Shown: positions 1-64,000 of the stretch, piece after piece
Numbering within the stretch: position 1 is the stretch's first letter
How the letters are laid out: every line of letters starts with the position of its first letter
NCBI GenBank assembly: GCA_022979955.1
Contig: GCA_022979955.1_3642.1
Direction: 5' to 3' (one strand)
DNA: 64,000 nt
Source: a phage
The notes under the pieces: model-generated
Databases searched by the model: none
What the model was told of the DNA's origin: nothing
Seen by the model: the letters and a program-made list of their open reading frames with translations, nothing else
Program-made: the position numbers and the translations under genes

Positions 1-120
1 CTACCTACCTTACGGAAAAAGAACTGCTGAACCAGGTAAAGATTCAATCATCAAAGTGTTCCCGTGTGCTTTCTGGCTGGAGATTTTGGTATAAGATTGC
101 AGAGGATTTGGGAGAGAATT

Positions 121-315
121 ATGAGAAACAAGAGAGAGCTTTACTCTGGCGAGTGGATCAACGATCAACAAGTCGGAGAGGTAACCTGCTTCCGGTGTTT
201 TACTCGGTACAATCTTAAAACTGCACCAAAAAGTGTTCCAAAGACTGATGGTTATTACATAAAAGAACCTCATTGCCCAAAATGTAAATGCCGATTGTAC
301 TGGAGCAATCTATAA
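121..315 (+). CDS. hypothetical small protein with two CxxC pairs (zinc-ribbon-like)
   Basis: ORF 64..315 trimmed to in-frame ATG at 121 preceded by GGGAGAG; CFRC...CPKC motif. Confidence 0.45.
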   Translation: MRNKRELYSGEWINDQQVGEVTCFRCFTRYNLKTAPKSVPKTDGYYIKEPHCPKCKCRLYWSNL

Positions 316-378
316 GAGGTTGACATCTGAAAACTGCAGTGTATAGTATACGCATAAACTAAAAGAGAGCGATGTATT

Positions 379-570
379 ATGGTAATTTTTAACCGGGATG
401 GTATCATAGTTAGACAGCACCCGTTCCTTGAATACTATCAAATTGAGCAATGGTGCTACGGAGATTGCAGTCACTCCTATGGGCAAAGTTGGGGATATCG
501 CACAGTTTTTGAATCAACAGACCTTGACAAAGTAAGACAGAAAGTTTTAGAACTTATTAACAACAAGTGA
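379..570 (+). CDS. hypothetical protein
   Basis: ORF track; same strand and spacing as neighbouring early genes; weak SD. Confidence 0.4.
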   Translation: MVIFNRDGIIVRQHPFLEYYQIEQWCYGDCSHSYGQSWGYRTVFESTDLDKVRQKVLELINNK

Positions 571-579
571 GTATGATAT

Positions 580-912
580 ATGGTAACATTAGAAAGACGT
601 AAAGCTATCGCCGCCACACTGGCAGACATCTTTTGGGATTGCAACTTAAAAGATACCAGAAATTGTGGCGCATCTGTAGATGTATTATTCCCACGGCCCA
701 CCATTGTTGCAATGGGAAACCTGTTAAACGTAGTGTACGGAGCATGGGACAAAGAAGGTGGATTCTATATCTGGCAACCTGACTACGGAGCCTGGAAAGA
801 GGTAAGGGGTGCGGTTGACTTTGGGCCTACAAGTGCTAAGATGGATGGCTGGGAAATTTATGTTGGAAACGACATGAAGCTGAAAGGCGAGATTGTTTAC
901 TGGTTGCCTTAA
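580..912 (+). CDS. hypothetical protein
   Basis: ORF track 110 aa; packed head-to-tail with neighbours. Confidence 0.45.
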   Translation: MVTLERRKAIAATLADIFWDCNLKDTRNCGASVDVLFPRPTIVAMGNLLNVVYGAWDKEGGFYIWQPDYGAWKEVRGAVDFGPTSAKMDGWEIYVGNDMKLKGEIVYWLP

Positions 913-932
913 GAACGTGCAGGAGATAAAAT

Positions 933-1178
933 ATGAGCAAAGGGTGGACATTTGTAGACGGCGTTAAAAACATGCCTCTTGGAAAGTATATCGTAGCCAT
1001 GGCTGATGAGGATGGCAATGTAGATTTCGGAGCTTGCGAGGTTGTTCTTGCAGGATCTGGTAACTATGTGGACAAAACCGGGATAATTAACGGTCAGTTC
1101 TACTTTGATCACAACCCTGTTGTAGCGTATATGGCTATGCCAGAGTTCAAGTTCCCAAAGGAGGGTGCAGATGTTTAA
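933..1178 (+). CDS. hypothetical protein
   Basis: ORF track; AGGAG SD 8 nt upstream of ATG. Confidence 0.5.
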   Translation: MSKGWTFVDGVKNMPLGKYIVAMADEDGNVDFGACEVVLAGSGNYVDKTGIINGQFYFDHNPVVAYMAMPEFKFPKEGADV

Positions 1179-1368
1179 GCTTAAATCTGCATGGAACATC
1201 GCTGTGGGGGACGAGATCCGTATCCCAGGTGGAAAGACCATTATGAAGATATCTCGTATTGAGTACGAAGGTGACCGTGTATTCCACATCTTCGCAGAAG
1301 ATGGTCGAGAAATTTATATACAGGCAGGTTCTCACATCTATATCCGTAAGAAAGGGGACGACAAATGA
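1171..1368 (+). CDS. hypothetical protein
   Basis: ORF 1165..1368 (GTG) trimmed to ATG at 1171 with AAGGAGGG SD. Confidence 0.5.
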   Translation: MFKLKSAWNIAVGDEIRIPGGKTIMKISRIEYEGDRVFHIFAEDGREIYIQAGSHIYIRKKGDDK

Positions 1369-1697
1369 CAGAGATCATCGTTTCAACTGCAGGGTATGTA
1401 TTCCTGACAATCATTGCGCTGGCTATTCTGGTGGCGGTGTATGGATTTGTTATCCTGCCTATTCTTGAGACATTTAGTTTGTGTCGGTGTTGGAGAAAAG
1501 CTTACGGACCACAACCGTGGAAAGACTGGTTCCATTTGGTGCGTATAGCGTTCTCTTATGCCTATGACCACTCTAGCAGTGCATGCGTAACCGGGTACCA
1601 TGCCTACAACTGGAACTGGGAAGGGCTGGGGAGATGGACTGTTACAAAAACTATACCCTTACGGTTGTACAAAGGAAAGAACACACTGGGAGCCTGA
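1365..1697 (+). CDS. hypothetical membrane protein
   Basis: ATG overlaps upstream stop (ATGA); hydrophobic N-terminal segment. Confidence 0.5.
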   Translation: MTEIIVSTAGYVFLTIIALAILVAVYGFVILPILETFSLCRCWRKAYGPQPWKDWFHLVRIAFSYAYDHSSSACVTGYHAYNWNWEGLGRWTVTKTIPLRLYKGKNTLGA

Positions 1698-1699
1698 TA

Positions 1700-2300
1700 T
1701 TTTAAGTTATCAGGTTGCCAGAGATCAGGAGGATTTCTAAAATGGATTTCCTCCTTTTGATATTTCACCGGGCCGGATATTTTAAAATTCTTAGAAAATC
1801 AGAAAATGGATCGAAAACTAAAATGGATTTTTCAGAGTAGGCGCGACAAGCTGAATAACTCATCCTATCGTTTGCACCATATTCCAGGCCACCATTATAG
1901 ATTTCCCACACATGCTAACCTCTCTCTACTAGAACTTCCTCCACTTACCCTTGACCTTCTATGGTAACAATCTAACCGCTATCTTGAAGTTGCGGTGCAG
2001 CTTTCCAGGTACTCGATCTACTTTTCATTTCAGGGCTTGGATTTTCTGAAAATTTTTCTCGATAAATTTCTCAGTACTCGATCTGTTTTTCGTTTTCTGA
2101 ATCGGATTTTCTGGAAATCGTTCCGGCTCTCAACCTGAAATTTTGGGGACGAAATCGATTTTTCGTTTTCAGAAATGGATTTTTAAAATTTCTATATGGG
2201 AATATTTTAGTGGATACTATTTTATAGTAAATTGTTACGGAGGGTAATTAGCGTGCTAATTAAATTTATTAAATGCGAGGAGTTCTCATTTAGAATTTTG
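1700..2300. repeat. repeat-rich non-coding region (GGATTTTCTG / CAGAAAATGGAT / GTACTCGATCT / TTTCGTTTTC direct and inverted short repeats)
   Basis: no credible ORF; multiple 9-12 bp motifs recur, e.g. 2009 and 2074, 2038 and 2104, 1801/1819/2171. Confidence 0.5.
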
Positions 2301-2331
2301 AATGATAATCATTCTCGTTTGCAGAATAATG

Positions 2332-2354
2332 GGCAGGCCCGGTGATTGTCTCCC
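2332..2354 (+). repeat. 23-bp element GGCAGGCCCGGTGATTGTCTCCC, copy A (inverted partner at 11757..11779)
   Basis: exact reverse-complement match read between the two sites; degenerate third copy near 2476. Confidence 0.55.
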
Positions 2355-2710
2355 GGCCCCTGCTGCCCCGGCTTGTTATTATAGTATCACACAGGACAAA
2401 GAAAGCAAGGATTTTTTGCATAAACTTTTAAATGATAATGATAACCGTTCTCATTTTATGCAGCGCCCATCCCCGGTGGTTGTCTCCCCCGTCACCGGTG
2501 CCTGCCGTCCTTTCGATAGGTATATTGTGCCACCTGGCGGGGCCGCTGTCAACACTTTTCAAAAAATTTTTCTAACCTGATGCGCTAACCGCTGCAACCT
2601 GGCGGGGCCAGCCTGGCAGGACCTAACTGACCAGGTAGGAGAGAATGAAGGCTTGTAAACCTGGTGGGCCTATGCTATAGGAGAGGTAACAATTGAAGAG
2701 GAGGTACAAA

Positions 2711-2836
2711 AATGGAAGGTAATATGATCCCCCTGGAAAATGTAGCTATTAATGACGCTGAGGCTATCGCCCTGGTTGAAAAGGCTATGGCGGGAGCGTT
2801 GGAATATAAAGAAGAGTACGAAAAAATGATGGTTAA
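2711..2836 (+). CDS. small ORF (41 aa), hypothetical
   Basis: strong GAGGAGG SD 7 nt upstream of ATG; below ORF-track size cut-off. Confidence 0.25.
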
Positions 2837-2973
2837 CCTGGCAGGGGCGGCGGCTGGAGAATTCCGCCCAAAAAATAATTTTAACTAATGGTTGACAGCT
2901 CGGACAGTTCTTGTTATTCTTATCCTCACAAGGTGAACAACACCACACTAATTAACAGAGAGGATAAAAAATC

Positions 2974-3171
2974 ATGAACGCCTACGGAATCAAAGTACGT
3001 CGCAGCACTCGCCAGGTGGTCACCGATCAAATGGTTTGCCAGGTGGATGTAACCATCAACAACGGGCAAGGCCTTTATAAATTTCGTCGCGGTCATAGCT
3101 ATACCCTGCAACAGCTTAATCGTTGCGCCCTGACAAAAGGCCAGATCAACCACTGGTTTAATAAAAAATAA
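2974..3171 (+). CDS. hypothetical basic protein
   Basis: ORF track; GAGAGGATAAAAAATC-ATG leader. Confidence 0.5.
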   Translation: MNAYGIKVRRSTRQVVTDQMVCQVDVTINNGQGLYKFRRGHSYTLQQLNRCALTKGQINHWFNKK

Positions 3172-3173
3172 AT

Positions 3174-3203
3174 ATTGACATATAGTCTGACACAAAATAT
3201 ACT
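3174..3203 (+). promoter_or_regulatory. sigma70-like promoter TTGACA-N18-TATACT
   Basis: near-consensus hexamers upstream of gene 3236. Confidence 0.5.
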
Positions 3204-3235
3204 GAAATCACAAAAGACACTAAGAGGATAAAATC

Positions 3236-3634
3236 ATGAAAACCACAACCTTTAATTTTGATAATGCCGACTTCTCTTTTTCTGATGTCAAGAACTGCCG
3301 CCGTGATCGTGGATTTTACAAGGCTTATAATCTGGTTGGCCTGGACGATGATAATAATTTGCACGAAGTAGCGGAGATCCGGTACTATGCCGCCGCCAGC
3401 GGTAACACTAACTATTGCGTTTTTTGGATACACGACAACAAGAACAATAAGTACGGTTATACTGGCGGCAAGGCGAGCGGTCACGGTTATGATAAAGCTA
3501 ACGCAGCACTTGAGAGCGCATTAAATGCTATGGGGATCACTGCCAACGGCTGGGTCTATGAAGAAGAGTTTTTGTCGGCACTTGCTGACCATCTAGGCTA
3601 TAAAAAGCACATTGTAACATGCGCCCACGAATAA
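3236..3634 (+). CDS. hypothetical protein
   Basis: ORF track; AAGAGGATAAAATC-ATG. Confidence 0.55.
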   Translation: MKTTTFNFDNADFSFSDVKNCRRDRGFYKAYNLVGLDDDNNLHEVAEIRYYAAASGNTNYCVFWIHDNKNNKYGYTGGKASGHGYDKANAALESALNAMGITANGWVYEEEFLSALADHLGYKKHIVTCAHE

Positions 3635-3716
3635 AAATCATTGACACGCTGCAAAATTTAAGTAAACTAGGCACAAAAGGTGGGAATGTTTCCCGCCAAC
3701 ACGAAGGAAAAAGATC

Positions 3717-4121
3717 ATGAATAAGAACATACGCCGCATCATGAACGAACTGGCAAACGATGAAAAAATTATTGACATGCATTTAGTCAACATTTGCCGC
3801 CGTTGTGTAACATATAACAACCGCGCCGCAAAAGCGCGTGAGATGAACGCAAAAGGCACCTTAAAGCCATTCCAGGTGGTGGTAAAGGCCATTAAAGATG
3901 TAACTAATACGGCAAACCAGGTACAGGGGAACACCAACGAGAGTACCAATATTGATCCGGCTTACATCATGAAACGGATCCGGACCTGCAAGAACAAAGA
4001 GCAAGTGTATAATGTCATAGACTGGTTGGATTCTATGGGCGATGTGGTTTACAATAGGTTTTCTGCAGCTATCGAGATCCAGCTTGACAGGTTGGACGGT
4101 AAAGTACTGAAAACTTACTAA
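3717..4121 (+). CDS. hypothetical protein
   Basis: ORF track; promoter TTGACA at 3646 and leader hairpin upstream. Confidence 0.55.
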   Translation: MNKNIRRIMNELANDEKIIDMHLVNICRRCVTYNNRAAKAREMNAKGTLKPFQVVVKAIKDVTNTANQVQGNTNESTNIDPAYIMKRIRTCKNKEQVYNVIDWLDSMGDVVYNRFSAAIEIQLDRLDGKVLKTY

Positions 4122-4122
4122 G

Positions 4123-4168
4123 TTTATTTTTAGATGGCCTTGACTCCAGGGTCATCAATAAAGTAAAC
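4123..4168 (+). promoter_or_regulatory. conserved about 45-bp palindromic cassette (TTTATTTTTAGATGGCC-TTGACTCCAG-GGxCATCAATAAAGTAAAC), copy 1
   Basis: near-identical copies at 4744 and 8456; inverted repeat GATGGCC/GGCCATC encloses a -35-like TTGACT; A/T tract upstream. Confidence 0.45.
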
Positions 4169-4202
4169 TAATCTCAACTAAGCGAAAAAGGGGGGCTTTA
4201 AG

Positions 4203-4322
4203 ATGAGCACTACACGCCAATACACAAAGGTAACTATTATCGTTTGCGTTGTCGGTTACATCCTGGCGCAAATGTTAATGAGTAGCGCTAACAGTTTTGC
4301 AAAATTTTTCTTAAATTTTTAA
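4203..4322 (+). CDS. small hydrophobic peptide ORF (39 aa)
   Basis: AAGGGGGG SD; single predicted TM-like stretch; below track cut-off. Confidence 0.25.
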   Translation: MSTTRQYTKVTIIVCVVGYILAQMLMSSANSFAKFFLNF

Positions 4323-4401
4323 TTGACAAACTAACTTAGATCGATATACTTAAACACGTAAACGGGAAAACTTCCCAGAGCACACAAAAGGAGAAAACAC
4401 C

Positions 4402-4743
4402 ATGACTACTATGACCGCCGCAGAAAAAGCTATGCAGATCGCCGCGCTGAAAAAACAGATCGCAGACCTTGAGAATAAGATCGATAACTTTGAAATCGAC
4501 GAGGACAAGTACGACGAAAACTATGATGAATGGTTAGACGAGATCTACGGCGAAATCATGATCGGAAACATTTCTTTTCTTCCGTCGCGTATCCTCAAGG
4601 AGCTAGATCCTATCGCTTACCGCTGCGGATTTAGCGACTACATCGACAGCCTGGATATTGAGGACGATGAAGAATACCAGGAATTACAGACAGAGCTCGA
4701 AGAAGTGAAAGAAGAGCTTGCAGAACTGGAAGAAAACGAGTAA
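4402..4743 (+). CDS. hypothetical highly acidic protein
   Basis: ORF track; AAAAGGAGAAAACACC-ATG; D/E-rich with coiled-coil-like ends. Confidence 0.55.
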   Translation: MTTMTAAEKAMQIAALKKQIADLENKIDNFEIDEDKYDENYDEWLDEIYGEIMIGNISFLPSRILKELDPIAYRCGFSDYIDSLDIEDDEEYQELQTELEEVKEELAELEENE

Positions 4744-4790
4744 ATTTATTTTTAGATGGCCTTGACTTCAGGGCCATCAATAAAGTAAAC
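4744..4790 (+). promoter_or_regulatory. conserved palindromic cassette, copy 2
   Basis: matches 4123..4168 apart from 2 substitutions. Confidence 0.45.
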
Positions 4791-4832
4791 TTTAGACTGT
4801 TAACACTTAACCAATACAGAGGAGTTAAAACC

Positions 4833-5078
4833 ATGGCCGCACTAATTACCAAATATTATGCCCCTACCAACACCAAAAGCGCCCGTATCATGGTAAAAGG
4901 CTTCGGACGTAAAAAGGTTTACACCTGGGATTATGCCTTAGACACGGAAGACAACTACACCAACGCGATGACCGATTTTATTAATGATCTGAACACGCGG
5001 ATCTTAACAAATTATAAAATTACCGACATTGCTTATATAGGTGAAGGCGGGATCTGTTTTGTAGGCATTGTGAAATAG
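4833..5078 (+). CDS. hypothetical protein
   Basis: ORF track; CAGAGGAG SD. Confidence 0.5.
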   Translation: MAALITKYYAPTNTKSARIMVKGFGRKKVYTWDYALDTEDNYTNAMTDFINDLNTRILTNYKITDIAYIGEGGICFVGIVK

Positions 5079-5152
5079 TTATTTTTTCGGTGGTCCTGGC
5101 TGCAGGGCCATCTATAAAGATAATTTATTAACACAATGAAAGGAGAAAGTAC

Positions 5153-5506
5153 ATGATCAGCGGGGCAAGTTTTATTATTGGCGCTATTGCTACGGCTTTA
5201 ATTGTAAACAAGATCCAATCTAAAAACGAAAAAGAGAGCAACGCGCTCACAGAATACCCATTTTGGGTATTCAACGACAATGAAGACTACATTATCAAGT
5301 ACAAGAATGAGAAGGGCGACCAGGTAACACCGCGACCGATCCCAGCTTACAAGATGCAAGAAACACTATACCGCCTAAAGGCTGGAGGCGCAAAAATCGT
5401 AGACTTTTGGGGATATGATTGCAAGGATCAGGAGGTTATAAAACGGCGTATCCGGGCGATTCAGGCAAATATTGAAGTTAGCAAGGGGGGAATATATGAA
5501 GATTAA
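5153..5506 (+). CDS. hypothetical protein with N-terminal TM segment
   Basis: ORF track; AAAGGAGAAAG SD; preceded by variant of the palindromic cassette at about 5085..5135. Confidence 0.5.
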   Translation: MISGASFIIGAIATALIVNKIQSKNEKESNALTEYPFWVFNDNEDYIIKYKNEKGDQVTPRPIPAYKMQETLYRLKAGGAKIVDFWGYDCKDQEVIKRRIRAIQANIEVSKGGIYED

Positions 5507-5693
5507 TTTTGAGAAGATTGTAAAGCGATCTCATGATTCCGAAGAGTTGCCGGAACGCCGCCAGCGCAACAATAAATTGAATAAGCCAAAAAGATTTGGG
5601 AAGATCTGGCGGAATCATTATGATCGTAAATTGCCGGGCCTACTTTTGGAACGTGAACGACAGGCGGAACGATACCGCCACAAAGGCAAATAA
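5496..5693 (+). CDS. hypothetical basic protein
   Basis: ORF 5472..5693 trimmed to ATG with AAGGGGGG SD; K/R-rich. Confidence 0.4.
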   Translation: MKINFEKIVKRSHDSEELPERRQRNNKLNKPKRFGKIWRNHYDRKLPGLLLERERQAERYRHKGK

Positions 5694-5699
5694 CAACCA

Positions 5700-5728
5700 A
5701 CGCCCCGCCATTGTGCGGGGCTTTTTAT
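5700..5728 (+). terminator. rho-independent terminator
   Basis: CGCCCCGCC-loop-GCGGGGC hairpin followed by TTTTTATTT. Confidence 0.55.
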
Positions 5729-5851
5729 TTCTATCATACGAATAGCGCCCCTGGTTGGCCCTGTAAGCGCCAAAAAGGCCCCCACCTATGCAATCGCCCC
5801 CTTTAACCTGAAAACATCGCCCAGGGCCGTTTTATGGCGTTAAAAATATCA

Positions 5852-5879
5852 TTGACATCGTCAACAGGTTAGCTATACT
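5852..5879 (+). promoter_or_regulatory. sigma70-like promoter TTGACA-N16-TATACT
   Basis: hexamers read directly; upstream A/T tract. Confidence 0.5.
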
Positions 5880-5911
5880 AACCACATCAAAGAGAGGAAG
5901 GAGTAAACGCC

Positions 5912-6172
5912 ATGCGTAAATTAAAAAATTTTGATAAAGTTGATGTTATCCTGAATAATTTTTACTACTGCAACAACAAGGCTATTTGGTGGCGTGATAG
6001 TTCCACCGATAAAGTCAAGGCGCGCTTTCTCCAAGGGCACTGGCAAGGCCGCCCAGTGATTAAAATCATGGGGCAATTGGTAGCGTTTAAAAATTGCCGC
6101 CGTGTTGATGACGTTGAGGAGATTTTAAACATTTTGCGCCACAATAATTTAAAAAATAGTGTTGACAAGTAA
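5912..6172 (+). CDS. hypothetical protein
   Basis: ORF track; GAGGAAGGAG SD. Confidence 0.5.
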   Translation: MRKLKNFDKVDVILNNFYYCNNKAIWWRDSSTDKVKARFLQGHWQGRPVIKIMGQLVAFKNCRRVDDVEEILNILRHNNLKNSVDK

Positions 6173-6189
6173 ATCTCAATAAGTATACT
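6162..6189 (+). promoter_or_regulatory. sigma70-like promoter TTGACA-N16-TATACT
   Basis: followed by leader hairpin GGCGGGAAAACTTCCCGCC then SD. Confidence 0.5.
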
Positions 6190-6246
6190 TAAACACACAG
6201 GCGGGAAAACTTCCCGCCACTAACAAAGAAAATAGGAGAAAATATC

Positions 6247-6870
6247 ATGACCACCGTTAACATTACCGCAGGTTACAATTTATCTTTCGACGTGCTGACC
6301 GACGAACAAAAAGAAAAAGCTATTGAAATGGTCCGCGAAAGAGAAGAACACAGTGGGGATAACTTTTTTGCAGAAAGTGTAATTGAATACTATAAAGAAT
6401 ATGTTTTTCCAGAGTACGGGCTTGAAGATACAAAAGTACATTGGTCAGGCTTTTGGTGCCAGGGTGACGGCGCGTCAATCAGTGCGGAAAACGTGGATTT
6501 AGAAAAATTCTTGCGTAAAGTCAAGTCTCTGACTAAATTCCGCTCAATTCGTCGCTTGTTCGGCACAATGCACGATGGCGAACTATCCGCAAGTGTTGAG
6601 CGTGATCCATATAGCCGCTATAGTCACGAAAACACTGTAAGCGGGTACATCGATACTACATGGCTAGACCTGACCGCCAAACAAGAAAATAAAGTGGAAG
6701 ATCTGGAAGAGCTGATCACCGAGACGGTACGGGAGCTATCCCGCAAGGTTTACGTAGACCTGGAGGAGGCCTATCTAGAACAGTTCACTACCGAAAACCT
6801 GATCGGCCTTATTGAGGCCAATGATTGGCGGTTTGATGTAGATGAATATGGAGAGATGAGTTTTTCATAA
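6247..6870 (+). CDS. hypothetical acidic protein (207 aa)
   Basis: ORF track; AATAGGAGAAAATATC-ATG. Confidence 0.6.
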   Translation: MTTVNITAGYNLSFDVLTDEQKEKAIEMVREREEHSGDNFFAESVIEYYKEYVFPEYGLEDTKVHWSGFWCQGDGASISAENVDLEKFLRKVKSLTKFRSIRRLFGTMHDGELSASVERDPYSRYSHENTVSGYIDTTWLDLTAKQENKVEDLEELITETVRELSRKVYVDLEEAYLEQFTTENLIGLIEANDWRFDVDEYGEMSFS

Positions 6871-6959
6871 ATAAAGTGTTGCAATAATCTAAAAACCTGC
6901 TATATTAAAACTCAAGGGGCAAGACGTTTGCCCCCACACAAAACAAAGAGGAAAACATC

Positions 6960-7340
6960 ATGAAAAACACTACTAAAGCTATTGACACCGTCATGTTTAA
7001 CCTAGTTACCTTTCGCGAGGATATGAAAGATCTTCCACGTGAAACAGTGTGCGATCACATTGAAAACTATCGCAAACTAATCAAAGAGTTGCCTTTAAAA
7101 CGTGATCAGTATGCGGCTAACGCCATGCTTAATGCCATGATCAAAAAGATGATCCAGTGTGATTTAACTCTGGCCTATGACTATGCGGGTGGTCGTTTTG
7201 CAGTATACAATCAGCCCGTGCCCGGTATGGGCACCACCGAAGAATTGCACGCGTTAAATCTGAAGCAAGATGTATGGGATAACATGCCCCGCGTGGTGGT
7301 GTGGGCAGAAAGCGGAAAGATTTACGGCGATAATTTTTAA
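6960..7340 (+). CDS. hypothetical protein
   Basis: ORF track; AAAGAGGAAAACATC-ATG. Confidence 0.55.
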   Translation: MKNTTKAIDTVMFNLVTFREDMKDLPRETVCDHIENYRKLIKELPLKRDQYAANAMLNAMIKKMIQCDLTLAYDYAGGRFAVYNQPVPGMGTTEELHALNLKQDVWDNMPRVVVWAESGKIYGDNF

Positions 7341-7404
7341 TCAGGTAACAGGCGGCATATTTGCCGCCTTATTGTTAAACAGAACTGCAAAAGAGGTACA
7401 TAGA

Positions 7405-7776
7405 ATGGAATTTATTATTTTGGCTGTAGTAGTTGCCTTGTTCAACGCCTGGATCGCTGGCAAGATAGGTAGATCCGCTTTTCTATGGTTTGTTATATCT
7501 ATTTTCCTGGGAGTGGTTGCAACTATTGTATTGGTTATCCTTGCAATTGTTGACAAGGGCGATAATAGAAAGGGTAAAGTGTTTTCCGACCTGTATGACG
7601 CACAAACGTTTGTCAACGCCTATTATAGTGATCTTCCAGTCTCCCTACGCTGCAGCCTGGCACAACAGGTTTTTGATGAGGCTAAAACCAGAGACCAAGC
7701 CCATGAGATATGTTTAACTGAGGCGGATCGCCTATTTGAGAGGAATAGAAAATATGTGGACCAGCCGTTTAAATAA
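7405..7776 (+). CDS. hypothetical membrane protein (2 predicted TM)
   Basis: ORF 7270..7776 trimmed to ATG at 7405 with AAGAGG SD. Confidence 0.5.
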   Translation: MEFIILAVVVALFNAWIAGKIGRSAFLWFVISIFLGVVATIVLVILAIVDKGDNRKGKVFSDLYDAQTFVNAYYSDLPVSLRCSLAQQVFDEAKTRDQAHEICLTEADRLFERNRKYVDQPFK

Positions 7777-7999
7777 CGCCACGTTAATTAATCCCTTTAG
7801 TGAAGATTTGAAGCCAGCCGCCTGGCGTGACGGATTCAATAACGAACGCTTTATTTTCAGGCCTGATCTTGAGGAATTTTATAACAATGGATCGAACAAC
7901 AGCGGAGATAATTTTTCTTGTGATGTGCGTGGTGATGGTACTCCTGGGGGCCATTGTAAACCACGTCACTACTACCAGGAGGAAAGGGGGAGACGATGA
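7754..7999 (+). CDS. hypothetical protein (uncertain; alternative overlapping micro-ORFs at about 7887 and 7996 encode TM peptides)
   Basis: ORF track trimmed to ATG with GAGAGG SD; low-complexity C-terminus. Confidence 0.25.
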   Translation: MWTSRLNNATLINPFSEDLKPAAWRDGFNNERFIFRPDLEEFYNNGSNNSGDNFSCDVRGDGTPGGHCKPRHYYQEERGRR

Positions 8000-8107
8000 C
8001 AACCAAGGATAAGCCCCGCACCGATAAGGTGCGCCAGGTTATGGTATGGCTTGAGATCATCGCCCTTGAAATATTGTTAGGGGTAGGAATGTACTTTATT
8101 GCTATAA

Positions 8108-8137
8108 GTAACTGATAACGCCCCCGATCATGGGGGC
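8108..8137 (+). terminator. rho-independent terminator
   Basis: GCCCCCGATCATGGGGGC hairpin followed by T-rich run. Confidence 0.5.
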
Positions 8138-8254
8138 TTAACTTTTTCAAAAAATTTTTCTTCCAGGGTGTTGCAATCTGGTCCGCAATATGGATAATAA
8201 CAATCAACGGGGAAACATCCCCACCAACACAAAAACCAGAAAGGAGAAACAAAA

Positions 8255-8455
8255 ATGAGCAACAATATCCGCGTTATTAACTTCAAAAAAGAAGAAAAAA
8301 TTGCCGTGCTGATTGACGGTCAAGAAATATTCAAGGGGTATTATGAAGATCATCAAACGGCGATTAGTATCACTCGCGTGATTGGTTACCATAATTTTTA
8401 CCCTCAAGGCGCTGAGGCAGCAGTAAAACGAATTAAAGAGATTGTAGGCCTGTAA
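8255..8455 (+). CDS. hypothetical protein
   Basis: ORF track; AAAGGAGAAACAAAA-ATG; promoter TTGCAA..GATAAT upstream. Confidence 0.5.
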   Translation: MSNNIRVINFKKEEKIAVLIDGQEIFKGYYEDHQTAISITRVIGYHNFYPQGAEAAVKRIKEIVGL

Positions 8456-8503
8456 AATTTATTTTTAGATGGCCTTGACTCCAGGGCCATCAATAAAGTA
8501 AAT
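8456..8503 (+). promoter_or_regulatory. conserved palindromic cassette, copy 3
   Basis: identical core to copy 2. Confidence 0.45.
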
Positions 8504-8546
8504 TTAAACCCTGTTAAAATAATCAGTGCAAAAAGGAGTAATGATC

Positions 8547-8846
8547 ATGTTTATCCAGGCTAATAATCTTTATTTCTTTGATGGTCAGATCGTAGACGGC
8601 GTGGAGGTGGAAATCACCGGGTGCCCTGGCGGTCAGGTTATGACTTTTCGGAATAATGCCTTTGATGATTCTCATATCGTTATGAGAATGGAAGTTAGTA
8701 AGCTGGATGACAAGAAAACACTTATCGACTATTCCGTCAAAGATCATCCAGACTACCACATGATCTATGGTGATTTGTGCATTGTTGACCGTGACAAGGT
8801 GAACGGCATTGTTATAGCCATTGTGAACGATGTTTTCTCTGAATAA
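8547..8846 (+). CDS. hypothetical protein
   Basis: ORF 8526..8846 (GTG) trimmed to ATG at 8547 with AAAGGAG SD. Confidence 0.5.
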   Translation: MFIQANNLYFFDGQIVDGVEVEITGCPGGQVMTFRNNAFDDSHIVMRMEVSKLDDKKTLIDYSVKDHPDYHMIYGDLCIVDRDKVNGIVIAIVNDVFSE

Positions 8847-9069
8847 TTCCGGCAAATGATGCAAAATAAGGCCCCTAGCAGGGCCTGCAGCGATATAATC
8901 ACATAAAGGCTATGCGGTTGCATGTCCTTTATTATTTTAGCGTTACAGCGGCCCCAAGGCGCTTAAAAAAATTTTTAAAGAAGTACTTGCATCAAGCCCT
9001 ACAATATGGATAATAGGACGTGTCAGGGGGAGGCCCCAATCATTAACCGGATAGATAGGAGTTAAAACC

Positions 9070-9354
9070 ATGGCTATTGTTACCGCTGGCGATGTAGTAG
9101 AAATGGAAGCAAAATACTTAAAAGCGGGTATGCATATCCTACGCAACGATCTTGAACTGGTCCTGACAATGGTTGACTATAACCCAGGGCAAGATTATCC
9201 AAGTGTTGACTACTTTTTTGAGTATGTTGATGAAGAGTTGAAAGAGGATGAGGCCTATTGCGGTGAGTTCTGCAACTTCTTTTGTCCTGATGAGGTTGTA
9301 AAGGTTATCTATCAACCTGGCGTAGCTTTCCCGCTGCACGCTATCAATAAATAA
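9070..9354 (+). CDS. hypothetical acidic protein
   Basis: ORF track; ATAGGAG SD. Confidence 0.5.
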   Translation: MAIVTAGDVVEMEAKYLKAGMHILRNDLELVLTMVDYNPGQDYPSVDYFFEYVDEELKEDEAYCGEFCNFFCPDEVVKVIYQPGVAFPLHAINK

Positions 9355-9358
9355 ACCT

Positions 9359-9382
9359 GGCGGGGCCGAAAAGGCCCCCGCC
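9359..9382 (+). terminator. terminator-like GC hairpin (GGCGGGGCC-GAAAA-GGCCCCCGCC)
   Basis: perfect stem read directly; weak U tract. Confidence 0.4.
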
Positions 9383-9416
9383 TGAAATTATGAAAAATAA
9401 AAAGAGGCAAACTATC

Positions 9417-9650
9417 ATGATGGAACAAATTAAACGCGCTGAGGCTATTAATGGCAATGTGATCTATTTTGTCAGCAAAAACGAAAAAGGCGTACCCTAT
9501 GCGGCGGTAATAGTACAGCCTGACGGCGATTATTGGTGCACTGTGTACGGCGCTTATTCTTTTGGGCGTCCAGTGCATGATAAAATTTTGAAAGTAGCGA
9601 ACCCTACCGGGAAAAATATTACAGCAGAAAAATTTTTTGAAAATAGTTGA
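9417..9650 (+). CDS. hypothetical protein
   Basis: ORF 9390..9650 trimmed to ATG at 9417 with AAGAGG SD. Confidence 0.45.
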   Translation: MMEQIKRAEAINGNVIYFVSKNEKGVPYAAVIVQPDGDYWCTVYGAYSFGRPVHDKILKVANPTGKNITAEKFFENS

Positions 9651-9725
9651 CATGACCATATAAAACTGTAGTATATAAATCAAAGGGGGCAACAAGCCCC
9701 ACCAACCACAAAGAGGATAAAAATC

Positions 9726-9905
9726 ATGGCTATTATTGCAAAGACTGAGATCGTAGGCTTAGATTCTATTCTCCTCGCATATGAGGAAGCTATAGAAATG
9801 TATGTAGTTTCCTATGGTGAGTATATCCGTGAATATAAATCTATTGATCTGGCTTTTGAATGTTATATTCGCCAGGTAAATAAAGCATATGATGATTATC
9901 GTTAA
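9726..9905 (+). CDS. hypothetical protein (59 aa)
   Basis: promoter TTGACA at about 9643, leader hairpin, AAGAGGATAAAAATC-ATG; just below track cut-off. Confidence 0.45.
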   Translation: MAIIAKTEIVGLDSILLAYEEAIEMYVVSYGEYIREYKSIDLAFECYIRQVNKAYDDYR

Positions 9906-9996
9906 AATAGTTTGACAACAATTACAAATCGGGTAGAATGTATTTCGTAGGGGAGACAAGCGCCCCATTAAACGCAACAGGAAGAGGATAAACACC

Positions 9997-10242
9997 ATGA
10001 AAAGCAATAAAGGTTATAACGGTTACAAAAACAAAACTCATTGGAATGTAAGCCTTTGGATTAATAACGATGAGTCATTGTACCGGTTGGCCCAAGGCTT
10101 TATTAACGCTAATGCTAATCGTAATGATGCGGCGCGGGATATGATGCTTTTTCTGGAGCTAACCGGACAAGATAAGACCCCGGACGGCTTCAAGTACAGC
10201 ACTACGGCGATCCGTTCCGCGATGGTTGGAATGAAACACTAA
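9997..10242 (+). CDS. hypothetical protein
   Basis: ORF track; promoter TTGACA..TAGAAT; GAAGAGGATAAACACC-ATG. Confidence 0.5.
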   Translation: MKSNKGYNGYKNKTHWNVSLWINNDESLYRLAQGFINANANRNDAARDMMLFLELTGQDKTPDGFKYSTTAIRSAMVGMKH

Positions 10243-10319
10243 AAGCACATAGCCGCCTTACCCTGGGGCTGTAGTAGCGGCCCCATGAATAAGGTTACTA
10301 ACAGAAGAGAATAAACACC

Positions 10320-10424
10320 ATGAAACAGAAATTAATCGATGCAGTGATCTTGGTTATTGCCCTTGGTATTGGCCTGATTGCAACCATGTCTAATATGATC
10401 TTGTCTTCCAACGGTATCGGGTGA
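10320..10424 (+). CDS. small hydrophobic peptide ORF (34 aa)
   Basis: AGAAGAGAATAAACACC-ATG leader as in neighbouring genes. Confidence 0.3.
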   Translation: MKQKLIDAVILVIALGIGLIATMSNMILSSNGIG

Positions 10425-10433
10425 GGTTGGCAA

Positions 10434-10649
10434 ATGATCACTAACAAAACAGGCAAAACAGAATTTTTACGCGGCTTGCAAATAGGTAAGCCTGAGATCT
10501 GGCATTGCACTAAAACACCACGCGACGAAATGAAAGACTTTACCGCCACGCTGAAGCGGGTAAAGATATCCATTACGCAGAAAAAAGCCTTGATAGTGGT
10601 GGAAGGTGAGATCCCTCAAGCCGTTGTTATAGTTGAGCGTACAGCATAG
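10434..10649 (+). CDS. hypothetical protein
   Basis: ORF track; GGTGAGG SD. Confidence 0.45.
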   Translation: MITNKTGKTEFLRGLQIGKPEIWHCTKTPRDEMKDFTATLKRVKISITQKKALIVVEGEIPQAVVIVERTA

Positions 10650-10740
10650 TTTAATTTATACCGATACCCGAAAATTAACCAACAAAGCATAAACAGGCGG
10701 TTGCCGCCGCCTTAAACGTAGCAGAAAGAGGATAGATACA

Positions 10741-11025
10741 ATGAAAAAGATGATCGCAGTGGTTGCCCTGGTTGTTGGACTTAATGCGCCTGTAATGGCC
10801 AAAGAGCTGGCAAAAGAGGTAGATCTAACTGATATCCATGCCGTCAATCAAATCGGTGTTACTTATCGCCTATGCCTTGCCGCTAAAACTTTCCAGGATG
10901 GCACGACAGAGTACTACGGATTCGAGGGCGTTCGGTGCGGTGAACTTGCTCACGACCTTAAAGAAGATCCAGACCTGGAGGATCTGCCGATAACCGTAAA
11001 CGGGAAAACTTACGTGAACCGTTAA
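10741..11025 (+). CDS. hypothetical secreted/periplasmic protein
   Basis: ORF track; signal-peptide-like N-terminus MKKMIAVVALVVGLNAPVMA; AGAAAGAGGA SD. Confidence 0.5.
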   Translation: MKKMIAVVALVVGLNAPVMAKELAKEVDLTDIHAVNQIGVTYRLCLAAKTFQDGTTEYYGFEGVRCGELAHDLKEDPDLEDLPITVNGKTYVNR

Positions 11026-11170
11026 CCATGAGAAAGATAATTATTACCATTGGGATCGTGGCGGCAATGTTGGCGATCTTTCCCTTTATGGTTAGGTATG
11101 TGCTGATTAATGTTGTCCTGGTAGTCAGTGATCTGGTGTTATATATTAACTCATTGTTTTAGGCGCGATA

Positions 11171-11362
11171 ATGACAGCGGAAGAAGTTAAAAAAGTACTG
11201 GCGGTACTGCGTTATCATAATCATTGCAAGGTGAAGAATGATCCTGATTATCTTGATTCATCCCTTGAAGAGGATACACTACAAGCCATAAGCAACATGC
11301 AAGAATTGCTTAAGCGTATGACAGAGAAAAACCGACCGGACTACATAGGGGGTAAAATATGA
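11171..11362 (+). CDS. hypothetical protein
   Basis: ORF track; weak SD. Confidence 0.4.
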   Translation: MTAEEVKKVLAVLRYHNHCKVKNDPDYLDSSLEEDTLQAISNMQELLKRMTEKNRPDYIGGKI

Positions 11363-11670
11363 TCGCTATTACGCCAACCGTTTTAGATTGGTATCGGCAA
11401 CGCATAGCGCCTCCGCTGGCTATCTTCAAAGATGCGGAAGCAAAACAACGCCGGATCTCAATACATGAGATCATCAACCTTAACGCCGGAGGCACACCAT
11501 ACCGCCCAGGACCTGGCCGTGAGATGGACAATACGTTAGCGATCCTGAAGATACGCCGTAAACGGTCCTCCCTTACTCTGGACTCATTACACACAATGCA
11601 GCCTCCGTTCCAGGTGACCGGGAAACGGATCGCCAGGTCCTGGACAAAGGCCAATGATCGGACCGTATAA
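11359..11670 (+). CDS. hypothetical protein
   Basis: ORF track; AGGGGG SD; ATGA overlap with upstream gene. Confidence 0.45.
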   Translation: MIAITPTVLDWYRQRIAPPLAIFKDAEAKQRRISIHEIINLNAGGTPYRPGPGREMDNTLAILKIRRKRSSLTLDSLHTMQPPFQVTGKRIARSWTKANDRTV

Positions 11671-11756
11671 ATAAAAGTGTTTTGGTACTGATTTTGGGGT
11701 TGACTTGTTCGGCCCCTTTTGCTATTCTTATTAAACGGGCGGCACTTGGGAACAGG

Positions 11757-11779
11757 GGGAGACAATCACCGGGCCTGCC
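11757..11779 (-). repeat. 23-bp element, inverted copy B of 2332..2354
   Basis: exact reverse complement of copy A. Confidence 0.55.
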
Positions 11780-11887
11780 TGTCATATAAGAACTATAAAA
11801 ACCGTTGACATCTGCCATGGGGTGAGGTAACATTTATCTTGAAGGGGCAAAAGTGCCCACACAACAACCAGGAGAGAGGAAAACACT

Positions 11888-12160
11888 ATGTCAAGCTGGA
11901 TTAATCAAGAAGTCGAATCACGTTTTAATGCTATTTGGGATCTCATCGAAAAAGAGGACGGAACATCAAGCCCCTATCTCAACAATTTGGAATTCCATTT
12001 TGTGGAAGCGATGAACGCAGAACATGATCACGAAGGTGGCGCGGATGAGTTCGCTAAAGGTTATGGCTTTAACAATGCCAACGAAATGATCGAGGCGGTC
12101 GTACTCCAAGCTGAGGAAGATTATCAATTAAAAACGCTTGAATTCTGCCGCCATAAGTAA
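11888..12160 (+). CDS. hypothetical acidic protein
   Basis: ORF track; promoter TTGACA..TAACAT, leader hairpin, GGAGAGAGG SD. Confidence 0.5.
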   Translation: MSSWINQEVESRFNAIWDLIEKEDGTSSPYLNNLEFHFVEAMNAEHDHEGGADEFAKGYGFNNANEMIEAVVLQAEEDYQLKTLEFCRHK

Positions 12161-12220
12161 TAAGATAATGACACGGGCCAAAAGGCCCACTAATCAGAAC
12201 CGCACAAAGAGGTAAACATC

Positions 12221-12484
12221 ATGAAACGTCTTGATCAGCTCAAATTAGTTCAATATATGGCTTATCGTGTTCTTGAAGTCCAGAAAGGTAGCAAAAAAGA
12301 GGTTTGCGAGAAAGCTTATAAGATCTTCACTCGCAAAAAAGATGACTGGATGCTACGCCAGACTAAAAAGGCTGACATCTTGGGGTACCTGGAAGAAGAG
12401 ATCCGCCTTGAAGAGCAAGAAGAGATCCGCCGTAGTGAGGCAGATTATCAGGCAGCTTGGGAAAACTGGATGAGCAACAAATAA
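12221..12484 (+). CDS. hypothetical protein
   Basis: ORF track; AAAGAGG SD. Confidence 0.5.
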   Translation: MKRLDQLKLVQYMAYRVLEVQKGSKKEVCEKAYKIFTRKKDDWMLRQTKKADILGYLEEEIRLEEQEEIRRSEADYQAAWENWMSNK

Positions 12485-12550
12485 TACAACAAGTTACATG
12501 GTCAGGGGCAATAAAGCCCCTTGATCACATAAAAATTATGCTATCCCTGG

Positions 12551-12579
12551 TTGACAGGGATCGGCAGTTTTGCTATATT
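12551..12579 (+). promoter_or_regulatory. sigma70-like promoter TTGACA-N17-TATATT
   Basis: hexamers read directly upstream of gene 12628. Confidence 0.5.
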
Positions 12580-12627
12580 CTTTTTGAAGGGAAGTTGTAA
12601 GAAAATTAACTAAGAGGTAAAAACACC

Positions 12628-13047
12628 ATGAACATTAAATCTAATAATCCGGCATATAGCTTTGATAACGCTTTTTGTCACGGTCCGGCGGCGAAAGGAT
12701 TCGAAATCGATGGTAAACTAATTATTGTCAATGTTGACGGGGAAGAGGTTGCAGTATATCCGGTGGCAGACGTAAAAAGCCGTTTACAATGCCGCATGGA
12801 TGTTACCGCCTATCAGCTTGATCCGGTCCGCATAGTTGCCCTGGTCCTGGAAGAAGAAATTAAAGCCATGCACCATAGCAACAGATTTATTGGTGACGCG
12901 CAGGATAATATGAAAGTATGCCGCCATAAAGTTAATGAAGTGCTTAAAGAGTACGGCTATAGAGATCTTATGATCAAACGTGAGGAAAAATTCCGCTACC
13001 GTAACGACCTGGCAAATCGGATTTTTGAAATATACGAATCATTATAA
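12628..13047 (+). CDS. hypothetical protein
   Basis: ORF track 139 aa; AAGAGGTAAAAACACC-ATG. Confidence 0.55.
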   Translation: MNIKSNNPAYSFDNAFCHGPAAKGFEIDGKLIIVNVDGEEVAVYPVADVKSRLQCRMDVTAYQLDPVRIVALVLEEEIKAMHHSNRFIGDAQDNMKVCRHKVNEVLKEYGYRDLMIKREEKFRYRNDLANRIFEIYESL

Positions 13048-13065
13048 TTTTTTAACTGAATTATC

Positions 13066-13092
13066 AAGGGGCTTAGGCCCCTTTCTTTTTGT
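13066..13092 (+). terminator. rho-independent terminator ending the + strand early block
   Basis: AAGGGGC-TTAG-GCCCCTT hairpin followed by TCTTTTTG. Confidence 0.55.
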
Positions 13093-13695
13093 CTGCTCTT
13101 CTCCTACCATAAACGGCCCTACCTGGCAAGTGGAATAATTGACTAGCCATCAATCCCACATACTGTACAAATATACATGGAAAATAACTATTGCATAATT
13201 TTTCATTGTGTGGTAGCAAGTCCATTTTTACCCGTTTTCTCTCCCAAAAGTGCACGTAATGCCGCTATTGCACAAATTTTAACCTGATGCACATCTCTAA
13301 TATCTTGTCAACAACTAAAAATCTTTATAAGTCATACACTTACACAGCATCGAAAGCGTGTTCTACGCGAAAAATCGAGTATAACTATAGCCGCCAGATC
13401 TCAGAATTCACGTACGCACGCCATTCTATAGCCTGCAAAGTATTTATTCCAACCACAGAATAACGGAATAGTCAATACCTGCATAAAATAATTATTCGTG
13501 TAAACTGCATAACATAAATCAGCTCAGGTGTCAACATTTTTCGTAAACAGTTCGAAATTGTCACGGTAAGTTATTATACACAGAGAAATCTTTAGTCGTC
13601 TAATGGTTACTATACATTACTAATCTGACTGGAATCATTAGATGACTAATAGAAAGATAAGAAATAATTAACAGTCTAATTATATTAACGATAAC

Positions 13696-13970
13696 AATAA
13701 CAGCGGTTAAAGTCATGGCGCGACGGAGTCGCGACATAATAACACCGAGTAACCCTCACCCCCGTGAGCGTTGCGAATGTTATTATGCCATGACTAAATC
13801 ATTTCAACACGTAACTATAGGCATAACAACATTCCCTCGGTGTTATTATGTCGCTAGTTATTATATAACTGTTAACAATAACGCCTCGGGAATAGTTCTG
13901 CCTGCACGATGTTTATAACAGCAAGTTATGATCAACATTTCACAGATTATAATAACAGCGGTTAAAGTCA
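13696..13970. repeat. 20-bp direct repeat AATAACAGCGGTTAAAGTCA (13696..13715 and 13951..13970)
   Basis: two identical copies read directly. Confidence 0.6.
13731..13854. repeat. 19-bp perfect inverted repeat GCGACATAATAACACCGAG / CTCGGTGTTATTATGTCGC separated by 86 bp
   Basis: arms at 13731..13749 and 13836..13854 are exact reverse complements. Confidence 0.6.
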
Positions 13971-14597
13971 GGCGTAGAAACAGTGGAAGTGTAAACAGTC
14001 AATCATGTAAATGATAAGTATGTGAACAGTTATCCATGTAAACTATTAGACATGTAAACAATCAGGTGTGCAAAAGTGTCAAGGGTGTCACCATTGTGTC
14101 TAAAGTGTCGTATGTCATCAGTATGTCAGACAAGTTTTTCTCCTCTTTGTCAAGTGCTGCATGAAAAATTTACAATCTTGTATGGTAGCATTTTTGCGGT
14201 CCTGTTTACATTCAGAGATGTATGTATAATCCTTGTTGTGTGGGCGTTTAGACGTCTAGACGGTCAGAAGTCTGCAGGTCAATATCTAATCTATTGGCTG
14301 CTAACTATATCCCACACAAATAGTAAGAAATATAATTGTTATATGCGTAAACAGTAACCCATGTTATCAATCCCTGTATGGATCGCCAGTGGTGCGCATA
14401 ATGGGTATTATGTTAAATTGCCCGTAATGATAATGGTTCTCACAATGATATGTATTCTCATTCCCCCACACAAAATAGATTGCAAATGTTGTGCCACTAT
14501 GTGAACGGCCTCACCTATTAATTTGCCTCACTGCCTCGATATTTGAGAATTATTATAAGAATGAGAAGTATTCCCATTTCGTCCGCCTGGCAGCGCT

Positions 14598-14900
14598 CCT
14601 GTAGGTCCTGCAAGGACTCTAGCTGAAAGCTAGACCCTTCGGGCCTCCCTGTAGGTCAGGTCAAAATCGTGGTAGAATTGGGCCTATTCAGATATTTCTG
14701 GCTGGCTCTTCAGGTCTGTGTGGGAAAAGCCAACCTCTCCGGCGGGGCAGGGGGAGGTAAATTAAAAAATTTACGGGGTATATGAAGCGCTCTTCAGGTA
14801 AGGCATGTACTATGGGATGAAACCCTCTTCAGGCAATGATATTTGTGGGTGTGATATTTGCTGGAAAGCCAGATATGACGGGACTCCCGGCGGGGCAGGG
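14598..14900. repeat. cluster of short direct repeats: CCTGTAGGTC x2, CTCTTCAGG x3 (4th at 15238), CCGGCGGGGCAGGG x2
   Basis: motifs read at 14598, 14647; 14706, 14790, 14825; 14739, 14887. Confidence 0.55.
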
Positions 14901-15596
14901 GTAGTACAGACAGGGAAAATATGAGAATGTAGTTGGGGAAATTGATCAGACAGGTAGAGTATGGAATATGTTACAAGTATGTTAAATATGGAGGTTGAAT
15001 ATCTGTAGGATTTGTGTGTAAAATCAAAGACTTAAGGGGTGTTGTGGTATTTTCTATAAATAATTCAAGTTTAATAGGCAATATTTGTCTCTATCCGCTT
15101 TGTGTGGTAAACAGATTCAGATTAGATTGGTTTACAAGTGTATACATAATATACAAATTAAAGATACAAGAAACCCCCCTCCCCCTTCGGCTACCATTCA
15201 CCTTTTCCTCTGACTGGTACTTAAACACTTATTCAGACTCTTCAGGTTATCACCCATATATCATATGGCAGTGACTGGTGTCCTCCGGCCCCTCTTTCGT
15301 CACCCGTCCGCTTCGCCATGCTAATGCCATAGCTAATGGTTCGGTTGTTCACCCTGTTCACTCAGGTGTATCTCTATACCCCTTCAAACCGAAGAGAACA
15401 GAAAACCCGAATTACTCGGTAAAAGAAAAGAGAAGAACTTAATTTTATCAGGATAGGCAAGAATGTCAAGGCATGACTGCTCACTAAACAAGCAAACAGT
15501 CATGTGTGGGAGGTAAGTGATTGTGGTGGTAGGAAATTTAGTTGAAAGATGTGTTATAGGTGCTTCCAGCACTTTAGCCTGGCAGCTAATTGTGTG

Positions 15597-15812
15597 TCAG
15601 TCCAGCGGTTCATCCTCTACTTCACTGAAATCAATGTTCATGGTCTCTTCCCAACCATCGATCTCAGCACAAGAGTGGAGTTCTTTAGGGTTTACTCCCA
15701 AAGCCTCAGCAACAGAGTCTATATTTAACACCTCTGGCAGGTATGTTTCATCGAATTCAAGGTAAATCAGGCCACGAGTGTTGTCAGCTCCACCAAATAT
15801 TTCTATCTTCAT
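15597..15812 (-). CDS. hypothetical small acidic protein (MKIEI... N-terminus)
   Basis: ORF track; last gene of - strand block. Confidence 0.45.
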   Translation of the reverse strand: MKIEIFGGADNTRGLIYLEFDETYLPEVLNIDSVAEALGVNPKELHSCAEIDGWEETMNIDFSEVEDEPLD

Positions 15813-15933
15813 GAAATCTCCTCTGGAAATGAGAGTGTGAACAGGGTTTTATACGTTCCAATGCACTGGAATTATACACGTTTGCCTCTTCAGGCCATGC
15901 TTTAGCATGAGGAGCCTGTGTGGGCTCGGTGCT

Positions 15934-16347
15934 TCATAGTCTACCACCTCTGAACTCTTCGTGCTCAGGCATAATAGAGAACCAGATATCTACGATGTCT
16001 TCCCACGTTAGGTCATCAGCCTCAGGATCTGTCTGGGACGAAGATGGAGAATCTTCAGAATCGAAGTTTTCCTCTTGCACTGGCTCAGTCAAGGGACATA
16101 TAGTCACTCCTTTGGATGTCTCTTCAGATGCATGTGTGTTTATCATGTTCCACCCGTGAGTATTCCGGCAACAGCCACTATGGACGTAATGATCATCAGG
16201 ATCACCACCAAAACCTCTGACAATGTTTTCATTGTGTATCCCATATTCTCCAAACGATGTGTGGATACTATCACTGGAGCGGCAATGTGTCAACAGAAAC
16301 GCCGCGAGGGTTTGGTTAAAATCCGAGCGTATGGTGATTTGGGTCAA
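15934..16347 (-). CDS. hypothetical acidic protein
   Basis: ORF track 137 aa. Confidence 0.4.
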   Translation of the reverse strand: MTQITIRSDFNQTLAAFLLTHCRSSDSIHTSFGEYGIHNENIVRGFGGDPDDHYVHSGCCRNTHGWNMINTHASEETSKGVTICPLTEPVQEENFDSEDSPSSSQTDPEADDLTWEDIVDIWFSIMPEHEEFRGGRL

Positions 16348-16451
16348 AACGGACGTGCGTTCTCGCTACGCTCGAAAGAGAGACTTGTTTGTAGAAAGCT
16401 CTTAAACGCTCTGTAACGAGATTATCTGTCCAAGGTATGCAATCGTGCACC

Positions 16452-16482
16452 AGATAAAGAAAAGGACGCCACAGAGCGTCCT
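16452..16482 (-). terminator. rho-independent terminator (- strand)
   Basis: GGACGC-CACAGA-GCGTCC hairpin followed by U-rich run on - strand. Confidence 0.5.
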
Positions 16483-16506
16483 AGGTGTCTTAAATTTGAT
16501 ATTTTG

Positions 16507-16818
16507 CTATACCCATGAGGGCTTATCAAGGTTGGAGTAGCTGAAAGGTGTCAAAAGGTGACTGTCAAAATCCCTCAAACTATCCAAATCTTTTTCCTCG
16601 TCCTGACACCATCTGTGCCTACATTTATTGTTGTAGTGCATAGAATGCATAGCGTTCTGCAACTTAACAGGTACAAGTGATTCAGGAGTAGATAGTATTG
16701 TTGGGTATGCCAGAATCACCTCAAACAGTGGAAACACATCGAAACTAAAGTCTACCTCTGCAGAGGTTGATGGCATATAGGAGTATTTAGCCGCCTTTGT
16801 AGACATAATCCACCTCAC
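16507..16818 (-). CDS. hypothetical protein
   Basis: ORF track. Confidence 0.4.
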   Translation of the reverse strand: MRWIMSTKAAKYSYMPSTSAEVDFSFDVFPLFEVILAYPTILSTPESLVPVKLQNAMHSMHYNNKCRHRWCQDEEKDLDSLRDFDSHLLTPFSYSNLDKPSWV

Positions 16819-17141
16819 ACAGGTTTGATAATACCTTTACCGAATAATTCTTCGTATCTAATCTTATCCGGATCCCACTCTTGGATAATTTCGAAGACAA
16901 TATCCAACCCAGGGATAATCACTTCTCCAGTGTCAAGTTTGGCAAGAACAAAACCAGAAGGCTGAATGGTTTCCCAGTTGCGCCGATTGGAATAGAAGAC
17001 CTCGAAAATATCGCCGACCTTTATCTGTTGATCAAGATGTTCAAGATTCTCTTTCATATAGACGCAGCGGATTTTTCGTGCAGGCCATAGACCACCTGCA
17101 TCACGTTCATTTAGCTCTTTTACAGTAATCGGTATACCCAT
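16815..17141 (-). CDS. hypothetical protein
   Basis: ORF track; 4-nt overlap with downstream gene. Confidence 0.5.
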   Translation of the reverse strand: MGIPITVKELNERDAGGLWPARKIRCVYMKENLEHLDQQIKVGDIFEVFYSNRRNWETIQPSGFVLAKLDTGEVIIPGLDIVFEIIQEWDPDKIRYEELFGKGIIKPV

Positions 17142-17162
17142 CTCAAATCTCCTTCATAGATA

Positions 17163-17190
17163 GTAAAAAGAGGGGCCCAAGCCCCCCTCT
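17163..17190 (-). terminator. rho-independent terminator (- strand)
   Basis: AGAGGGG-CCCAAGC-CCCCTCT hairpin followed by UUUUU on - strand. Confidence 0.5.
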
Positions 17191-17196
17191 TTGTCA

Positions 17197-17502
17197 TTAT
17201 TCTACAGAGCGTTTGAACAGAATGTCTGCCTCAGACATGTGCTCAACCTCTTCTTCGATTTTAGCGCGACGTTTTTCAGCCTCATAGCGAATATCGAACT
17301 CGGTAGCCACCAGAGATTTGATGAATTTAGGAGAATACAGGTGATCCTGCTTCTCAACGAGAATGATATCCTTAATGGCATCTTTCAGATCTTTAATCTG
17401 AAGTTGGAGTTCTACCAGTTCTTCGATTGTTTTGCGAAGGCGATCACGCTCTGCAGTGTCAGAAGGAAGAGAGGTGAACAGTTCAACTTTAGATTTAGCC
17501 AT
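17197..17502 (-). CDS. hypothetical coiled-coil protein
   Basis: ORF track; charged heptad-like sequence. Confidence 0.5.
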   Translation of the reverse strand: MAKSKVELFTSLPSDTAERDRLRKTIEELVELQLQIKDLKDAIKDIILVEKQDHLYSPKFIKSLVATEFDIRYEAEKRRAKIEEEVEHMSEADILFKRSVE

Positions 17503-17530
17503 AGTAAGAGTCTCCTTATGTTGTTTTAAA

Positions 17531-17782
17531 TTAACGTTCTACAAAAATACCGTTCAGTTCAATAACCAGGAATTTCTGGTCTTCACTATCGTCTCGTGCC
17601 AGCACCTCACAGACGTATCGGTCATCCCCATCATCATCGCAGTCAAATACAAGACTGAGGACTTTATCATGGTAAACCTTCGCCACTACCGCCTCGTAAG
17701 TATTGCCGATTGTGAATCCAAGATAATCTCCGATGCATTTGACAACAACATGGTCTCCAGCATTTAAGTCAATCTTCGTCAT
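17531..17782 (-). CDS. hypothetical acidic protein
   Basis: ORF 17531..17848 trimmed to ATG at 17782 preceded by AAGGAG. Confidence 0.45.
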   Translation of the reverse strand: MTKIDLNAGDHVVVKCIGDYLGFTIGNTYEAVVAKVYHDKVLSLVFDCDDDGDDRYVCEVLARDDSEDQKFLVIELNGIFVER

Positions 17783-17937
17783 TACTGCGCTCCTTGGGTA
17801 ATAATACTGTATGTAAAACTTTAACCAGAGATGTGAATAACGCCCCAAAACACACCGATAGCGCTAAAACAGACAAGGCCATCATTAAAGCTTCAGTAAA
17901 ATCAGTCATTCCTCACCTCTTGTTAGTCACTATACTA

Positions 17938-18201
17938 TCATTTATCCTTGTCGTCAAGAACTTTTTTAAATCTTTCAGGGATATCTCCCGTTCTTAGATA
18001 GTTCATGACCTCGCAAGGTTCCCACTTGAATTTCTTACAGAGCAGGGCGGCTGAGATTGTTTCATTGCGAAAAGAAAGGATATTAATATCCCACTCTGAG
18101 AACCCCAACTTCCGAAGGGTAGCTACAGAAATCCTCACCGCAACCCAGCAGCAAAAACATGCAACAAACGCCACTGCTACAACCCACATCAGGATGTTCA
18201 T
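17938..18201 (-). CDS. hypothetical membrane protein
   Basis: ORF track; N-terminal hydrophobic helix. Confidence 0.45.
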   Translation of the reverse strand: MNILMWVVAVAFVACFCCWVAVRISVATLRKLGFSEWDINILSFRNETISAALLCKKFKWEPCEVMNYLRTGDIPERFKKVLDDKDK

Positions 18202-18290
18202 ATAAGCACCTTACTGAAATACAAGACACAGTGTTAAGGTTACTGACCAGCAAATAATTAACAGTGCCGTTGCAACCTTGGCAAGATTTA

Positions 18291-18578
18291 TCATAGTGCC
18301 TCTAAGATTTCATATCCTTCGGGTCGGAATACAAGCCACTCTGTGGCTCCGTTTGGTCGATACGCTTTATACAGAACAACCTGGTCTCGGCACATGCACA
18401 TGGCTACATAGTTTTCATCCACACCTGCAGCCTGCATTGTATCTTCTTCTCCGGCAACTGCTTTGCTTACAACCTCCTTGGTAGGCAGGTGTGCGATCAG
18501 CTCGTCACCATCATTAATTCCAAAATGGCTGAGTTCTCCATTGGTATCTTTAATCTTAATCTTAACCAGATCTTTCAT
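18291..18578 (-). CDS. hypothetical small acidic protein
   Basis: ORF track; tiled with neighbours. Confidence 0.5.
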   Translation of the reverse strand: MKDLVKIKIKDTNGELSHFGINDGDELIAHLPTKEVVSKAVAGEEDTMQAAGVDENYVAMCMCRDQVVLYKAYRPNGATEWLVFRPEGYEILEAL

Positions 18579-18907
18579 TAGTCTTCCTCCAGGTTCAAAG
18601 GTCCTAAGATTTCATATGCCAGATTAGAAGTTACCAGAGGGTCTTCTGCATCTTTAGTATTATACCACCCGTGAATAACCAGAGTCCCACTCTGTTTCAT
18701 ATCTAACTGGAACTGTTCTGCAGTTTCCTCATCCATCTCTAAGATCTCCATAAGGTACTTGATGTTAGGAAGGTATGCAGCTGTTACAGTTCCCTCTACC
18801 AGACCTTCGGGCCAACCTACATCCGGATGACAAGTAGGAACCAGGTTGGTCAGCTTAATGGTGTACGCTTTTTCTGCACGAGCCTTCAGTAACGGGTCAA
18901 TTTTCAT
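18578..18907 (-). CDS. hypothetical small acidic protein
   Basis: ORF track; start/stop overlaps with neighbours. Confidence 0.5.
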   Translation of the reverse strand: MKIDPLLKARAEKAYTIKLTNLVPTCHPDVGWPEGLVEGTVTAAYLPNIKYLMEILEMDEETAEQFQLDMKQSGTLVIHGWYNTKDAEDPLVTSNLAYEILGPLNLEED

Positions 18908-19257
18908 TATTCGTCCTCCTCTTCGGTGCCTGCTTCCAGTAATAAGTTAAGAATATCTTCTGCACAAGGCTCATAGAACTCTTGGCCTTCATTATCGATG
19001 ATTTTGTAGTCATCTCCACGAATAATCAGGGGATCACTCTCAAAATTATCGAGACCTTTAACAACGACAACACGATCGATTGCCATCATTGTAAGAACTT
19101 TATCGACATTTTCCTCTGCTACACCATACTGCAGCAGAATGTCTTTGGTAGGAGGAACAGCATCCACAACAACACCGTTACCAAAACCTTCCGGAAGTTT
19201 AACTAAAATATCTTCCGGAACAACATTCACATCAAAACCAGTAATTTCTACTTTCAT
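18907..19257 (-). CDS. hypothetical small acidic protein (MKVEITG... N-terminus, acidic tail)
   Basis: ORF track. Confidence 0.5.
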   Translation of the reverse strand: MKVEITGFDVNVVPEDILVKLPEGFGNGVVVDAVPPTKDILLQYGVAEENVDKVLTMMAIDRVVVVKGLDNFESDPLIIRGDDYKIIDNEGQEFYEPCAEDILNLLLEAGTEEEDE

Positions 19258-19518
19258 TTACAGCACCTCTTCGTCAACTACTTCATAAAAATGGCTTGGG
19301 ATTGCAATAGCGTTCTCACCTTCACCCAAGAACACTGTCCCACTAACGATTAACATTAGAAGAACGTCTGCGATACCTTCCTCGGGGACGTTGCCAAAAC
19401 CTTTAATCAGCTCGTAGGTTGGAATATTTACCTCTAAGATGTCACCATCTTTAGAACGGAAATCAACACCGTCCTGAATCTCTGCCGTTTCAAGGTTTTT
19501 CAATTTAATCTTCATCAA
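19258..19518 (-). CDS. hypothetical small acidic protein (MKIK...YEVVDEE termini shared with paralog array)
   Basis: ORF track; own promoter upstream. Confidence 0.5.
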   Translation of the reverse strand: MMKIKLKNLETAEIQDGVDFRSKDGDILEVNIPTYELIKGFGNVPEEGIADVLLMLIVSGTVFLGEGENAIAIPSHFYEVVDEEVL

Positions 19519-19547
19519 TCGGTCTCCTATCTTGTTAAGATGAAGGT

Positions 19548-19586
19548 ATTATTTCACACAGGGTTGGCGTTGTCAACACCTGTGTG
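19548..19586 (-). promoter_or_regulatory. sigma70-like promoter (TTGACA-N17-AATAAT on - strand) overlapped by inverted repeat CACACAGG / CCTGTGTG
   Basis: hexamers and 8-bp inverted repeat arms (19555..19562, 19579..19586) read directly. Confidence 0.45.
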
Positions 19587-19594
19587 CAAGAAAA

Positions 19595-19990
19595 TTACTG
19601 AAACAGTGCGGATAAATTACCTTCTGGTGGGAACTTATCTGCCAAAAACGGTGTTAGCACAGTAGCCTTCTGAAGATCTGGGGTCCACTCGTTGTTCAGA
19701 ACATCCCAGTAGTACGCAATGTTACTGTGTGGGTGCCGCATTACGAACTTTTTCCCCTCGTAGTCATCTGAAACCTCTACAGAAGAAATAACAACAGAAT
19801 CTTCAAGGGTTTCTTCATAGAAAGATCCGCCTTCAAATTTCCAACGAGATGCAAGAGCCCCTGCCTTGAACGCTGCAGATAACGGACTGTCGGCAAGAAC
19901 ATACATTTCTTGCACTCTGTCGCTGCGATCTTTGCTTCTTACGTTGTATACAGTATCTGAGCTATACTCAACACGGTATAGGCTTACCAT
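19595..19990 (-). CDS. hypothetical protein, paralog of 21800..22198
   Basis: shared segment FV.RHP.S...YW......WTP with 21800..22198. Confidence 0.5.
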   Translation of the reverse strand: MVSLYRVEYSSDTVYNVRSKDRSDRVQEMYVLADSPLSAAFKAGALASRWKFEGGSFYEETLEDSVVISSVEVSDDYEGKKFVMRHPHSNIAYYWDVLNNEWTPDLQKATVLTPFLADKFPPEGNLSALFQ

Positions 19991-20322
19991 TACCGCACCT
20001 CCTCAATAACTTCCACATCTGAACCCACCACAAATGCAAAAGGACAGGTTTCATGAAAGACATCCGGATCGCCGCCAAGCTTGCTAACAATTTCTCCACC
20101 ACTAATAAACACAAGCTCACCGATATTCATCAGATTGCTGAAATAGTATCCATAATGATTAAAGAATGCAGCAGGGTCAGGTAGACTAGTAGCCTCAAGT
20201 TCTACATCGGTTGAGATTACTTTCTTATCATAACCTCTCGCCTTCTGAGATGCAAGATCTGCAGAATCTTCAGGCGACCGGAGATGCACAGGAATTGTTT
20301 CACCAATAAATCGTACTTTCAT
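19990..20322 (-). CDS. hypothetical small acidic protein, paralog-family A member
   Basis: ORF 19990..20349 begins at TTG; trimmed to ATG at 20322; motif LVFISGGEIVSKLGG and C-terminal VEVIEE. Confidence 0.45.
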   Translation of the reverse strand: MKVRFIGETIPVHLRSPEDSADLASQKARGYDKKVISTDVELEATSLPDPAAFFNHYGYYFSNLMNIGELVFISGGEIVSKLGGDPDVFHETCPFAFVVGSDVEVIEEVR

Positions 20323-20326
20323 ATTC

Positions 20327-20590
20327 TTACCCAACAACCATAGCTTCAAAAGGAGTCATGAACGAATAAACGGCATCATCATCTGCTTCAGGAAATGCTC
20401 CCAAAGACTTCATATCTGAGCCCTTGACAAATACAAGGTTTTGATCAAAAGCTTCTTGAGGGTCAATCCGATACATATCTCGTAGGATATCGCTTACCTC
20501 CTCATCAAGAGGTGAGTATGCTGTGCACGTTTTTCCGATCAAGCTTTGAGAATCAGGGTATCCACCTGAAGTTTTAAAATAAACAATCAT
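20327..20590 (-). CDS. hypothetical small acidic protein, paralog-family A member
   Basis: motif LIGKT...LVFVKGSDMKSLGA. Confidence 0.5.
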   Translation of the reverse strand: MIVYFKTSGGYPDSQSLIGKTCTAYSPLDEEVSDILRDMYRIDPQEAFDQNLVFVKGSDMKSLGAFPEADDDAVYSFMTPFEAMVVG

Positions 20591-20684
20591 ATAGTATCAC
20601 CTCTGGCAAGAGATGGGGATTCCTTTCCCACAAATAATTACAAACTTTTCTTTTTATTGAGGGAGTATGCTAATCAAAGCAGGA

Positions 20685-20954
20685 TTACTCTTCTACAATC
20701 TCATACACATCAGGAGTTACAATCAACTCTTCTCCGTTACCTGGTGCAACAAACACCACCAAGCCTTCAGGTGTGTGCTTTTTAGCCATCTCGATGACAT
20801 CTTCTCGCAGAGCTGGCTCCATCAGATCAAAGCCTTCACCCAGTGCATCACGAACTACCTTCATGTAGTCCACTGGTTGTGCTTCAACGATCATGCCTTC
20901 AACCAGTCCGCAGTTTTTGTCTGCCAGCTCAGTTTTGAATAATTTAATTTTCAT
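20685..20954 (-). CDS. hypothetical small acidic protein (MKIK...YEIVEE)
   Basis: ORF track; leader hairpin GGGAAAGGAATCCCC upstream. Confidence 0.5.
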   Translation of the reverse strand: MKIKLFKTELADKNCGLVEGMIVEAQPVDYMKVVRDALGEGFDLMEPALREDVIEMAKKHTPEGLVVFVAPGNGEELIVTPDVYEIVEE

Positions 20955-21091
20955 TTAGAGGTCTCCTCGATTATTTGATATTAATAGCCGTAACCTAACA
21001 CATTAACTACAACTGCGATTGCAAACATAATTTCAAAGCATGCAATCTCTACATTTGGGACTAATTTCTTAATCATACCCATTGTAGCACC

Positions 21092-21409
21092 TCAATCCCA
21101 AAAGTCAATCTTTACTTTACCTTTTCCCTTACCTTTCTTTCCACCGCATTTAGCCAACTGGCGTGCTGCAACATCCACCATACGGTCAGTTGCCTCGTAA
21201 GCATCGCTACCTTTAGCTTTGGCGATAACTTCTTTCCCAGAATTGTCAAAAATAAAAGCCATAACTTCCTGGTGATCATTTTCAACTTTTACACTCACAC
21301 GTGCATAGTTGGCAGAGGGGTGCAAGCGCTCCAGCTTGGACATTTTGTGGGAAATGAAAGACACCATACCTTCAGTGATCTCTACGTTGCCAGTGATTTC
21401 AATCTGCAT
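21092..21409 (-). CDS. hpf: ribosome hibernation promoting factor / RaiA (YfiA)-like protein
   Basis: N-terminus MQIEITGNVEITEG and C-terminal DAYEATDRMVDVAARQLAK track the E. coli HPF pattern MQLNITGNNVEITEA...DMYAAIDGLIDKLARQLTK (recalled); followed by lysine-rich tail. Confidence 0.6.
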   Translation of the reverse strand: MQIEITGNVEITEGMVSFISHKMSKLERLHPSANYARVSVKVENDHQEVMAFIFDNSGKEVIAKAKGSDAYEATDRMVDVAARQLAKCGGKKGKGKGKVKIDFWD

Positions 21410-21456
21410 AACGTGCTCCTTTTAAAGAAGAGGGAACCAAACCCTCTTTGAAAATA

Positions 21457-21485
21457 ATGATACTAAAGATCAAATGTTGTGTCAA
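21457..21485 (-). promoter_or_regulatory. sigma70-like promoter TTGACA-N17-TATCAT (- strand) for hpf-like gene
   Basis: hexamers read directly; leader hairpin AGAGGGTTTGGTTCCCTCT then AAAAGGAG SD. Confidence 0.5.
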
Positions 21486-21491
21486 CAGTTT

Positions 21492-21782
21492 TTACAGCTT
21501 GTCGTCGATAGTTTTTAAAATATCTACTGCAAGATCTGCCATTTTACGAACATACTCTGCAAACTCAACAGGATCCTTGATCAATGAGTTCACAGGGTCA
21601 TACCCTAAAGCGTTTAAAATGGCTACAGCATCCACAACCTTCTCATCATTTGCGAAGATCTCACCGTCAAACTTGTAGGTCCATTTTGAGTCAATCTTGG
21701 CATGGCAGGATTGGTCCATGCTTATTACACCATCTTTTTTAAACGATTCGGTGTTATCAGTGTCCAAAACTAAATCCATCAT
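21492..21782 (-). CDS. hypothetical acidic protein
   Basis: ORF track. Confidence 0.5.
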   Translation of the reverse strand: MMDLVLDTDNTESFKKDGVISMDQSCHAKIDSKWTYKFDGEIFANDEKVVDAVAILNALGYDPVNSLIKDPVEFAEYVRKMADLAVDILKTIDDKL

Positions 21783-21799
21783 GTAAGTACCCCACTATT

Positions 21800-22198
21800 T
21801 CAGCTTATTTTTTCTTCAACAACCCCGTAGCTCGGGGCAGAGTCAAGAGCTTTCTGGTTTAAAAGTGGTGTAGCAGAATCTGCAAACGGTGTCCAAGTTT
21901 TTGTTCTGGCATTCCAGTAATGCTTCACTCTGGAATCCGGATGCACTATAACAAAAACTTTTTCACTTGTCAACACATTAATTTCTTCTACACCCTTGCT
22001 GATAATTTCTCCGTCATAGCCCCCAGTCTGGTATCCTTCGTACCAGGTTCTTGCATAGGCATAGCCAGCCTGCCAGCATGCAGCCTCCTCCGAGGTGGAG
22101 ACTACGTAGAAGTCTTTCTCAAATTCCGGAATACGCCCTTGCTTTACGCTCCAAGCTCCGCGAATTTTCATTGTAACTTTGAACAGTTTATTTTTCAC
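21800..22198 (-). CDS. hypothetical protein, paralog of 19595..19990
   Basis: shared FVIVHPDSRVKHYWNARTKTWTP-like segment. Confidence 0.5.
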   Translation of the reverse strand: MKNKLFKVTMKIRGAWSVKQGRIPEFEKDFYVVSTSEEAACWQAGYAYARTWYEGYQTGGYDGEIISKGVEEINVLTSEKVFVIVHPDSRVKHYWNARTKTWTPFADSATPLLNQKALDSAPSYGVVEEKIS

Positions 22199-22210
22199 AA
22201 CGGTTACCCA

Positions 22211-22465
22211 TCACAGCTCTACAATATCTGCATCTGACCCTGCCCCAAAGGCATAATAGGACTCTTCCCCGAAATAATATTCAGGTGCACCAGCGGTGAT
22301 CAGGTCTGCTCCTAAGATAAACACCACGTTGTGGCCTACATAACTGTGATGTTGCCGCACAGGATCATCCCACGGCAACCCTTCGAAGTATACCGCAGGA
22401 ACGACCTTTCCATTCAGGAAGGATTGTCCCAAGTAGACGTTAGAATCAAGAATTTTAACCTTCAT
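22211..22465 (-). CDS. hypothetical small acidic protein, paralog-family A member
   Basis: MKVKILDS...NGKVV...VVFILGADLITAGA. Confidence 0.5.
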   Translation of the reverse strand: MKVKILDSNVYLGQSFLNGKVVPAVYFEGLPWDDPVRQHHSYVGHNVVFILGADLITAGAPEYYFGEESYYAFGAGSDADIVEL

Positions 22466-22682
22466 GATCGTCCTCCACTACCTCTACATCCTCACCTAGG
22501 GCAAAGTTGTAGGTCCACTGACTGTCAAAGCATTCCTGAGATGCACCAGCGGCAATAAGATCTGCTCCTTTTATTTTTAAAAGGTCATGGTAATCTTCGT
22601 TAGGGACAGCAGTAAACACTTTTCCTACTAAAGGATCCTGACCAATATAGAAGCTTGAATCTAAAACTTTAACTTTCATCAA
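22455..22682 (-). CDS. hypothetical small acidic protein, paralog-family A member
   Basis: MKVKVLDS...VGKVF...LLKIKGADLIAAGA...VEVVED. Confidence 0.5.
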   Translation of the reverse strand: MMKVKVLDSSFYIGQDPLVGKVFTAVPNEDYHDLLKIKGADLIAAGASQECFDSQWTYNFALGEDVEVVEDDHEG

Positions 22683-22963
22683 CGGTCTCCATCAGGTGGT
22701 TGTGGGACGTAAACACTGTTACGAATATCGTCCGCAGTATAGTAATAAGTGTCTCCAACCCTATCTCTGGCTGCAATGTACTCTGCTATACCAATAAGTG
22801 CCATTGATTTGGTGGCGTATCTTCCCCATTCGTTAGCTCCCCAGCAAAATCTCTGCCAAAACGGTATGAAACCGAATAGGTACACCTTCTGTTTCACTAT
22901 CCAATAAGTTCCTTTACAGATCACTTTAAACTCTGCAGCACTGTTACTGACACCATTGTTCAT
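22679..22963 (-). CDS. hypothetical protein
   Basis: ORF track; 4-nt overlaps. Confidence 0.5.
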   Translation of the reverse strand: MNNGVSNSAAEFKVICKGTYWIVKQKVYLFGFIPFWQRFCWGANEWGRYATKSMALIGIAEYIAARDRVGDTYYYTADDIRNSVYVPQPPDGDR

Positions 22964-22975
22964 TATCTTCTCCTT

Positions 22976-23296
22976 TTATTTTTCTGGGTTTGGCAGATAT
23001 TGCACATTGGCAGGAGGAACACCGGATAGCTCCCAAACAACCATAGTGCTGTACCCTGGCACACTTCTAACATTTAAAAGAGTAGGAGCACCAACACATT
23101 TAAACTTCCTTTTCCCAAATCCGTTCTCCATCATAACCCAGTATCCGGTATCCTGATCACCTGGAATTTGTGTTCCATCATCGTCCACCCAGCGGACGGT
23201 CCATTTTGATACAGCAACGGCTCGGTATTTAAACTTTTTAAACCACTCAAACAGTTTCATCTTCAGCCTCGCTTGGCAGCTCTTCCATTTTGACAT
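22976..23296 (-). CDS. hypothetical protein (true start possibly at internal ATG near 23260)
   Basis: ORF track. Confidence 0.45.
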   Translation of the reverse strand: MSKWKSCQARLKMKLFEWFKKFKYRAVAVSKWTVRWVDDDGTQIPGDQDTGYWVMMENGFGKRKFKCVGAPTLLNVRSVPGYSTMVVWELSGVPPANVQYLPNPEK

Positions 23297-23444
23297 ACCG
23301 GAAAGTGTTGCCGTAATAGTTGATCCATGACATCAGCTCGCTTTCTTGCTCTTCCTCTGGGATTGACTCTCGGATGCTGACAAGTTTTAAGAAAATCCAA
23401 TCACAATCTACACCCATCCTACCAGACAGGCAATAGTGCTTCAT
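23247..23444 (-). CDS. hypothetical protein
   Basis: ORF track. Confidence 0.4.
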   Translation of the reverse strand: MKHYCLSGRMGVDCDWIFLKLVSIRESIPEEEQESELMSWINYYGNTFRYVKMEELPSEAEDETV

Positions 23445-23462
23445 AGAACCCTCCCGACTGGT

Positions 23463-23657
23463 TTAGAATATTGCTTCTTCCATTGCACCTGAGAGCAACA
23501 AAGAGGTAATATGGCTAACATTCATCTCAGACTCTACTTCCTCCCCTTTGAAAGGTTCGCGGCAGAATAGGACTGTTTCAGGACTTTTACTTCGAACAAT
23601 ATAATACAAATCATTCAAAGTGTTGTAGTAATAAGTGTTAAAACGTAAGTTTTTCAT
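23463..23657 (-). CDS. hypothetical protein
   Basis: ORF track. Confidence 0.4.
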   Translation of the reverse strand: MKNLRFNTYYYNTLNDLYYIVRSKSPETVLFCREPFKGEEVESEMNVSHITSLLLSGAMEEAIF

Positions 23658-23941
23658 TTTCTAGTCCCCTTCTTAGATTTTTGTGCAGAAACGCTTTCTG
23701 CAATACGAGACAGGCGTTCTTCTGAAGCTTTACCTACCCCAGGTTTCTTGAGCGGGTTATCTTTATGACCGCAATCCAATTGGATGCTAGATACCTCCCC
23801 AACCTTGTAAGTCAATTCTAACAAAAGGTTGTCGTCCTTGTCAAATGTTTTTACGATAAATTTTTTATCGTCCTCCTGAACCTCATATCGGGTACCTGCA
23901 GTATACAGCATGGTGCCATCAGTATAGGATATCCAGATCAT
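23654..23941 (-). CDS. hypothetical protein
   Basis: ORF track; overlaps neighbours by 4 nt. Confidence 0.45.
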   Translation of the reverse strand: MIWISYTDGTMLYTAGTRYEVQEDDKKFIVKTFDKDDNLLLELTYKVGEVSSIQLDCGHKDNPLKKPGVGKASEERLSRIAESVSAQKSKKGTRK

Positions 23942-24285
23942 TGAGCCTCCTTCTGCTGCAACAGCATTAACTCTTTGTTAGAGATCTTTACTGCTGTTTT
24001 TATTGTTCCATCTTCACGGAACCACGACCAGAACTCTACAGTGTCACCACTATCAAGCAAAGCATGCCCATGGTAAAAATCCTTGTCCTTAGACAGTTTC
24101 TCATCTATATCTGCATCAACACATTCGTGATCCATAGCATTTTGCCTGAATGCATCGGTTATGCCAATGCATGCCTTGCTCTCAAGACTGGTATATCCGA
24201 TATCTTTTAATTCAGTTTCCCAAGTCCAGTATCCTACAAAAGCTACAACAGCTGCCCACATTAATACCGACTTAATCTTTGGCAT
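23938..24285 (-). CDS. hypothetical membrane-anchored protein
   Basis: ORF track; N-terminal TM-like helix. Confidence 0.45.
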   Translation of the reverse strand: MPKIKSVLMWAAVVAFVGYWTWETELKDIGYTSLESKACIGITDAFRQNAMDHECVDADIDEKLSKDKDFYHGHALLDSGDTVEFWSWFREDGTIKTAVKISNKELMLLQQKEAQ

Positions 24286-24345
24286 TCTCTCTACCTCTTT
24301 CTTAGTTTATTTAATCATGGCACATCCTTTGTGCCTTGTTGCACA

Positions 24346-24807
24346 CTACTTGAACAACAGTTCAAGATAGTGCAAAATTAACAGAAGTTGAATTACGCCT
24401 AGCACAACGGCGAGTATGTTAATCTTAGAATCAAAAAACTTCTTAACTTTTACCCTAAAAGGCTCTTTAATGTCCTTTACGATCCTATTTATAGATGATT
24501 TCATATCCCTGATTACCATCCTAAACATTAGAGACGGATCCTCCTTCTCTGTAACAGAATCGAAAACATACTCTCTTCGGTCATAAGGCCCTCCAGATCT
24601 GCGTATTAACCTCTCCACAGAGACCTCGTACGACACACCTGTAACGTAATCATCTATGACAAGTAGTGACGGGTCTTTATCATCCAAGGGTATCAAAGTT
24701 ATCTTTCCAGATCTTGTTAAAATTTCTCCTTTTTCAAGCAAGGTGTACCAATGCTCTCTACCAAGGTTGTTGAGGCACGTTTTTACATATTTAACAAACA
24801 TCGTCAC
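24346..24807 (-). CDS. hypothetical protein with C-terminal TM anchor
   Basis: ORF track; hydrophobic C-terminus. Confidence 0.5.
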   Translation of the reverse strand: MTMFVKYVKTCLNNLGREHWYTLLEKGEILTRSGKITLIPLDDKDPSLLVIDDYVTGVSYEVSVERLIRRSGGPYDRREYVFDSVTEKEDPSLMFRMVIRDMKSSINRIVKDIKEPFRVKVKKFFDSKINILAVVLGVIQLLLILHYLELLFK

Positions 24808-25007
24808 CCCTCATCACACGTCTGATATAACCATTCTATGAAATCTTGATACCACTCTCCCTCTGAGCGCTCCGTAGGCCAATAATCTTCCCCCTCTCTT
24901 GCATTAAAATCTGAGTATTCGACTTTCCACTCCTTTACCAGCTCGTGGAGAAGGTTTTCAGCCTGTTCTAAGGATTTATTTTTTGTCATTACTGTCCCCT
25001 TTTTCAA
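24804..25007 (-). CDS. hypothetical acidic protein
   Basis: ORF track. Confidence 0.45.
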   Translation of the reverse strand: MKKGTVMTKNKSLEQAENLLHELVKEWKVEYSDFNAREGEDYWPTERSEGEWYQDFIEWLYQTCDEG

Positions 25008-25209
25008 GATAATTATACATTAGTGCCGCACCACCCAAAATGGCTACCAGCAGTAATACTCCGGAGAGCATTTCAATAAACATGGCTTGAAACATTAGAA
25101 GGTCCCCTCTAATTTCACGCACCATTTTAAATACACACTCTTTTCCCATGAAGATACTGAACTAAGGTCTGTATAGAATGCAATCTCCCTAAGAACAGTA
25201 TAAACAGTT

Positions 25210-25446
25210 TCAGTCACTGTTACCATTCTTATCTTCCTCCTTCATTTTTCTGACGGTTTTACAGTGATCTACCAAGCACATAACAACAATGAAGAGAACG
25301 ACAGGCCAAAAAGGTGCGGCAGTGATTATAGTTATAAAGTCGTCAAACTTAATTTTTCTACAAGATATGATGCAAAGAGTTGCTAAAACAACCATTGTCA
25401 GAAAGGTCAATGCGCAATACCAAACCAACACAGTATCTATGGCCAT
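25210..25446 (-). CDS. hypothetical membrane protein
   Basis: ORF track; two hydrophobic segments. Confidence 0.4.
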   Translation of the reverse strand: MAIDTVLVWYCALTFLTMVVLATLCIISCRKIKFDDFITIITAAPFWPVVLFIVVMCLVDHCKTVRKMKEEDKNGNSD

Positions 25447-25447
25447 A

Positions 25448-25975
25448 TTACATCTCCTGGTTCAAACTGTTAAGAAAGGATACTCTGTCTTCGCTATTTT
25501 TCTCTGTGATATACCCTCCAAACATGGAAAGAATCACATGCTTCAAGTAATCTTTTTCTGGGTCGCTTAGATGATTGCGTGGCTTTATTTCCACATCATG
25601 GTAGTCATACAATCCACAATCATGATACCCCCAGTATCGACACACCTCAATACTGATCGGGAGTTTTTTGTCACACGAAACTTTCCAACGGGTTACGTTG
25701 TTACCAGGGGATAAATCCTCGCCCACCTTCACGAATGACAAATCGTAATTCATAAACTTTTCGTGCAGTTTAAGTACAAAACCCTCTACCTGTGGAGAAA
25801 CACCAGCCACTAGCTGGGCGTATCTATATTTACTTTCAATAATTTTTCGGCGCTTTGCTGTAAGGTTTATTGCAGCAATTTGACTCTCTGAGTATCTCCA
25901 AGGCTTATATATAAATGCTTTCGGGTCTTTATCGCCATAAAAATCTTTCCAATCAACCAGTAGCATACCTGTCAC
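25448..25975 (-). CDS. hypothetical protein
   Basis: ORF track 175 aa. Confidence 0.5.
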   Translation of the reverse strand: MTGMLLVDWKDFYGDKDPKAFIYKPWRYSESQIAAINLTAKRRKIIESKYRYAQLVAGVSPQVEGFVLKLHEKFMNYDLSFVKVGEDLSPGNNVTRWKVSCDKKLPISIEVCRYWGYHDCGLYDYHDVEIKPRNHLSDPEKDYLKHVILSMFGGYITEKNSEDRVSFLNSLNQEM

Positions 25976-26205
25976 TCCTCCACAACTTCAAGGCCTTTGC
26001 CGCCTCGTTCTGGTAGATTACTTAAAGACAGGTAATACGTATAGTCAGGAGAGATCCTGCCAGACTCTGCACCTGCAGATAGTAAATCTTTTCCCTTAAC
26101 CATGACAACATTATCGTTTGCAGATAGTCGTTTTGCTTCCACAATTTTACCAACGCAGTCAACCAAGGAAGGGTACCCTAAATCTGTAAGAAATTTAACT
26201 TTCAT
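25972..26205 (-). CDS. hypothetical small acidic protein, paralog-family A member
   Basis: MKVKFLTD...VGKIVEA...VVMVKGKDLLSAGAE...LEVVEE. Confidence 0.5.
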   Translation of the reverse strand: MKVKFLTDLGYPSLVDCVGKIVEAKRLSANDNVVMVKGKDLLSAGAESGRISPDYTYYLSLSNLPERGGKGLEVVEE

Positions 26206-26244
26206 GCTACCTCCTACTTCTACCGTCCCTGGTAAGATAAATTA

Positions 26245-26643
26245 TTACTGAACAGAGCGCGGAGCTGGGAAGGATAACTCTTCTAAAGAGAAGATTTCAT
26301 TCCCCACAATCCATGTTGCAGGATCATCTGGGTTGACTGGATAGATAATCATCACCTCGTCAGTGTTACATACCCGCTTTTTACCTGTGGAGTCATCAGC
26401 GACCAGCATGCGCGGTTCTTCAGAAATGCACAGGTAGCCTCCTCGGCCCACTGTTCCTTCCACAGGATCTTGTCCTTTGATCACGATGATTATCTTCTCT
26501 CCTGAGGTGATATTACCTTGCACACTCACCGTTTGACCAACTTTAGATGTGCCGAACTTGGTGGTTTCAAACATTAAATCTCGAATTACTGTTGCATAGT
26601 CTCCAGACACTTTCTTACCTTCTTTAGTGATCTCAATCTTCAT
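26245..26643 (-). CDS. hypothetical protein
   Basis: ORF track. Confidence 0.5.
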   Translation of the reverse strand: MKIEITKEGKKVSGDYATVIRDLMFETTKFGTSKVGQTVSVQGNITSGEKIIIVIKGQDPVEGTVGRGGYLCISEEPRMLVADDSTGKKRVCNTDEVMIIYPVNPDDPATWIVGNEIFSLEELSFPAPRSVQ

Positions 26644-26906
26644 ACACTGGGCTCCTTAAATGAATCTATGTAATCAATTAAATCCCAAGCATCCCTATGA
26701 CCTGTCAGAGGGTATACTTCTCCAAGAGGGATCATAGCAATAAGTCTATCAAAAACCCAATCTGGGCGCAACATTTTATGGTGATACTCCCACTCACCTT
26801 CTACAGATTTTTTCTGAGTAATCAGGATCTCTGTGTAGTGTTTCGCCTGTCTTGAGTAAATTGAAAATGACTTGTACATAAATGACCCCCTTGTTGAGAA
26901 CAACAA
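26640..26906 (-). CDS. hypothetical protein
   Basis: ORF track. Confidence 0.45.
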   Translation of the reverse strand: MLFSTRGSFMYKSFSIYSRQAKHYTEILITQKKSVEGEWEYHHKMLRPDWVFDRLIAMIPLGEVYPLTGHRDAWDLIDYIDSFKEPSV

Positions 26907-26913
26907 TACATAA

Positions 26914-27198
26914 CTACCAGGTTACTGTCAAGTAGGCAACCGTGTTATTTTTCTCTGGAGAGATGCCAACAACATCTACCTGCAGACCTCCTGCCCTCAA
27001 ATCCCCAACAATATGCGGGAAGTAATCTGAGAGATGTGAGGGTAGATTTATCGAAAATCCGCATCCCAGAAAGCCTGCTAACGCTTTATTTTGTATCTCC
27101 CCTACAATCGCATCATAAATGGAGTTAAGCTCGTCAGGGAGCGTTACAGGACGTTTTAGCGCTAACTGGTGCAACTTGTCCTTAGCACTCATTTTCAT
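26914..27198 (-). CDS. hypothetical protein
   Basis: ORF 26914..27267 trimmed to ATG at 27198 giving ATGA overlap with upstream methyltransferase. Confidence 0.45.
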   Translation of the reverse strand: MKMSAKDKLHQLALKRPVTLPDELNSIYDAIVGEIQNKALAGFLGCGFSINLPSHLSDYFPHIVGDLRAGGLQVDVVGISPEKNNTVAYLTVTW

Positions 27199-27728
27199 TT
27201 CAAATCTGCCTCTGGTGGTGCCAACCACATAAATGGCGGCAAGTTTAGACGGTTTTTCTTGTCCCATACAAAATATGCATATGCCTGCCCATCCGTTCTA
27301 CCATTGGATTGGAATGACGGGCGCTTAGATATTGTGATCACAGTGGTAGGTGCATTATCAAGCCACCATTCAAATCTGGCCTTGCTTTCCAGAAAATTAA
27401 GACGCAAAAGCATAATAACTACGTCAGCATCTTTCAACGCCTTGTCTACAAACTCACGAGCCAGGCTGTATGGTGGGTTGGTGATAATACAGTCAACATG
27501 GTTGTATTCTGTATTCAGATAGTCAACACCTTCTTGGATTTCTCCCCATGCAGATCCTAACGGCATACGGGAGTAGAACACACCTGAGGCACTATTCCTG
27601 CAAGGCTCTAAGTAGGTCCAGTCTTCTGGGAACGGAATAAGGTCATACAGCCCTTCTGCACACCACTCCGGTGTCACATACTCATCGTAGGCGTTACGTT
27701 GTTCATCAGGTTTTCTAGCACAAGTCAT
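27195..27728 (-). CDS. small DNA N6-adenine methyltransferase-like protein
   Basis: motif IV DCIITNPPYS; motif I-like LEPCRNSASG upstream. Confidence 0.55.
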   Translation of the reverse strand: MTCARKPDEQRNAYDEYVTPEWCAEGLYDLIPFPEDWTYLEPCRNSASGVFYSRMPLGSAWGEIQEGVDYLNTEYNHVDCIITNPPYSLAREFVDKALKDADVVIMLLRLNFLESKARFEWWLDNAPTTVITISKRPSFQSNGRTDGQAYAYFVWDKKNRLNLPPFMWLAPPEADLK

Positions 27729-27741
27729 GCAAATCTCCAGA

Positions 27742-27770
27742 TCATAAAAGCCCTCCGAAGAGGGCTTTAG
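27742..27770 (-). terminator. hairpin terminator (bidirectional-looking)
   Basis: AAAGCCCTC-CGAA-GAGGGCTTT flanked by A and T runs. Confidence 0.5.
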
Positions 27771-27779
27771 AATTAATGT

Positions 27780-28826
27780 TTAAGCTTCTTCGACAATTCC
27801 TGCACCCAGGATTTTTTCATTGAGCTCTTTTGCTGTTTTAATAATATTGTCCACCAGACGCTTGCGAGTCTTATCTTTCACCTTAACCTCTTCACCGCCG
27901 TTCAGAGTAGTCTTCAATTGAGACAGAATATCCTGAAGTTCAACGACAGAGAATCTCTGCAGATCTTCTGAAGTAATCTCACCTAGGGCAATTCTGACGG
28001 TCTCGCCACTTTCCATCTGCAGATTCAGGAACACAGTGTGAACATCACCTTTCGAACCAACCGCTTTCGCAGATTCAACAGCATGAACTAACTCATCTAA
28101 AGAGGTGCACTGGTGAATCTCAGGAAGACCTGCTTCACCTAACACTCCTTCATCACCTTTTGCCAGAAGCTTTTTAGGTTTTTGTCCGTTCTGGATGCGT
28201 TGTATGTTACCTTCATCCAGAATAATAGCTCCAGTGCGTGCTGCCAGCTCTTCTCCGTCCAACCACACTTCGCCACCAGCTGTGATGGATGCGATCTCAT
28301 CTTCTGTCAGCACCCCACCGTAGTATTTTTCGATCAGGCGTTCGAAACGTTTTTTCCAGTAGCTGACCTGAGTATTCATGTTCACACCGTTACCATAAGT
28401 GCCGCCTTGATAGTAGTGGAACATAAACTCTGTGTCCGGAGCCACGGTGCGTTCTTTGCAACCCAGCCATAGGATTGTTCCAGCAGAGCAGCACATCCCT
28501 TCAGCATGTGCAACAACGCTTGCCTGAGATTCGCGGAATGCCTGCAGATAAGCCATTGCAATGTGCACGCAACCCCCAGGGCTATTGATGATTACCCGAA
28601 TGCTTTCTTCCGGCTGAGCCATACGGATCGTCTGCAGACGAGACATATGATCCTGCAGGTCTTCCAAATCGTCGATATAAAGAACGTGGTCAACAACAGG
28701 TGTTGGGTAGCTGTATGTTTCCATGATACCGCCCGGCATACCAAACATTTTATTACTCATAGGTTCGAAACCGTTCTGTTTTTCTTTCATGCCGTGTACC
28801 ATGGTGCTGCGAGGTGTTAAATTCAT
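27780..28826 (-). CDS. ClpP-like (S14 family) serine protease with C-terminal coiled-coil extension
   Basis: INSPGG motif; Ser in GMCCSAG, His in FMFHYYQGG, Asp in WLDGEE; about 150-aa Ala/Glu/Lys-rich tail. Confidence 0.6.
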   Translation of the reverse strand: MNLTPRSTMVHGMKEKQNGFEPMSNKMFGMPGGIMETYSYPTPVVDHVLYIDDLEDLQDHMSRLQTIRMAQPEESIRVIINSPGGCVHIAMAYLQAFRESQASVVAHAEGMCCSAGTILWLGCKERTVAPDTEFMFHYYQGGTYGNGVNMNTQVSYWKKRFERLIEKYYGGVLTEDEIASITAGGEVWLDGEELAARTGAIILDEGNIQRIQNGQKPKKLLAKGDEGVLGEAGLPEIHQCTSLDELVHAVESAKAVGSKGDVHTVFLNLQMESGETVRIALGEITSEDLQRFSVVELQDILSQLKTTLNGGEEVKVKDKTRKRLVDNIIKTAKELNEKILGAGIVEEA

Positions 28827-28886
28827 GAGAAATCCTTAATATTGGAAGTTGAAAGCTATTTATTTAAACCTGATTCACATTTACCT

Positions 28887-29321
28887 TTATTTAGCAATCA
28901 CTATGGAATACTTACGATTGTCAGAAGCATCACAACTCAATGATTGCCAGTCTACCACATACCACGTATCATTGTCAACAATTACTTTATCGCCTGTTCT
29001 GTAGCAGGTGCTGCTTTCAATAATCCGAGACTCGATAAAGAATCTGTGTCGGCGCTCACGTAGCAACGCTAAGTTGATTATATTACCACCACTGTCCTTG
29101 ATCCACACATTCTTGGATCCTTTATTTGCCAAAATTGTCTCGCCGTTATAGACAAACAGGCAGTATATTTTATTCAGTTTCTCTTGTATTGTAGCCATAC
29201 TGTCCTCCTCCTTGTTTTGTCCGATAATAATATCTAAAGCTTGCCTATTTGTCAACAACTGTTTTAGATATTTAAGGGTGGAATAACCACCCTTCTGTAT
29301 TACTCGGAAACAGGGGTCCAA
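28887..29321 (-). CDS. hypothetical protein
   Basis: ORF track. Confidence 0.45.
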   Translation of the reverse strand: MDPCFRVIQKGGYSTLKYLKQLLTNRQALDIIIGQNKEEDSMATIQEKLNKIYCLFVYNGETILANKGSKNVWIKDSGGNIINLALLRERRHRFFIESRIIESSTCYRTGDKVIVDNDTWYVVDWQSLSCDASDNRKYSIVIAK

Positions 29322-30088
29322 ATATGATTTGCACGATCCTCAATAAGATTGAGTGCAATCTGACGACCCAACCCGGAACGAACGACATCATCTGGACTAT
29401 CAAAGCTGATCATTCCAACCTCAGGATCTGGATGACGAGTAAAGAAATCCGTCACCCATGCAAGGCCAGATTTACCAGGGATGTCACGTTGGCTATTATC
29501 GCCCATAATTACAAGGGTTGCCTGATCAGAGATCCTTGTGATAATTGACAACATTTCTTCAGGGTTAGTTTGCTGTGCCTCGTCAATCAGGACAAAGCAT
29601 CGCTCATCGAAACTACGACCACGAATGCTTTCAACTTCACAAATCTCGATACGGCTGTTCTGACCGTCTCCCAGCATTGCGGCAAAAGCACCTTTACCAA
29701 CACGACGACAAATCGTGTCCATCATGCTTCGAAGATAGGGCCACAGTTTCTGCATTGCATTTCCGGGTTTAAATCCTGAAGTCTTTCCTGTCTGGACGTA
29801 AGGACGTGCAACAATGATCTTATCAATCTCGTTCTTACGCAGAAGATCACCTGCATATGCAGATGCCATGAATGTCTTACCGGATCCAAACACACCGTTT
29901 ACAATAATAATCTTACGTGACCCTAGATAATCAAGATACTTTTGCTGCTTCTTATTCATTGGTCGGAGAGCTGGAGCGGTGTGCTCTCGTTCGTCAGCAA
30001 ATTTCTCAGCAGCCTTACGCAGGCGATCAGATTTGCGAGCCTCTCTAGCTTCATCACGCATGCGTTTTGTTTCTTTAGCTCGACCCAT
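29300..30088 (-). CDS. phoH: PhoH-like ATPase
   Basis: Walker A GVFGSGKTF; Walker B-like FVLIDEAQ; size typical of phage PhoH. Confidence 0.7.
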   Translation of the reverse strand: MGRAKETKRMRDEAREARKSDRLRKAAEKFADEREHTAPALRPMNKKQQKYLDYLGSRKIIIVNGVFGSGKTFMASAYAGDLLRKNEIDKIIVARPYVQTGKTSGFKPGNAMQKLWPYLRSMMDTICRRVGKGAFAAMLGDGQNSRIEICEVESIRGRSFDERCFVLIDEAQQTNPEEMLSIITRISDQATLVIMGDNSQRDIPGKSGLAWVTDFFTRHPDPEVGMISFDSPDDVVRSGLGRQIALNLIEDRANHIWTPVSE

Positions 30089-30126
30089 GTTGGGACTCCT
30101 TTCAGATTGAGATGTGCCAAGTACTT

Positions 30127-30477
30127 TTACTGCAACAGTTTTTCAATAGCCGCTTCCATGCTGCTTGCAACAGCCTGAACTCGGATATTCATCTCTTCTT
30201 GGTGGATCAGCTCCTTAAGCTCTTTAATGGTAAATTCTTTAGAGAAACCTTCCACCATAATCTTGTGTAAGGCTTCTTGCGTATCTACTTGCAAGAACTT
30301 TTCCAGTTTGTTGGCAGAGGCTTCTAAATCAGCCCGAATACGAGGGTCATCTGTGCGATTCAGCATTAGGCGTAAGCCATCAAGATTAGTAGAAATAGCA
30401 TCTGCATGTTGAGTAACTAACCGTGGCAAAATGAGATCTACAAACTTATTAGCCAAATCGATACGTTCTTGTGTCAC
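30127..30477 (-). CDS. hypothetical protein (GTG start)
   Basis: ORF track; first codon read as GTG. Confidence 0.4.
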   Translation of the reverse strand: MTQERIDLANKFVDLILPRLVTQHADAISTNLDGLRLMLNRTDDPRIRADLEASANKLEKFLQVDTQEALHKIMVEGFSKEFTIKELKELIHQEEMNIRVQAVASSMEAAIEKLLQ

Positions 30478-30587
30478 TGTTGCACCCCCTCTTCATCTTC
30501 ATGATGTTTCTTTTCACGCTTGTGTTTTTTCTTAAGCTCAAGCGCAATCTCTTTCTTGTACGCCTTCTTCAAGGCTTTTTTAGCCAT
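30474..30587 (-). CDS. small basic peptide ORF (37 aa)
   Basis: GGAGGTG SD upstream of ATG; K-rich; coordinates hand-counted. Confidence 0.3.
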   Translation of the reverse strand: MAKKALKKAYKKEIALELKKKHKREKKHHEDEEGVQQ

Positions 30588-30649
30588 TTGGCACCTCCTC
30601 TGCTTTCATTACGGCAATTATAACCAACTCAACAAAGCTTTGTCAACAA

Positions 30650-31123
30650 CTAGTCCACCTGAACCCAACCGCCTGATACTTTTTTAAACATTCTTTGGTT
30701 ATCACTGCCTCGGAACGGTTTCTTGGTTGGTAAATCTTTTACATACTTACCGTCAATGATGATATCAGCCAGTTTAAGAACATCACTAGAGATATGGTCA
30801 AATGTGAACCCAGTATATACAAGAATAGTTTTCTTGTCACCAAATTTTTCCTTAATTTTCTCCATCAGGCTAATAATATCTGGCTCATTATAGTATGCTA
30901 AGGGTTCTCCACCCAGTAGAGAGATACCGCACACAGACGGGTTATCTAAATCTGACAAGATTTTTTGCAAATCTTCTTCAGTGAACTCTCTCCCCTTATC
31001 CTTTGACCAAAATGCCTGATTAAAGCAACCAGGGCAAGCGTGTGGGCACCCAGATACCCACAAGGCAGTTCTAATACCTGGCCCTTCGATGTAAGATATT
31101 TCTGTATATCCGGCAATGTTCAT
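30650..31123 (-). CDS. nrdG: anaerobic ribonucleotide reductase activating protein (radical SAM)
   Basis: CPHACPGCFN radical-SAM cysteine motif; size about 157 aa; adjacent to nrdD. Confidence 0.7.
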   Translation of the reverse strand: MNIAGYTEISYIEGPGIRTALWVSGCPHACPGCFNQAFWSKDKGREFTEEDLQKILSDLDNPSVCGISLLGGEPLAYYNEPDIISLMEKIKEKFGDKKTILVYTGFTFDHISSDVLKLADIIIDGKYVKDLPTKKPFRGSDNQRMFKKVSGGWVQVD

Positions 31124-31236
31124 AGATACTCCGCATCACATTTGGGGCAATGCCAAATAAAATCGTCCAGTGCCTTGCACCAACGAAGATTGCAATGACA
31201 ACCACACTTGCAAATTTTATAAATACCTGATGACAT
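31120..31236 (-). CDS. Cys-rich micro-protein (38 aa, zinc-ribbon-like)
   Basis: AGGAGGTG SD; CKCGCHC...HCPKC; stop overlaps nrdG ATG. Confidence 0.35.
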   Translation of the reverse strand: MSSGIYKICKCGCHCNLRWCKALDDFIWHCPKCDAEYL

Positions 31237-31299
31237 ACTGCACCTCCTAGCTCGCTGTGTGTCAATAATATGCCACATCCTTGTGGCTTTTGTCAAGAA

Positions 31300-32292
31300 T
31301 CAGCAACCACAACTTCCGTAGTGCTTAACTCGCTCGATAACTTCCGCTTGCTTACCTTTATTGTAAGGACGGGAGTTAGGACTGGAAAGATATCCAGACA
31401 CTCTTCGGATCACTGAGATATATTGTTCATCGTGGCATCCACACGCAGGGCAGCAGAACCCTTTAGCTGTTGCACTGAACTCACCAGAGAAACCGCACTT
31501 AAGACATTTATCCACAGGCTGGTTAATACCAAAATACATAATGTGTTTATATCCGAAATCAACAAGAGCTTCCAAAGCATCTAAGTTGTTTTTCAGATTT
31601 GGTGTCTCTATGTACCCAATGTTGCCACCAGAGGAGATCATAGCAAAACCTTCCTCATACTTCCACTTATCAAAAGGCGAGCTATTTATCCATACTGGCT
31701 GATGGAAACTGTTGGTGAGATATTCATGCTCATGCTTCAACACTTCAGGATATTCACGATCCAGACAGGTTGCAGCTTTATAGCATAGACTCTCAGAAGG
31801 GGTGCCGTACAAGCTAAACGCTAGTCTACTTTCCTTCTTGTATCGCTCACAAGCATCTCTCATGTGCTGAAGGATTCCAAGAGCTAAAGCCTTGTCACCC
31901 TCTCTGCCCAAAATCTGACAGGTTTCATACACACCAATATACCCAATACTGATGGAAGCGTACCCGTCATAGAAGAGTTTATCAATACTCTCTTCAGGAT
32001 CCAGGCGAGCAAGAGCGCCTTCACACCACATGATAGGGTTCTGCCCTGCCTTGGTGCCTTTCAGACGGTTAACCCTTACAAGGTGAGCTTCATATGCCAA
32101 ATCCAGATACTCGTCAAGAACGGCAAAGAAATCAACACCTTCCGTCTTAGCTTTTGCCGCAATCATTGGTAGGTTAAGGCTAACAACACCCAAGTTGAAT
32201 CTGCCGAGGTATTTCTCCTCGCCTGTTACAGGGTCGCTATATTTCGATAAGAAACTTCTACACATTATGTTCAGGGTGGTTCGCAAGTCCAC
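31300..32292 (-). CDS. nrdD: anaerobic ribonucleoside-triphosphate reductase, C-terminal exon (glycyl-radical domain)
   Basis: GRFNLGVVSLNLP, Zn-site cysteines CLKCG...CPACGC, glycyl radical motif RVSGY; exon boundary upstream of 32292 not resolved. Confidence 0.7.
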   Translation of the reverse strand: MDLRTTLNIMCRSFLSKYSDPVTGEEKYLGRFNLGVVSLNLPMIAAKAKTEGVDFFAVLDEYLDLAYEAHLVRVNRLKGTKAGQNPIMWCEGALARLDPEESIDKLFYDGYASISIGYIGVYETCQILGREGDKALALGILQHMRDACERYKKESRLAFSLYGTPSESLCYKAATCLDREYPEVLKHEHEYLTNSFHQPVWINSSPFDKWKYEEGFAMISSGGNIGYIETPNLKNNLDALEALVDFGYKHIMYFGINQPVDKCLKCGFSGEFSATAKGFCCPACGCHDEQYISVIRRVSGYLSSPNSRPYNKGKQAEVIERVKHYGSCGC

Positions 32293-33015
32293 CCCCGCAC
32301 CTTTACGTGCTGCTGCATGTTCCCATGCAGATCAGACTATATCTTCACACTTAGTGTGTCTACCATTTCGAGTGTCATCGGCTTACACCCTACACCGCTA
32401 CATTCATCACGGTTAGTCGTTAGGCATTTCGTAACAGAACTCGTAATCATAGTTATTAGGCGCACCACGTTTCAGGATAGCAGATATTCTTTTTCTATCC
32501 ACTCCTAAAACATCAGCACAACATCTCAGACTTTTAAAGTGGAAAACCTCACCAGTTAATTTGTTGGTGGCTTTCACACCGTGGCATCTTGTGTAAAAAG
32601 CATAACAGTTGTTGTTGTATCCTTCTTGCGTATTGTCTGGGCAAGCTCCCCACTCAAGGTTGTATACACTGTTATCTTTCCTGTTGTCCCCTTTGTGCTT
32701 AACATAGGGTAAATTGTCTGGATTTGGTAAGAACGCTTCAGCAACAAGTCTGTGAACCCTTAGGCAAACAGTCTTTTTGTTCTTGCGTATCCTAACAAGA
32801 CGGTAACCTGTGTTTATCTCTTCCCACGAATGAATAATTCTTTCATTTTCGTAGCGGGTGCAATAAACATTGCCCATCTCGTCAATTTCATAACCTTCAA
32901 AATCACGAATTTGTTTTCTCATTTCAGGACTCCTCTTGGTCAGGAGTTCTGTTACGTTTAGCACGGGATTGTCCGTTCTGGAGTTTCCCCGTTTAGATAG
33001 ATTTTACATGAGCAG
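32293..33015 (-). mobile_element. putative group I intron in nrdD carrying an HNH homing endonuclease gene
   Basis: nrdD reading frame interrupted; free-standing HNH ORF with own start inside. Confidence 0.5.
32413..32964 (-). CDS. HNH homing endonuclease
   Basis: HRLVAEAFLPNPDNLPYVKHKGDNRKDNSVYNLEW pattern typical of phage HNH endonucleases. Confidence 0.7.
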   Translation of the reverse strand: MLNVTELLTKRSPEMRKQIRDFEGYEIDEMGNVYCTRYENERIIHSWEEINTGYRLVRIRKNKKTVCLRVHRLVAEAFLPNPDNLPYVKHKGDNRKDNSVYNLEWGACPDNTQEGYNNNCYAFYTRCHGVKATNKLTGEVFHFKSLRCCADVLGVDRKRISAILKRGAPNNYDYEFCYEMPND

Positions 33016-33270
33016 TTATAGTTTACCCATGCTCGTTACTTTACCATCTGTCGATCCTGTCACTTTACGATTTAGTGGAACAGAGACAAAGTCAGGATAA
33101 ATCCGCTCTGCAGAGCATTCCAGAGCTAATCGTTTCAAATCATAGTTAGGATCTCCAGGGTTCATGTTGACACCATCTTCTAGGAAGAACAGCACTTTAG
33201 GGAACACAGGTGTGATACGTTCTTCACCAAGACCCATTTTGTGGACTTTCAAGTAGTTTTTGGTAATCAT
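33016..33270 (-). CDS. nrdD: probable middle exon of nrdD
   Basis: segment PVFPKVLFFLEDGVNMNPGDPNYDL..CSAERIYPDF resembles class III RNR core; boundaries not resolved. Confidence 0.4.
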   Translation of the reverse strand: MITKNYLKVHKMGLGEERITPVFPKVLFFLEDGVNMNPGDPNYDLKRLALECSAERIYPDFVSVPLNRKVTGSTDGKVTSMGKL

Positions 33271-33578
33271 TCTACCAAATACTGAGGTGTCCAGACCTAA
33301 ACTTAATGTGATAAAAGGGGTTTGCGGTCCCCACCCTTATGTTTCCACAAGGCCAGACTATCTCTTGCCTGAAATCACACCGTGTGATTCTTAATCAGAC
33401 CTCTGCGTTTCGGAATCTTCCATAATCCCTACACCAAAAGGTTAGTCGTTACAACCGCCTCACTCCTTGTGAAGCTAGTCACGGGATTGGCATAGCTTGA
33501 GCCTTAGCGTTCCCCGTTAGCCAGCGATCAGCTGACCCCTCATACTGAGGTTAGCAGAGTTTTAAAACGGCCAGCTTG
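33271..33578 (-). other. putative ORF-less group I intron (or spacer) within nrdD
   Basis: about 300 nt GC-balanced, stop-rich sequence between two nrdD-like reading frames. Confidence 0.35.
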
Positions 33579-34442
33579 TTAACCGTTGACAGAAGTTAAC
33601 GTATTGATTTGATAGAGCAAAGTCTGCATGCTGTCAAATACGTCTTTATCTGTCATTTGCATTGCAACAGTCTCAGCATCTGGCAACCAATGTTCCTGGC
33701 AAAATTTAAGGTTCTTCTCATAGGTCGCTTCAGCATACTGTGCCAGATAATGATCAATATGGCTCATAGTCTGACCCCCATATTGAGCACTAGCTACTGC
33801 ACTAGAGATTTGGCTAAGGATTGTTGTTGCAACCCCTATTGACTTAGGCTTACTGACATGGGCGTTACCAATGTTGAATCCGTTTTCCAACATATCTGGA
33901 TAATTTACCAAACAACAGTTTGTTAACGGACTAATCAAGTAGTCAAGATCATGCACATGGATGAAGCCTCTATTGTGCTCTTCTGAGACACGGTCTGGCA
34001 GGATCTGTGTTGATGCAAGGTGTTTGCTAAGGATGCCTGCAAGCAGGTCACGATGAGTGTGTACATGATTGGTAGGCTTATTTGCGTTTTCTTTTGTAAA
34101 TTCATCACAAGTGCGATCCAAGAAGCCACTAATATCTGCAAGCAGTTTTCCACCTGCCTCTCTGTTATTATCTCTTGTCTGCCTATACTGGATGTATTCT
34201 CTGGCTGCACATTTTAAACCCATATCCATAAAAGCGTCTTCAACAAGGGTATGGATATTTTCTACAGAGATCGTGCACTGGTCGGTTGGTAGATTGTTAG
34301 CAACAACTTCATTAACCGCGCAGGCGATCCGGTAAGCTTCTTCTTCAGTATGTCCAGACTCAAGTAAGGCGGACTCTGCCGCCTTGATCACCTTAATCCC
34401 GTTATATACCTCTTCTCTACCGTCCCGTTTTACAACTTTCAC
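33579..34442 (-). CDS. nrdD: anaerobic ribonucleoside-triphosphate reductase, N-terminal exon (ATP-cone)
   Basis: N-terminal ATP-cone-like MKVVKRDGREEVYNGIKV; continues into class III RNR-like sequence. Confidence 0.7.
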   Translation of the reverse strand: MKVVKRDGREEVYNGIKVIKAAESALLESGHTEEEAYRIACAVNEVVANNLPTDQCTISVENIHTLVEDAFMDMGLKCAAREYIQYRQTRDNNREAGGKLLADISGFLDRTCDEFTKENANKPTNHVHTHRDLLAGILSKHLASTQILPDRVSEEHNRGFIHVHDLDYLISPLTNCCLVNYPDMLENGFNIGNAHVSKPKSIGVATTILSQISSAVASAQYGGQTMSHIDHYLAQYAEATYEKNLKFCQEHWLPDAETVAMQMTDKDVFDSMQTLLYQINTLTSVNG

Positions 34443-34717
34443 TTTTTCTCTCCAAAACCATTCTTAACAAAAGAGATGAAATCGTCGGCACCGCCTATAT
34501 GGACACTTTCAAGATTGCTTTCTAAGAAGATCTGCGGCAACGTTCTGGGTACGATTGGACTGCACTTCTCAATAAGCTCTTCTTTTGTGTAACCCTCGCC
34601 AAGTGTCTTATACACAAAAGGTATGCCTTTGCTGACTGCAAATTCTTTTGCTCTTACACAATGTGGGCAGTTATCTTTACCGTAAATAATAAAGAAAAAA
34701 GATTTTTCACAGCTCAT
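34439..34717 (-). CDS. glutaredoxin-like redoxin
   Basis: CPHC active site, TLPQIF motif; sits between nrdB and nrdD. Confidence 0.6.
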   Translation of the reverse strand: MSCEKSFFFIIYGKDNCPHCVRAKEFAVSKGIPFVYKTLGEGYTKEELIEKCSPIVPRTLPQIFLESNLESVHIGGADDFISFVKNGFGEKK

Positions 34718-34720
34718 GTA

Positions 34721-35809
34721 TTAAAACTCCCAAATTTCTTCTTCAGCGTCATTAACAGTTGTGTTGACGCGGTAGTCAGTGTTCGACATTTCTTGGTTCG
34801 CCGTCTGTTGCAATGAAGGTTTCATCCACACCTGCATAAACGGTAGCGGGTCCTTTGTTGGCGGCACAAAGTCTTTGTCGATGTCGTAGTAATCATAAAT
34901 AGGTGAGCAGTTATAGTCAACCCATTCTTTAAGCAACGGTGAGTTAAGACCTATAATCGCTCTTCCTTCGCTGAAAATATAGTCACTCCAACCGTACTCC
35001 TTGGTTCGTACTTCATCAAGAATCTCTTTTAACTCTCCTTTTATCTCAAGGAAGCTTTTCTCCCATGCTGGATCATTAAGCAAGATATCAATGATGGCAA
35101 AATCACCTTTCGAATGCAGCATTTCGTCAAGCATGATTTTTTGAACAAGCTGCGCCACCTGAACAAAAATACCCTGTTCAGCTACTGCGAAAGTGCATGC
35201 AAAACTTGCAATAAACTCAATACTTTCCAGGGCTAAAAGTGCAAAAAGCGCTCTAAGAATGCATTTCCGCACAATATCTTCTTCAACACTAGAAGGATCC
35301 AGTCGGTATTTTGCACCAATAACCTCAAGCTCTTGCATGTATTTGACAATAACGCCAGATCTGCTCAGAACGTTTTGGTTTTCCTGAATCTCTTCTATAA
35401 TCTCACGGGCATTGGGGAGGCATTGTCTAACAATCTCTGAGTAAGTTAGTGCGTGAAGAACTTCAATCTCTGACTGTTTCATCAATAGAGTGAAAAGCTC
35501 ACTATTAGTGATGAATGGTGAAAAGAGGCAGATGATCGATCTTGCCGCAACGCTATCAGCCTCCCATTGCCACATCAAGGTCTGCACCATCACATCATAA
35601 GTTGACTTGGAGCATGTTACAAAATCTGAAATAGATTGCGACAAATCCACTTCATCCTCTGCCCAGTCTTGTTCTTTTTGTTTTTTGTATAGTTCAAACA
35701 GTTGTGGATATTTTTTGTTGATAGAGTCGTACATACCCATTTGCTGTCCTAGAAACAGCGGATAGTCACCAGTTTTATGAGCGGTGTTCTCAGCATTAAA
35801 TACAGCCAT
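34721..35809 (-). CDS. nrdB: ribonucleotide reductase class Ia beta subunit
   Basis: 362 aa; ATG verified; diiron-site-like EXXH segments and C-terminal aromatic tail; adjacent to nrdA. Confidence 0.8.
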   Translation of the reverse strand: MAVFNAENTAHKTGDYPLFLGQQMGMYDSINKKYPQLFELYKKQKEQDWAEDEVDLSQSISDFVTCSKSTYDVMVQTLMWQWEADSVAARSIICLFSPFITNSELFTLLMKQSEIEVLHALTYSEIVRQCLPNAREIIEEIQENQNVLSRSGVIVKYMQELEVIGAKYRLDPSSVEEDIVRKCILRALFALLALESIEFIASFACTFAVAEQGIFVQVAQLVQKIMLDEMLHSKGDFAIIDILLNDPAWEKSFLEIKGELKEILDEVRTKEYGWSDYIFSEGRAIIGLNSPLLKEWVDYNCSPIYDYYDIDKDFVPPTKDPLPFMQVWMKPSLQQTANQEMSNTDYRVNTTVNDAEEEIWEF

Positions 35810-35848
35810 TATTCTAACCTCTAAAATGGGGCCGAAGCCCCTTTAAAA

Positions 35849-38164
35849 TTATAGTGCACAACTTTCGCAATACGGATCTTCAACTGAACTATCTGCAATC
35901 AAAGGATAGTTCTTTCTGGTTTCATCTTCAGCCTGTTTCTTGGCATGAAGTTCCTCTGCCAAGGAGTCCCCCGCACCAACCCTAGAGTTTAAATAATACC
36001 ATGTCTTCATTCCGAATTTAGTGGCACGGATAAGGTACCCTAGCTGCTCCTTCATTGAAATTTTACCATCTTTCAACTTGGTGTAGTCTATGTATAAATC
36101 CGCGCTGATTGCCTGACCTGTGAATTTTTGAATCACAGCATACATATCGATCATGTCGTTAGTATCAACGTCCCAAGCCGAAGTGTAATACTCTTTCAAC
36201 TCATCATAGTCAGGAACGATAAACAGCACCTGCCCTTGTGGCGATTTTTTAAAGATAATGTGCTCACGAACAGGATAAACCCCATTAGTGGTGTTTGTTG
36301 CCAGCGAAGAGCTTTCATTAGGCATATATGCTTCAAGAACGCTATTACGTAGCCCACCATTTTCAATGATTTCTTTACGTAACCCTTCCCAATCCTGTTT
36401 AAGAGAAGGATCTTTCACCACACTATCGACCTCTTTGTTATAGGTGTCGATTGGTAACCAACCTTCTGGATATTTTGTTTTATGCATCCACTCGCAGACA
36501 CCACGCTCTTTTGCCAACCGTAAACTTGCCTTATGCAAGCTGTAGCTGTGAAGTTCTGCAAGATCGTGAACAAGCTGTTTACTTTCAGGAGATCCGTAAG
36601 TAACCTTGTGGCTGGCAATAAAATGTGCAACATTGGTAAGGCCAACCCCGATGGATCTGCGTTTTTTAACAGTGCTCTCCATATTTTCATACGGATATGT
36701 CATGATTTCCATAACATTGTCAATCATAAGCACCGTGTAGTATGCAACATCCTCATACTCCTCTGGGGTAACCCTTCCAGCTACAAGAGATGACAGGAAG
36801 CACAATGCAACCTCACCATCATCAACATCGTACTTGAAGATATTACGCATATCTGAATAGCCTTTTGTCGGGAGGGCTATTTCTGCACACAGGTTACTTG
36901 AATAGATCACATCTTTAAAGGGTGTATGTCTATTCATCTCATCTGTCCAGTATACGTACAGCCTTCCCACCTCGGTACGCTGCGTGATCAGCTCAACAGC
37001 AAGATCTCTAGCTCGGATCCATGTTTTAGGAATACTGTCATCTTTAGCGATACGATCAACCTCTGCATCAAACTCCTCCATAGACATGGTGAAGATACCC
37101 TCATGCAGTTGAGGAGCGTGCTTATAAGAAACAAGCATCCAATCTAAATTCTTAGCCACACGGTTGATAAACGACCTATTAATACCGATGGAGTAGTCCA
37201 TGGTGTTGATTCTTTTTGAAGCAACAGTCATAGGGTTTCTCAAGCGTATTAGCTCATCAATCTGCGGGTCTAGTGCAAGGAATGATACTGTTGCAGAACC
37301 GCCACGTGATTGTTGCCTGTTCTCCTTAACCCCAGCGTCAATACCTCGATAATATGGAATCTTACCCATGTGTTTAATAGTGTTACCACGAACACCATCG
37401 CCTGCAGATCTTGATGATAGATAGTAGCCGATACCTGCTTGGTTAACCGTCATTGTGTACGCAACTTCACGTGCCACACCAATAGATTTTGCTGTATCGT
37501 CAGCTTTTATTACACAACAAGATGCATACCCTGTCTTACCTGTGCGCAGCCCGTTTAAGTATGGTGTCGGGGCATTGATCTTTAGGTCGGACAGATAGGT
37601 GTATAATTTTACAACATCGTTGATACGACGTTCTTTCGGCATATTCTTCATGACAGCCATTGCTATCCCCATAAACATCATCTGGGGAGATTCAAACAAG
37701 GTGTCTTTAAGAGTATCCTTGATCCCGTATTTGTCGCGAAACTGTTTAAGTACTGCATAGCCATAACCGAGATCTTTACTGTGGTCAATAACAGCTCCTA
37801 AAGTGTTTAGCTCGGTAAAGCTATAACCCATATCCTCCCAATACCCTTTCTCAACCATGGTATTGTAAAATGATGGTAAGGAAGGGATCTTTGTAAACCC
37901 TCCAAAAGCCTCTTTATAAATCTGACCAATAAGAACACGACCAGCCATACGGGAATGTGCTTCGTCTTTACGGCTAACACAGGAGTCTATGATAGCTTGG
38001 TTAACTTCTTTGGTTGTACATCCATCATACAGTCGTTTGTATGCATCCAGTGCAATGTGTGACCAATTGCCGTTACCGTCGTCACCGAAAATAGCTGCCT
38101 TATTTAAACGTTCTGGATCGAATGCCACTTCACATCCGTTGCTTTTAATTACCTTGGTGATCAA
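35849..38164 (-). CDS. nrdA: ribonucleotide reductase class Ia alpha subunit (TTG start)
   Basis: 771 aa; N-terminal ATP cone ITKVIKSNGCEVAFDP; start codon read as TTG preceded by GGAGGA SD. Confidence 0.85.
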   Translation of the reverse strand: MITKVIKSNGCEVAFDPERLNKAAIFGDDGNGNWSHIALDAYKRLYDGCTTKEVNQAIIDSCVSRKDEAHSRMAGRVLIGQIYKEAFGGFTKIPSLPSFYNTMVEKGYWEDMGYSFTELNTLGAVIDHSKDLGYGYAVLKQFRDKYGIKDTLKDTLFESPQMMFMGIAMAVMKNMPKERRINDVVKLYTYLSDLKINAPTPYLNGLRTGKTGYASCCVIKADDTAKSIGVAREVAYTMTVNQAGIGYYLSSRSAGDGVRGNTIKHMGKIPYYRGIDAGVKENRQQSRGGSATVSFLALDPQIDELIRLRNPMTVASKRINTMDYSIGINRSFINRVAKNLDWMLVSYKHAPQLHEGIFTMSMEEFDAEVDRIAKDDSIPKTWIRARDLAVELITQRTEVGRLYVYWTDEMNRHTPFKDVIYSSNLCAEIALPTKGYSDMRNIFKYDVDDGEVALCFLSSLVAGRVTPEEYEDVAYYTVLMIDNVMEIMTYPYENMESTVKKRRSIGVGLTNVAHFIASHKVTYGSPESKQLVHDLAELHSYSLHKASLRLAKERGVCEWMHKTKYPEGWLPIDTYNKEVDSVVKDPSLKQDWEGLRKEIIENGGLRNSVLEAYMPNESSSLATNTTNGVYPVREHIIFKKSPQGQVLFIVPDYDELKEYYTSAWDVDTNDMIDMYAVIQKFTGQAISADLYIDYTKLKDGKISMKEQLGYLIRATKFGMKTWYYLNSRVGAGDSLAEELHAKKQAEDETRKNYPLIADSSVEDPYCESCAL

Positions 38165-38469
38165 TTTGCTTCCTCCACTTCATTAACGTATTTATCAAGG
38201 CAGGTATCAGTATTTTGCTGTATAAAGGTATCCTCTTCTACAGAGATATTTATAATTTTACCTGTATACTCGTCATAATAAACATCATCATACATTTTAA
38301 TATCGTTTGTCAGACCGTTGAACCAAAGCCAACCAACATATTCTGCCCGACTTGCAAAACCAAGATCCTTCCACTTGGAGTTATGACTCATCTTCACCAC
38401 CTTAGCTTTCAATACCGAATAATTTTTCCAGGCGATGCAGATCTTCAAAATTGAAAGGTTCATCAACAA
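38161..38469 (-). CDS. hypothetical protein
   Basis: ORF track. Confidence 0.45.
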   Translation of the reverse strand: MLMNLSILKICIAWKNYSVLKAKVVKMSHNSKWKDLGFASRAEYVGWLWFNGLTNDIKMYDDVYYDEYTGKIINISVEEDTFIQQNTDTCLDKYVNEVEEAN

Positions 38470-38902
38470 TATGAATATCTTCAGCCTTTTCAGATTGTTT
38501 TGTATACTTTCTTACATTAACACGATCTTCTACAGGGATATCATACGGGAGATCTTGAACAAGCATTGCCTCACCAGGTGCTTTATCTACATCTAAAATA
38601 TCTACACCGTTATACATTTGTGGGTATCTAAAGTCTGCACGCATGACACCAGCAAATACATCTGCCTTTCGATAATGTGTTGGCTTATTTTTGCATCGAA
38701 CGTTTTTTCCACGAAGAACATCAATACTTTTTAAATCAAACCCTACGGCAAAGAGTGCAGCTCGGAGACCGTTTCGTGTGCGAACGTTAAACCCGGGGAC
38801 GGTAGATAGAAAATCTAAAGTAACTGAAATAAATGTCTTTTTAGGAATCATAACATTACTCATATCTGTCTCCATTTCTGGCTCACCAACAAAGTGAGCC
38901 AT
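38402..38902 (-). CDS. hypothetical protein
   Basis: ORF track 166 aa. Confidence 0.45.
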   Translation of the reverse strand: MAHFVGEPEMETDMSNVMIPKKTFISVTLDFLSTVPGFNVRTRNGLRAALFAVGFDLKSIDVLRGKNVRCKNKPTHYRKADVFAGVMRADFRYPQMYNGVDILDVDKAPGEAMLVQDLPYDIPVEDRVNVRKYTKQSEKAEDIHIVDEPFNFEDLHRLEKLFGIES

Positions 38903-38961
38903 TATTATAGATTATCTAATACTATTAGTCAACACAAAAGTTACCTATCGCTGTGATAGGA

Positions 38962-39945
38962 TTAACCTTTCACGAAGTGGTTATTAAGCAGTTGTCTGTG
39001 CTGAACCCACCCACAAAAGTTGGCAGACCAGAATTTACCATCACGGTCTTGATGGGTTACACCTTCCTGCCAAGTACTGATGTCTTGTGTGATTTCACAT
39101 GAAGACAGGTAGTAGTTTAAACGTTCCATTGCGTTATCGTGATCCATAGGTGTTGCCTGGTGCTCGTAAGGGCTTGCATGAATACGATCCCCACCAATCA
39201 ATTTTTTAGCCACACTATCTGCCTTTTCAAACGTGCTGTCAATATTTCGATAAGATACTTGTGCACAGCAACTAGCACTGATAGACAGAGCTTCTTTAGT
39301 ATCGAGAATGCAGAGCTTTCCTTCTGTGTCACGTACAGCGTAGTTAAACTCTCCGTCCAAATAAACGTGCTCTACATATGGGGTGTGCCATTGACCCGGT
39401 TTAAGGATTTCAGGAGTGCTATTCTCAAGAGCCTCCCACATACAATTAGCTAACATCTGAATCGTAGGATCCGCATCGTGCCAGCAACGGAGGTGGAAAA
39501 AATTATTCCACTCGGTGCTTGTTACAACTGTTTTCATGCGCTGGAACGGCTCCACTAAGCGGTTACATACTTGCTTATGGTAACCAGCAAGGGCGAACTT
39601 CTCTGCATGCCAAGCGGCGTTTTTTGCAGCTTCTTTCCAAAACTCTTCAGGAGTTAGCTCCATGTCAGTGTACTCTACACGGATCTTTTGATCGTGTTCC
39701 CCACCATCTTCCATTCCTCGCTTATTTACACCGAAGCGAACTGGCATTGCCGGATTCTCCACAATCTGTTGCAGCATCTTGCCGACAGGTACTGCACGGG
39801 AAGACATGGCGTTTCGGCTGAACACTCGGTGCGTCATAAGCTCTGAGTGAATAATTCGAGGATACTCTAGTTCAAAAGTGGTGATACGCTTACCTTTCTC
39901 GGAAATGCTGTCAGCAATAATCTTTGCAGTGCACAGTTTTAGCAT
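38962..39945 (-). CDS. thyX: flavin-dependent thymidylate synthase (ThyX)-like protein
   Basis: THRVFSRNAMSSR resembles ThyX motif RHRx7S; placed in dNTP-synthesis module; longer than typical ThyX. Confidence 0.45.
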   Translation of the reverse strand: MLKLCTAKIIADSISEKGKRITTFELEYPRIIHSELMTHRVFSRNAMSSRAVPVGKMLQQIVENPAMPVRFGVNKRGMEDGGEHDQKIRVEYTDMELTPEEFWKEAAKNAAWHAEKFALAGYHKQVCNRLVEPFQRMKTVVTSTEWNNFFHLRCWHDADPTIQMLANCMWEALENSTPEILKPGQWHTPYVEHVYLDGEFNYAVRDTEGKLCILDTKEALSISASCCAQVSYRNIDSTFEKADSVAKKLIGGDRIHASPYEHQATPMDHDNAMERLNYYLSSCEITQDISTWQEGVTHQDRDGKFWSANFCGWVQHRQLLNNHFVKG

Positions 39946-40145
39946 TATTTAGCTCTCCTTGTTTTAATTTTGGAAATTTCGTCTGGGTTTATGTTGGCCT
40001 TAAATGCAAGGTATCTGTTGAACATGTCAGAGCACATATCTTGGGTGATCCTAGAGGCATACACTAGCTTACCTCCTAGATCATACACCTCTAGCCAGTC
40101 ACCGTATCTGACTACAGGATCGCCACCTTTAGAACATCTGCCCAT
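39945..40145 (-). CDS. hypothetical protein
   Basis: ORF track. Confidence 0.4.
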   Translation of the reverse strand: MGRCSKGGDPVVRYGDWLEVYDLGGKLVYASRITQDMCSDMFNRYLAFKANINPDEISKIKTRRAK

Positions 40146-40146
40146 T

Positions 40147-40740
40147 TCAAATACCTTCTAAAAATTTTCCTATTTTATACCAGCTATTAGCGGTATAGTC
40201 AACACTGACCTTTAACTCCTCGAATTGCTCATAAGGCGTATCTTTTAGGATTTTAATAACTTCAGGTCGTGAAGCGAATTGGTTCAGGTATTCATGCCTG
40301 TCGTCAATTATAACATCTACAGCCACATTCCCTTTGAAATGTGTGGCGTAGAAGCCGTGGCCCTGGGTGTGATCGTCCAGATCCATAAAATCACTGGTCC
40401 AACGCTTTAAGAACCTTGATTTAGATGCAAGGTGACCTTTCTTGCATACCGAGATAAATGCAAGCTTGTGACCACGAGCCACCAAATCTTTCATAACCTC
40501 AATAGCCCCCTCTTCAGGCTTAAGGAAGTCGTAGAGGAACGGATCACTCCAGAAATCAAAAGGTCCTATGATGTTTTCTTTGGGACGATCAGGCCAATAC
40601 TTTGACAGATCGTAATACATTAGCCCATTAGAAGGTTTAGCTACTGTCTTACTGGCTGGACCATACAAACGCTCCAACCACTCCCACCATGCTGTTCCTG
40701 AATCTACCAGTGTCAGATCTACATCAATTCCGATTAACAT
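40147..40740 (-). CDS. HAD-superfamily phosphatase (5'-deoxynucleotidase-like)
   Basis: N-terminal IGIDVDLTLVDS (DxDxT) motif. Confidence 0.55.
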   Translation of the reverse strand: MLIGIDVDLTLVDSGTAWWEWLERLYGPASKTVAKPSNGLMYYDLSKYWPDRPKENIIGPFDFWSDPFLYDFLKPEEGAIEVMKDLVARGHKLAFISVCKKGHLASKSRFLKRWTSDFMDLDDHTQGHGFYATHFKGNVAVDVIIDDRHEYLNQFASRPEVIKILKDTPYEQFEELKVSVDYTANSWYKIGKFLEGI

Positions 40741-41348
40741 TCTTCTTGGGCCTCTTTAGCATCAATATACTTGCACACAATCTCCGATGCACACTCCCAA
40801 GGTGCACCTTCAGGGTTTACAACATCAAACTCAACCCCTTTTATTCCGTTCTTTTCCAGACTTAGATAGGTTCTGGAATCATTTCCCCAGTCATATCCTA
40901 CACGGTGAATACGGAACAACAACAGATCTCCACCTGTGCTGTATGCGTACTCGCTAAGGCATGCCAGCTCCTCTTTGAATCCCCCATCGGAGTAAACAAT
41001 AACCCCTTTACCTTCAGGGAAATCTTTCTTCAAAGATGCGACTGCGGCTTTACCGAAAGCATCTTCACCAAAGATAGGTTTAATCAGATTTTCACTACAA
41101 TGGATCATCCATTCTCGCGGAGAAACATGCTTGCCGTCTATCATTAAGAAAGGGCAAGGCTCTTCTTTGTAGTGGCGGTCATAAAGTGCATTCCAGAGTT
41201 GAGGAGTTACACCAGCTGCCTTAATTGCCACACTGAAGAGCATTTCCTTAACCTCACGGTGGTGTGAGTTAGGAATAGCTTCCAACAAGAGATCTGCAAT
41301 GTGATCCTTACCACTGCTGGGTGGGGCGTTAAGAACAATAATATCCAT
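40734..41348 (-). CDS. P-loop nucleotide kinase (dNMP kinase-like)
   Basis: N-terminal P-loop NAPPSSGKD; size about 200 aa; context. Confidence 0.45.
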   Translation of the reverse strand: MDIIVLNAPPSSGKDHIADLLLEAIPNSHHREVKEMLFSVAIKAAGVTPQLWNALYDRHYKEEPCPFLMIDGKHVSPREWMIHCSENLIKPIFGEDAFGKAAVASLKKDFPEGKGVIVYSDGGFKEELACLSEYAYSTGGDLLLFRIHRVGYDWGNDSRTYLSLEKNGIKGVEFDVVNPEGAPWECASEIVCKYIDAKEAQEEC

Positions 41349-41551
41349 TAAAAACCTCCGTGGTATTCTTCAACTGCATCAATAATACTTTTACACTTAT
41401 CTACCAGCTCGTTAGCCACTACAGCATCGTCTTCCCAAACAGCCTCCTCAATCTGATCAAGCAATGATCGCATCTTACTCATCATTTCTGGGATAAAGTT
41501 TTCTGAAAAGCTGTCTGGAATTGTTAACTCTAGTGTCATTTCGGTCTCCAA
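41348..41551 (-). CDS. hypothetical acidic protein
   Basis: ORF track. Confidence 0.4.
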   Translation of the reverse strand: METEMTLELTIPDSFSENFIPEMMSKMRSLLDQIEEAVWEDDAVVANELVDKCKSIIDAVEEYHGGF

Positions 41552-41566
41552 TCATACTATGCGTTA

Positions 41567-42025
41567 TTAGAAGTTTGTTTTTACACGTCCCTTCTCATCA
41601 ACCTCGTTGTTAGCTAAAAGCGTTACAAAGTCTGTGAAACGAACATGAAGAACCCTTTTCTTATCAAGGTATCCTAAAGCCACCCCTGAGAAATTTAGCA
41701 TCAAAGGGGCTAAAGAAGCTCTGGCACTGAAATGCTGTTGTTCTACCCTTCCAACACCCTTAGTGTAGGATGGGTTAAGATTGTAAGTTCTGAATCCCAG
41801 TTTTGTTGGAGCTTTAGAATTAAAAACGACTTTATAGCGTTTCTTACTCAACTTATGCTCCAGGATAAGCATTCCCTTATCACCTTTGATAAGTTGAAAA
41901 TCTGTAAAGTGCTCTTTTAAGACGAAAGGTAGTGCCAGTCCCATCGCCTGTCCTCTTTGTACCGCTGTCTCACCAAAAGCTTTTGCATCAGTAAGTTCTT
42001 TGGTCAAGTCTATGCTTTTGATCAT
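41567..42025 (-). CDS. hypothetical protein
   Basis: ORF track; ATG verified. Confidence 0.45.
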   Translation of the reverse strand: MIKSIDLTKELTDAKAFGETAVQRGQAMGLALPFVLKEHFTDFQLIKGDKGMLILEHKLSKKRYKVVFNSKAPTKLGFRTYNLNPSYTKGVGRVEQQHFSARASLAPLMLNFSGVALGYLDKKRVLHVRFTDFVTLLANNEVDEKGRVKTNF

Positions 42026-42836
42026 ACCTGGTCTCCAAAATGTATTGTAGTTCTTTCTTACCTATACTCTTCATTCCAGCAGTCTTACCTGCTTCTTCTT
42101 GAAAAGAAGAATAGCATTCAGCAAACACTCTGTCAACACCGTTAACTAAAGATTTTATGAAATATGTTGATTCTTCAGATTTTGGGTCATCATCCCCCAA
42201 TACTTTTCCAGCATTATACCCAACACGTCTTACACAGAAGTCGTAGTCATCTGGTGTGCTAAAAGAAAATAACTTATTCTCTCCAATCTCTACAGGATCC
42301 CTATTGCACGCCTTTTTCTCCCAAATTTGGAAAACACATGGCACGTCATAAGGTTTGCCATTAAGTAAAAACGAATTCTTAGGGCACCTTTCGCTGTAGA
42401 CAAGGTGCATCGACATGTCCAGTTTGTTTGCAAAAAATATTTTTTCAAATGTCCGTGGCAAGATGAAGGCTATAGCCCCTCCAAGCTCTAGCAATGATGC
42501 ACAATGGTTAAAGAATTTGCAAGCTAAGGATGAATTCTTGCCAAATGGTGGGTTACCTATGAAGACATCTGCCTTGGGATGCACCTCCAAGAAGTTTGCC
42601 TGAATGCACGGTGTTGGTCCTTCAAATTCAGGATCTGGTACTAAATCGTACGACAGTATCTCTGAAAATAGTTTTGAAAAAGAACCCCTTCCAGCAGAAG
42701 GCTCAACGTATGCACAATTCCCATACTTATCTTTTACTTTACCAACAAGATATTCTGCATACTCAGGGTTTGTGTAGTATTTGTCGTTGGACTCTTTCTT
42801 GCTCAAAGTGCCTCCAAAAGGAAAAGGGAGGCGCAA
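41988..42836 (-). CDS. DNA N6-adenine methyltransferase
   Basis: motif I VEPSAGRGSF and motif IV VFIGNPPFG. Confidence 0.6.
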   Translation of the reverse strand: MRLPFPFGGTLSKKESNDKYYTNPEYAEYLVGKVKDKYGNCAYVEPSAGRGSFSKLFSEILSYDLVPDPEFEGPTPCIQANFLEVHPKADVFIGNPPFGKNSSLACKFFNHCASLLELGGAIAFILPRTFEKIFFANKLDMSMHLVYSERCPKNSFLLNGKPYDVPCVFQIWEKKACNRDPVEIGENKLFSFSTPDDYDFCVRRVGYNAGKVLGDDDPKSEESTYFIKSLVNGVDRVFAECYSSFQEEAGKTAGMKSIGKKELQYILETRYDQKHRLDQRTY

Positions 42837-42851
42837 GCCTCCCTATAATTG

Positions 42852-43835
42852 TTAGATTATCTGAATCAGGGTATTTTTCATTTCTTCTCTGGTGCGGATG
42901 TTGTTACGGTCACGAACAACAGATCCACAACCTTCGCAGCGGTATGTTTTAAATGCACTCAGTTGAGTATATGCCAAAGCTTCTTCCTCGTGAAGGTGTT
43001 CTCCACCACATCGTGGGCAACGAACCTTTGGCTCCTCGTCCTGGTAGTACAATGACATGTTTGGGTGCTGCTTAGCAAACGGGCGAGCCAGCAAATACAG
43101 TCCTTCCAGAGACAGGATATCACCAACATTATACTCCCGCATCTGTTTAAATGCCTCAAGATCGCCATGGACACACTTGATCCACATTTCAAATGTGTGA
43201 TCAATCAGTTTCTGTCGGGCCAGTTGGAAGTATTTGCATGCATACTCCAAAGTGTTTGCATTCAAACGGAATGCCTTCTTGATCATTTTAAGGGTGTCAA
43301 CCTCTTTGTAGGGGCTTGTTGGAGGCAACCCGTGAAATGCAAATCGTTGGTTGGCCCACCCGCAGTCAAAACCTGAATTGTGGGCTACTGCGACATCGCA
43401 TTTATCCAGATAATACCACAAATCCTGAATCAATTCGAGATCATTGTGAATATCCTCATCCCACATTTTGTAATCGGGAAGAGCGCAGTCAACCACACTA
43501 GGGCTGTCTAACCACTTACCTGCGAAAGTTAGCATATAAGGCATAACTTCAATACCACAGGTTTGAATGTTGGTCTTATAGTGCCCAAAGAACCAGCCGT
43601 TTGTTGGGGATGTCTCTGTATCATACACCCAAACTTTAGCGCCTTTGTGCTCTTCAAGGAAGCGCTCCGTTGCTTCTCCTACAATCTCTGACATATTCTC
43701 TTGTGCACGTTTAAGCTGTAGTCGGATCCAGCTCTCACGTGACTCACGACCTAAAAATTCACGAGCAATTTGTCTATTAGTGTATCCCTGTTGCTTTAGT
43801 GTTAAAATTTGCTCAAGAGTTAACTTTGTCATCAT
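42852..43835 (-). CDS. DEDD-family 3'-5' exonuclease with N-terminal HTH and C-terminal Cys-rich ribbon
   Basis: Exo I VYDTETS, Exo II VAHNSGFDCGW, Exo III YNVGDILSLEGLY; N-terminal TNRQIAREF; C-terminal CPRCGG...CEGCG. Confidence 0.6.
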   Translation of the reverse strand: MMTKLTLEQILTLKQQGYTNRQIAREFLGRESRESWIRLQLKRAQENMSEIVGEATERFLEEHKGAKVWVYDTETSPTNGWFFGHYKTNIQTCGIEVMPYMLTFAGKWLDSPSVVDCALPDYKMWDEDIHNDLELIQDLWYYLDKCDVAVAHNSGFDCGWANQRFAFHGLPPTSPYKEVDTLKMIKKAFRLNANTLEYACKYFQLARQKLIDHTFEMWIKCVHGDLEAFKQMREYNVGDILSLEGLYLLARPFAKQHPNMSLYYQDEEPKVRCPRCGGEHLHEEEALAYTQLSAFKTYRCEGCGSVVRDRNNIRTREEMKNTLIQII

Positions 43836-43847
43836 CGTTAAGATTCC

Positions 43848-44069
43848 TTAGTAAAACTGAAGAATGTCTTTTAAAGCGAAGTCACGATATTCGCCCTTGT
43901 CTACATCGAAGGCACGCATCAACCACTGCTCTTCTTTATGATACTCTGTAGAACCAAACCATAAATTAGGCTCAGTAACGCAGCGATCTGCAACAACACC
44001 TTTCCAGTTACGGTATTTCATCCTGATCAGGACCGAGTCGCAAGGATTGAATACCTTTTTCATCCCCAT
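43848..44069 (-). CDS. hypothetical protein
   Basis: ORF track. Confidence 0.4.
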   Translation of the reverse strand: MGMKKVFNPCDSVLIRMKYRNWKGVVADRCVTEPNLWFGSTEYHKEEQWLMRAFDVDKGEYRDFALKDILQFY

Positions 44070-44613
44070 AGAAATCTCTCTCCTCAGTTTTCTTTATAAA
44101 CTCCTGCATGTAGAACTCAATAGCCTCATGCTTGGTGCACTCCGGATTAATGACAAGATTGAGATCTGATTCTGCTCGTGCAATAATCGTAGCTTTAGAG
44201 CATCTCCTCAAGAATTTTGTCATATCATCTCTGTAGTTTTTGTGGAGCGGGAAGTCGCTGTAGTCTTTCTCCAAATAGTCAGCCATCCGGCGCAACGCCT
44301 CTGATAAACTGCAATCTGTATACTCGTTACAGTATTTCATCCAGTATTTAAGCACATACCCCTCAAAGGTATTAGTGCATTGAGACAAAACACCCCTGCA
44401 ACGACCAGTCAGATGATCATGATCTAAACAAGGCTTACGAAGTGGCTCGCACAAGATCGGATCAAGACCATCCTGCTCCTCTGACAATTCTTTTCGAAAG
44501 TTGGCTATGTCCTTAGAATCTTTTAACCACCCGTTATGAACTGGGGCTTTGACAGCTTTCTTTCTTATTTTACGCTTTGCGATAATCCCTCCAGATGAGC
44601 CCTGCCTATCCAA
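44008..44613 (-). CDS. endonuclease VII-type HNH nuclease (TTG start, overlaps RuvC-like gene)
   Basis: CLDHDHLTGRCRGVLSQCTN motif; first codon read as TTG; no in-frame ATG before motif. Confidence 0.4.
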   Translation of the reverse strand: MDRQGSSGGIIAKRKIRKKAVKAPVHNGWLKDSKDIANFRKELSEEQDGLDPILCEPLRKPCLDHDHLTGRCRGVLSQCTNTFEGYVLKYWMKYCNEYTDCSLSEALRRMADYLEKDYSDFPLHKNYRDDMTKFLRRCSKATIIARAESDLNLVINPECTKHEAIEFYMQEFIKKTEERDFYGDEKGIQSLRLGPDQDEIP

Positions 44614-45194
44614 TAAGCATCTGCGAGATCGGCCTTACCTTGTACCAAATTGATCCCGTCTAGGAACCCAGGTTCAGATACTTCGCAGGCCTTAACCATC
44701 AACTTTTTATCCATTGTAACAGGTTTCTTCACAGTATGCTCTTTACCTGTCTTTTTGTCAAGCTTTTTCTTCTCCTCAAAAGCAAGTTCTTCAGGAAGAT
44801 GACTACGAGCAAACTTTTTGGCAGTTGTTGGTGTCACTGTGTGGACCTTAAACAGGCCGTCATTTTCACAATCAGCTAAGGCATCCCAAAGCATAATTTC
44901 AAGACCGTAAAACAACCCAGCCAGTTCACGTGTGGCATCCCCGCGTGATCCAAAGGAAAGCCCTTCCATAACCACGGTGTCAATGTGATGCGTGTGGATA
45001 TAATATCTGACCTGTTTGCAGATCCAGTCAATACGCTCAGCAGCTGTTGCAAAAGAAACCGTCCCTGGTTTCTTCTCTTTTGCAGATGAGCTTTGAGTTC
45101 GTAACACAACCTTGTGAACAGGCTTTCCATCGTCCCATACAACGCAAGCTGTGTGTGTCAACGACTGGTCTATGGATAATAGACGCTCTCTCAT
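44565..45194 (-). CDS. RuvC-like Holliday junction resolvase
   Basis: N-terminal LSIDQSLTHTACVVW and HIDTVVMEGLSF resemble RuvC-fold catalytic segments. Confidence 0.45.
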   Translation of the reverse strand: MRERLLSIDQSLTHTACVVWDDGKPVHKVVLRTQSSSAKEKKPGTVSFATAAERIDWICKQVRYYIHTHHIDTVVMEGLSFGSRGDATRELAGLFYGLEIMLWDALADCENDGLFKVHTVTPTTAKKFARSHLPEELAFEEKKKLDKKTGKEHTVKKPVTMDKKLMVKACEVSEPGFLDGINLVQGKADLADAYWIGRAHLEGLSQSVK

Positions 45195-45526
45195 GCTTCC
45201 TCATCCTCCTCTCCTTCATCAGGAGCATAAGCCTTATCTTTGAACAAGACGAGAGAGCAAAGCTTAACATCTGTTTCCACACTGGTGAACATGCATAACC
45301 GCTCGCCCTCAATCAACTCACAATCCTCTTTTAAAACAGCAGACCATACACGGTCATCTGCGTAATCATCTGTGTACAGGATGTATGAAATGGTGTCATC
45401 TTCATACAACCGCCACATACCTGTGGCAACAACGAATGTATTTTTTGTTTTAAGGGCCCCTGTTGTATGATCATCCTCAAAAACAGCTTCCATAATTGCA
45501 CTATCTACAGAGTTTTTAGTCATCAA
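45191..45526 (-). CDS. hypothetical acidic protein
   Basis: ORF track. Confidence 0.45.
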   Translation of the reverse strand: MMTKNSVDSAIMEAVFEDDHTTGALKTKNTFVVATGMWRLYEDDTISYILYTDDYADDRVWSAVLKEDCELIEGERLCMFTSVETDVKLCSLVLFKDKAYAPDEGEEDEEA

Positions 45527-46662
45527 ATTGCTCCAACATTTCTAAGAACGTTAACAAGTTTTGTTTGATCATTGAATGTCCGCTTCATATACAAACAGTC
45601 AAAAATTATACTCATCCACTGACCTACGGAAATTCTACGATCAATACCATTGAAATCAGTATACTTAACAACACCTTTCGGGAACCACTTCTTGTACTGA
45701 TCAATAATAGCCACCCACATCTCCTTTGGAGTGCTGCACTGAGACAGCAGGTAGAATGCTGAGGCATCCCCGAACTTACCCTTACCGATAAGTCCTTGAT
45801 ACGGCTTGATGTTGTCGGCAGAGTCACCACACAGCATTTGGTATCCGAAGAACAGCATTCCGTAACCACCAACCTCTCCATTAGGCTTCATGAAGATGTT
45901 ACCCATACCGTTATCGATCAGCATAGGGGTTTCCCTTACAAAATCTCCCTTATCGTTTCGCATGGGATCGAACACAAGCCCCGGTAGTGTTCTTTGGTCC
46001 TTATCAATAGAGATAATAAACTTGTTGAACTTACCTGTTTTTTGGTAGTGGTTCCAACCTTCAAATTGCTGGATAGCTAACCAGTCATCAGCCTCGATAC
46101 CGTTGATCACTTGAGCATTATACTGCTTTTGGAGATACTGTCTTGCATCTCCAAGCAGCAGTGGTCGAAGAGTATTGTTACGGTTGGCTTTATATCTTTC
46201 CGGCATGGGAAGATCTAGTCTGAAATTACCTGTGCCTCCAAGTACCCCCACGCACCGATCTTCCGGAATACCGAGATAATTAAGGACTGCATTAGCTTTA
46301 CACTTAATTGTGTGCAAGCAGTTCTCTACAGGATCAGGGGTTTGGATATCCAAGACATCGAAATCTTCCCGTGTCCACGGAATAAACTCCTTGCCAGCCT
46401 TTTTACATGCAGCTTCACGGTTGGTATTCTCAGCTTTTAACCAACCACCAACGGTGTTCTTCTGCCGCCCCCAGAACTCTGTTCGTGTTTTAAACATCTT
46501 CTTACGTCCGGAGGCTTTGTGTGTTACCTCAATTGTCCTTTTTTCACAACTTGCTGCAGCTTGATATGCAACCTGATCGAAGTCATAATAAACTATAGCG
46601 TCAGGTTCAAGAAGATCAGCCAGACAATCTATGGACTCAATAAGTGGATATTCTCTACTCAA
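45523..46662 (-). CDS. 5'-3' exonuclease / flap endonuclease (RNase H-like, FEN family)
   Basis: GIEADDW and CGDSADNI motifs. Confidence 0.55.
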   Translation of the reverse strand: MSREYPLIESIDCLADLLEPDAIVYYDFDQVAYQAAASCEKRTIEVTHKASGRKKMFKTRTEFWGRQKNTVGGWLKAENTNREAACKKAGKEFIPWTREDFDVLDIQTPDPVENCLHTIKCKANAVLNYLGIPEDRCVGVLGGTGNFRLDLPMPERYKANRNNTLRPLLLGDARQYLQKQYNAQVINGIEADDWLAIQQFEGWNHYQKTGKFNKFIISIDKDQRTLPGLVFDPMRNDKGDFVRETPMLIDNGMGNIFMKPNGEVGGYGMLFFGYQMLCGDSADNIKPYQGLIGKGKFGDASAFYLLSQCSTPKEMWVAIIDQYKKWFPKGVVKYTDFNGIDRRISVGQWMSIIFDCLYMKRTFNDQTKLVNVLRNVGAI

Positions 46663-46963
46663 AGACCCTCCTGTTAGTTATTCTGCAAGATGGTTGGATG
46701 CTGTAATGGAATGCATCATCACTTTCTGCAATAAGTGACTCAACATCCCAATACTTTTCAAAAAGGAACGGATTAGAACCCCAGTGATGAGTTATTTTCA
46801 TCAAGGAGTCTGGTATCAGATAACCAGAGATCTTAACTACATCGCCAGGTTGAATTGTGTTTTCATGAAGGTTGCTTGCCTTCTTCAGGATCATACCTTT
46901 ATGATTCTCGTTTGCATACAACTGGACAATATCTTTATCTTCAACAATAAAAATTTTAAGCAT
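46655..46963 (-). CDS. hypothetical protein
   Basis: ORF track. Confidence 0.45.
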   Translation of the reverse strand: MLKIFIVEDKDIVQLYANENHKGMILKKASNLHENTIQPGDVVKISGYLIPDSLMKITHHWGSNPFLFEKYWDVESLIAESDDAFHYSIQPSCRITNRRVFE

Positions 46964-47022
46964 ATCTAGTTCTCCTGGTTTATAAATATCTGAACGATAA
47001 TATCAGATTAATAACACTTTTG

Positions 47023-47316
47023 TCAAGACTTTTTAGTCTTTCTTGGAGAGCTTTTTGTTGATCTTTTCCTTTTGTGGTAGATTCCAAGTGCAGCGTTTTC
47101 TTGGGCGCACGTTTTAACAGTTCTCAGACAAGAACTTTCAGCTTTAGGCAGGTTTAACTCCCACCAACCAAGCCAGTAAAGTTCTGATTCAGACAACTGC
47201 TCAGATTCAGCCTTCCGATACAAGGCTTGCATACCTCTGATGATATCGTCCAGAGGTGTATCGAATACAAAAGCTGTCTTATCGAATTTCTCTTTTACAG
47301 GTTTCTTAGCCATCAA
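47023..47316 (-). CDS. hypothetical basic protein
   Basis: ORF track. Confidence 0.4.
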   Translation of the reverse strand: MMAKKPVKEKFDKTAFVFDTPLDDIIRGMQALYRKAESEQLSESELYWLGWWELNLPKAESSCLRTVKTCAQENAALGIYHKRKRSTKSSPRKTKKS

Positions 47317-47770
47317 GGTAACCCTCTATCCACGAAAAGTCAGTCTTCCATTCTGGAACTTTACTAAGCTCACGCCACTCTGCAAAGCAGTCTCGGTAAT
47401 AGGCCTCTGCCATACCCTTGGTGATCTTATTCACCTTAGCTAACTGACTAACTGCCTGAGCATACTTTCCACGGATACTTGCTAACCCAGGATGCACCGA
47501 TGTGTGACAATCTGGGCACAACGCTATCAGTCCGACAAGCCGGATCACTCCCTCTTCGAAAGTGTAAAGTTCATGACACTCCACTGGGTGTTTGCTGCCT
47601 TTACCGCCGCACACCTCACAGGTGTAGTTGGCTTCTCTATAGCACTTCTTGCGGATCTTATCCCACTCACTCTTCTTCACAGCGTTTCGGAGGTTATTAT
47701 ACCAAGCTGTTTCTGGGATCAGTTGCACAATAAGCCTGCGTTCAGACTTCATTAAACGTCCGTCTTCCAC
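47306..47770 (-). CDS. zinc-finger / HNH-like protein
   Basis: CEVCGG...H....CPDCH cysteine/histidine pattern. Confidence 0.4.
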   Translation of the reverse strand: MEDGRLMKSERRLIVQLIPETAWYNNLRNAVKKSEWDKIRKKCYREANYTCEVCGGKGSKHPVECHELYTFEEGVIRLVGLIALCPDCHTSVHPGLASIRGKYAQAVSQLAKVNKITKGMAEAYYRDCFAEWRELSKVPEWKTDFSWIEGYLDG

Positions 47771-47779
47771 GTATTCTCC

Positions 47780-47986
47780 TCACTCAAAGAAATGGGTGCG
47801 AGGACAAGATCCAGCCTCGCCTTGTTTCACAAGCTCGTAGAGCTCACCTTGACTTGTCTCATAAAGGCAAATACGTTTACCATTGTCCCGATATACATCG
47901 ACAAGATACGCTGTTTCACCTGCAAACACGACACCACAGGCCAGACATGCTGCCATGAACAAAATTGCCAACAGAAAGTCTTTCAT
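47780..47986 (-). CDS. putative small lipoprotein
   Basis: hydrophobic N-terminus with lipobox-like FMAAC. Confidence 0.4.
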   Translation of the reverse strand: MKDFLLAILFMAACLACGVVFAGETAYLVDVYRDNGKRICLYETSQGELYELVKQGEAGSCPRTHFFE

Positions 47987-48049
47987 GGTTAAACCCTCCT
48001 AAACATTTTATGAGGTAACAATACCACGTCCGTGTGGTTATGTCAATGA

Positions 48050-48520
48050 TCAATCAAGGACAACACCGCCTGCCTTTTTAAACACCTCGATCAACTTCTC
48101 AATCTTCTGTTCATGCTGACCATATCCAGCACCAGGCAACGAAGCCCAGCGGGAACGGCATTTATGGATAGCCTCGTGGATACGCCCTTCGTCAATGTCG
48201 GCGAGAGCCTTGCACTCACGGATCAGTTGCAACGCAATCTTGTCCTGACTGGCAGGGCCAAAATCTGGCAATCCTAACTGTTCCATGTAGTGTTTAGCAA
48301 ACTTCTCCAAAACCTGGTAACGCCCAGCAGCGGAGGAGGTAAGTTTAGCATTTAGCTTAACGTAAACACCGGGATGCTTGCTGTAATCGCTGAACAGCTT
48401 GCCTCCGACTATGACATCGTATCCCCGATCCTTGGTAGGTTGTCTACCATTATCTGTGCCTTCCGAATATGCGATCATATCCAAGAAAGCCTTTCGTTGA
48501 ACATTTTTATCAAGTTTCAT
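48050..48520 (-). CDS. endolysin, lambda R-type lytic transglycosylase
   Basis: NVQRKAFLDMIAYSEGTDNGRQ...YDVIVGG...SAAGRYQ...WASLPGAGYGQ closely tracks lambda R (recalled). Confidence 0.85.
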   Translation of the reverse strand: MKLDKNVQRKAFLDMIAYSEGTDNGRQPTKDRGYDVIVGGKLFSDYSKHPGVYVKLNAKLTSSAAGRYQVLEKFAKHYMEQLGLPDFGPASQDKIALQLIRECKALADIDEGRIHEAIHKCRSRWASLPGAGYGQHEQKIEKLIEVFKKAGGVVLD

Positions 48521-48662
48521 TTTTCATACTCTCCAGTTCACTCATAACGAGCCCCGATCAGCACCACTGTGTGGTGTGGCTAGGTTGCACAGTTCATACA
48601 TCAGGGCATATGTAGGTGCAAATTGAAAACACTTATTCAATTGGCTACTAAACATACCTAAA

Positions 48663-49946
48663 TTATTCCAGCACCTCCCAAGTGTCTGGGTTAACATTTC
48701 GGACGCAGATACCGACAGGGAATTGGTAGTTGTTGTCTTCTGTCCTTGCTTGATATTTGAAGGTGACAAACTTGCCGATCATTTCCTGCATTCTGTCATA
48801 GCTACGCTCCTCGTGCGTACCTTTCATCTTCATTTTAACAACAATACCTTCCTTGTCAACACAGATAAGAACACCTTCATCATTCTTATCTTTCTCAACG
48901 TCAATAACTTTCACCTCTGCGTCGTTGAACTTTTTCCATTTCAATGCTTCAGATGTTCGCTGACCGTACTCATATTTACCACAGAAGTTACGCATAATGG
49001 TACCTTCATATCCTTCGGACATGAATATACCAACAGATTCTTCGCAATGATCAACTGTGTACGCAAGCTCTGCGTCAACAACCTTGATATGGTCAAGCAT
49101 CAGAGTGGTAACGGTATCCTCTGCATCCATAAGATCCTTGCAGCGTCCAGACTCTGTTTCGGGATCCCACCACACCTTGTCGCTAGGAATATCAAAAATG
49201 TGATACTCCAGATCGTAGCTACAGTACCCACCGTAACGCAAATCATCACGAACAGGCTCAACATCGACAGGAATATCTACCTTGTTGAAGTTTTTGTATG
49301 TTGATAAGCCGGACTTAATTGCGGCATGACGGCGTTTTTTATCTGCCTCATAGTCTTTATCGATCTCGGCCTGAATCTCTTCCTGTGTGCGCCACCGTTT
49401 AGCAAGAGACACTATTTTCTGCAAAGGAAGACCATGAATGTATAGTTCCCCATCAAGTTGTTTAATCCCAGTGGTAGAATGGAAAGAACGAAGTTGCTCT
49501 AAAAGCTTTCCTTGAATAGGGTAGGACTTATTACCACGGGAAATAAATTTAGGCTCACCATTTTGGAAAACAACAAGCAGACGAAGGCCATCTAACTTAC
49601 GCAAGATCCAGCAAGGTAGTTTAAGTGCCTTGCCACGCTTCAGGTAGTCATGCACCAGCATGGGTAAAAGATCAACACCCTGCTCGCAATCTTCCATGTT
49701 TTCAACATACCCAAGACGGACTTGTTTTTCCCACTTGCTGATAGCCTCAAGCTCGGCCTGTTGCTCAGCTGTAGTCTCATTGGCACGACCTACGTTCTTA
49801 GGTGTGCATACCGTCTCTTTGTACTGCAATTTACCGTCAAGCTTGCCAAACTCTACGATAACCTTTTCGCCATCAGTGAATACTTTCCACTGTTGGTAGC
49901 TGCCATCTTTGTTCAGTGCGTACAGTGTTGTTTTGATTTGATGCAT
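48663..49946 (-). CDS. ATP-dependent DNA ligase
   Basis: motif I KLDGLR, motif III GELYIHG, motif IV EGTIMRN, motif V KWKKF. Confidence 0.65.
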   Translation of the reverse strand: MHQIKTTLYALNKDGSYQQWKVFTDGEKVIVEFGKLDGKLQYKETVCTPKNVGRANETTAEQQAELEAISKWEKQVRLGYVENMEDCEQGVDLLPMLVHDYLKRGKALKLPCWILRKLDGLRLLVVFQNGEPKFISRGNKSYPIQGKLLEQLRSFHSTTGIKQLDGELYIHGLPLQKIVSLAKRWRTQEEIQAEIDKDYEADKKRRHAAIKSGLSTYKNFNKVDIPVDVEPVRDDLRYGGYCSYDLEYHIFDIPSDKVWWDPETESGRCKDLMDAEDTVTTLMLDHIKVVDAELAYTVDHCEESVGIFMSEGYEGTIMRNFCGKYEYGQRTSEALKWKKFNDAEVKVIDVEKDKNDEGVLICVDKEGIVVKMKMKGTHEERSYDRMQEMIGKFVTFKYQARTEDNNYQFPVGICVRNVNPDTWEVLE

Positions 49947-50215
49947 TACTCGGCCTCTTCCTTAAAAATTTTAAACATCTCTTCTTTACTCATTACCAAC
50001 CAGTCTCCCATAAAGTCAACTAGCCAATCTCCCTGGTACAAGACAAGGTTACCAAAAGGCTCGACAAGCTCACACATGCGACGAAGATCTCTGGTCCGAA
50101 CAGGTGACGATGTAAACACACCTGTATCAATCCACCGTTGCAGATCAGATACTGATGAAGAGCTTCCGTCAAACTGGTGGGCTTCTACAGGTTTAGCAAG
50201 ATTAAATAACGGCAT
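49946..50215 (-). CDS. hypothetical protein
   Basis: ORF track. Confidence 0.4.
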   Translation of the reverse strand: MPLFNLAKPVEAHQFDGSSSSVSDLQRWIDTGVFTSSPVRTRDLRRMCELVEPFGNLVLYQGDWLVDFMGDWLVMSKEEMFKIFKEEAE

Positions 50216-50540
50216 TGCAGTCCTCCTTATCTAATAGATCTTTTATTGGGTAAACAAGCAGGTGTGGATCGTAATAATTTATAGTTTTATTCTGCCACAC
50301 TATGAACTTAATTACAACTAAATTTACCACATCTTTATCTCCATGTAGTCCAACACACAGATTTGTCCATATTTTGTGGTTGAATACTTTGCTGTCGATG
50401 TAGATCTTAGTGTCAAACTTATCCTCTATCCTGCCTATAAGTTTAACCAACTCTTTCATCTGATCCCCAAACACAGCATCGTTTTCAAGATCTCTAGAGT
50501 GCTTGTACATAACTATCTGCCTCACTTGCATACTTTCCAC
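50202..50540 (-). CDS. hypothetical protein
   Basis: ORF track. Confidence 0.4.
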   Translation of the reverse strand: MESMQVRQIVMYKHSRDLENDAVFGDQMKELVKLIGRIEDKFDTKIYIDSKVFNHKIWTNLCVGLHGDKDVVNLVVIKFIVWQNKTINYYDPHLLVYPIKDLLDKEDCNAVI

Positions 50541-50573
50541 AACAAGTAAAGCCGGGTAATCCCGGCCATGTTG

Positions 50574-51287
50574 TTAAATATACTCTGCTACATCCTTGAA
50601 GCTCGAAGGCTTCATGATCTTACCTTTACTGTCAAGGAATATGATAACTTTATTACCGTTGTAGAATTCTTCCTTAGCAACAAAACCTTCATATCGACCA
50701 TCAAAGCGTCGCTCAAGATCTTTAATCTCCAACTCTATGAGTTGTTCAGCAGGCATATCTGCACTGGCACCGTGTGAATACCGTAGATGGTTGACCCGTG
50801 CAAACTTGCTGTCATTCGATTTGAGAACCTTACGCATCATCCCGCACACATCGCCGCGAAGCTGGAACAGCAAAGCTGTTGACAACTCCGCTAAACGGTA
50901 AGCTGACGCTCTTTGCTTGGATGTGTTTTTCGCAGCGATCAGTGTGTCATAGAACTCACCGATCTTGAACTTAAGACCTCGTGGATTATCAAACAGGTTT
51001 GACCACTTTTCGTGATTGTCATTAACAAGATAAGCTGCATAACTTGTGACAACGTGAAGATCGCAGGCCTCCTTTAGCAGGTGATCTCCACCATCACCTT
51101 TCTCCAGCTCTTCCAAAACTTCATTGAACTCTTCCTCAATGAAGCTAAGCTGTAATTCGAATGGTGTGTATGATTTTTTCACTTTAGCTGCCACACGGTT
51201 CCAGTTTTCCACCCAGTTGGCAGACCAAAGGTAGTTTTCAGGTTGGGATAGTTTTTCCAGGTTGTCAATTAATTTAGTATTCAGCAT
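50574..51287 (-). CDS. MazG-like all-alpha NTP pyrophosphohydrolase domain protein
   Basis: SFIEEEFNEVLEELEKGD...KEACDL resembles EExxE/ExxD metal-binding helices of MazG/HisE. Confidence 0.4.
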   Translation of the reverse strand: MLNTKLIDNLEKLSQPENYLWSANWVENWNRVAAKVKKSYTPFELQLSFIEEEFNEVLEELEKGDGGDHLLKEACDLHVVTSYAAYLVNDNHEKWSNLFDNPRGLKFKIGEFYDTLIAAKNTSKQRASAYRLAELSTALLFQLRGDVCGMMRKVLKSNDSKFARVNHLRYSHGASADMPAEQLIELEIKDLERRFDGRYEGFVAKEEFYNGNKVIIFLDSKGKIMKPSSFKDVAEYI

Positions 51288-51300
51288 TAAAGGTCTCCTT

Positions 51301-52062
51301 TTAAAGTTCCATAAAGTTTTCTACAGTCTCAATGAATGTTTTATCAGAGAAGGCATCAACCGCACCGTTAAACCAAACTGGGATGCCACGATCCTCATAC
51401 TGGTAAATATCACTACGTGAAATGCCATTCTCCTCTAGATGCTGTGAGTCGTATTTATTAACGATCAGTAGTTTGGTTCCCTTATTGCAGGCAGGGAATA
51501 GCTCCCAGTTAAAATTGATAACTGTGTTGGAGCACCCTACAAGGATAACCATATCATTGCTCGTAAGAGAAGTCAACAGGTCATACATGTCTGTATACTT
51601 CGGAGCTACTTCTCCGAAGAACACCACATTAGGCTTAACCCAGGTATACTTTCCTGCGTCTACCTCAGAGTATCCAATGTCCTTAATGACGTCACTTCCT
51701 TCATCGTCCTCATAGACTATTTCTGGCAAATACCCGTGGACATGTAAAATATCTTCATGTTTTACACCAGCACGCTCCAGCAAATCATCTACATTGGTGG
51801 TAAGGTTGATCACACGACCAGACCAGCGGGAATACCACTCAGCGATCCGAAGATGTGCAAGGTTAGGCTCAACACTGCCTAAAGCTACACGACGTGCATT
51901 GTAAAAGTCATGCACCTTATAGTAGTTCTTGGCAAAGGTGTGGATGTTGCACACCTCATCGATGCTGAAATTCTCCCACATTGCAGTGCTACCAGATCGG
52001 AAAGTGGGAATACCAGATTCAGCGCTCAAACCAGCACCGGAGATAATAATCAGTCGTCGCAT
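51301..52062 (-). CDS. Sir2-family (sirtuin-like) NAD-dependent protein, apparently lacking Zn-ribbon
   Basis: GAGLSAESGIPTFR, TTNVDDLLERAG, VHGYL, VVFFGE motifs; no CxxC pairs between them. Confidence 0.7.
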   Translation of the reverse strand: MRRLIIISGAGLSAESGIPTFRSGSTAMWENFSIDEVCNIHTFAKNYYKVHDFYNARRVALGSVEPNLAHLRIAEWYSRWSGRVINLTTNVDDLLERAGVKHEDILHVHGYLPEIVYEDDEGSDVIKDIGYSEVDAGKYTWVKPNVVFFGEVAPKYTDMYDLLTSLTSNDMVILVGCSNTVINFNWELFPACNKGTKLLIVNKYDSQHLEENGISRSDIYQYEDRGIPVWFNGAVDAFSDKTFIETVENFMEL

Positions 52063-52070
52063 AAGTGTCC

Positions 52071-52421
52071 TCAGTAGATGTTTTGTTTAATCTCTATTCC
52101 AAACTTTTTAAACGAGTCAGCTGCAAGCATGAATTTACGAGCCGCTGATGGGTTAGAAGTATGCACGAAAATCTTCACGTTGTCAACTACAGGAGGCTTA
52201 CCAAATACAAATTTTTCCTCCAACATAGATAGGCAATCGTACCCTTCGAATACCTCTCCAAGGTCGTTGTCCATATGCCACTCAGAAACGCGTCTGTAGA
52301 GCTTTCTATTATCGTTAATAAAATCTATAAACTCGGAGGAATTCTTTAGCCAAACAGCGTCTTGGAGCCCGTACTTTGACGGATCTCTCAAGTCATCCAG
52401 CCACACAATCAACTTCTTCAT
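52071..52421 (-). CDS. hypothetical protein (possible CheY-like receiver fold)
   Basis: ORF 52071..52451 trimmed to MKKLIV start at 52421 abutting RNA ligase stop; DD...D...T pattern IVWLDD / HMDNDLGE / VHTSNP. Confidence 0.4.
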   Translation of the reverse strand: MKKLIVWLDDLRDPSKYGLQDAVWLKNSSEFIDFINDNRKLYRRVSEWHMDNDLGEVFEGYDCLSMLEEKFVFGKPPVVDNVKIFVHTSNPSAARKFMLAADSFKKFGIEIKQNIY

Positions 52422-53353
52422 TGCATATAGTCCTCGTTGTGAAAATAGCAATCAAGTATCTCACGGCGTTCCTGCTCCAGGAGGCAGTTCCACACATCTT
52501 CTGTGTAATTGCTACGAATGAAGTTTACCATGCCGTAAAACTCTTCGTCAATACGTTTAAAGATATCATCATCCCAAATCTTCCAAGCTTTACCCCTCAT
52601 TACGGCCTTCCGTGCCAAATAGTATGGAGACTTGATCTTCAGCTGCAGGTCATAAGGGTAGTAAGGCTTACGGATCATATACCCTTCGCCCCTTGTTTCT
52701 GCAGCTAATTCTTTTGCATAGCTGAACGGGATTTCACGCACAGTGTGAGGACGTTTTGCACCAAGGTATTTGGCAATCCCATCTAAAGCTGCTTCTGGTA
52801 GCATTATTCCAGAATCATTATATCTGCAACCTATCAAATATGCGCCATGGTCTTCTTGAACAATATGCGGATCTGAAGGGTGACAAATTTCAAACATGAA
52901 TGTCATGTTTTCATTGCCCATAACCTTCTTGATAAGATCTAAATTACCACATTGCTCTTGGATGGTTTCCTTTGCAAGGTTACAATATGGAGAATCAAGA
53001 GACCCGGTTGTTGAGAACAATAGGTCACCTTTATGAGATGATACCACACCAAGGAATCCGTTCTTTTTCTCTACCGCAGTCACAAGCTTATTGTCAGGCA
53101 GGTTGGTGGAGTTTTCTCCCAAGTTAAACACTTTTGTGAAGGGCCATGCCACAACATTTCCTTCATTACCTACAACAATGCCTCGGCACTCCAGTAAACG
53201 AGGGGACAAATGCCATAAATTGTTGTAAAATACTTTTCTAGCATATTTATAGATCTTTAACCCGAGATCTGGGTAATACCTACTGGTTACAAGACCTTTG
53301 TCAACTAGGTCGTCTGCATTAAAATACTTCATCATACGTTCCTCATTTGTCAT
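52418..53353 (-). CDS. Rnl1-family RNA ligase
   Basis: LLECRGIVVGNEG...TKVFNLGEN...TAVEKKNGFLGVV tracks T4 Rnl1 segment ALECRGIMF...KFFNLNEN...TKEDGSLVS (recalled), incl. motif I lysine. Confidence 0.65.
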   Translation of the reverse strand: MTNEERMMKYFNADDLVDKGLVTSRYYPDLGLKIYKYARKVFYNNLWHLSPRLLECRGIVVGNEGNVVAWPFTKVFNLGENSTNLPDNKLVTAVEKKNGFLGVVSSHKGDLLFSTTGSLDSPYCNLAKETIQEQCGNLDLIKKVMGNENMTFMFEICHPSDPHIVQEDHGAYLIGCRYNDSGIMLPEAALDGIAKYLGAKRPHTVREIPFSYAKELAAETRGEGYMIRKPYYPYDLQLKIKSPYYLARKAVMRGKAWKIWDDDIFKRIDEEFYGMVNFIRSNYTEDVWNCLLEQERREILDCYFHNEDYMQ

Positions 53354-53396
53354 TTTGTCAGTCTATCCTGCCACACAAATAACCTGGTGTCAACAC

Positions 53397-53425
53397 TTGA
53401 AATTAACAAAACAGTTAGGTATACT
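53397..53425 (+). promoter_or_regulatory. sigma70-like promoter TTGAAA-N17-TATACT
   Basis: divergent intergenic region; hexamers read directly. Confidence 0.45.
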
Positions 53426-53453
53426 ATCGTTGAAATTAAAACGGAGGGTCACT

Positions 53454-53864
53454 ATGTCTAAAATGCTATATATCGTGCGTGGTCTGCCAGGGTCTGGCAA
53501 ATCAACACTGGCAAATGCGCTATCTTTAGAGGGTCTGTATCCACATTTTGAGAACGACATGTTCTGGTATGACGATGACGGCAATTACAACTGGGATGCA
53601 AGTAAAGTAACACTCGCAGCGAAATGGTGCAAAGATAACGTAGAAGATATGATGCGTATGGGATACGACCGTATCGTGGTAAGTAATACGTTTACAAAAG
53701 AAAAACATGTGCAGGAATATGTTGACATGGCAATCAGTCATGGGTATAGTTATACCGTGATCGTGGTTGAAAACCGCCACGGTAATAAAAGCATTCATGA
53801 TGTTCCAGACAAGGTTGTGGATCGTATGGAACGCCAGCTTAAAAACTGCATTAAACTTAAATGA
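53454..53864 (+). CDS. polynucleotide kinase-like P-loop kinase
   Basis: ORF 53298..53864 trimmed to ATG with GGAGGG SD; P-loop GLPGSGKST as in T4 Pnk kinase domain. Confidence 0.55.
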   Translation: MSKMLYIVRGLPGSGKSTLANALSLEGLYPHFENDMFWYDDDGNYNWDASKVTLAAKWCKDNVEDMMRMGYDRIVVSNTFTKEKHVQEYVDMAISHGYSYTVIVVENRHGNKSIHDVPDKVVDRMERQLKNCIKLK

Positions 53865-53871
53865 GGAATGT

Positions 53872-54426
53872 ATGAAATACTTTGTAACAAGCGACACACA
53901 CTTTCTCCACCAGCGGGTCATGGAGTTCGATTCATGTCAAAAACACAGATCTCAGTATGATCACAATCTTGACAGTATGAATGCGGGAATCATCACCAAG
54001 TGGAACTCTGTTGTGTCACCTGCAGACACTGTGTTTCACTTGGGAGATATTGCGTGCACTAATGATAAGAATATCAACAAATTGCTCCCAGATGTTCTAA
54101 ATATGTTGAACGGACATATTATTCTTGTTCGTGGTAACCATGACACAAGGACGACTGTCAGAATTATGAAAGAGTTCGGTCATGAGGTTGTAGATTATTA
54201 CGAGCTTCGCCACAACAAGAATTTGATCTGTATGAGCCATTACCAGTTTGCAAAGTGGAACAGAAAGCCTCACGGATCAGTCCAACTGTTCGGTCATGCT
54301 CACGGAACCACACAGCAGTTGTTTGGCAGGCAGTTTGATGTCGGTTGGGATGTGTGGGGGAGACTCTTACCATTAGAAGAGGCATACCGTATTGCAATGA
54401 GTCTTGCTATTGACAGCGGGGAGTAA
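53872..54426 (+). CDS. metallophosphoesterase (calcineurin-like phosphatase)
   Basis: ORF 53767..54426 trimmed to ATG with GAGGA SD; VTSDTHF, HLGDI, VRGNHD motifs. Confidence 0.6.
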   Translation: MKYFVTSDTHFLHQRVMEFDSCQKHRSQYDHNLDSMNAGIITKWNSVVSPADTVFHLGDIACTNDKNINKLLPDVLNMLNGHIILVRGNHDTRTTVRIMKEFGHEVVDYYELRHNKNLICMSHYQFAKWNRKPHGSVQLFGHAHGTTQQLFGRQFDVGWDVWGRLLPLEEAYRIAMSLAIDSGE

Positions 54427-54473
54427 TCCCTGCTATTTTAAAGAAAATTGCCACACAAGGAGAATCAGGAGAT

Positions 54474-54824
54474 ATGAAAGATGGGGATAAGCTGCTATAT
54501 CTTAAAGTCCCCCTTGAAATACTGTCTATGTCAAAAGTTTTGAATGACACAACTGGGGAGGTTGTTGTTCTTGACTTATATGACAAGATCGTATACTGCT
54601 ACCTGCACAACTGGTATAAGCTTGGAGGAAATTCACGCTTCACACCCAGCACAAGGAAAATTGCAGCAGATGTTGGGATAAAGAAAACAAAAGCAGCAGC
54701 GTGCGTTAAAACTTTAGAATGTGCAGGAGTGGTTGAAATATCCACACAAGGGAGAGGTAAAAGATGTACATTTTCCAAAGTTTTGCCACCAGAAGAGGTT
54801 ATTCGAATGTCAACAACTGGTTAG
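54474..54824 (+). CDS. winged-helix/HTH DNA-binding protein (candidate origin-binding or regulatory protein)
   Basis: TRKIAADVGIKKTKAAACVKTLECAGVV HTH-like segment; GAATCAGGAGA SD; iterons immediately downstream. Confidence 0.45.
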   Translation: MKDGDKLLYLKVPLEILSMSKVLNDTTGEVVVLDLYDKIVYCYLHNWYKLGGNSRFTPSTRKIAADVGIKKTKAAACVKTLECAGVVEISTQGRGKRCTFSKVLPPEEVIRMSTTG

Positions 54825-54895
54825 ACCAGTAAAAACTTAAATATCTGTACTATAAGGATTCGTATGTTTTATGTTCGCTCTGGAACAGAGGTCAG

Positions 54896-54981
54896 TAACT
54901 GTCCGTGATACGGACACTACTGTCCGTCACGCGGACACATCTGCCCGTAATACGGACACTAACTGTCCGTGATACGGACAC
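54896..54981. repeat. four tandem 21-22 bp iterons, each with core GTCCGT-N3/4-ACGGACAC
   Basis: 54896..54917, 54918..54938, 54939..54959, 54960..54981 read directly; copies 1 and 4 identical. Confidence 0.7.
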
Positions 54982-55125
54982 ATAAAGAATATAACTAAAA
55001 TAACTAAATAATAAAAATAAAAGATCTAGTACTTATGGTACTAAGTACATATACTTAACTTATGTAGAATATACTAGATCCTAAGTACCATGTTTTAAAA
55101 TTATTACTTACTATAGGTAGTGTCG
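54982..55125. other. AT-rich tract with short palindromes next to the iterons (candidate DNA-unwinding element)
   Basis: ATAACTAAA x2, AGTAC...GTACT palindromes; no ORF. Confidence 0.45.
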
Positions 55126-55400
55126 GCCCTTCATTGGCACTCGCCTACGAGGGGCGAGATGCCGGGCCTCCTTGGTGCACACAATAACAGAAGTGCATAC
55201 ATGCAGGTCTGTTAACATGTGTGGGAGCGAAGCGATAGCGCAGGCCAAAGGCCGAGCACTGATGTGGACCACCGACGAAAGCTTGCCAGCGCCGTAAGGA
55301 GTCGGTTGAGAGTCTCCCGCGCGAGCTTGGATGAAGTTTATGTGTGGAAACTGACAAGAAGGCCCCTAAATCGCTCCACAGCTATATAAACTATACCAGG
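55126..55400. ncRNA. candidate structured non-coding RNA (GC-rich, nested hairpins)
   Basis: no SD-associated ORF; nested stem GGCCC..GGCA/CTCGCC-TACGAG-GGCGAG/TGCC..GGGCC and further hairpins. Confidence 0.35.
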
Positions 55401-55483
55401 TAATGCAATCGCACCAGTTTGATAGAAAAGCTCGTTACAAAGTGATACAGTGAGTTTTTCTATAACTTGAAGAGGAGGCAGCT

Positions 55484-56062
55484 ATGGGTTCACGCAAAGA
55501 TGACCGTGAAAAGATTGCAAAACGTTATCAGAATGAAGAACAGATGGAGAAAACTTTCAAGTGGAAGCCTGGTTTCCAGCGTAATCATTCTAACGCTCGT
55601 GATCGTAAGCATCCGGATAAGTGGCTAACACCGCCAAATGATGGCATGCAGGTTGGTGATGAGAAGGAGATGTCACCTGGAAAAGATGGCAACTACATTC
55701 GCACTAAGGAAGCTGGTCCAAAGGATGACAGCTATCTTGTAGATAAGGTTCTTAATGGTATTGATGTAGATGTTGACACTGCACGAAACCTTTTTCTTGG
55801 TTGGTATCGTACAGGGTTTTTCGACATCAAGGCTATTCGTCGTGTTTGCGATATTAAAAAGTCTGCCTATGATGATGACTCCCTACATCGCACTCTGAGA
55901 CAATACTCAGAGAGATACGGTCATCCAGTTATCACTCTTGACGATATTAACGAAGTGATGTATCATGCAGAGGTTGTTGCAGGTAGATTCGGTGATGCAT
56001 ATCTAGATATCCTTTCTGCAAAGGATGAGGTAATGTTAAATAAGATTTACTATGAACGCTGA
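55484..56062 (+). CDS. hypothetical protein
   Basis: ORF track; GAGGAGG SD. Confidence 0.5.
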   Translation: MGSRKDDREKIAKRYQNEEQMEKTFKWKPGFQRNHSNARDRKHPDKWLTPPNDGMQVGDEKEMSPGKDGNYIRTKEAGPKDDSYLVDKVLNGIDVDVDTARNLFLGWYRTGFFDIKAIRRVCDIKKSAYDDDSLHRTLRQYSERYGHPVITLDDINEVMYHAEVVAGRFGDAYLDILSAKDEVMLNKIYYER

Positions 56063-56072
56063 GGGGTGCTTA

Positions 56073-56261
56073 ATGAACAATCCGGTAGCAAAGAACTGTA
56101 CTAAGTTTAACAAGTCTGCGATTCACACTGACAGGAAAAAGGGCTGGTCTCCTGACATTGACGAGGAGCTTGAGAGTTACTTTGAAGACCTGGTCACTAA
56201 TGCAGATGAGGTTGCGATTAAAGAATACGCAGACAGGAAGGATAAGGCCGGAATCTGTTGA
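56073..56261 (+). CDS. hypothetical acidic protein
   Basis: ORF 56052..56261 trimmed to ATG with GAGGGG SD. Confidence 0.35.
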   Translation: MNNPVAKNCTKFNKSAIHTDRKKGWSPDIDEELESYFEDLVTNADEVAIKEYADRKDKAGIC

Positions 56262-56337
56262 CAAAAATAGTGTTACCTGATAAGATCTGCAATATGATGT
56301 GATGCAATTTTAACTTACGAGGTCTACAGGTAATGCT

Positions 56338-56580
56338 ATGTTTAAGGTTAAGCTCGTTTTTCGTTCCATGAATGAGGATTATTTAGAAGATGAAGGTGAA
56401 TTTCGTGCACTGGATGATGCAATAGATTTTGCCAACGACTTAGCTTGTATGAATACAGGTTATGGGCTATGTTGTTGGGATGGTGGTGTTCAGATCGGTG
56501 ATAGCAAGATCTTCTACTTCTACCCTGAGCCTGATAACAAACAAATTAAGTATGTTTTATTTATTTGTGCTTTACAATGA
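56338..56580 (+). CDS. hypothetical protein
   Basis: ORF track; promoter-like TTGACA at about 56270. Confidence 0.35.
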   Translation: MFKVKLVFRSMNEDYLEDEGEFRALDDAIDFANDLACMNTGYGLCCWDGGVQIGDSKIFYFYPEPDNKQIKYVLFICALQ

Positions 56581-56589
56581 GGTTGTTTT

Positions 56590-56900
56590 CGTGTATCATG
56601 ATGAATATCCAATTTAAAGATGAATTTGATGGCTTTATCTCCGGATGCTTTGAAACAGGGTTCGGAGAAGACTGAGTTCCCCTCAGAGGGCTTGATAGTG
56701 CACCACACTTAAAATGGTAGGGGCAGCCAGCACATGACGATGTGACCCCAGCCAACCTGTAACAAGGTCGAGCCGAAGCGCGGGTAATAGGCCTCTGGTA
56801 ACCCACTTGTTGGGTCTTGCTGGTCCAGGACGCTGGACAAGTCGCAGGGAATACCACCCTGCGGCGAACTTGACAATCAGTATTTGCTATGATAAAATCC
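56590..56900. ncRNA. candidate structured non-coding region (several GC hairpins)
   Basis: hairpins CACATGACGATGTG, GTCCAGG-ACG-CTGGAC, CGCAGGG-AATACCA-CCCTGCG; ORF 56807 start lacks SD. Confidence 0.3.
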
Positions 56901-56926
56901 ACCTATCACGTGATAATGGAGGAAAC

Positions 56927-57265
56927 ATGGCGGATACAACTAAAAAGCGTCGCCGTAGAGGCAGACCTCTGAAAGAGGAGTCCAACGCCATTCAGCTAGA
57001 GAAGAACATCCTTGATATGAAGGAATCTTTTATAGCGATGGTTCCAGAAGCTCACAAAGTTTTAAGAGAGCTGATGTTGGACCCGAAAACCAAACAAAAC
57101 ATTCGTCAAAGCATTGCAGAGTATGTTCTTGATAAGGCAGACCGAATGCAGGAAGAATATGATGAGATGTTTGGTGAAGAGGAAGAGGTGGTAGTAGAAG
57201 AGGCTGAAAAACCAGCACCTTTTATGCCATTTACTACAGAAATACAGCCTGTTAGCAATAGCTAA
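56927..57265 (+). CDS. hypothetical protein (basic N-terminus, acidic C-terminus)
   Basis: ORF 56807..57265 trimmed to ATG with GGAGGAAAC SD; promoter TTGACA..TAAAAT upstream. Confidence 0.5.
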   Translation: MADTTKKRRRRGRPLKEESNAIQLEKNILDMKESFIAMVPEAHKVLRELMLDPKTKQNIRQSIAEYVLDKADRMQEEYDEMFGEEEEVVVEEAEKPAPFMPFTTEIQPVSNS

Positions 57266-57274
57266 AATATTTTC

Positions 57275-57303
57275 TTGACAAACTTTGCTTAACAGTGTAA
57301 TAT
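57275..57303 (+). promoter_or_regulatory. sigma70-like promoter TTGACA-N17-TAATAT upstream of tRNA cluster
   Basis: hexamers read directly. Confidence 0.45.
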
Positions 57304-57361
57304 TGTAAACATGGTCTCCCACCTTTTCTGGCGGCTAAGGTGTAAAAGAAAGCCACCCAGT

Positions 57362-57436
57362 GCCCTGTTAGCTTAGTGGATAAAGCAGCGGCCTTCTAAG
57401 CCGTTGACACTGGTTCGAGTCCAGTACGGGGTGCCA
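57362..57436 (+). tRNA. tRNA-Arg (anticodon UCU)
   Basis: hand-folded cloverleaf: acceptor GCCCTGT/ACGGGGT, anticodon loop CTTCTAA, T-loop TTCGAGT, 3' CCA encoded. Confidence 0.7.
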
Positions 57437-57440
57437 AATT

Positions 57441-57527
57441 GGGGAGTTATCCCGTAGAGGTAGCGGTGTAGACTGTAAATCTATTGTCATTGCGACTCGG
57501 GTGGTTCGACTCCACCACTCCCCACCA
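57441..57527 (+). tRNA. tRNA-Tyr (anticodon GUA), type II long variable arm
   Basis: acceptor GGGGAGT/ACTCCCC, anticodon loop CTGTAAA, T-arm GGTGG-TTCGACT-CCACC, CCA encoded. Confidence 0.7.
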
Positions 57528-57641
57528 AATTTATATTTTTAGATGCGTAAATAATACAGATAATGGCATTGATATTTATCGTCGTTTATACTAGTCACTA
57601 ACTGCTCGAAAATCAGTGTCATTATCAGTATAATTTATAAA

Positions 57642-57732
57642 GGAGGGTAGGGAGCAATGGTGCTCAAGCGGTCTTGAAAACCGTCCCATTGAGGATGACT
57701 CGATGATGGTTCGATTCCATTACTCTCCGCCA
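57642..57732 (+). tRNA. tRNA-Ser (anticodon UGA), type II
   Basis: acceptor GGAGGGT/ACTCTCC, anticodon loop CTTGAAA, long variable arm, T-loop TTCGATT, CCA encoded. Confidence 0.65.
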
Positions 57733-57830
57733 CATTGTTGACCTTGTAATTAAGCGAAAGCCGGAAGCAGAACCGGATTATCAAATGTTACAGTCGTCAT
57801 CGCCGACTAGCAACATGGTCAACATACTGA

Positions 57831-57927
57831 GCTAGGTAAGCCCTTTGGCAAGGGCGAGGATTTTTAATCCTGAAAATAGACGAGGTAGTCGTTGAATACA
57901 TAGGTGGTTCGATTCCACCGCCTAGCA
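57831..57927 (+). tRNA. atypical tRNA-like gene (anticodon loop TTTTTAA, nominal Lys-UUU) with about 30-nt extra arm
   Basis: acceptor GCTAGGT/GCCTAGC, D-arm GCCC-TTTGGCAA-GGGC, T-arm GGTGG-TTCGATT-CCACC; 4-bp anticodon stem; no encoded CCA. Confidence 0.35.
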
Positions 57928-57933
57928 CCTTTT

Positions 57934-58009
57934 GCTGATGTAGCACAATTGGCAGTGCAATTGATTTGTAATCAATAGGTTGCAGGTTCAAGTCCTGCCA
58001 TCAGCACCA
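57934..58009 (+). tRNA. tRNA-Thr (anticodon UGU)
   Basis: acceptor GCTGATG/CATCAGC, anticodon stem ATTGA/TCAAT with loop TTTGTAA, T-arm GCAGG-TTCAAGT-CCTGC, CCA encoded. Confidence 0.75.
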
Positions 58010-58010
58010 T

Positions 58011-58085
58011 GGCCCTGTAGCTGGAAGGTTCAAGCAAGCGACTCATAATCGCCAGATGGTGGTTCAATTCCACCCAGGGCCACCA
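58011..58085 (+). tRNA. tRNA with CAU anticodon (Met, or Ile if lysidine-modified)
   Basis: acceptor GGCCCTG/CAGGGCC, anticodon loop CTCATAA, T-arm GGTGG-TTCAATT-CCACC, CCA encoded. Confidence 0.65.
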
Positions 58086-58096
58086 AATTATAAATA

Positions 58097-58163
58097 CTCC
58101 GCGTAGCTCAGCTTGGTAGAGCGCCTGATTTGGGATCAGGAGGTCGAGTGTTCGAATCACTCC
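58097..58163 (+). tRNA. tRNA-Pro (anticodon UGG)
   Basis: acceptor CTCCGCG/CGTGGAG, anticodon stem CCTGA/TCAGG with loop TTTGGGA, T-loop TTCGAAT, CCA encoded. Confidence 0.7.
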
Positions 58164-58219
58164 GTGGAGACCACCTTTAGTTATACTTTAAACATATACA
58201 AACGAAAGGAACCTTTAAA

Positions 58220-58489
58220 ATGTATACACTTAAAATTGTAGAGCGTGTAAATCCAACAAATACTGTAGATTTTCGTGACGATTTCAATCCTCTGGCTGTA
58301 AATCTTCGAGAGTCATATCATGAACTCAGCTGCGATGCAGTGGTGGTCTTTTTTGAAGACAACTCTGAAGGGGCGGTAGCTTGTGTTGTTGATAGTGAGC
58401 AGAAGTTTTATATTTACAGAGATGTAGATGCATACTTGATGAATGAAAATGCAGTTACTGTTAGAATCATCCACAGAGTGCCTCGATAA
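58220..58489 (+). CDS. hypothetical protein
   Basis: ORF track; AAAGGAACC SD-like. Confidence 0.45.
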   Translation: MYTLKIVERVNPTNTVDFRDDFNPLAVNLRESYHELSCDAVVVFFEDNSEGAVACVVDSEQKFYIYRDVDAYLMNENAVTVRIIHRVPR

Positions 58490-58544
58490 GTATTAGTCTC
58501 CTTTTAGTTAGTTTCGATCTATTTAGGTTACTCAATTTTAACCC

Positions 58545-58575
58545 GCCCCGTTAGCTGTATAGCTGCGGGGTTTTT
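58545..58575 (+). terminator. rho-independent terminator
   Basis: GC hairpin CCCCG...CGGGG followed by TTTTTTCGTTT. Confidence 0.5.
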
Positions 58576-58594
58576 TCGTTTCTGGAGCCTTAAA

Positions 58595-58993
58595 ATGATT
58601 TCAGGTTTAACATGGCTGAGTAGGTATAGAGGGATCATAAAAGGTTTAGTTTTTGCAGCGGCTATAGGTGCAGCTTATCTTGGGGCCGTGTATTGGTTTA
58701 ACTCTAAGCTTAATGATGCCTACCAAGAGGGTGTGTCAGCAACAGAGTTAAAGTGGGAACGGATCCTTGATCAGCAACAAAAGCAGGCCGACAAAATTAA
58801 AATGGGCCACGCAGAGGAGGTTAAAAACCTTGAAAAATCTCTTTCTGATTTGCAGGATAAATTAAATATAGCTGAGAGGGCAGGTAGAGAAAAGCAGATT
58901 ATCTACCTCCAATCACCTGAAGGTAAGAAGTCAACACTTCCTGATCAGCTTATAGATATTTATAATGAGAGTATCAATCAGGAGGATCGATGA
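58595..58993 (+). CDS. putative i-spanin (Rz-like)
   Basis: N-terminal TM helix then charged coiled-coil-like periplasmic domain; followed by overlapping lipoprotein gene. Confidence 0.5.
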   Translation: MISGLTWLSRYRGIIKGLVFAAAIGAAYLGAVYWFNSKLNDAYQEGVSATELKWERILDQQQKQADKIKMGHAEEVKNLEKSLSDLQDKLNIAERAGREKQIIYLQSPEGKKSTLPDQLIDIYNESINQEDR

Positions 58994-59277
58994 GAGTTGC
59001 TACACTGTTTATTGCGTGCTTGTTATTATGTGGGTGTGCAACCAGTGTTGAGAAAGAATACAAGATTGACCCTCCAGATGTAGGAAGGTTGATTGTTAAA
59101 CCCCCAGAAGGTGCCATGAAACCACCTGCTAAAGCTATGCCTTTGAAGAAAGGTGCGCCAGATGCAGTGAACTCTGGCATTATGAGGGATAATAATCTGT
59201 CTTGTAGCAATGATAGAGCTAAATTGATCATTTTGCAAGACTATATTAGAACACTGTTTCCAAAGGAGAGAGGTTAA
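58990..59277 (+). CDS. putative o-spanin (Rz1-like lipoprotein)
   Basis: signal peptide with lipobox LLCGC; Pro-rich mature region; ATGA overlap with upstream gene. Confidence 0.5.
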   Translation: MRVATLFIACLLLCGCATSVEKEYKIDPPDVGRLIVKPPEGAMKPPAKAMPLKKGAPDAVNSGIMRDNNLSCSNDRAKLIILQDYIRTLFPKERG

Positions 59278-59705
59278 TGTCTAAGATTTACGGACCGTGT
59301 TCTGAAAAGCAGAAGATGATCCTAGAAAACGATGCAGATATTTTGGTAATCGGCGGTGCCGCAGGGTCTGGCAAGTCGTTCCTCTTGCAGTTGATGCCAC
59401 TTAAAATTATTGATGACCCCCACAGCTCTGTGGTTATGTTCCGAAGAACAACCCCACAGTTGGAAGGTGAGGGTGGACTATGGCCTAAAGCAGTAGCTAT
59501 TTATAGTGATCTGCCTGAAAACATTAAGCCAAAGTTCAGAGAGAAGGATCATAAGTTCATTTTTCCACGGTTTGATCCGAACACTGGCAAGTGGGATAGG
59601 AGCAAAAAGGGAGCTGTTGTAAAATACTGCCACATGGAGTATGTACAAGATAAGCTTAACCATCAAGGGCTTGAGTACACCATGGTTTGCTTCGATGAGG
59701 GTTAA
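59277..59705 (+). CDS. terL: terminase large subunit, N-terminal exon (ATPase Walker A/B)
   Basis: Walker A VIGGAAGSGKS, Walker B-like MVCFDEG immediately before stop; C-terminal part resumes at about 60619. Confidence 0.6.
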   Translation: MSKIYGPCSEKQKMILENDADILVIGGAAGSGKSFLLQLMPLKIIDDPHSSVVMFRRTTPQLEGEGGLWPKAVAIYSDLPENIKPKFREKDHKFIFPRFDPNTGKWDRSKKGAVVKYCHMEYVQDKLNHQGLEYTMVCFDEG

Positions 59706-60640
59706 TTTGTAGCTCTCGTAAAACCTCCCTAATTGCGGGGAAATCTTTATTATTGACACCACCAACCTGTTATGGTAACATAATAGAGGCTTCGAAGAGA
59801 GATCGAAGGTATGGTAATAGTGTGTTAATTTAGATAATCCGCAGCGAAGCATCCGAGAGGATGAACGTTCAACGACTAGTCGAAAGACGTAGAATCAAGC
59901 GATTCGAAACGGGAGGGTGAATGTGTAATACTAAAAAATGTATGGATTGTCAAAGAGTTCTACCTATTGATGATTTCTTTTTATCATCTAAGAGCAAGGA
60001 TGGATACTCAGGTACATGCAAGGAATGCTATATGTACTACAGGAAGGGTGGATCTCGTAAAAACAAAAATATGGTTAAGAGAGATGACGCAGCATTGTTT
60101 ATTCAAGACTTGCTGAAGAAAGGTGAACTTTTTGAATGCAAATCTTGTCATGAAAGTATGCTCGCTGATAGTTTTTACACAAAACGTGACTATGGTAAAG
60201 TATACCTGGTTACGAACAGGTGTAAGATGTGTGAAAAGTTTTATCAGATTGAGAAAAAATTTCACATAACAAAAGATGAATACTATCGTCTACTCTCAGA
60301 TCAAGATCATAAGTGTGCCATTTGTAGAATATCTCTTGATGAGTATAGGACGCAAGGGTACAGAGATTTCTTTTGTGTTGATCATGACCATAAAACTGGC
60401 GCTGTAAGAGGGTTGCTTTGTGATAAATGCAACAGAGCTTTAGGTTTCTTCCAAGAGGATGAGGAAACTATTCTTAGAGCGGCAGAGTATTTGCACATTC
60501 ATAAGATATAGTCTGGTCTGCATGGAGACATGCAGCTGCCTGAAAATGGCGGGGCAAGACTAGCGACCTTGCCCGAACATAAACGACACAATTCGAATGG
60601 GAGCAGATAGACTACCTGATGTCTCGTTTGCGATCTCAGT
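59706..60640 (+). mobile_element. putative group I intron in terL carrying an HNH homing endonuclease gene
   Basis: terL frame interrupted right after Walker B; structured-looking flanks; free-standing HNH ORF with own SD; boundaries approximate. Confidence 0.5.
59921..60511 (+). CDS. HNH homing endonuclease (endonuclease VII-type motif)
   Basis: CVDHDHKTGAVRGLLCDKCNRALG motif plus N-terminal Cys-rich region; GGGAGGGTGA SD. Confidence 0.7.
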   Translation: MCNTKKCMDCQRVLPIDDFFLSSKSKDGYSGTCKECYMYYRKGGSRKNKNMVKRDDAALFIQDLLKKGELFECKSCHESMLADSFYTKRDYGKVYLVTNRCKMCEKFYQIEKKFHITKDEYYRLLSDQDHKCAICRISLDEYRTQGYRDFFCVDHDHKTGAVRGLLCDKCNRALGFFQEDEETILRAAEYLHIHKI

Positions 60641-61707
60641 CAAAGTATCCATCAAGGATGGTTATCAGCTGTAACCCTGATTCAGAACACATGCTTGCCA
60701 AACTGGTTAGATGGTGGTTGGACGATGAAGGGTATCCAGATCCGGAGAAATGTGGTAAGAAAAGATATTTTATCCGACGCGACGGTGAATTTATTTGGGG
60801 AGACTCTAAGGAAGAGTTGATAGAGAAATACACCACGGTTAACGGACTGGGTGTAGAGATCAAGCCAAGACCGTTGTCATTCTCGTTCATAGGCGCAACA
60901 ATATTTGATAATCCTGTCTGTTTGAGAGACAACCCAGAATACCTTGCTTTCCTCGAAGGTCTGCCAGAGCTGGAAAAAGCTCAGCTTCTCCATGGTAACT
61001 GGTTTGCAAAGCCTGAGGGTGCAAACTATTTTCAAAGATCTTTCCTTCGTGATGCCGATAGAGTACCCCTTGGATCAGTATCTTGCAGGGCATGGGATAA
61101 GGCAGGAACCGAGAGAACTTCTGGCAATAAATTTCCTGACTTTACTGCCAGTATTAAGGTAAGTAAAGATAGCGACGGCTTTTATTACCTGTCAGGGGAT
61201 TATTGTCCTGAAAACGTGGATGACGGGAGGTATTCCACAGGTCTGGAAGGCAAGTTCTGTAAAAAGGCTGGTGAACGAGATGTGATCATCAGGAAACAGG
61301 CGCAGTTTGATGGTGATGATTGCATAATCGTATTCTCTGTGGACCCTGGTCAGGCAGGTAAGAGTGAGTTCTTAACCTCATCCAGATCCTTGCTCGCCGA
61401 AGGGTTCAGGGTTGAAGAAGACCCAATGCCTTCCAACAAATCTAAACTGACAAGGTTCTCACCTTTTGCCAATCTTGCACAACAAGGGATGGTGAGGATT
61501 GTAAAATCCAGTTTCCATCCTGATACTCTGGAAGCATTTCTGACTGAACTTGAAAAATTCAACGGGGAAAGATCAACATTTAACAGAAAAGACGACTGGG
61601 CAGACTGTGTAGCTTCTGCGATTAATTTCCTGGAGAAAGAGGAGGTAGCACTTCCTTGTGTGATTCCATCAATCTCATCACCTTCTATGTTCAAGCGTTT
61701 TATCTAA
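60619..61707 (+). CDS. terL: terminase large subunit, C-terminal exon (nuclease domain); true exon start unresolved
   Basis: continues terminase after the intron (ISCNPD segment near start); size and position before portal. Confidence 0.55.
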   Translation: MSRLRSQSKYPSRMVISCNPDSEHMLAKLVRWWLDDEGYPDPEKCGKKRYFIRRDGEFIWGDSKEELIEKYTTVNGLGVEIKPRPLSFSFIGATIFDNPVCLRDNPEYLAFLEGLPELEKAQLLHGNWFAKPEGANYFQRSFLRDADRVPLGSVSCRAWDKAGTERTSGNKFPDFTASIKVSKDSDGFYYLSGDYCPENVDDGRYSTGLEGKFCKKAGERDVIIRKQAQFDGDDCIIVFSVDPGQAGKSEFLTSSRSLLAEGFRVEEDPMPSNKSKLTRFSPFANLAQQGMVRIVKSSFHPDTLEAFLTELEKFNGERSTFNRKDDWADCVASAINFLEKEEVALPCVIPSISSPSMFKRFI

Positions 61708-61809
61708 GTGTTGCCAATCTTAATTAGATGTGGTAGAATAGAGTAATCGGAGATACTAGCCCTCTAACACGAGGGCTATTTTGTTATACTGTTTTGAGGG
61801 GTAAAGCTT

Positions 61810-63366
61810 GTGTCCAAAAAGAACCGCAGGAAACACAACGCCACAGCCAAAACTGTGAATAAATCTGGGAACGCAGGCGCACCAACTCATAATGTTCGTA
61901 TGAGTGAGATCGGTTCTGGCGCACTTTCCCAAATTATGGCAGAATCGCAATCTATGATGGTTGAGGAATTGCGTTGGCCTCAGCTGATTGCCACAGTGGA
62001 GACTATGAAATGTGATTCCACAGTTGCTACTGCCTTAGATACAAAATATGTTTTCATCACGAAAGCATTCAATGATTTTAAGATCCTTTATAATGTTAAA
62101 AGTGAAGACTCTAAGAAAGCTGCTGAGCTTATAGAGTATTCTTTGCGTAATTTGGCAAACCAACAAACTCTTCGAGATATTGCAAGAAGCGCAGCTACCT
62201 TTAACGAGTATGGTTTTTCACTGTTTGAGAAAGTATACCGCAGAGAGAAAGAAGGTAAATATGCCGGGATGCTTCTTATTGATAAAATTGCATTCCGACC
62301 TCAGGCCAGTTTGTCCAGATCAGAGCCGTTTGTCTTTGACAAGAATAGTAGAACACTGACAGGTATTTATCAGTCACCTAATGCATTTCTAAACACTCAG
62401 AATGCACGCTGGGCTGGACCTCTTGCTGCAATGCCTTCAAAAGGCTTTAATGAGCCTGAAATTTTCATCCCTGCTAAAAAGCTTATGCTCATGACCCTGT
62501 CAGGAACAGAATCTAACCCTGCAGGTGTGTCACCGATGATAGGTTGCTACAGATCTTTCCGTGAGAAAGTTCTGATTGAAAACCTTGAGGTTGTTGGCTG
62601 TTCCAAAGACCTTGGTGGTGTGCTTGAGCTGAAAATTCCTTCCAATATTTTGAACAAGGCCAGCATTGACCCGAATTCAATGGAAGGGAGAATGGTTGCA
62701 GACCTTATGCTTGACGCAGCAAACGCCCATAGTGGTGAGCAAAGTTTCTTTATACTTCCGTCTGATAGAGATAAGTCTGGTAAAGAGCTTTACTCCATGA
62801 CCCTGAAGGGGGTTGACGGTATGGGTAAGCAATATTCCACTAAAGATTTGATCGATGCCCGTAAGAAGGCGATTCTTGACCGTTTCGGTGCTGGCTTTAT
62901 TAACCTCGGTAACGATAACGTTGGATCCTTCTCTCTGTCTGAGTCAAAACAGTCTATCCATGGTCATTTTGTTCAGCGTGATATAGATATTATCACTGAA
63001 GCCTTCAATAAGGATCTTATTCCACAGCTTCTGGCATTGAATGGTATCATCCTTGAAGATGATGATATGCCTAAACTGAAACCTGGTCTGATTGAAGAGG
63101 TGGACATGGAGAGCTTCTCCAAGTTTGTCCAGAGGATCGGTGCTGTAGGTTACTTGCCAAAAACTCCTGCAGTAATTAATAAGATTCTTGAAGTAGGCGG
63201 GTTTGATGAAAGATTTGACGAGGACATGGATCAGGAAGAGCTGATGAAGCTCTTGGGCCAGGACATCAGTAGGGCTGGTGATGGAATGGCTGCAGGATCC
63301 ACTGGTAACGGCACTTCTAAGATGTCATCAACCAGAGATAATTCCATATCCAACATGGAAAATTAA
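61810..63366 (+). CDS. putative portal protein (GTG start)
   Basis: 518 aa directly downstream of terL; GAGGGG SD before GTG; call by position and size only. Confidence 0.45.
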   Translation: MSKKNRRKHNATAKTVNKSGNAGAPTHNVRMSEIGSGALSQIMAESQSMMVEELRWPQLIATVETMKCDSTVATALDTKYVFITKAFNDFKILYNVKSEDSKKAAELIEYSLRNLANQQTLRDIARSAATFNEYGFSLFEKVYRREKEGKYAGMLLIDKIAFRPQASLSRSEPFVFDKNSRTLTGIYQSPNAFLNTQNARWAGPLAAMPSKGFNEPEIFIPAKKLMLMTLSGTESNPAGVSPMIGCYRSFREKVLIENLEVVGCSKDLGGVLELKIPSNILNKASIDPNSMEGRMVADLMLDAANAHSGEQSFFILPSDRDKSGKELYSMTLKGVDGMGKQYSTKDLIDARKKAILDRFGAGFINLGNDNVGSFSLSESKQSIHGHFVQRDIDIITEAFNKDLIPQLLALNGIILEDDDMPKLKPGLIEEVDMESFSKFVQRIGAVGYLPKTPAVINKILEVGGFDERFDEDMDQEELMKLLGQDISRAGDGMAAGSTGNGTSKMSSTRDNSISNMEN

Positions 63367-63433
63367 AAATTATCAACACAGGGGGTTGCAAAACCTCCTT
63401 TGGCGTGATAAAATAATCCACATGGGGAATAAT

Positions 63434-63853
63434 ATGCCACAGGAAGAAATGATTTCCTACGAAATCATCTACGAGCCTGACACTAAAGATGCTCACGGTG
63501 AGTGGATGAGTAAAGACACCATCAAAAAGGCTAAAGATAACTGGGACGCAGCATACGCCGCAGGCCTAGTTTCTGAGAACCTTTTCCACTTGACCTCTAC
63601 AGATGCTTTCACCATTGAAAAAACGTGGATTCAAGAAGAGTTTGATGTTGTAGTAATTGGCACTGAGCAGGTCATCAAGGCTGGCTCTTGGGTTGCTAAA
63701 GTTAAATACAATAATCCTGAACTATGGGAAGCTAAGAAGGCTGGCATTGTTGGTGGCCTAAGCATTCAGGCAACAGGTAATGTTGATGAAGAAACTGGTG
63801 AAATTACCAACGTAAACTTCGGGATCAGTGTTGTAGAAGAGGGCAATGAATAA
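63434..63853 (+). CDS. hypothetical head-module protein
   Basis: ORF 63278..63853 trimmed to ATG with GGGG SD; follows portal gene. Confidence 0.4.
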   Translation: MPQEEMISYEIIYEPDTKDAHGEWMSKDTIKKAKDNWDAAYAAGLVSENLFHLTSTDAFTIEKTWIQEEFDVVVIGTEQVIKAGSWVAKVKYNNPELWEAKKAGIVGGLSIQATGNVDEETGEITNVNFGISVVEEGNE

Positions 63854-64000
63854 TGTCTGAAAAAACGATTACTATTAAAGAGAAGGGGATTGCCCTGTGC
63901 CACAAGGCGCAAGGCTATAGCGCTAACAATAGACCTGTATCTCTTTTGATGAAGAGTGATCTTAAGCCTGAGCAGTTAACAGACGATATTGTTAAGGCAC
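63853..64000 (+). CDS. hypothetical protein, 5' partial (runs off window)
   Basis: ATG overlaps upstream stop (TAATG); open to window end. Confidence 0.3.
   Translation, partial: MSEKTITIKEKGIALCHKAQGYSANNRPVSLLMKSDLKPEQLTDDIVKA

Follow-up and report, generated by a model that had tools for sequence, protein, structure and literature searches.

The nrdD gene of phage T4 (sunY) contains a group I intron, as a sequence-only reading of the DNA studied here had correctly stated, though that intron lies at a different site from those described below. The nrdE gene of Staphylococcus phage Twort contains two group I introns at conserved residues, and their splicing has been shown experimentally (as summarised in PMC3653736). 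In phage CB7, which belongs to the same subfamily as the phage analysed here, HNH-bearing introns were shown by RT-PCR to splice, and one HNH-associated insertion did not splice (PMC7344957). A different arrangement is found in Aeromonas phage Aeh1, where NrdA is split by mobE and the fragments assemble after translation (PMC3653736).

We analysed the nrdD locus in a 64-kb window, meaning the whole stretch of phage DNA under study, whose source phage is a Vequintavirus (rV5-like coliphage). The sequence-only reading had proposed that nrdD is doubly interrupted by group I introns, one of them without an ORF. This proposal is supported by restoration of the reading frame upon excision, by the intron helices and by matches to the Rfam group I model RF00028. 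A literature search returned no paper describing nrdD introns of Vequintavirus; the rV5 paper mentions terL introns only.

Results

The nrdD exons and their predicted product

Coordinates of the locus are collected in Table 1. The three minus-strand NrdD ORFs given by the sequence-only reading (33579..34442, 33016..33270 and 31300..32292) are exact and have colinear Pfam NRDD matches. The gaps, put at about 300 and about 720 nt, measure 308 and 723 nt from ORF to ORF, with true inserts of 257 and 762 nt. The placing of the pieces in three reading frames has to be corrected to two: intron 1 (257 nt) alone changes the frame, whereas intron 2, at 762 nt (3 x 254), keeps it, so that the HNH ORF lies in one frame with exons 2 and 3. 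Intron-less alleles of the same genus fix the boundaries to the base: phage naswa is without both introns, and intron 2 is missing at exactly the same point in RudolfGeigy, naswa, SophiaRose and EmilHeitz.

Table 1. Features of the nrdD locus. Positions are those of the window; a slash within a sequence marks the splice junction, and a slash between coordinates separates paired strands.
Feature	Position	Strand	Basis or detail
Glutaredoxin gene	34439..34717	-	Directly upstream of nrdD; ORF list, Pfam
nrdD exon 1, codons 1-287	34442..33582	-	ORF, Pfam; 3' boundary from intron-less naswa allele
Intron 1, group I, 257 nt	33581..33325	-	Missing from naswa at exactly that point
Intron 1 P1	33566..33587	-	Exon AACGGU (33587..33582) x IGS GCCGUU (33571..33566)
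Intron 1 P3	5' strand 33559..33554; 3' strand 33406..33401	-	CUCUGC x GCAGAG
Intron 1 extra hairpins after P3 5' strand	hpA 33550-46/33542-38; hpB 33536-31/33525-20	-
Intron 1 P4	33517..33512	-	J3/4 and P4 come after hpA/hpB
Intron 1 catalytic core	33335..33447	-	P7, P7.1, P7.2, P3', P8/P8a, J8/7, P9
Intron 1 P7; P8/P8a; P9	33447-43/33360-56; 33400-395/33372-67; 33352-46/33341-35	-
nrdD exon 2, codons 288-387	33324..33025	-	Pfam NRDD; boundaries from intron-less alleles
Intron 2, group I, T4 td/nrdD (IA2-like) type, 762 nt	33024..32263	-	Boundaries from intron-less alleles
Intron 2 P6a stem	32430..32956	-	CGUAACAGAACUC (32956..32944) x GAGUUCUGUUACG (32442..32430), 13/13 pairs
HNH homing endonuclease gene, I-HmuI-like, 169 aa	32922..32413	-	PHROG 59, PDB 1U3E
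Site 2 in intron-less alleles			ATGGGT/TGCCGGAG (RudolfGeigy or naswa nrdD)
nrdD exon 3, codons 388-707 and stop	32262..31300	-	Pfam; alignment to 1H78
38-aa conserved ORF	31236..31120	-	Downstream of nrdD; PHROG 20137
nrdG (activase)	31123..30650	-	Downstream of nrdD; Pfam

Exon 1 begins with a GTG at 34442 that overlaps the stop codon of the glutaredoxin gene and is the start annotated for nrdD in navn and naswa. It encodes an ATP-cone (Pfam, E 2.2e-14) and the N-terminal part of NRDD (profile positions 1-154), and ends in GTC AAC GGT (...S V N G). Exon 2 extends from CAA ACC CCT TTT (Q T P F) to AGC ATG GGT (S M G) and is colinear with T4 NrdD residues 191-289; its ORF portion matches Pfam NRDD positions 180-263 (E 3.5e-14). 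The first codon of exon 3, TGT, specifies Cys388, with T4 Cys290 at the aligned position, and the exon continues with matches to NRDD positions 263-562 and Gly_radical (E 2.5e-24), the Zn-ribbon cysteines CLKC and CPAC, and the RVSGY glycyl-radical motif. This motif had already been noticed in the 31300..32292 ORF; its radical glycine is Gly677 of the spliced protein (codon 31395..31393).

When both inserts are excised, a 707-aa NrdD ORF results. The predicted protein aligns with T4 NrdD (PDB 1H78) with an E value of 8.6e-167 and without gaps at either junction; the junctions are likewise gap-free against PDB 9D3X, another anaerobic ribonucleoside-triphosphate reductase of solved structure, and protein identity to the uninterrupted NrdD of naswa is 97.6%. 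All three pieces are colinear with the T4 and naswa proteins, including the middle one, on whose derivation from NrdD the sequence-only reading had staked its proposal and which aligns as genuine NrdD. The predicted protein has the ATP-cone, NRDD barrel, catalytic cysteine, Zn-ribbon and C-terminal glycyl-radical motif of a class III ribonucleotide reductase. We put the probability at about 0.93 that nrdD is a normal and functional class III gene with two mobile group I introns in it.

If nrdD were instead a pseudogene in decay, split by the insertions and with its pieces never rejoined, the phage would be reliant on nrdAB only. This would account for the division into three ORFs, separated by in-frame stops, which many GenBank records list as separate genes, and nrdAB is indeed intact and adjoins nrdD (ORF list). 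However, the exons contain neither frameshifts nor stops, the match to naswa NrdD after excision is close, the catalytic cysteine, Zn-ribbon and glycyl-radical motifs are intact, the ribozyme helices of the inserts are kept through compensatory changes, and nrdG is retained. We regard decay as extremely improbable. Downstream of nrdD (30650..31236), the window lacks the free-standing endonuclease gene that naswa, navn, JEP1 and SophiaRose have between nrdD and nrdG.

The NrdD fragments might instead be translated separately and assembled after translation, for which Aeh1 nrdA provides a precedent among phage ribonucleotide reductases (PMC3653736) and to which the unspliced HNH-associated insertion of CB7 lends some plausibility (PMC7344957). 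Against this, neither a start codon nor a Shine-Dalgarno sequence is found where exon 2 (Gln288) and exon 3 (Cys388) truly begin, and the middle ORF has its ATG 18 codons into exon 2. Both breaks fall within tightly conserved motifs, NG/QTPF at site 1 and MG/CRSF at site 2, the latter directly before the catalytic cysteine codon. Both inserts also contain complete group I cores, whereas mobE of Aeh1 is without such a core. Assembly from separate polypeptides consequently receives hardly any credence from us, and splicing of a single transcript is the preferred reading. An intein was considered and rejected, as in-frame stops occur three codons into intron 2 and intron 1 introduces a frameshift.

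Detection of the introns with Rfam

An Rfam scan of the whole window at the gathering threshold returned tRNAs only. In E-value mode, RF00028 (gathering score 50 bits) gave hits in both nrdD gaps, on the correct strand, and no others across the 4 kb that were scanned. The covariance-model scan that had been suggested as a check thus found both gaps, but with scores below the gathering score: 35.3 bits for intron 2, with the 3' half alone aligned, and 28.9 bits for intron 1 (E 1.3e-4 in the 4-kb scan). As a positive control, the T4 nrdD intron gave 105 bits. The sub-threshold score of intron 2 is due to the approximately 500-nt ORF inside P6a, which splits the core; ORF-less homologues at the same site score above 50 bits (70.6 for phi92, 75 for L012 and 70.5 for L039). 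Homologues of intron 1 score 27-33 bits, and here the low score arises because an atypical P3-P4 insertion makes Rfam misplace P3. The P3 placement chosen by Rfam, which uses the 3' strand of hpB, was rejected, since in the variants no more than about 3 bp would form and covariation does not support it.

Intron 2 and its putative homing endonuclease

The exon preceding intron 2 ends in U (33025) and the intron in a terminal G (omegaG, 32263); excision produces the junction GGT/TGT and restores the host frame. P1 is formed by AUGGGU/GCUCAU with 6 of 6 pairs and a U.G pair at the splice site, and the core helices P3-P8, P4-P6 and P7 could all be located with full complementarity. The P6a stem encloses the endonuclease ORF, whose ATG is preceded by GAGGAG and whose start lies in the P6a loop. 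Its last 10 or so codons overlap P6a', P6' and J6/7, and the TAA stop falls within the 5' strand of P7.

That the larger gap encodes an HNH endonuclease, as the sequence-only reading had it, is borne out by a 169-aa product matching PHROG 59 (E 2.8e-32) and, over its full length, I-HmuI (PDB 1U3E, E 1.8e-7; residues 3-166 against 4-172 of 174). The identification was made through PHROGs and PDB, as Pfam alone stays below cutoff (HNH_3, 19.8 bits against 24.8; I-HmuI_NUMOD-like, for the C-terminal NUMOD/helix-turn-helix DNA-binding module, 20 bits against 27). The protein keeps the equivalents of I-HmuI His75, Asn87 and Asn96 and has Lys at the position of Asp74, reportedly a metal-binding residue according to the I-HmuI structure paper. 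Given this Lys and the sub-cutoff HNH_3 match, the endonuclease may have reduced activity or none.

At site 2, the 3' exon has 11 differences from the intron-less alleles within its first 30 nt, against an overall divergence of 4.8-6.6%. This flank is common to all intron-bearing alleles, and phi92 shares its first 14 nt. Such a divergent 3' flank is as expected if co-conversion had accompanied the spread of the intron. The hyper-divergent flank, together with the sporadic distribution of the intron, points indirectly to possible site-specific cleavage of the intron-less allele.

Intron 1, an ORF-less intron with additional hairpins

Intron 1 follows an exon ending in U (33582) and ends in a terminal G (omegaG, 33325), and its excision restores the host frame at the junction GGT/CAA. 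Its minus strand contains no ORF of at least 40 aa (ORF list). The MFE z-score is -3.77. P1 has 6 of 6 pairs with a U.G pair at the splice site and is kept or extended in homologues; J8/7 is AAGAGA. The 15-mer spanning J8/7 and P7' (AAGAGATAGTCTGGC) was found in at least 120 viral contigs, and a 16-mer of the intron (GGTTGTAACGACTAAC) retrieved a single true homologue, besides two matches in coding DNA that are due to chance.

Covariation in intron 1 was assessed by per-sequence helix checks, by hand and by script, because the MAFFT alignment misaligned the central P7-P3' region between subfamilies. All five diverged sequences have complete pairing in P3, hpA, hpB and P7 despite differing letters, and in four of the five pairing is also complete, again with different letters, in P4, P6a, P8 and P9. 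Examples of P3 are CUCUGC/GCAGAG, CUCUCC/GGAGAG, CCGCGU/GCGCGG and AUACCU/AGGUAU, and pairing of P3, hpA and hpB is kept with different sequences in JEP1, L012, L022 and L102. All diverged homologues that were examined have the two hairpins, and these homologues include introns of other genes and of different nrdD sites.

Where the J3/4 junction of a group I intron usually measures 3 nt, intron 1 has about 40 nt of extra hairpins. This peculiarity, together with the 28.9-bit score against RF00028 and the lack of an endonuclease gene, could mean that intron 2 alone works and that intron 1 is a crippled relic whose P3-P4 insertion blocks splicing and inactivates nrdD. However, hpA and hpB have been conserved by compensatory changes in all diverged homologues examined, which argues that the hairpins belong to the functional fold. 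Moreover, the nrdD genes of the BASEL phages were annotated as joins by their curators, that of RudolfGeigy covering intron 1, and yeast aI5beta is a precedent for a P3-P4 insertion (PMC2396411). A non-splicing intron 1 is in our view very unlikely, and we retain the reading in which both introns are functional. It is a speculative idea, and on balance a rather unlikely one, that intron 1 may represent an undescribed phage group I subclass, with hpA/hpB before J3/4-P4, systematically missed by Rfam and spread over several nrdD sites and into further genes of rV5/phi92-like phages and of other gut phages. If this were true, nrdD of this phage group would be a hot spot for introns, which would occupy at least six different sites and number up to five in one gene.

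Distribution of the introns among related phages

All four intron combinations occur among phages whose flanks are about 94-97% identical. Both introns are present in navn, 241Ecol014PP and JEP1, intron 1 only in RudolfGeigy, intron 2 only in phiWec191 and YP-6 (matched span 3542 nt, i.e., 3799 minus 257), and neither in naswa. The architecture of navn and 241Ecol014PP is identical to that of the window, at 96-97% identity. JEP1 and EmilHeitz have a 797-nt variant of intron 1 with an HNH ORF in P8, whereas intron 1 of the window is ORF-less; JEP1 has ORFs in both nrdD introns. A metagenomic relative (contig IMGVR_UViG_3300045988_157310) has five introns in nrdD. An assembly artefact was dismissed, as the same architecture is found in many independent isolates.

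The two-intron architecture is already in GenBank, in identical or richer form, and is an ordinary feature of this phage group. The description of the window's nrdD as a notable intron load was overstated, since JEP1 and the five-intron metagenomic relative carry the same number or more, and Twort nrdE is a precedent (PMC3653736).

Discussion

We infer that nrdD is spliced, that the HNH endonuclease is active and that homing takes place at this locus. The gene would be transcribed as a single pre-mRNA in which both introns adopt the fold of a group I ribozyme. Guanosine would attack after the U closing exon 1 (33582) and the U closing exon 2 (33025), and ligation of the exons after the terminal Gs of the introns (33325 and 32263) would yield the mRNA for the 707-aa NrdD. 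Intron 2, of the T4 td/nrdD-like lineage, would express the I-HmuI-like HNH enzyme from the ORF looped out of P6a. In a mixed infection this enzyme would nick or cut an intron-less nrdD, and repair would copy the intron with some flanking exon, i.e., homing. Intron 1 may be a derivative that has lost its ORF, or a passively persisting ORF-less form, and it could hitch-hike on conversion tracts because it is only 300 nt from intron 2.

For annotation, three nrdD fragments and a "hypothetical" or HNH gene become one joined CDS with an intron-encoded endonuclease. The true nrdD start is the GTG at 34442, which takes in the ATP-cone; this is annotated wrongly in several deposited relatives. With four combinations in nearly identical phages, the nrdD locus is a convenient natural series for homing and co-conversion. 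The two-intron nrdD is a further instance of ribonucleotide reductase being targeted, in its most conserved codons, by homing-endonuclease introns, and leaves current understanding unchanged.

Among known systems, I-HmuI, from the DNA polymerase intron of SPO1, is likewise intron-encoded, is colinear with the HNH protein over its full length and shares the HNH His and both Asn residues. The two differ in their low identity, in the Lys for Asp74, and in the predicted target, nrdD instead of DNA polymerase. The nrdE of Twort resembles the window's nrdD in having one intron with an HNH homing endonuclease and one ORF-less intron (PMC3653736), but it is a class Ib gene of a phage with a Gram-positive host, with splicing established by experiment there and deduced for the window's nrdD.

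The T4 nrdD intron is in the same host gene and of the same lineage as intron 2. The two have an identical internal guide sequence (GCUCAU), a very similar 5' segment (CUCAUGUAAAAUCU..CUAAA.CGGG.AAAC) and a J8/7-P7-P9 core that is 79% identical over 118 nt, and both are without P2 and with P7.1/P7.2 and P9.1/P9.2. The T4 intron, however, interrupts codon Tyr180, which places it 32 nt upstream of site 1 and some 109 codons upstream of site 2, and its endonuclease is the GIY-YIG enzyme I-TevII, encoded downstream of P9, whereas intron 2 has an HNH gene in P6a. Phage phi92 (Justusliebigvirus), whose nrdD is annotated in GenBank as a "spliced variant", is without an intron at site 1. Its nrdD intron is a 279-nt, ORF-less form, in which the P6a stem closes a short loop, and is located at the same site as intron 2 (..AGCATGGGT / TGTAGAAGTTTCTT..), with 89% identity over the non-coding parts and the same helices.

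Removal of two group I introns restores nrdD

The window derives from a Vequintavirus (rV5-like coliphage), and its 3.8-kb nrdD region, matched by 304 phage records, shares 96 to 97% identity with Escherichia phages 241Ecol014PP and navn. The minus-strand gene order is nrdB-grx-nrdD-small ORF-nrdG. The sequence-only reading had described an nrdD distributed over three ORFs by two introns. All three ORFs are present as described and, the middle piece included, match the Pfam NRDD profile colinearly (positions 1-154, 180-263, and 263-562), with an additional ATP-cone in the first and a glycine-radical domain in the last. They occupy two reading frames rather than the three claimed, because 762, the length in nucleotides of the larger intron, is a multiple of three. 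Boundaries were set by comparison with the related phages naswa, where nrdD is uninterrupted, and RudolfGeigy, SophiaRose, and EmilHeitz, which are without the larger insert.

Features of the window and group I-like inserts of nrdD in metagenomic contig L012
Feature	Coordinates	Strand	Length	Basis or content
nrdD exon 1	34442..33582	-		comparison with relatives
nrdD intron 1	33581..33325	-	257 nt	comparison with relatives
nrdD exon 2	33324..33025	-		comparison with relatives
nrdD intron 2	33024..32263	-	762 nt	comparison with relatives
HNH endonuclease ORF	32922..32413	-		PHROG 59, 1U3E
nrdD exon 3	32262..31300	-		comparison with relatives
tRNA gene cluster	57362..58170	+		upstream of lysis/terminase region
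Terminase exon 1	59277..59702	+		ends ...GATGAGGGT
Terminase intron	59703..60585	+		sequence alone
Terminase intron ORF	59921..60511	+	196 aa	endonuclease-VII/HNH-like, stop in J8/7
Terminase exon 2	from 60586	+		in frame with ORF 60619..61707
L012 insert after ..FIHVHD	within 6113..10605		334 nt	
L012 insert after ..GSQYG			1195 nt	316-aa ORF
L012 insert at site 1			about 275 nt	
L012 insert at site 2			about 253 nt	
L012 insert after ..LYGTP			319 nt	

Exact excision of both introns restores an ORF of 707 aa, and group I helices are found in both, so the doubly interrupted interpretation was correct. The spliced product aligns with T4 NrdD (PDB 1H78; E 8.6e-167) without gaps at either junction: ...LTSVNG|QTPFITLSLG... 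with T4 ...LFSSNGQTPFVTITFG... at the first, and ...VTSMG|CRSFLS... with T4 ...VSPMGCRSFLS... at the second. Site 2, where intron 2 is inserted, lies immediately 5′ of the codon for the counterpart of T4 Cys290, the catalytic residue; RVSGY (Gly677) and the cysteines of the Zn-ribbon are undamaged. It is unlikely that nrdD is a pseudogene, since the exons are intact and, once joined, encode a protein with 97.6% identity to NrdD of naswa, whose gene is uninterrupted. An enzyme assembled from genes in pieces, like Aeh1 NrdA, is also improbable: neither a start codon nor a ribosome-binding site is present where exons 2 and 3 truly begin, and each insert contains a full ribozyme core. In-frame stops and the frameshift rule out inteins. 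We infer that nrdD is spliced at both introns; the closest experiment in favour of this is RT-PCR on HNH introns of the Vequintavirinae phage CB7 (PMC7344957).

In several deposited relatives (BASEL phages, 241Ecol014PP) the nrdD start is placed at an internal ATG, corresponding to window position 34229 (-), with loss of most of the ATP-cone. Starting from the GTG at position 34442 (-), which overlaps the grx stop and is annotated as the start in navn, naswa, and JEP1, the ATP-cone is complete (Pfam E 2.2e-14).

Intron folds and the intron 2 endonuclease

Both introns have U at the 5′ exon end and G at the intron end. The Rfam group I model RF00028 matched both gaps, at 35.3 bits for intron 2 and 28.9 for intron 1, below the gathering score of 50; the T4 nrdD intron, the positive control, scored 105 bits. 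In intron 2 only the 3′ half aligned, because about 500 nt of coding sequence lie inside P6a. ORF-less homologues at site 2 exceed the threshold (phi92, 70.6 bits; metagenomic relatives L012 and L039, 75 and 70.5). P1 of intron 2 is AUGGGU/GCUCAU, and it, P3, P4, P5, P6, P6a (13 bp), P7, P7.1, P7.2, P8, P9, P9.1, and P9.2 are all fully complementary.

The larger gap was said to encode an HNH endonuclease, and its ORF, with GAGGAG 5′ of the ATG, matches PHROG 59 (HNH endonuclease) with an E of 2.8e-32. It aligns over its whole length with I-HmuI (1U3E; E 1.8e-7), keeping the equivalents of His75, Asn87, and Asn96, although Lys replaces Asp74. Its final codons and stop fall inside P6a′, P6′, J6/7, and P7. 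The endonuclease may be active but could also be weakened or inactive.

RF00028 covers intron 1 (P1 AACGGU/GCCGUU) end to end, and the MFE fold (z = -3.77) contains P1, P3, P4, P5, P6a, P7.1, P7.2, P8, and P9. Diverged homologues compared were a 797-nt site 1 variant in JEP1/EmilHeitz with a second HNH ORF in P8, the metagenomic L012 variant at site 1, and the more distant L022 family and L102 from other genes. P3, P4, P6a, P7, P8, and P9 are fully paired in these despite sequence differences; P3 is variously CUCUGC/GCAGAG, CUCUCC/GGAGAG, CCGCGU/GCGCGG, and AUACCU/AGGUAU. Unusually, the family has two hairpins between the P3 5′ strand and J3/4-P4, and these are kept by compensatory changes. 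Scores of only 27-33 bits in this family arise because Rfam aligns the 3′ strand of the second hairpin as P3. Insertion between P3 and P4 has a precedent in yeast aI5beta (PMC2396411).

The order P3 5′ strand, UAA, two hairpins, UAA, P4 occurs in intron 1 (window 33520..33559, -), L012, L022, L102, and L005. The insertion is bordered by a short direct repeat, GCUAAC, and its compensatory changes extend among diverged introns of different genes. A distant homologue of intron 1 (L106 1297..2359, L022, and some 11 other IMG/VR loci) shares with it the 5′ exon sequence CAACGGU and interrupts an unrelated gene (exon ending ..LLSITNG), with a GIY-YIG ORF downstream of the core.

A third intron in the window

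The large terminase gene contains a third group I intron (RF00028, 45.6 bits, E 2.2e-8), with boundaries placed by sequence inspection; this fits the published account of terL introns in rV5 (PMC3606486). The tRNA cluster has five matches at the Rfam gathering score and weaker tRNA-like sequences at 57642..57728 and 57831..57927.

Distribution and mobility

All four intron combinations occur in phages whose flanking sequences share about 94-97% identity: both introns (window, navn, 241Ecol014PP, JEP1), intron 1 only (RudolfGeigy, AlexBoehm, bov phages), intron 2 only (phiWec191, YP-6, and others, with a matched span exactly 257 nt shorter), and neither (naswa). Intron 1 family sequences are present in 42 records and near full-length intron 2 in 29. 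Within the initial 30 nt of exon 3, 11 positions are different in intron-less alleles, compared with 4.8-6.6% over the whole gene. This divergent flank is common to all intron-bearing alleles, and phi92 has its first 14 nt; co-conversion during homing would produce such a pattern.

In relatives, nrdD is separated from the 38-aa ORF/nrdG by a free-standing endonuclease gene (L003 3578..4510, L004, L005, L006); it encodes about 310 aa matching PHROG 681/559 in naswa, navn, and JEP1, and is annotated as a GIY-YIG nuclease in SophiaRose. The window is without it (31237..31299, -). Beside the insertion point, the NrdD C-terminal residues are HYGSCGC in the window versus HVGNVDC.. in naswa.

Comparison with known nrdD introns

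The two-intron nrdD is real, rightly interpreted, and ordinary, and its architecture is already in public records. The same introns are present in navn and 241Ecol014PP, with exons annotated as fragments; in JEP1 the ORF is labelled 'HNH homing endonuclease, Phage intron', the BASEL genomes give a join across intron 1 (method in PMC8594841), and phi92 has a 'spliced variant' annotated at site 2. A literature search turned up no publication on these two introns. Among split RNR genes of phages, nrdD has been reported as the most common, and RNR genes with several introns are known (PMC3653736).

The intron load, suggested to be notable, is modest: in JEP1 each nrdD intron contains an ORF and the free-standing endonuclease gene is present too, and nrdD of L012 (IMGVR_UViG_3300045988_157310, 6113..10605) has five group I-like inserts with clean U...G junctions. 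Each of the five contains P7/J8-7-like motifs; Rfam finds only those at sites 1 and 2. Counting the T4 site as well, phage nrdD has at least six different intron positions.

The T4 nrdD (sunY) intron lies within codon Tyr180, whereas sites 1 and 2 fall between residues aligned to T4 190/191 and 289/290. Its guide is identical to that of intron 2, and its 5′ and J8/7-P7-P9 segments closely resemble it, a likeness indicating that the two introns are related. The shared internal guide is GCUCAU (window 33008..33030, -; T4 sequence L007 2400..2440), the 5′ exon hexamers are near-identical (AUGGGU and AUGAGU in T4), and about 109 codons of nrdD separate the two sites. Speculatively, this combination would be compatible with ectopic transposition into a sequence similar to the initial P1 target.

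Follow-up and report, generated by a model that had tools for sequence, protein, structure and literature searches.

In the window, the 64,000-nucleotide stretch of phage DNA analysed here, the endonuclease VII (EndoVII) gene that overlaps the end of a RuvC-like resolvase gene is an ordinary, intact gene of the T4 type, its sole unusual feature being a probable AUC start codon with a strong ribosome-binding site. The phage is a Vequintavirus, an rV5/FFH2-like E. coli phage (99% identity). On the minus strand its RuvC-like gene (45194..44565) is followed by EndoVII in the −1 frame relative to it, and we read the pair as two separate predicted DNA-junction nucleases in one tightly packed minus-strand operon, with EndoVII likely to be started at AUC (Table 1). 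The order of the genes, which runs exonuclease, small ORF, RuvC-like, EndoVII, small ORF and DnaQ-like exonuclease, is kept across genera. The ORF listing agreed with an earlier note on this DNA that the EndoVII frame holds no ATG before its catalytic motif and that TTG (44613) is its first canonical codon: there is no Met codon before CLDHDHLTGRCRGVLSQCTN, and the first in-frame ATG lies past the motif, at 'YWMKY'. The overlap of the two genes, put at about 48 nt in that note, is 49 nt for the TTG-started ORF (44565-44613).

Table 1. Positions of the genes, candidate start codons and sequence signals at the RuvC-like/EndoVII junction.
Feature	Position	Strand	Remarks
RuvC-like Holliday-junction resolvase gene	44565..45194	-	209 aa, ATG start, TAA stop 44567..44565; PHROG 159 E=5.6e-39
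EndoVII, TTG-started ORF	44008..44613	-	201 aa
EndoVII, proposed true CDS	44008..44583	-	191 aa, ATC start 44583..44581; 19-nt overlap with RuvC-like gene, -1 frame
TTG, first canonical codon of the open EndoVII frame	44611..44613	-	start in FFH2 and AlexBoehm records; probably unused
Shine-Dalgarno GGAGG	44588..44592	-	within RuvC-like CDS, 4 nt upstream of ATC
ATT, RefSeq rV5 start (rv5_gp093)	44584..44586	-	1 nt after GGAGG; codon variable between lineages
ATC, proposed initiation codon	44581..44583	-	aligned codon ATC/ATA wherever EndoVII directly follows RuvC-like gene
GTA AAA TAA, end of RuvC-like gene	44565..44573	-	sole candidate for a -1 slip (A AAA UAA); not a canonical heptamer
Lys/Arg-rich N-terminal tail AKRKIRKKAVKAPVHNG	44530..44580	-	missing from T4 gp49; basic tail in all relatives
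Second in-frame TTG	44485..44487	-	start in Mangalyan, ECP2309 and SYGMH1 records
HNH / beta-beta-alpha-Me catalytic motif CLDHDHLTGRCRGVLSQCTN	44371..44430	-	D64, H65, H67, N81, E84 invariant

The product of 44565..45194 is, judged by its modelled fold, a RuvC-fold nuclease of predicted activity. Its sequence found nothing in the PDB, either singly or as a profile, and a fold search was required; when the AF2 model (pLDDT 92.9) was run against the PDB with Foldseek, the best 11 matches were all bacterial RuvC (E=3e-8 to 2e-5, target TM 0.72-0.79), with 4ld0, 7xhj, 6lw3 and 1hjr among the top RuvC matches, along with the phage bIL67 RuvC 4ktw. The window protein gave no Pfam match, and PF02075 was matched by four of its 30 homologues (best E=1.8e-6). 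With the RuvC proteins of E. coli (1hjr), T. thermophilus (4ld0) and Lactococcus phage bIL67 (4ktw; PF02075) it shares an RNase H-like fold, and the acidic tetrad of E. coli RuvC (D7, E66, D138, D141) has candidate counterparts in the same D...E...D..D order (D9, E77, D189, D192). E77, D189 and D192 are invariant among the 30 homologues and D9 is conserved in at least 90% of them; the residues follow one another as expected and sit in the expected motifs (IDQS, VMEGLS and ADLADA). Compared with bacterial RuvC, the window protein is about 50 residues longer and has an inserted beta-hairpin region (139-158).

EndoVII is, by sequence and fold comparison, a full-length homologue of T4 gp49, and by homology would serve as a debranching and packaging resolvase. 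It matched Pfam PF02945 with 31.6 bits (E=1.5e-7), above the gathering threshold of 23.6, and also PHROG 423 'endonuclease VII' (E=5.6e-37). Alignment with T4 gp49, which the earlier note had proposed as a check, covered residues 9-155 of 157 when the EndoVII family profile was compared with T4 EndoVII 1e7d (E=6.7e-15), and a Foldseek search of the PDB with the AF2 model returned T4 EndoVII chains only (152-157 aligned columns, TM 0.66-0.75 on T4). In both comparisons the match takes in the helical domain at the C-terminus that takes part in the domain-swapped dimer. Together with the PHROG 159 and RuvC fold matches of its neighbour, these results bear out the claim that two junction-resolving nuclease folds lie side by side. 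The catalytic Asp-His-x-His...Asn..Glu arrangement is shared with T4 endonuclease VII (gp49; 1en7, 1e7d, 2qnc): across 40 homologues D64, H65, H67, N81 and E84 (numbered from the TTG) do not vary, and their T4 counterparts in the alignment are D40, H41, H43, N62 and E65. In contrast, the four zinc cysteines of T4 (C23, C26, C58 and C61) are replaced by D, L, S and T/V at the aligned positions; this zinc site belongs to gp49 itself and does not define the Pfam family. Other cysteines (C62, C71 and C78) are common among homologues, not invariant. EndoVII further differs from gp49 by its additional Lys/Arg-rich N-terminal tail of about 17 residues, by a gene that overlaps a RuvC-like gene, of which T4 has none, and by the probable AUC/AUA start of window-type genes where T4 uses AUG.

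Translation of EndoVII would most probably begin at AUC 44583..44581, 4 nt past a strong GGAGG carried by the last RuvC-like codons. The predicted duplex of this site with the anti-Shine-Dalgarno (anti-SD) sequence reaches -9.8 kcal/mol, which places the site among the strongest 1.7% of positions, and the corresponding duplexes at all ATC/ATA loci range from -9.3 to -10.8 kcal/mol. The 4 nt that separate GGAGG from the start make a short spacing, yet one within the functional range. GGAGG or GGGGG followed after 4 nt (6 in L020) by ATC or ATA was present in every directly adjacent RuvC-like/EndoVII locus examined (window, L004, L005-8, PVP-SE1, 4MG, BIS47, KNP2, L016, L018, pEp_SNUABM_01, L020, L027/28 and TH18), these loci representing about eight lineages that are related, so that the occurrences are not fully independent. 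In the alignment of the junction just two columns are invariant, and a G of the SD motif is one of them, although the RuvC C-terminal residues encoded there and the flanking codons vary with lineage. An ATG is likewise lacking in other members across the subfamily, and its absence is no accident of the window genome. In TH18 and L016 no canonical start codon of any kind (ATG, GTG or TTG) precedes the catalytic motif or the first helix. In-frame stops stand shortly before the ATC/ATA, none followed by a canonical codon on the way to it, at a distance of two codons in L020 and six in L004, ECP2309, TH18 and L028. When IMG/VR was scanned with an exact pattern for start-codon variants in close relatives, L004, a contig already known, was the sole match. 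As a side observation, the Ile codons of the window are ATT in 50% of cases, ATC in 37% and ATA in 13%, and ATT is absent at the start position, which might hint that the codon does not encode an ordinary Ile; we do not rely on this bias, the lineages being non-independent.

The codon aligned to the window ATC is ATG in L017, L022 and Vibrio phage 1.170.O, GTG in L021, L023-26 and POP15, and TTG in Aeromonas phage 2L372X. A basic stretch comes after each of these aligned canonical starts, with Ala preceding it in L017 and L021-L026. EndoVII in these related lineages is therefore a standalone gene with ATG, GTG or TTG at the very position of the window ATC, an outcome that the earlier note had itself named as refuting its reading. 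The conserved Ile/Met/Val codon could in principle encode an internal hydrophobic residue, a reading against which only the stops found further upstream in L020, L004, TH18, L028 and L022 speak. The basic tail was compared at nucleotide level between close lineages. L018 and L019 differ in the tail at nine nucleotides, all of them third positions in the EndoVII frame, where eight are synonymous and one is non-synonymous; L009 and L014 show seven synonymous changes and one non-synonymous. The shifted frames gave 0-1 synonymous and 8-9 non-synonymous changes (0 and 9 for L018 versus L019). On these counts the tail, which lies upstream of any canonical start, is under purifying selection in the EndoVII frame only.

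Other start codons have to be weighed against AUC. Translation from TTG 44613, as in the FFH2 and AlexBoehm records, would give 201 aa and the 49-nt overlap with the RuvC-like gene. This TTG is the first canonical start codon in the open EndoVII frame, the two nearest clades (window/L004 and L005-8) have a TTG or GTG there, and the window frame, open back to TTG 44613, would permit a minor TTG-initiated form. We nevertheless consider it decidedly unlikely, and the earlier note's TTG as first codon was not sustained. The codon has no SD (+0.3 kcal/mol against -9.8 for ATC) and arises incidentally from TAT TGG, two codons of a conserved RuvC motif (DAYWIG). A synonymous change in the RuvC frame places an in-frame TAG three codons after it in ECP2309, a cultured phage, and in the IMG/VR relative L004; no start codon stands at this position in PVP-SE1, BIS47, 4MG, L016, L018-20 or TH18, and TTG is absent outside the genus. 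Residues 1-9 of the TTG ORF are modelled with pLDDT below 50. Initiation at ATT 44586..44584, one codon upstream of ATC, is unlikely, if less so. It would use the same AUH mechanism and yield a product one residue longer; the RefSeq rV5 CDS starts there, and AUU is the only non-canonical start codon confirmed in E. coli, in infC and pcnB (bioRxiv 10.1101/063800). ATC and ATT cannot be distinguished from the window genome alone. Against ATT, the codon is just 1 nt from GGAGG, and elsewhere its position is held by TTT, TAT, GAT, AGT, GCT, CCT, TTC, ATA, GTA or AAA, the next codon always being ATC or ATA. Several GenBank records instead annotate a downstream canonical start, either TTG 44487 or the internal ATG of the VB-EcoM-WM, TH18 and POP15 records, which would leave the upstream frame untranslated. 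Such a start is extremely improbable, as purifying selection acts on the upstream tail and first helix in the EndoVII frame only. TTG 44487 moreover lies inside a modelled helix (H33-46) whose alignment with T4 EndoVII starts at residue 9, and has neither an annotated RBS in Mangalyan nor an SD-like sequence upstream in the window; the internal ATG falls after the catalytic D-H-H-N-E residues.

The earlier note had also offered translational coupling or frameshifting, a fused resolvase system and a decaying homing endonuclease as explanations. Coupling remains plausible and is taken up below. A programmed -1 frameshift at A AAA UAA (44572..44565), with GGAGG about 15 nt upstream as a dnaX-like stimulator, would generate a RuvC-EndoVII fusion; wherever the two genes are adjacent, EndoVII indeed lies in the -1 frame of RuvC and its frame reads on past the RuvC stop, and in the window, L028 and TH18 an AAA could pair again after a -1 slip. 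The overlap nevertheless contains no X XXY YYZ heptamer, the slippery sequence the earlier note suggested looking for, and A AAA UAA is a single-tRNA site that is not conserved in most lineages, where the last sense codon (AGG, GAG, CCG, GTA or GCA) is unable to re-pair. In L020 a TAA in the -1 frame ends 1 nt before the RuvC stop and two codons before ATC, leaving only the final codon for a slip, and in L018-20 and L027-28 the RuvC stop shares bases with the ATC/ATA, while the sister lineages carry standalone EndoVII genes with canonical starts. No significant RNA structure that might stimulate frameshifting or sequester the RBS was found in a 121-nt fold at the junction (z=0.83 versus shuffles). 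Searches of 5.8 billion proteins yielded no RuvC-EndoVII fusion protein, the maximum lengths being 201 and 230 aa, and the fused resolvase system finds no counterpart there. Frameshifting as the route to EndoVII is accordingly very improbable, and we rate just as low the milder version in which, besides AUC initiation, some Vequintavirus ribosomes slip -1 at A AAA UAA, stimulated by GGAGG in the manner of dnaX, to produce the fusion. The window sequence would allow the slip; that it is a conserved mechanism is unlikely. The view of EndoVII as a gene in decay, or as a free-standing HNH homing endonuclease that has degenerated and is now without its start, for which the ORF without ATG and the frequent mobility of phage HNH genes would speak, has next to no probability and is effectively refuted by the comparative evidence. 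The catalytic residues are invariant, the gp49 match is full-length and includes the C-terminal helical domain, the gene order around EndoVII is conserved across genera, synonymous changes greatly outnumber non-synonymous ones, and frame disruptions were absent from the loci examined.

Low-efficiency initiation at AUC is thus our best reading of the EndoVII start, and it has known parallels. AUC, AUA and AUU initiate in E. coli at 1-2% of AUG, and AUC-started GFP in E. coli carried an N-terminal Met (bioRxiv 10.1101/063800), while the ATC start of Deinococcus DnaA was proven by N-terminal proteomics (PMC2830850). Like E. coli infC and pcnB and Deinococcus dnaA, EndoVII has AUH where orthologues have AUG or GUG and a good SD before it; unlike them it is a phage gene whose start lies inside the preceding gene, with coupling likely, and its start is a prediction from sequence. 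The autoregulation of infC by IF3 is not implied for EndoVII. We would expect the initiator tRNA to start at AUC. A phage tRNA(CAT) in the window was considered as an AUH-reading initiator and rejected; it has a paired G1-C72 and is without the three G:C anticodon-stem pairs.

To judge from the geometry of the junction, the EndoVII start is probably coupled to termination of the RuvC-like protein. The RuvC-like stop is 16 nt downstream of AUC in the window, and, counted from the first base of the start codon, the stop codon begins at +16, +13, +7, +1, -2 or +31 across lineages, including exact stop-start overlaps of UAAUC (L018 and L020), UAAUA (L019) and AUAG (L027 and L028). Since the stop lies near the EndoVII start across relatives, ribosomes finishing the RuvC-like protein probably unmask the EndoVII start site or reinitiate there. 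Coupled gene pairs with AUGA or UAAUG overlaps, which undergo termination-reinitiation, likewise share a strand, a short overlap and, in the relatives, exact stop-start overlaps; the restart codon here, however, would be AUC or AUA, not AUG, and with a stop 16 nt downstream in the window a ribosome would have to back up, or a new 30S subunit to use the unmasked SD. An SD upstream of the restart site raises reinitiation efficiency (PMC2268962). The combination of a weak start codon, a strong SD and coupling may supply a small, fixed dose, relative to its neighbour, of a potentially harmful branch-cutting nuclease, with expression presumably low. In work of Barth and colleagues from 1988, T4 endonuclease VII was reportedly likewise held under translational restraint.

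If initiation at AUC/AUA is true, these coliphages and their relatives would provide a natural, evolutionarily conserved near-cognate start, with sister phages bearing AUG or GUG at the same codon as built-in evolutionary controls, and would be suited to studying the joint effect of a weak codon, a strong SD and coupling on the amount of a hazardous nuclease that is made. The novelty is modest, for RefSeq already carries non-canonical starts in this gene, the homologous ATC in PVP-SE1 and the adjacent ATT in rV5. Literature searches on AUC starts in phages and on EndoVII in Vequintavirus, rV5 and PVP-SE1 found no discussion of the EndoVII start codon and no proteomic or ribosome-profiling data on it. 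Roughly 430 phage records hold this gene. Seven different EndoVII starts occur among the GenBank and RefSeq records examined: ATT, ATC, TTG at -30, the second TTG, a GTG further downstream, and ATG at two internal sites. Several of these cut off the N-terminal helix or the catalytic motif. With gene callers limited to ATG, GTG and TTG, EndoVII stays truncated in annotation.

Scanning for promoters and terminators gave counts near those of shuffled sequence, 11 candidate promoters against 7.7±2.8 and three candidate terminators against 2.8±1.7, with no convincing internal promoter for EndoVII in the promoter scan. A 10/12 promoter-like match, TTGACA...CATACT, lies on the minus strand at 44761..44733 within the RuvC-like gene.

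The 2.1 kb spanning the T4-type endonuclease VII (EndoVII) gene shares 99% identity with rV5-like E. coli myophages (Vequintavirus: FFH2, AlexBoehm, PDX and others), and the surrounding genes are tightly packed on the minus strand throughout, in the order 5′-exonuclease, 111-aa ORF, RuvC-like, EndoVII, 73-aa ORF, DnaQ-like exonuclease and N6-adenine methyltransferase. Our ORF scan bore out the earlier note's description of a frame without ATG ahead of the CLDHDHLTGRCRGVLSQCTN motif, opening on TTG and overlapping the RuvC-like 3′ end; the two ORFs share 49 nt, with EndoVII in the -1 frame with respect to the RuvC-like gene. If begun at its first ATG, the 73-aa ORF (annotated shorter, 174 nt, in FFH2) shares 62 nt with the 3′ end of EndoVII, and the EndoVII C-terminal tail inside this overlap, GDEKGIQSLRLGPDQDEIP, is specific to the Vequintavirus lineage. 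Twenty unannotated GenBank 'Campylobacter phage' records (MG0656xx, host Campylobacter jejuni) are ~99% identical here to E. coli rV5-like phages, and their host label looks doubtful.

Features of the EndoVII locus and of the tRNA cluster in the window
Feature	Coordinates	Strand	Remark
RuvC-like ORF	45194..44565	-	209 aa, ATG start
EndoVII open frame	44613..44008	-	201 aa, first canonical start TTG, includes CLDHDHLTGRCRGVLSQCTN
Shine-Dalgarno (SD)	44592..44588	-	upstream of ATC
ATC, proposed EndoVII start	44583..44581	-	SD-N4-ATC signal
Lys/Arg-rich tail of EndoVII	44530-44580	-	
Region aligned with T4 zinc cysteines	44371-44460	-	residues 52-81
73-aa ORF	43848-44069	-	PHROG 3715, function unassigned
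tRNA cluster	57362-58173	+	seven ARAGORN calls
'tRNA-???'	57831-57929		99 nt, 4-base anticodon
tRNA(CAT)	58011-58085		

The EndoVII protein scores above the Pfam Endonuclease_7 threshold, a profile from 40 homologues aligns with residues 9-155 of the 157 of T4 endonuclease VII (gp49; E=6.7e-15), PDB matches to its AlphaFold model are T4 EndoVII chains only, and the catalytic residues D, H, H, N and E do not vary. Together these identify a complete gp49-type resolvase, neither a remnant nor a homing HNH, and EndoVII is a standard gene of this type, predicted to be functional; gene decay is contradicted by its conservation. Compared with T4 gp49, zinc cysteines C23, C26, C58 and C61 are replaced in the EndoVII clade by D, L, S and T/V, and the structural zinc site may have been lost or relocated; further cysteines, ahead of LDHDH and within GRC and SQC, occur often in the clade, though not invariantly. 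The clade also keeps a Lys/Arg-rich N-terminal tail of ~17-35 residues that T4 gp49 lacks, with extra DNA binding or partner binding as candidate roles; the tail is present in Aeromonas and Vibrio phage homologues as well.

As a single query, the RuvC-like protein matched no Pfam model, and sequence search returned no PDB match. It matched PHROG 159 'RuvC-like Holliday junction resolvase' (E=5.6e-39), the 11 best structural matches to its model (pLDDT 92.9) are bacterial RuvC structures, and homologues show no variation at E77, D189 or D192 and at least 90% conservation of D9. Records label the gene hypothetical, RNaseH, ribonuclease H or Holliday junction resolvase. In one related contig (L015, IMGVR_UViG_2974574029_000001, ~2430-2916) the match stops at residue 154, followed by a frame change, and the gene is intact in the near-identical L014; the L015 copy appears frameshifted or truncated, by sequencing error or natural knockout.

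Junctions were compared across 80 related IMG/VR loci plus several annotated phage records. The TTG is not conserved among them; it derives from the RuvC codons TAT TGG, part of the catalytic DAYWIG motif, and its anti-SD pairing is +0.3 kcal/mol, i.e. no SD. In cultured phage ECP2309 and IMG/VR contig L004, an in-frame TAG lies three codons past it, arising from GGC>GGT, which is synonymous in the RuvC frame. Wherever EndoVII lies immediately 3′ of the RuvC-like gene in the loci compared (the window, L004, L005-8, PVP-SE1, 4MG, BIS47, KNP2, L016, L018, pEp_SNUABM_01, L020, L027/28 and TH18), we found GGAGG or GGGGG followed after 4 nt (6 in L020) by an ATC or ATA codon in frame with EndoVII. 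Flanking codons and the encoded RuvC C-terminus vary among these lineages; only one SD G and the start-codon T are invariant columns in the 16-sequence junction alignment. Anti-SD pairing reaches -9.8 kcal/mol in the window (top 1.7% of positions) and lies between -9.3 and -10.8 at all ATC/ATA loci. An in-frame stop lies two codons (L020) or six codons (L004, ECP2309, TH18, L028) 5′ of ATC/ATA, with no canonical start codon in between, and TH18 and L016 contain no ATG, GTG or TTG ahead of the catalytic motif or first helix.

Sister lineages carry a canonical start at the aligned position: ATG (L017, L022, Vibrio phage 1.170.O), GTG (L021, L023-26, POP15) or TTG (Aeromonas phage 2L372X). A basic stretch follows in every one, with an Ala ahead of it in L017 and L021-L026. 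GTG or ATG replaces ATC/ATA in exactly those lineages in which a ~190-aa ORF (PHROG 12410, function unassigned) separates the two genes (L021-L026, and L086, the Certrevirus POP15); the correlation is not absolute, since Vibrio phage 1.170.O has ATG despite overlap with an RNase H-like gene. The Lys/Arg stretch behind ATC/ATA lies 5′ of every canonical start candidate. Across it, L018 and L019 show nine differences, all third-position (eight synonymous, one non-synonymous), and L009 and L014 show seven synonymous and one non-synonymous; read in either alternative frame, these differences count as 0-1 synonymous versus 8-9 non-synonymous. By this substitution pattern the stretch is translated, and a downstream canonical start, which would cut away conserved, selected sequence, is not supported. 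The ATT one codon 5′ of ATC, the rV5 RefSeq choice, would imply the same mechanism, but it is not conserved and lies 1 nt from the SD. A -1 frameshift yielding a RuvC-EndoVII fusion is permitted by the frame relationship and by the window's A AAA UAA. However, no slippery heptamer or stimulatory structure was found, re-pairing of the last RuvC codon is impossible in most lineages, no space is left for a slip in L020, and neither protein search returned a protein of fusion length. The more exotic readings of the earlier note, frameshifting, a fused resolvase and a decaying homing endonuclease, are not supported.

The simplest account is that initiator tRNA would start EndoVII at the conserved near-cognate AUC. 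In E. coli, initiation at near-cognate AUC, AUA or AUU has 1-2% of the efficiency of AUG, and GFP started at AUC bore N-terminal Met (bioRxiv 10.1101/063800); Deinococcus DnaA has a proven ATC start (PMC2830850). In the window the stop codon of the RuvC-like gene is located 16 nt 3′ of AUC. In relatives the position of the first stop base relative to the first start base varies between 2 nt on the 5′ side and 31 nt on the 3′ side, including overlaps (UAAUC, UAAUA, AUAG) resembling the classical UAAUG and AUGA. This geometry fits translational coupling, and EndoVII is probably coupled to the RuvC-like gene. An SD raises reinitiation efficiency (PMC2268962), and several T4 nucleases are under translational restraint (PMC2988022); low, coupled output of a branch-cutting nuclease would be biologically sensible. 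Among the phage tRNAs, tRNA(CAT) has a paired G1-C72 and an anticodon stem without the triple G:C pair, and is therefore no initiator; it may be either an elongator Met tRNA or a lysidine-type Ile2 tRNA (AUA reader). The 'tRNA-???' call was not detected by Rfam at gathering score.

The gene pair is already annotated in many genomes, and RefSeq starts EndoVII at ATT in rV5 and at the homologous ATC in PVP-SE1, showing that curators had already chosen non-canonical starts; we found no discussion of such a start in the rV5 paper or other Vequintavirinae papers. EndoVII is a further predicted member of the genes initiated at AUU, AUC or AUA, partly anticipated by reference annotations. Interest is modest, the main value lying in clean comparative evidence and widespread mis-annotation. 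GenBank and RefSeq records (window 44008-44613; L001-L003, L084-L086, L089, L091-L096) carry seven different EndoVII starts, which besides ATT and ATC comprise, in later records, TTG at -30 (FFH2, AlexBoehm), a second TTG (Mangalyan, ECP2309, SYGMH1), a downstream GTG (BIS47, pEp_SNUABM_01) and internal ATGs (POP15, TH18, VB-EcoM-WM, 241Ecol014PP), and some of the annotated starts remove the catalytic motif.

Follow-up and report, generated by a model that had tools for sequence, protein, structure and literature searches.

A zinc-less sirtuin in a putative RNA-repair cassette of an rV5-like phage

Three tightly packed minus-strand genes, coding for a sirtuin (Sir2 family), a cREC domain protein and a MazG-like protein, are tentatively read here as the accessory, NAD-using half of a cassette for the repair of RNA (probably tRNA) in an rV5-type phage, a reading that we place a little short of an even chance. 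They occupy positions 50574-52421 of the window, the whole 64,000-nucleotide stretch of phage DNA analyzed here. Published rV5-like phages are 99.5% identical to the window, which belongs to Vequintavirus. The neighborhood, its composition and its mechanism are already known as a prediction published in 2022 for the same phage group, and their value as a discovery is limited. Iyer, Burroughs, Anantharaman and Aravind (2022, Viruses 14:1977, section 3.7.3) described a sirtuin-centered phage RNA-repair neighborhood, termed configuration 2, with Escherichia phage V5 and Proteus phage Mydo as its prototypes; the view of the first-pass annotation that no phage system of such composition had been described is thus mistaken. 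The composition in the window is identical with configuration 2 (sirtuin, T4-like ligase, cREC, nucleotide kinase, MazG pyrophosphatase and calcineurin-like phosphoesterase), and nothing material differs. What is added here is the clade-wide loss of the zinc cysteines, the class III affinity of the sirtuin, which keeps its YxxR motif, the limits of the operon, the likeness of the MazG-like structure to dimeric dUTPases, the unlinking of the sirtuin in Phapecoctavirus, and the finding of no sirtuin near the Pakpunavirus trio of repair genes. No experimental work on phage sirtuins, cREC, or the rV5 or T5 Sir2 was found in the literature searched.

Operon layout and RNA-repair genes

The features of the region are as follows.

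50550..50567, minus strand: stem-loop, likely 3′ end of the ligase-cREC-Sir2-MazG unit (terminator scan and RNA fold)
50574..51287, minus strand: MazG-superfamily (all-alpha NTP pyrophosphohydrolase) protein, 237 aa, structure closest to dimeric dUTPases
51301..52062, minus strand: sirtuin (Sir2 family), class III (CobB/SIRT5)-like, 253 aa (PF02146)
52071..52421, minus strand: cREC domain protein, 116 aa (PF20274)
52418..53353, minus strand: T4 Rnl1-type ATP-dependent RNA ligase, 311 aa (PF09511)
53454..53864, plus strand: small P-loop kinase, polynucleotide-kinase-like, 136 aa (AAA_33)
53872..54426, plus strand: calcineurin-like metallophosphoesterase, 184 aa (Metallophos_2, Metallophos)
57362..58173, plus strand: phage tRNA gene cluster (ARAGORN, Rfam)

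The six cassette genes fall into six identified families, all within 50574-54426, and are surrounded by a block of replication and nucleotide-metabolism genes. Since they are conserved across hundreds of phage genomes, the cassette is not a chance pattern. On the minus strand the RNA ligase gene comes first, followed by cREC, Sir2 and the MazG-like gene; the ligase stop codon overlaps the cREC start codon by 4 nt, and the next two gaps are 8 and 13 nt. Directly 3′ of the MazG-like stop codon lies a G+C-rich stem-loop, GGCCGGG-AUUA-CCCGGCU, followed by UUUACUUGUUG. The RNA fold of 50530-50585 on the minus strand has a free energy of -19.3 kcal/mol (z = -3.7), and none of 200 shuffled sequences folded as well. 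The stem-loop is likely the end of the ligase-cREC-Sir2-MazG transcript, probably as a terminator with a weak U-tract. The kinase and phosphoesterase genes are transcribed divergently from the ligase operon, with a promoter-like site (TTGAAA-17-TATACT, 53397-53425) ahead of the kinase and GGAGGG before its ATG.

The ligase, the kinase and the phosphoesterase bear out the earlier placement of the three genes in an operon beside RNA-repair genes. The ligase (305 aa when the annotated start of its relatives is used) matches PF09511 at 1.1e-14 (55.3 bits, cut-off 28.3) and TIGR02308 at 6e-10, where its 38.7 bits lie below the equivalog cut-off of 242. Its clade profile matches T4 Rnl1 (2c5u) at 1.9e-9, and even with this profile no similarity to Trl1 structures was found at E <= 10. 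The motifs K96-x-N98-G99, F154-E155, E223-G224 and K239-x-K241 are invariant. The alignment of the phage ligase to T4 Rnl1 stops near residue 291 of 374. T4 Rnl1 seals 2′-OH/3′-OH ends, and Trl1 requires a 2′-phosphate. The ligase clade also has an invariant His eight residues past the motif III Glu and a Lys/Arg past motif V, which resemble the His-Arg-Arg triad of Trl1. These positions do not track the presence of the sirtuin: PAK_P2 and Gary, two phages outside the sirtuin-bearing lineages seen here, have ligases in which they are just as invariant. We treat them as a lead, not as evidence.

The kinase matches AAA_33 at 1e-10, PHROG 2071, and also PHROG 505, "polynucleotide kinase", at 4.8e-10, and it adjoins the ligase in PAK_P2, Gary and ESCO37. 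The phosphoesterase matches Metallophos_2 (1.7e-6), Metallophos (4.1e-6) and PHROG 547 (5e-51), and is found together with the ligase and the kinase in every lineage examined. It is a candidate end-healing enzyme for RNA 3′/2′-phosphates and cyclic phosphates. The tRNA cluster (Arg-TCT, Tyr-GTA, Ser-TGA, one odd tRNA-like gene, Thr-TGT, Met-CAT and Pro-TGG), 3 kb from the cassette, possibly belongs to it functionally, as substrates or as context.

A zinc-less sirtuin and its operon partners

The product of 51301-52062 matches PF02146 at 3e-27 (96.2 bits, cut-off 24) and no other Sir2-type family in Pfam, so that the Sir2 assignment made in the first-pass annotation holds. The motifs quoted for it are present: GAGLSAESGIPTFR at residues 9-22, TTNVDDLL at 88-95, VHGYL at 108-112 and VVFFGE at 146-151. 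In an alignment of 31 clade members, which are 50-61% identical, the residues G9-A10-G11, S16, F21-R22, Y54, R57, N90, D92 and H109-G110 are invariant. The protein consists of one domain of 253 aa and has no sensor or partner domain. Its AF2 model (pLDDT 88.9) has CobB as the best Foldseek match (6rxq/1s5p, E ~1e-19); the matches to CobB and SIRT5 range from E 1e-19 to 1e-15 with TM ~0.75-0.83, and phmmer against the PDB finds SIRT5 and CobB at ~2e-21. The nearest relatives in sequence and structure are of the class III deacylase type (E. coli CobB, SIRT5, Af Sir2), and also Sir2Tm.

With E. coli CobB and human SIRT5 the phage sirtuin shares the GAGxS, N-x-D, HG, FGE and Tyr-x-x-Arg motifs, but it differs from them in several respects. 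It has no Cys between H109 and K143, and the two CxxC pairs of the zinc module are absent from all 31 clade members, some of which carry a single Cys before KPNV; the suspected absence of the zinc-ribbon cysteines is therefore a property of the whole clade. In the AF2 model the place of the CxxC pairs is taken by a short beta-hairpin, predicted with confidence. The QN(I/V)D motif begins with Thr rather than Gln. The scores fall far under the NCBIfam equivalog cut-offs for housekeeping CobB (103.5 vs. 320 bits for NF040867 and 122.7 vs. 243 bits for NF001753), and on this ground a housekeeping CobB was rejected. In the sequences searched here, the clade is confined almost wholly to phage-sized contigs and phage records.

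The earlier comparison with the NAD-depleting Sir2 effectors of anti-phage defense does not stand. The defense Sir2 NADases (ThsA, DSR1/2, SIR2-HerA and pAgo-associated Sir2) share the superfamily and the NAD-binding Rossmann fold with the phage sirtuin, which is, unlike them, single-domain and phage-encoded. None of the PADLOC defense Sir2 models was matched, the sole hit being a marginal one (E 0.0076) to the candidate family PDC-S65; this result and the Foldseek affinity to CobB and SIRT5 rule out a defense-type NADase. The protein is a superfamily member in an atypical, zinc-less clade. Since the NAD-binding and catalytic residues are kept, and the protein is neither a CobB ortholog nor a defense NADase, its sequence suggests that it has kept the chemistry and taken on a new substrate. 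The isoelectric point was dropped as a proxy for RNA binding, since the ligase is acidic as is the sirtuin clade (pI 4.6-5.8).

The small protein upstream of the sirtuin had been compared to receiver domains for its DD...D...T pattern, and it is indeed receiver-like. It does not match Response_reg (PF00072), and cREC_REC (PF20274) is its sole Pfam match at E <= 0.01 (4.5e-15, 56.5 bits, cut-off 27); it also matches PHROG 1479 at 4.7e-35. The pattern corresponds to D9/D10, D51/D53, T88/S89 and K96. In 27 homologs R12, P14, D51, D53, H87, S89-N90-P91 and K96 are invariant, and D9, D10 and T88 are shared by at least 90%. A PDB sequence search found no solved relative, the best match being Spo0A at E 0.47. 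cREC adjoins the RNA ligase here and lies no more than 4 kb from it in nine related loci and in ESCO37, and no histidine kinase was found among the cREC neighbors scanned. Similarly, Iyer et al. (2022) reported cREC only in contexts of RNA repair or ADP-ribose cyclic phosphate, and never with a histidine kinase. It is predicted to be a metal-independent cyclic phosphodiesterase.

For the MazG-like protein the fold and the relatives support the earlier assignment, and the window sequence itself has no Pfam or NCBIfam match at E <= 0.01. It has a helical-bundle fold with the metal-binding acidic residues EExxE...ExxD, and 40 of 60 relatives match PRA-PH (PF01503) and 12 match MazG (PF03819). Within the all-alpha NTP pyrophosphohydrolase superfamily (dimeric dUTPase, MazG, HisE/PRA-PH), the window protein lies under the threshold of every Pfam model and adds a conserved C-terminal beta-hairpin, in which K223 and K226 are invariant. 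In structure it is closest to dimeric dUTPases; none of the 60 family members scanned reaches Pfam dUTPase_2 at E <= 0.01, and a PDB sequence search gave nothing useful. In Mydo-like and Phapecoctavirus genomes its gene adjoins an ATP-dependent DNA ligase gene, not the sirtuin, and the protein could be an ordinary dNTP house-cleaner.

The cassette in other phages and compared with known repair systems

In 12-14 rV5/Mydo-like loci from IMG/VR, the phosphoesterase, kinase, Sir2, DNA ligase and MazG-like genes lie within 12 kb in differing gene order; the RNA ligase is found in 11 of these loci and cREC in 8. T5-like phages have an orthologous sirtuin (58% identical). Its next sizeable gene neighbor codes, in 28 of the 31 loci, for a phosphatase of the HAD_SAK_2 family ("Swiss Army Knife RNA repair", 4e-20), and no ligase was found within 6 kb of the sirtuin. 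In Phapecoctavirus ESCO37, 25 kb separate the sirtuin from a cREC-MPE-ligase-kinase-DNA ligase-MazG cluster. Judged from the shared cassette, the rV5, Mydo and Phapecoctavirus groups seem to be related, and because of this their co-occurrence may not be independent evidence. The sirtuin-bearing rV5-like, Mydo-like and T5-like groups comprise 982 GenBank phage records.

The ligase family extends further, with 175 Pseudomonas and 56 Streptomyces phage records among its matches; neither genus is among the ten most frequent sirtuin host genera listed. In PAK_P2 and Vibrio phage Gary, which are sirtuin-less, the ligase-kinase-phosphoesterase trio stands beside Prs, Nampt and a Macro domain, and an rV5-like genome also codes for a Macro protein. 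No sirtuin was found within 7 kb of the PAK_P2 ligase or near the Pakpunavirus ligase trio. The neighbors Prs, Nampt and Macro link the trio to NAD/ADP-ribose metabolism. Pfam scans found no RNA-repair domains near the sirtuin in Phapecoctavirus-like loci (L032, L055 and others) and several jumbo-phage loci (L061-L076), where its neighbors are DUF7275/7277, GyrB-like, nucleoside deoxyribosyltransferase-like, UvdE, AdoMet decarboxylase and one metallophosphoesterase. The published jumbo-phage configuration was not reproduced from the loci sampled here. It is worth adding that the linkage of the sirtuin is not universal and that the MazG-like protein, next to DNA ligase in relatives, is most like dimeric dUTPases, both of which count against the RNA-repair reading.

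An Rnl1-family ligase, a 5′ kinase and a phosphoesterase are common to the phage cassette and to T4 Pnkp-Rnl1 and bacterial Pnkp/Hen1-type repair, the cassette phosphoesterase resembling the phosphatase module of bacterial Pnkp in being calcineurin-type. The purpose may also be the same as that of the T4 system, which counters the PrrC anticodon nuclease, namely reversing tRNA cleavage by host nucleases. In the cassette, however, kinase and phosphoesterase come as two individual small proteins, the ligase falls ~60 aa short of T4 Rnl1 and has an uncertain C-terminal tRNA-specificity domain, and cREC, sirtuin and MazG-like genes have no counterpart in T4. The proposed logic is like that of fungal and plant tRNA splicing and repair (Trl1 cyclic phosphodiesterase, kinase and ligase, then Tpt1), but cREC is not a 2H phosphodiesterase, the sirtuin is not a Tpt1 homolog, and the ligase matches T4 Rnl1, not Trl1.

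Proposed NAD-linked RNA repair and rival readings

From the domains, fold, catalytic residues, operon and neighborhood observed, the following putative substrates and reaction steps can be proposed. By homology, the P-loop kinase would phosphorylate 5′-OH ends, the metallophosphoesterase and/or cREC would process the 2′,3′-cyclic phosphate ends that metal-independent anticodon nucleases of the host leave behind, and the break would be sealed by the Rnl1-like ligase. The zinc-less sirtuin may then use NAD+ to strip a 2′-phosphate in the fashion of Tpt1/KptA. The sirtuin side of this chemical parallel is established knowledge. The RNA 2′-phosphate would attack C1′′ of NAD+ with departure of nicotinamide, and the His-activated ribose 2′′-OH would attack the phosphate, yielding RNA with a 2′-OH, alongside ADP-ribose cyclic phosphate; the mechanism of Tpt1 (PMC11404444, PMC11417386) matches sirtuin chemistry step for step. 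Iyer et al. (2022) first proposed that the sirtuin acts like Tpt1/KptA, an ART-superfamily enzyme, in removing RNA 2′-phosphates with NAD+. None of the ten cassette-region proteins scanned matches a Tpt1-type family in Pfam, and the claim is one of functional analogy, not of family membership. The MazG-like pyrophosphatase may degrade an ADP-ribose-derived or other nucleotide by-product, comparable to the Nudix domain for which a by-product role was predicted in the jumbo-phage version (Viruses 14:1977). A more specific form of this proposal, in which a CobB-derived, zinc-less sirtuin became an RNA 2′-phosphotransferase independently of Tpt1/KptA, cREC is a new receiver-fold cyclic phosphodiesterase and the ligase clade prefers or requires a 2′-phosphate end, seems to us doubtful. 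Against the 2′-phosphate step, the kinase and phosphoesterase could heal the ends completely, so that no 2′-phosphate junction need form. Against an RNA 2′-phosphate role, the sirtuin is acidic and retains two substrate motifs of protein deacylases, FGE and YxxR.

These two motifs raise the question of whether the genes are adjacent but act separately, the sirtuin as a lysine deacylase (CobB-like, perhaps a desuccinylase) resetting host or phage acylation, the MazG-like protein as a dUTP/dNTP house-cleaner for replication, and cREC alone in RNA repair. The Tyr-x-x-Arg of SIRT5 and CobB binds succinyl or malonyl carboxylates, and the invariant Y54-x-x-R57 of the phage sirtuin, whose closest relatives CobB, SIRT5, Af Sir2 and Sir2Tm are bona fide deacylases, aligns with it. 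The MazG-like gene beside DNA ligase, the unlinked Phapecoctavirus sirtuin, and the replication and nucleotide-metabolism surroundings also fit this arrangement. We nevertheless regard it as rather unlikely: the sirtuin lacks the zinc module, which helps to build the small domain of the peptide cleft in canonical sirtuins, reaches roughly half of the CobB-family cut-offs at most, belongs to a clade confined in our searches almost wholly to phage-sized contigs and phage records, and neighbors RNA end-processing enzymes in two independent lineages, while none of the 60 MazG-like relatives scanned reaches dUTPase_2. Another variant keeps RNA as the substrate and changes the reaction. The sirtuin might deacylate RNA or aminoacyl-tRNA (for instance ac4C, or the N-acetyl-aminoacyl-tRNA that GNAT toxins make), or might cap RNA phosphate ends by ADP-ribosylation, as Tpt1 can with 5′-phosphates. 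Its RNA-repair context, the nearby tRNA genes and the fully conserved deacylase-type catalytic machinery would allow this, and RNA ADP-ribosylation by Tpt1-type enzymes is documented (PMC9458441). This variant is pure inference, however, with no cassette neighbor specific to acyl-RNA and no precedent in the literature searched for acyl-tRNA as the substrate of a sirtuin from bacteria or phages, and we consider it highly improbable.

The first-pass annotation had proposed an NAD/nucleotide counter-defense module. NAD chemistry is probably involved, but the immune-signal part of that proposal is less supported than NAD-linked RNA repair. In it the sirtuin would act on NAD or ADP-ribose signals, cREC would open messengers of the cyclic-phosphate or cyclic ADP-ribose type, and the MazG-like protein would hydrolyze alarmones or cyclic-oligonucleotide precursors, together blunting Thoeris, CBASS and DSR-type defenses. 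Each of the three families works on NAD, ADP-ribose or nucleotides, the Prs, Nampt and Macro genes abutting the ligase cluster in sirtuin-less phages fit an NAD-centered counter-defense hub, and cREC has been listed among predicted processors of ADP-ribose derivatives (Viruses 14:1977). The same survey, however, places cREC only in the contexts given above, and the sirtuin is of neither the NADase nor the defense type; NAD consumption would aid NAD-depleting defenses rather than counter them. Furthermore, an RNA ligase heads the operon, the facing kinase and phosphoesterase have no role in signal degradation, and neither the scanned cassette genes nor the annotation of the homologous region showed a sponge, a Nudix or an NAD-reconstitution gene. 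We judge the immune-signal reading improbable. RNA end repair is favored over it because of the T4-like ligase, cREC, kinase and phosphoesterase here and the HAD_SAK_2 phosphatase in T5-like phages. RNA repair is itself a counter-defense against host anticodon nucleases.

If NAD-linked RNA repair is true, it would explain how large coliphages (rV5-like, Mydo-like and T5-like) survive tRNA-cutting host defenses. Phages of the rV5-like and T5-like groups are used in therapy and biocontrol and are present in the BASEL collection, so that deletion mutants are directly testable. The reach of sirtuin chemistry would widen from acyl-lysines in proteins to phosphates in RNA, and the phage sirtuin would be the first with a nucleic-acid phosphate as its physiological substrate. 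The sirtuin would be convergent with Tpt1, and the cREC fold would receive its first assigned activity. Many enterobacterial phages would then run a complete fungal-style pathway of healing, sealing and dephosphorylation built from unrelated parts.

Gene content of the cassette

The three minus-strand open reading frames that the first-pass annotation described as Sir2-like, MazG-like and receiver-like were confirmed, as were their RNA-repair neighbours, an RNA ligase gene overlapping cREC and a divergent kinase and phosphoesterase pair.

Features of the cassette and its surroundings
50574-51287, minus: MazG-like protein (PHROG 671 "nucleotide pyrophosphohydrolase", 5e-22)
51301-52062, minus: sirtuin (Pfam SIR2, 3e-27, 96 bits against a cut-off of 24)
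52071-52421, minus: cREC (PF20274 cREC_REC, "cyclic-phosphate processing receiver domain", 4.5e-15)
52418-53353, minus, upstream of cREC: RNA ligase, 311 aa (PF09511, 1.1e-14)
53454-53864, plus, divergent: P-loop kinase, 136 aa (AAA_33; PHROG "polynucleotide kinase")
53872-54426, plus, divergent: calcineurin-like phosphoesterase, 184 aa (Pfam and PHROG profile matches)
3 kb beyond the cassette: phage tRNA gene cluster (ARAGORN/Rfam)

The ligase and cREC genes overlap by 4 nt, the gaps between cREC and the sirtuin and between the sirtuin and the MazG-like gene are 8 and 13 nt, and a strong stem-loop (-19.3 kcal/mol, z = -3.7) lies just 3' of the MazG-like stop codon. A nucleotide database comparison of the 1.9-kb stretch of the three genes gave 99.5% identity with Shigella phage CM1 and 97-99% with many rV5-like phages of Escherichia (Vequintavirus; among them slur16 and the BASEL phages). 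The records of these phages already carry the labels "Sir2-like protein", "nucleotide pyrophosphohydrolase" and "RNA ligase" at the locus. About 20 unannotated GenBank 'Campylobacter phage' records (MG0656xx, host C. jejuni) share 97-100% identity with the E. coli rV5-like lineage and are probably mislabelled or contaminant assemblies. In slur16 the gene for the large terminase subunit is annotated in two parts, as distinct CDS about 420 bp apart (window equivalents by homology at about 59284-59712 and 60134-61150, plus strand), which may reflect an intervening element or a split gene.

The motifs quoted in the first pass are located at residues 9-22, 88-95, 108-112 and 146-151 of the sirtuin. 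Its best sequence matches, SIRT5 and E. coli CobB (E ~2e-21), are class III sirtuins, and so are the best Foldseek matches of its predicted structure (E ~1e-19, TM 0.75-0.83). Across a clade alignment of 31 members (50-61% identical), the NAD-binding and catalytic residues GAG, S16, F21-R22, N90, D92 and H109-G110 are invariant, and Tyr54-x-x-Arg57 of the sirtuin is aligned with the Tyr-x-x-Arg of SIRT5. The zinc-ribbon cysteines are indeed lacking: none of the 31 members has the two CxxC pairs, which are replaced in the predicted structure by a short, confidently modelled beta-hairpin. Orthology with CobB was rejected (122.7 bits against a cut-off of 243, and 103.5 against 320). The proposed analogy with NAD-depleting defence effectors was likewise rejected, since the sirtuin matches no PADLOC defence-system Sir2 model and only marginally the candidate family PDC-S65. 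The sirtuin of Klebsiella phage vB_Kpn_3 carries the label 'tail assembly protein'.

The DD...D...T pattern noted earlier is accounted for by conservation of D9/D10, D51/D53, T88/S89 and K96 in cREC, a domain defined in a 2021 jumbo-phage paper of the Iyer et al. group. The MazG-like protein itself has no direct match in Pfam, NCBIfam or PDB sequence searches. An exhaustive profile search recovered 166 relatives; among the 60 scanned, 40 match PRA-PH and 12 match MazG, and the family conserves all four acidic metal ligands. These findings, together with the match to PHROG 671, show that "MazG-like" is right at the superfamily level.

All nucleotidyltransferase motifs of the ligase are invariant, and its clade profile matches T4 Rnl1 (1.9e-9) but none of the Trl1 structures. 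H163, 8 residues past the motif III Glu, and K249 and R253, 8 and 12 residues past motif V, are also invariant in the clade. They recall the His-Arg-Arg triad of fungal Trl1, which enforces 2'-phosphate end specificity. This likeness is a lead only, because the ligases of Pseudomonas phage PAK_P2 and Vibrio phage Gary equally carry equivalents of H163/K249/R253.

Within the tRNA cluster, a tRNA-like gene at 57831-57929 (plus) is unusually long (97-99 nt). ARAGORN gives it a 4-base anticodon 'atcc' with no amino acid assigned, the Rfam tRNA model scores 31 bits (gathering score 29), and its slur16 counterpart is annotated 'tRNA-???'. An iteron-like array at 54890-54981, with four copies of a repeat with the palindromic core GTCCGTGATACGGAC spaced 21-22 nt apart, follows closely after a gene labelled 'replication initiation protein' (54474-54824). 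The array falls in a 660-bp gap with few ORFs, close to a GC-skew sign change, and is probably a replication origin.

Sirtuin and ligase neighbourhoods in other phages

Sirtuin relatives at 76 IMG/VR loci were annotated by iterated profiles and clustering. In rV5/Mydo-like contigs (12-14 loci) the phosphoesterase, kinase, sirtuin, an ATP-dependent DNA ligase and the MazG-like gene are kept, and the RNA ligase and cREC are present in most; gene order differs, with the sirtuin adjoining the kinase and DNA ligase and the MazG-like gene 2-3 kb off. At the 31 T5-like loci no ligase gene accompanies the sirtuin within 6 kb; at 28 of these loci, the first sizeable gene downstream of the sirtuin encodes a phosphatase of the HAD_SAK_2 "Swiss Army Knife RNA repair" family (4e-20). 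This arrangement matches the third configuration of Iyer et al. 2022 and is a second, independent link of the sirtuin to RNA repair. No RNA-repair domains were found among the sirtuin neighbours in Phapecoctavirus-like and several jumbo-phage loci. In the complete Phapecoctavirus genome of Escherichia phage ESCO37, cREC, phosphoesterase, ligase, kinase, DNA ligase and MazG-like genes form an intact cluster at 45.6-51.4 kb, and the sirtuin (19812-20627) lies 25 kb away. The ESCO37 cREC gene (5603-5947 of locus L079) is misannotated 'RNA ligase and tail attachment protein'.

The ligase family occurs in 665 phage records, including 175 from Pseudomonas and 56 from Streptomyces phages, two genera absent from the ten most frequent among the 982 sirtuin records, many of which are T5-like, without a nearby ligase. 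In the surroundings of the ligases of PAK_P2 (L078, 5472-11831) and Gary (L080, 6995-13097), the sirtuin, cREC and MazG-like genes all went undetected. There the homologous ligase-kinase-phosphoesterase trio lies beside Prs (ribose-phosphate pyrophosphokinase), Nampt (nicotinamide phosphoribosyltransferase) and a 'phosphatase'-annotated protein, which is a Macro domain by Pfam in PAK_P2 and known by annotation in Gary. In slur16, a 152-aa Macro-domain protein (L084, 16013-16471; 25.9 bits, cut-off 22), also annotated 'phosphatase', is encoded about 130 nt beyond position 1 of the window, hence outside it, and could process ADP-ribose-1''-phosphate. Proximity of the trio to Nampt, Prs and Macro genes repeatedly ties RNA repair to genes of NAD/ADP-ribose metabolism.

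Proposed mechanism and role of the cassette

The kinase, phosphoesterase and ligase make up a conserved core of the T4-like heal-and-seal type, with cREC, the sirtuin and the MazG-like enzyme as accessory components. The sirtuin-centred RNA-repair prediction of Iyer et al. (2022, Viruses 14:1977) is the most economical explanation of the cassette, although we judge it slightly less likely than not to be right. Cyclic-phosphate ends left by host anticodon nucleases would be healed and then sealed, the sirtuin would strip a 2'-phosphate in an NAD-dependent, Tpt1-like step, and cREC and the pyrophosphatase would handle the cyclic-phosphate and ADP-ribose by-products. The sirtuin mechanism mirrors both steps of Tpt1, so that such chemistry is plausible by analogy. 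In Tpt1, C1'' of NAD is attacked with loss of nicotinamide, and attack by the ribose 2''-OH then yields a 1'',2''-cyclic product (PMC11404444, PMC11417386). The repeated placement of the trio near Nampt, Prs and Macro genes in other phages also points to this NAD-linked account.

Several observations limit our confidence. The ligase resembles T4 Rnl1, which needs no 2'-phosphate, and the kinase and phosphoesterase could render a Tpt1-like step unnecessary. The sirtuin keeps deacylase-type substrate motifs, its linkage is lineage-restricted and the lineages sharing it look related, and the MazG-like protein resembles dUTPases, its gene tracking the DNA ligase. Full-text literature searches found no experimental follow-up of the predicted system.

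The first-pass annotation had proposed a module manipulating NAD or nucleotide signals, of a composition with no well-described phage precedent. This interpretation is supported in part. Its suspicion of NAD chemistry is probably right; its novelty does not stand, as rV5-like phages are the very group for which the system has been described. The cassette is more likely to serve in RNA repair than to manipulate NAD or nucleotide signals, and the system is already known as a published prediction, one that is directly testable.
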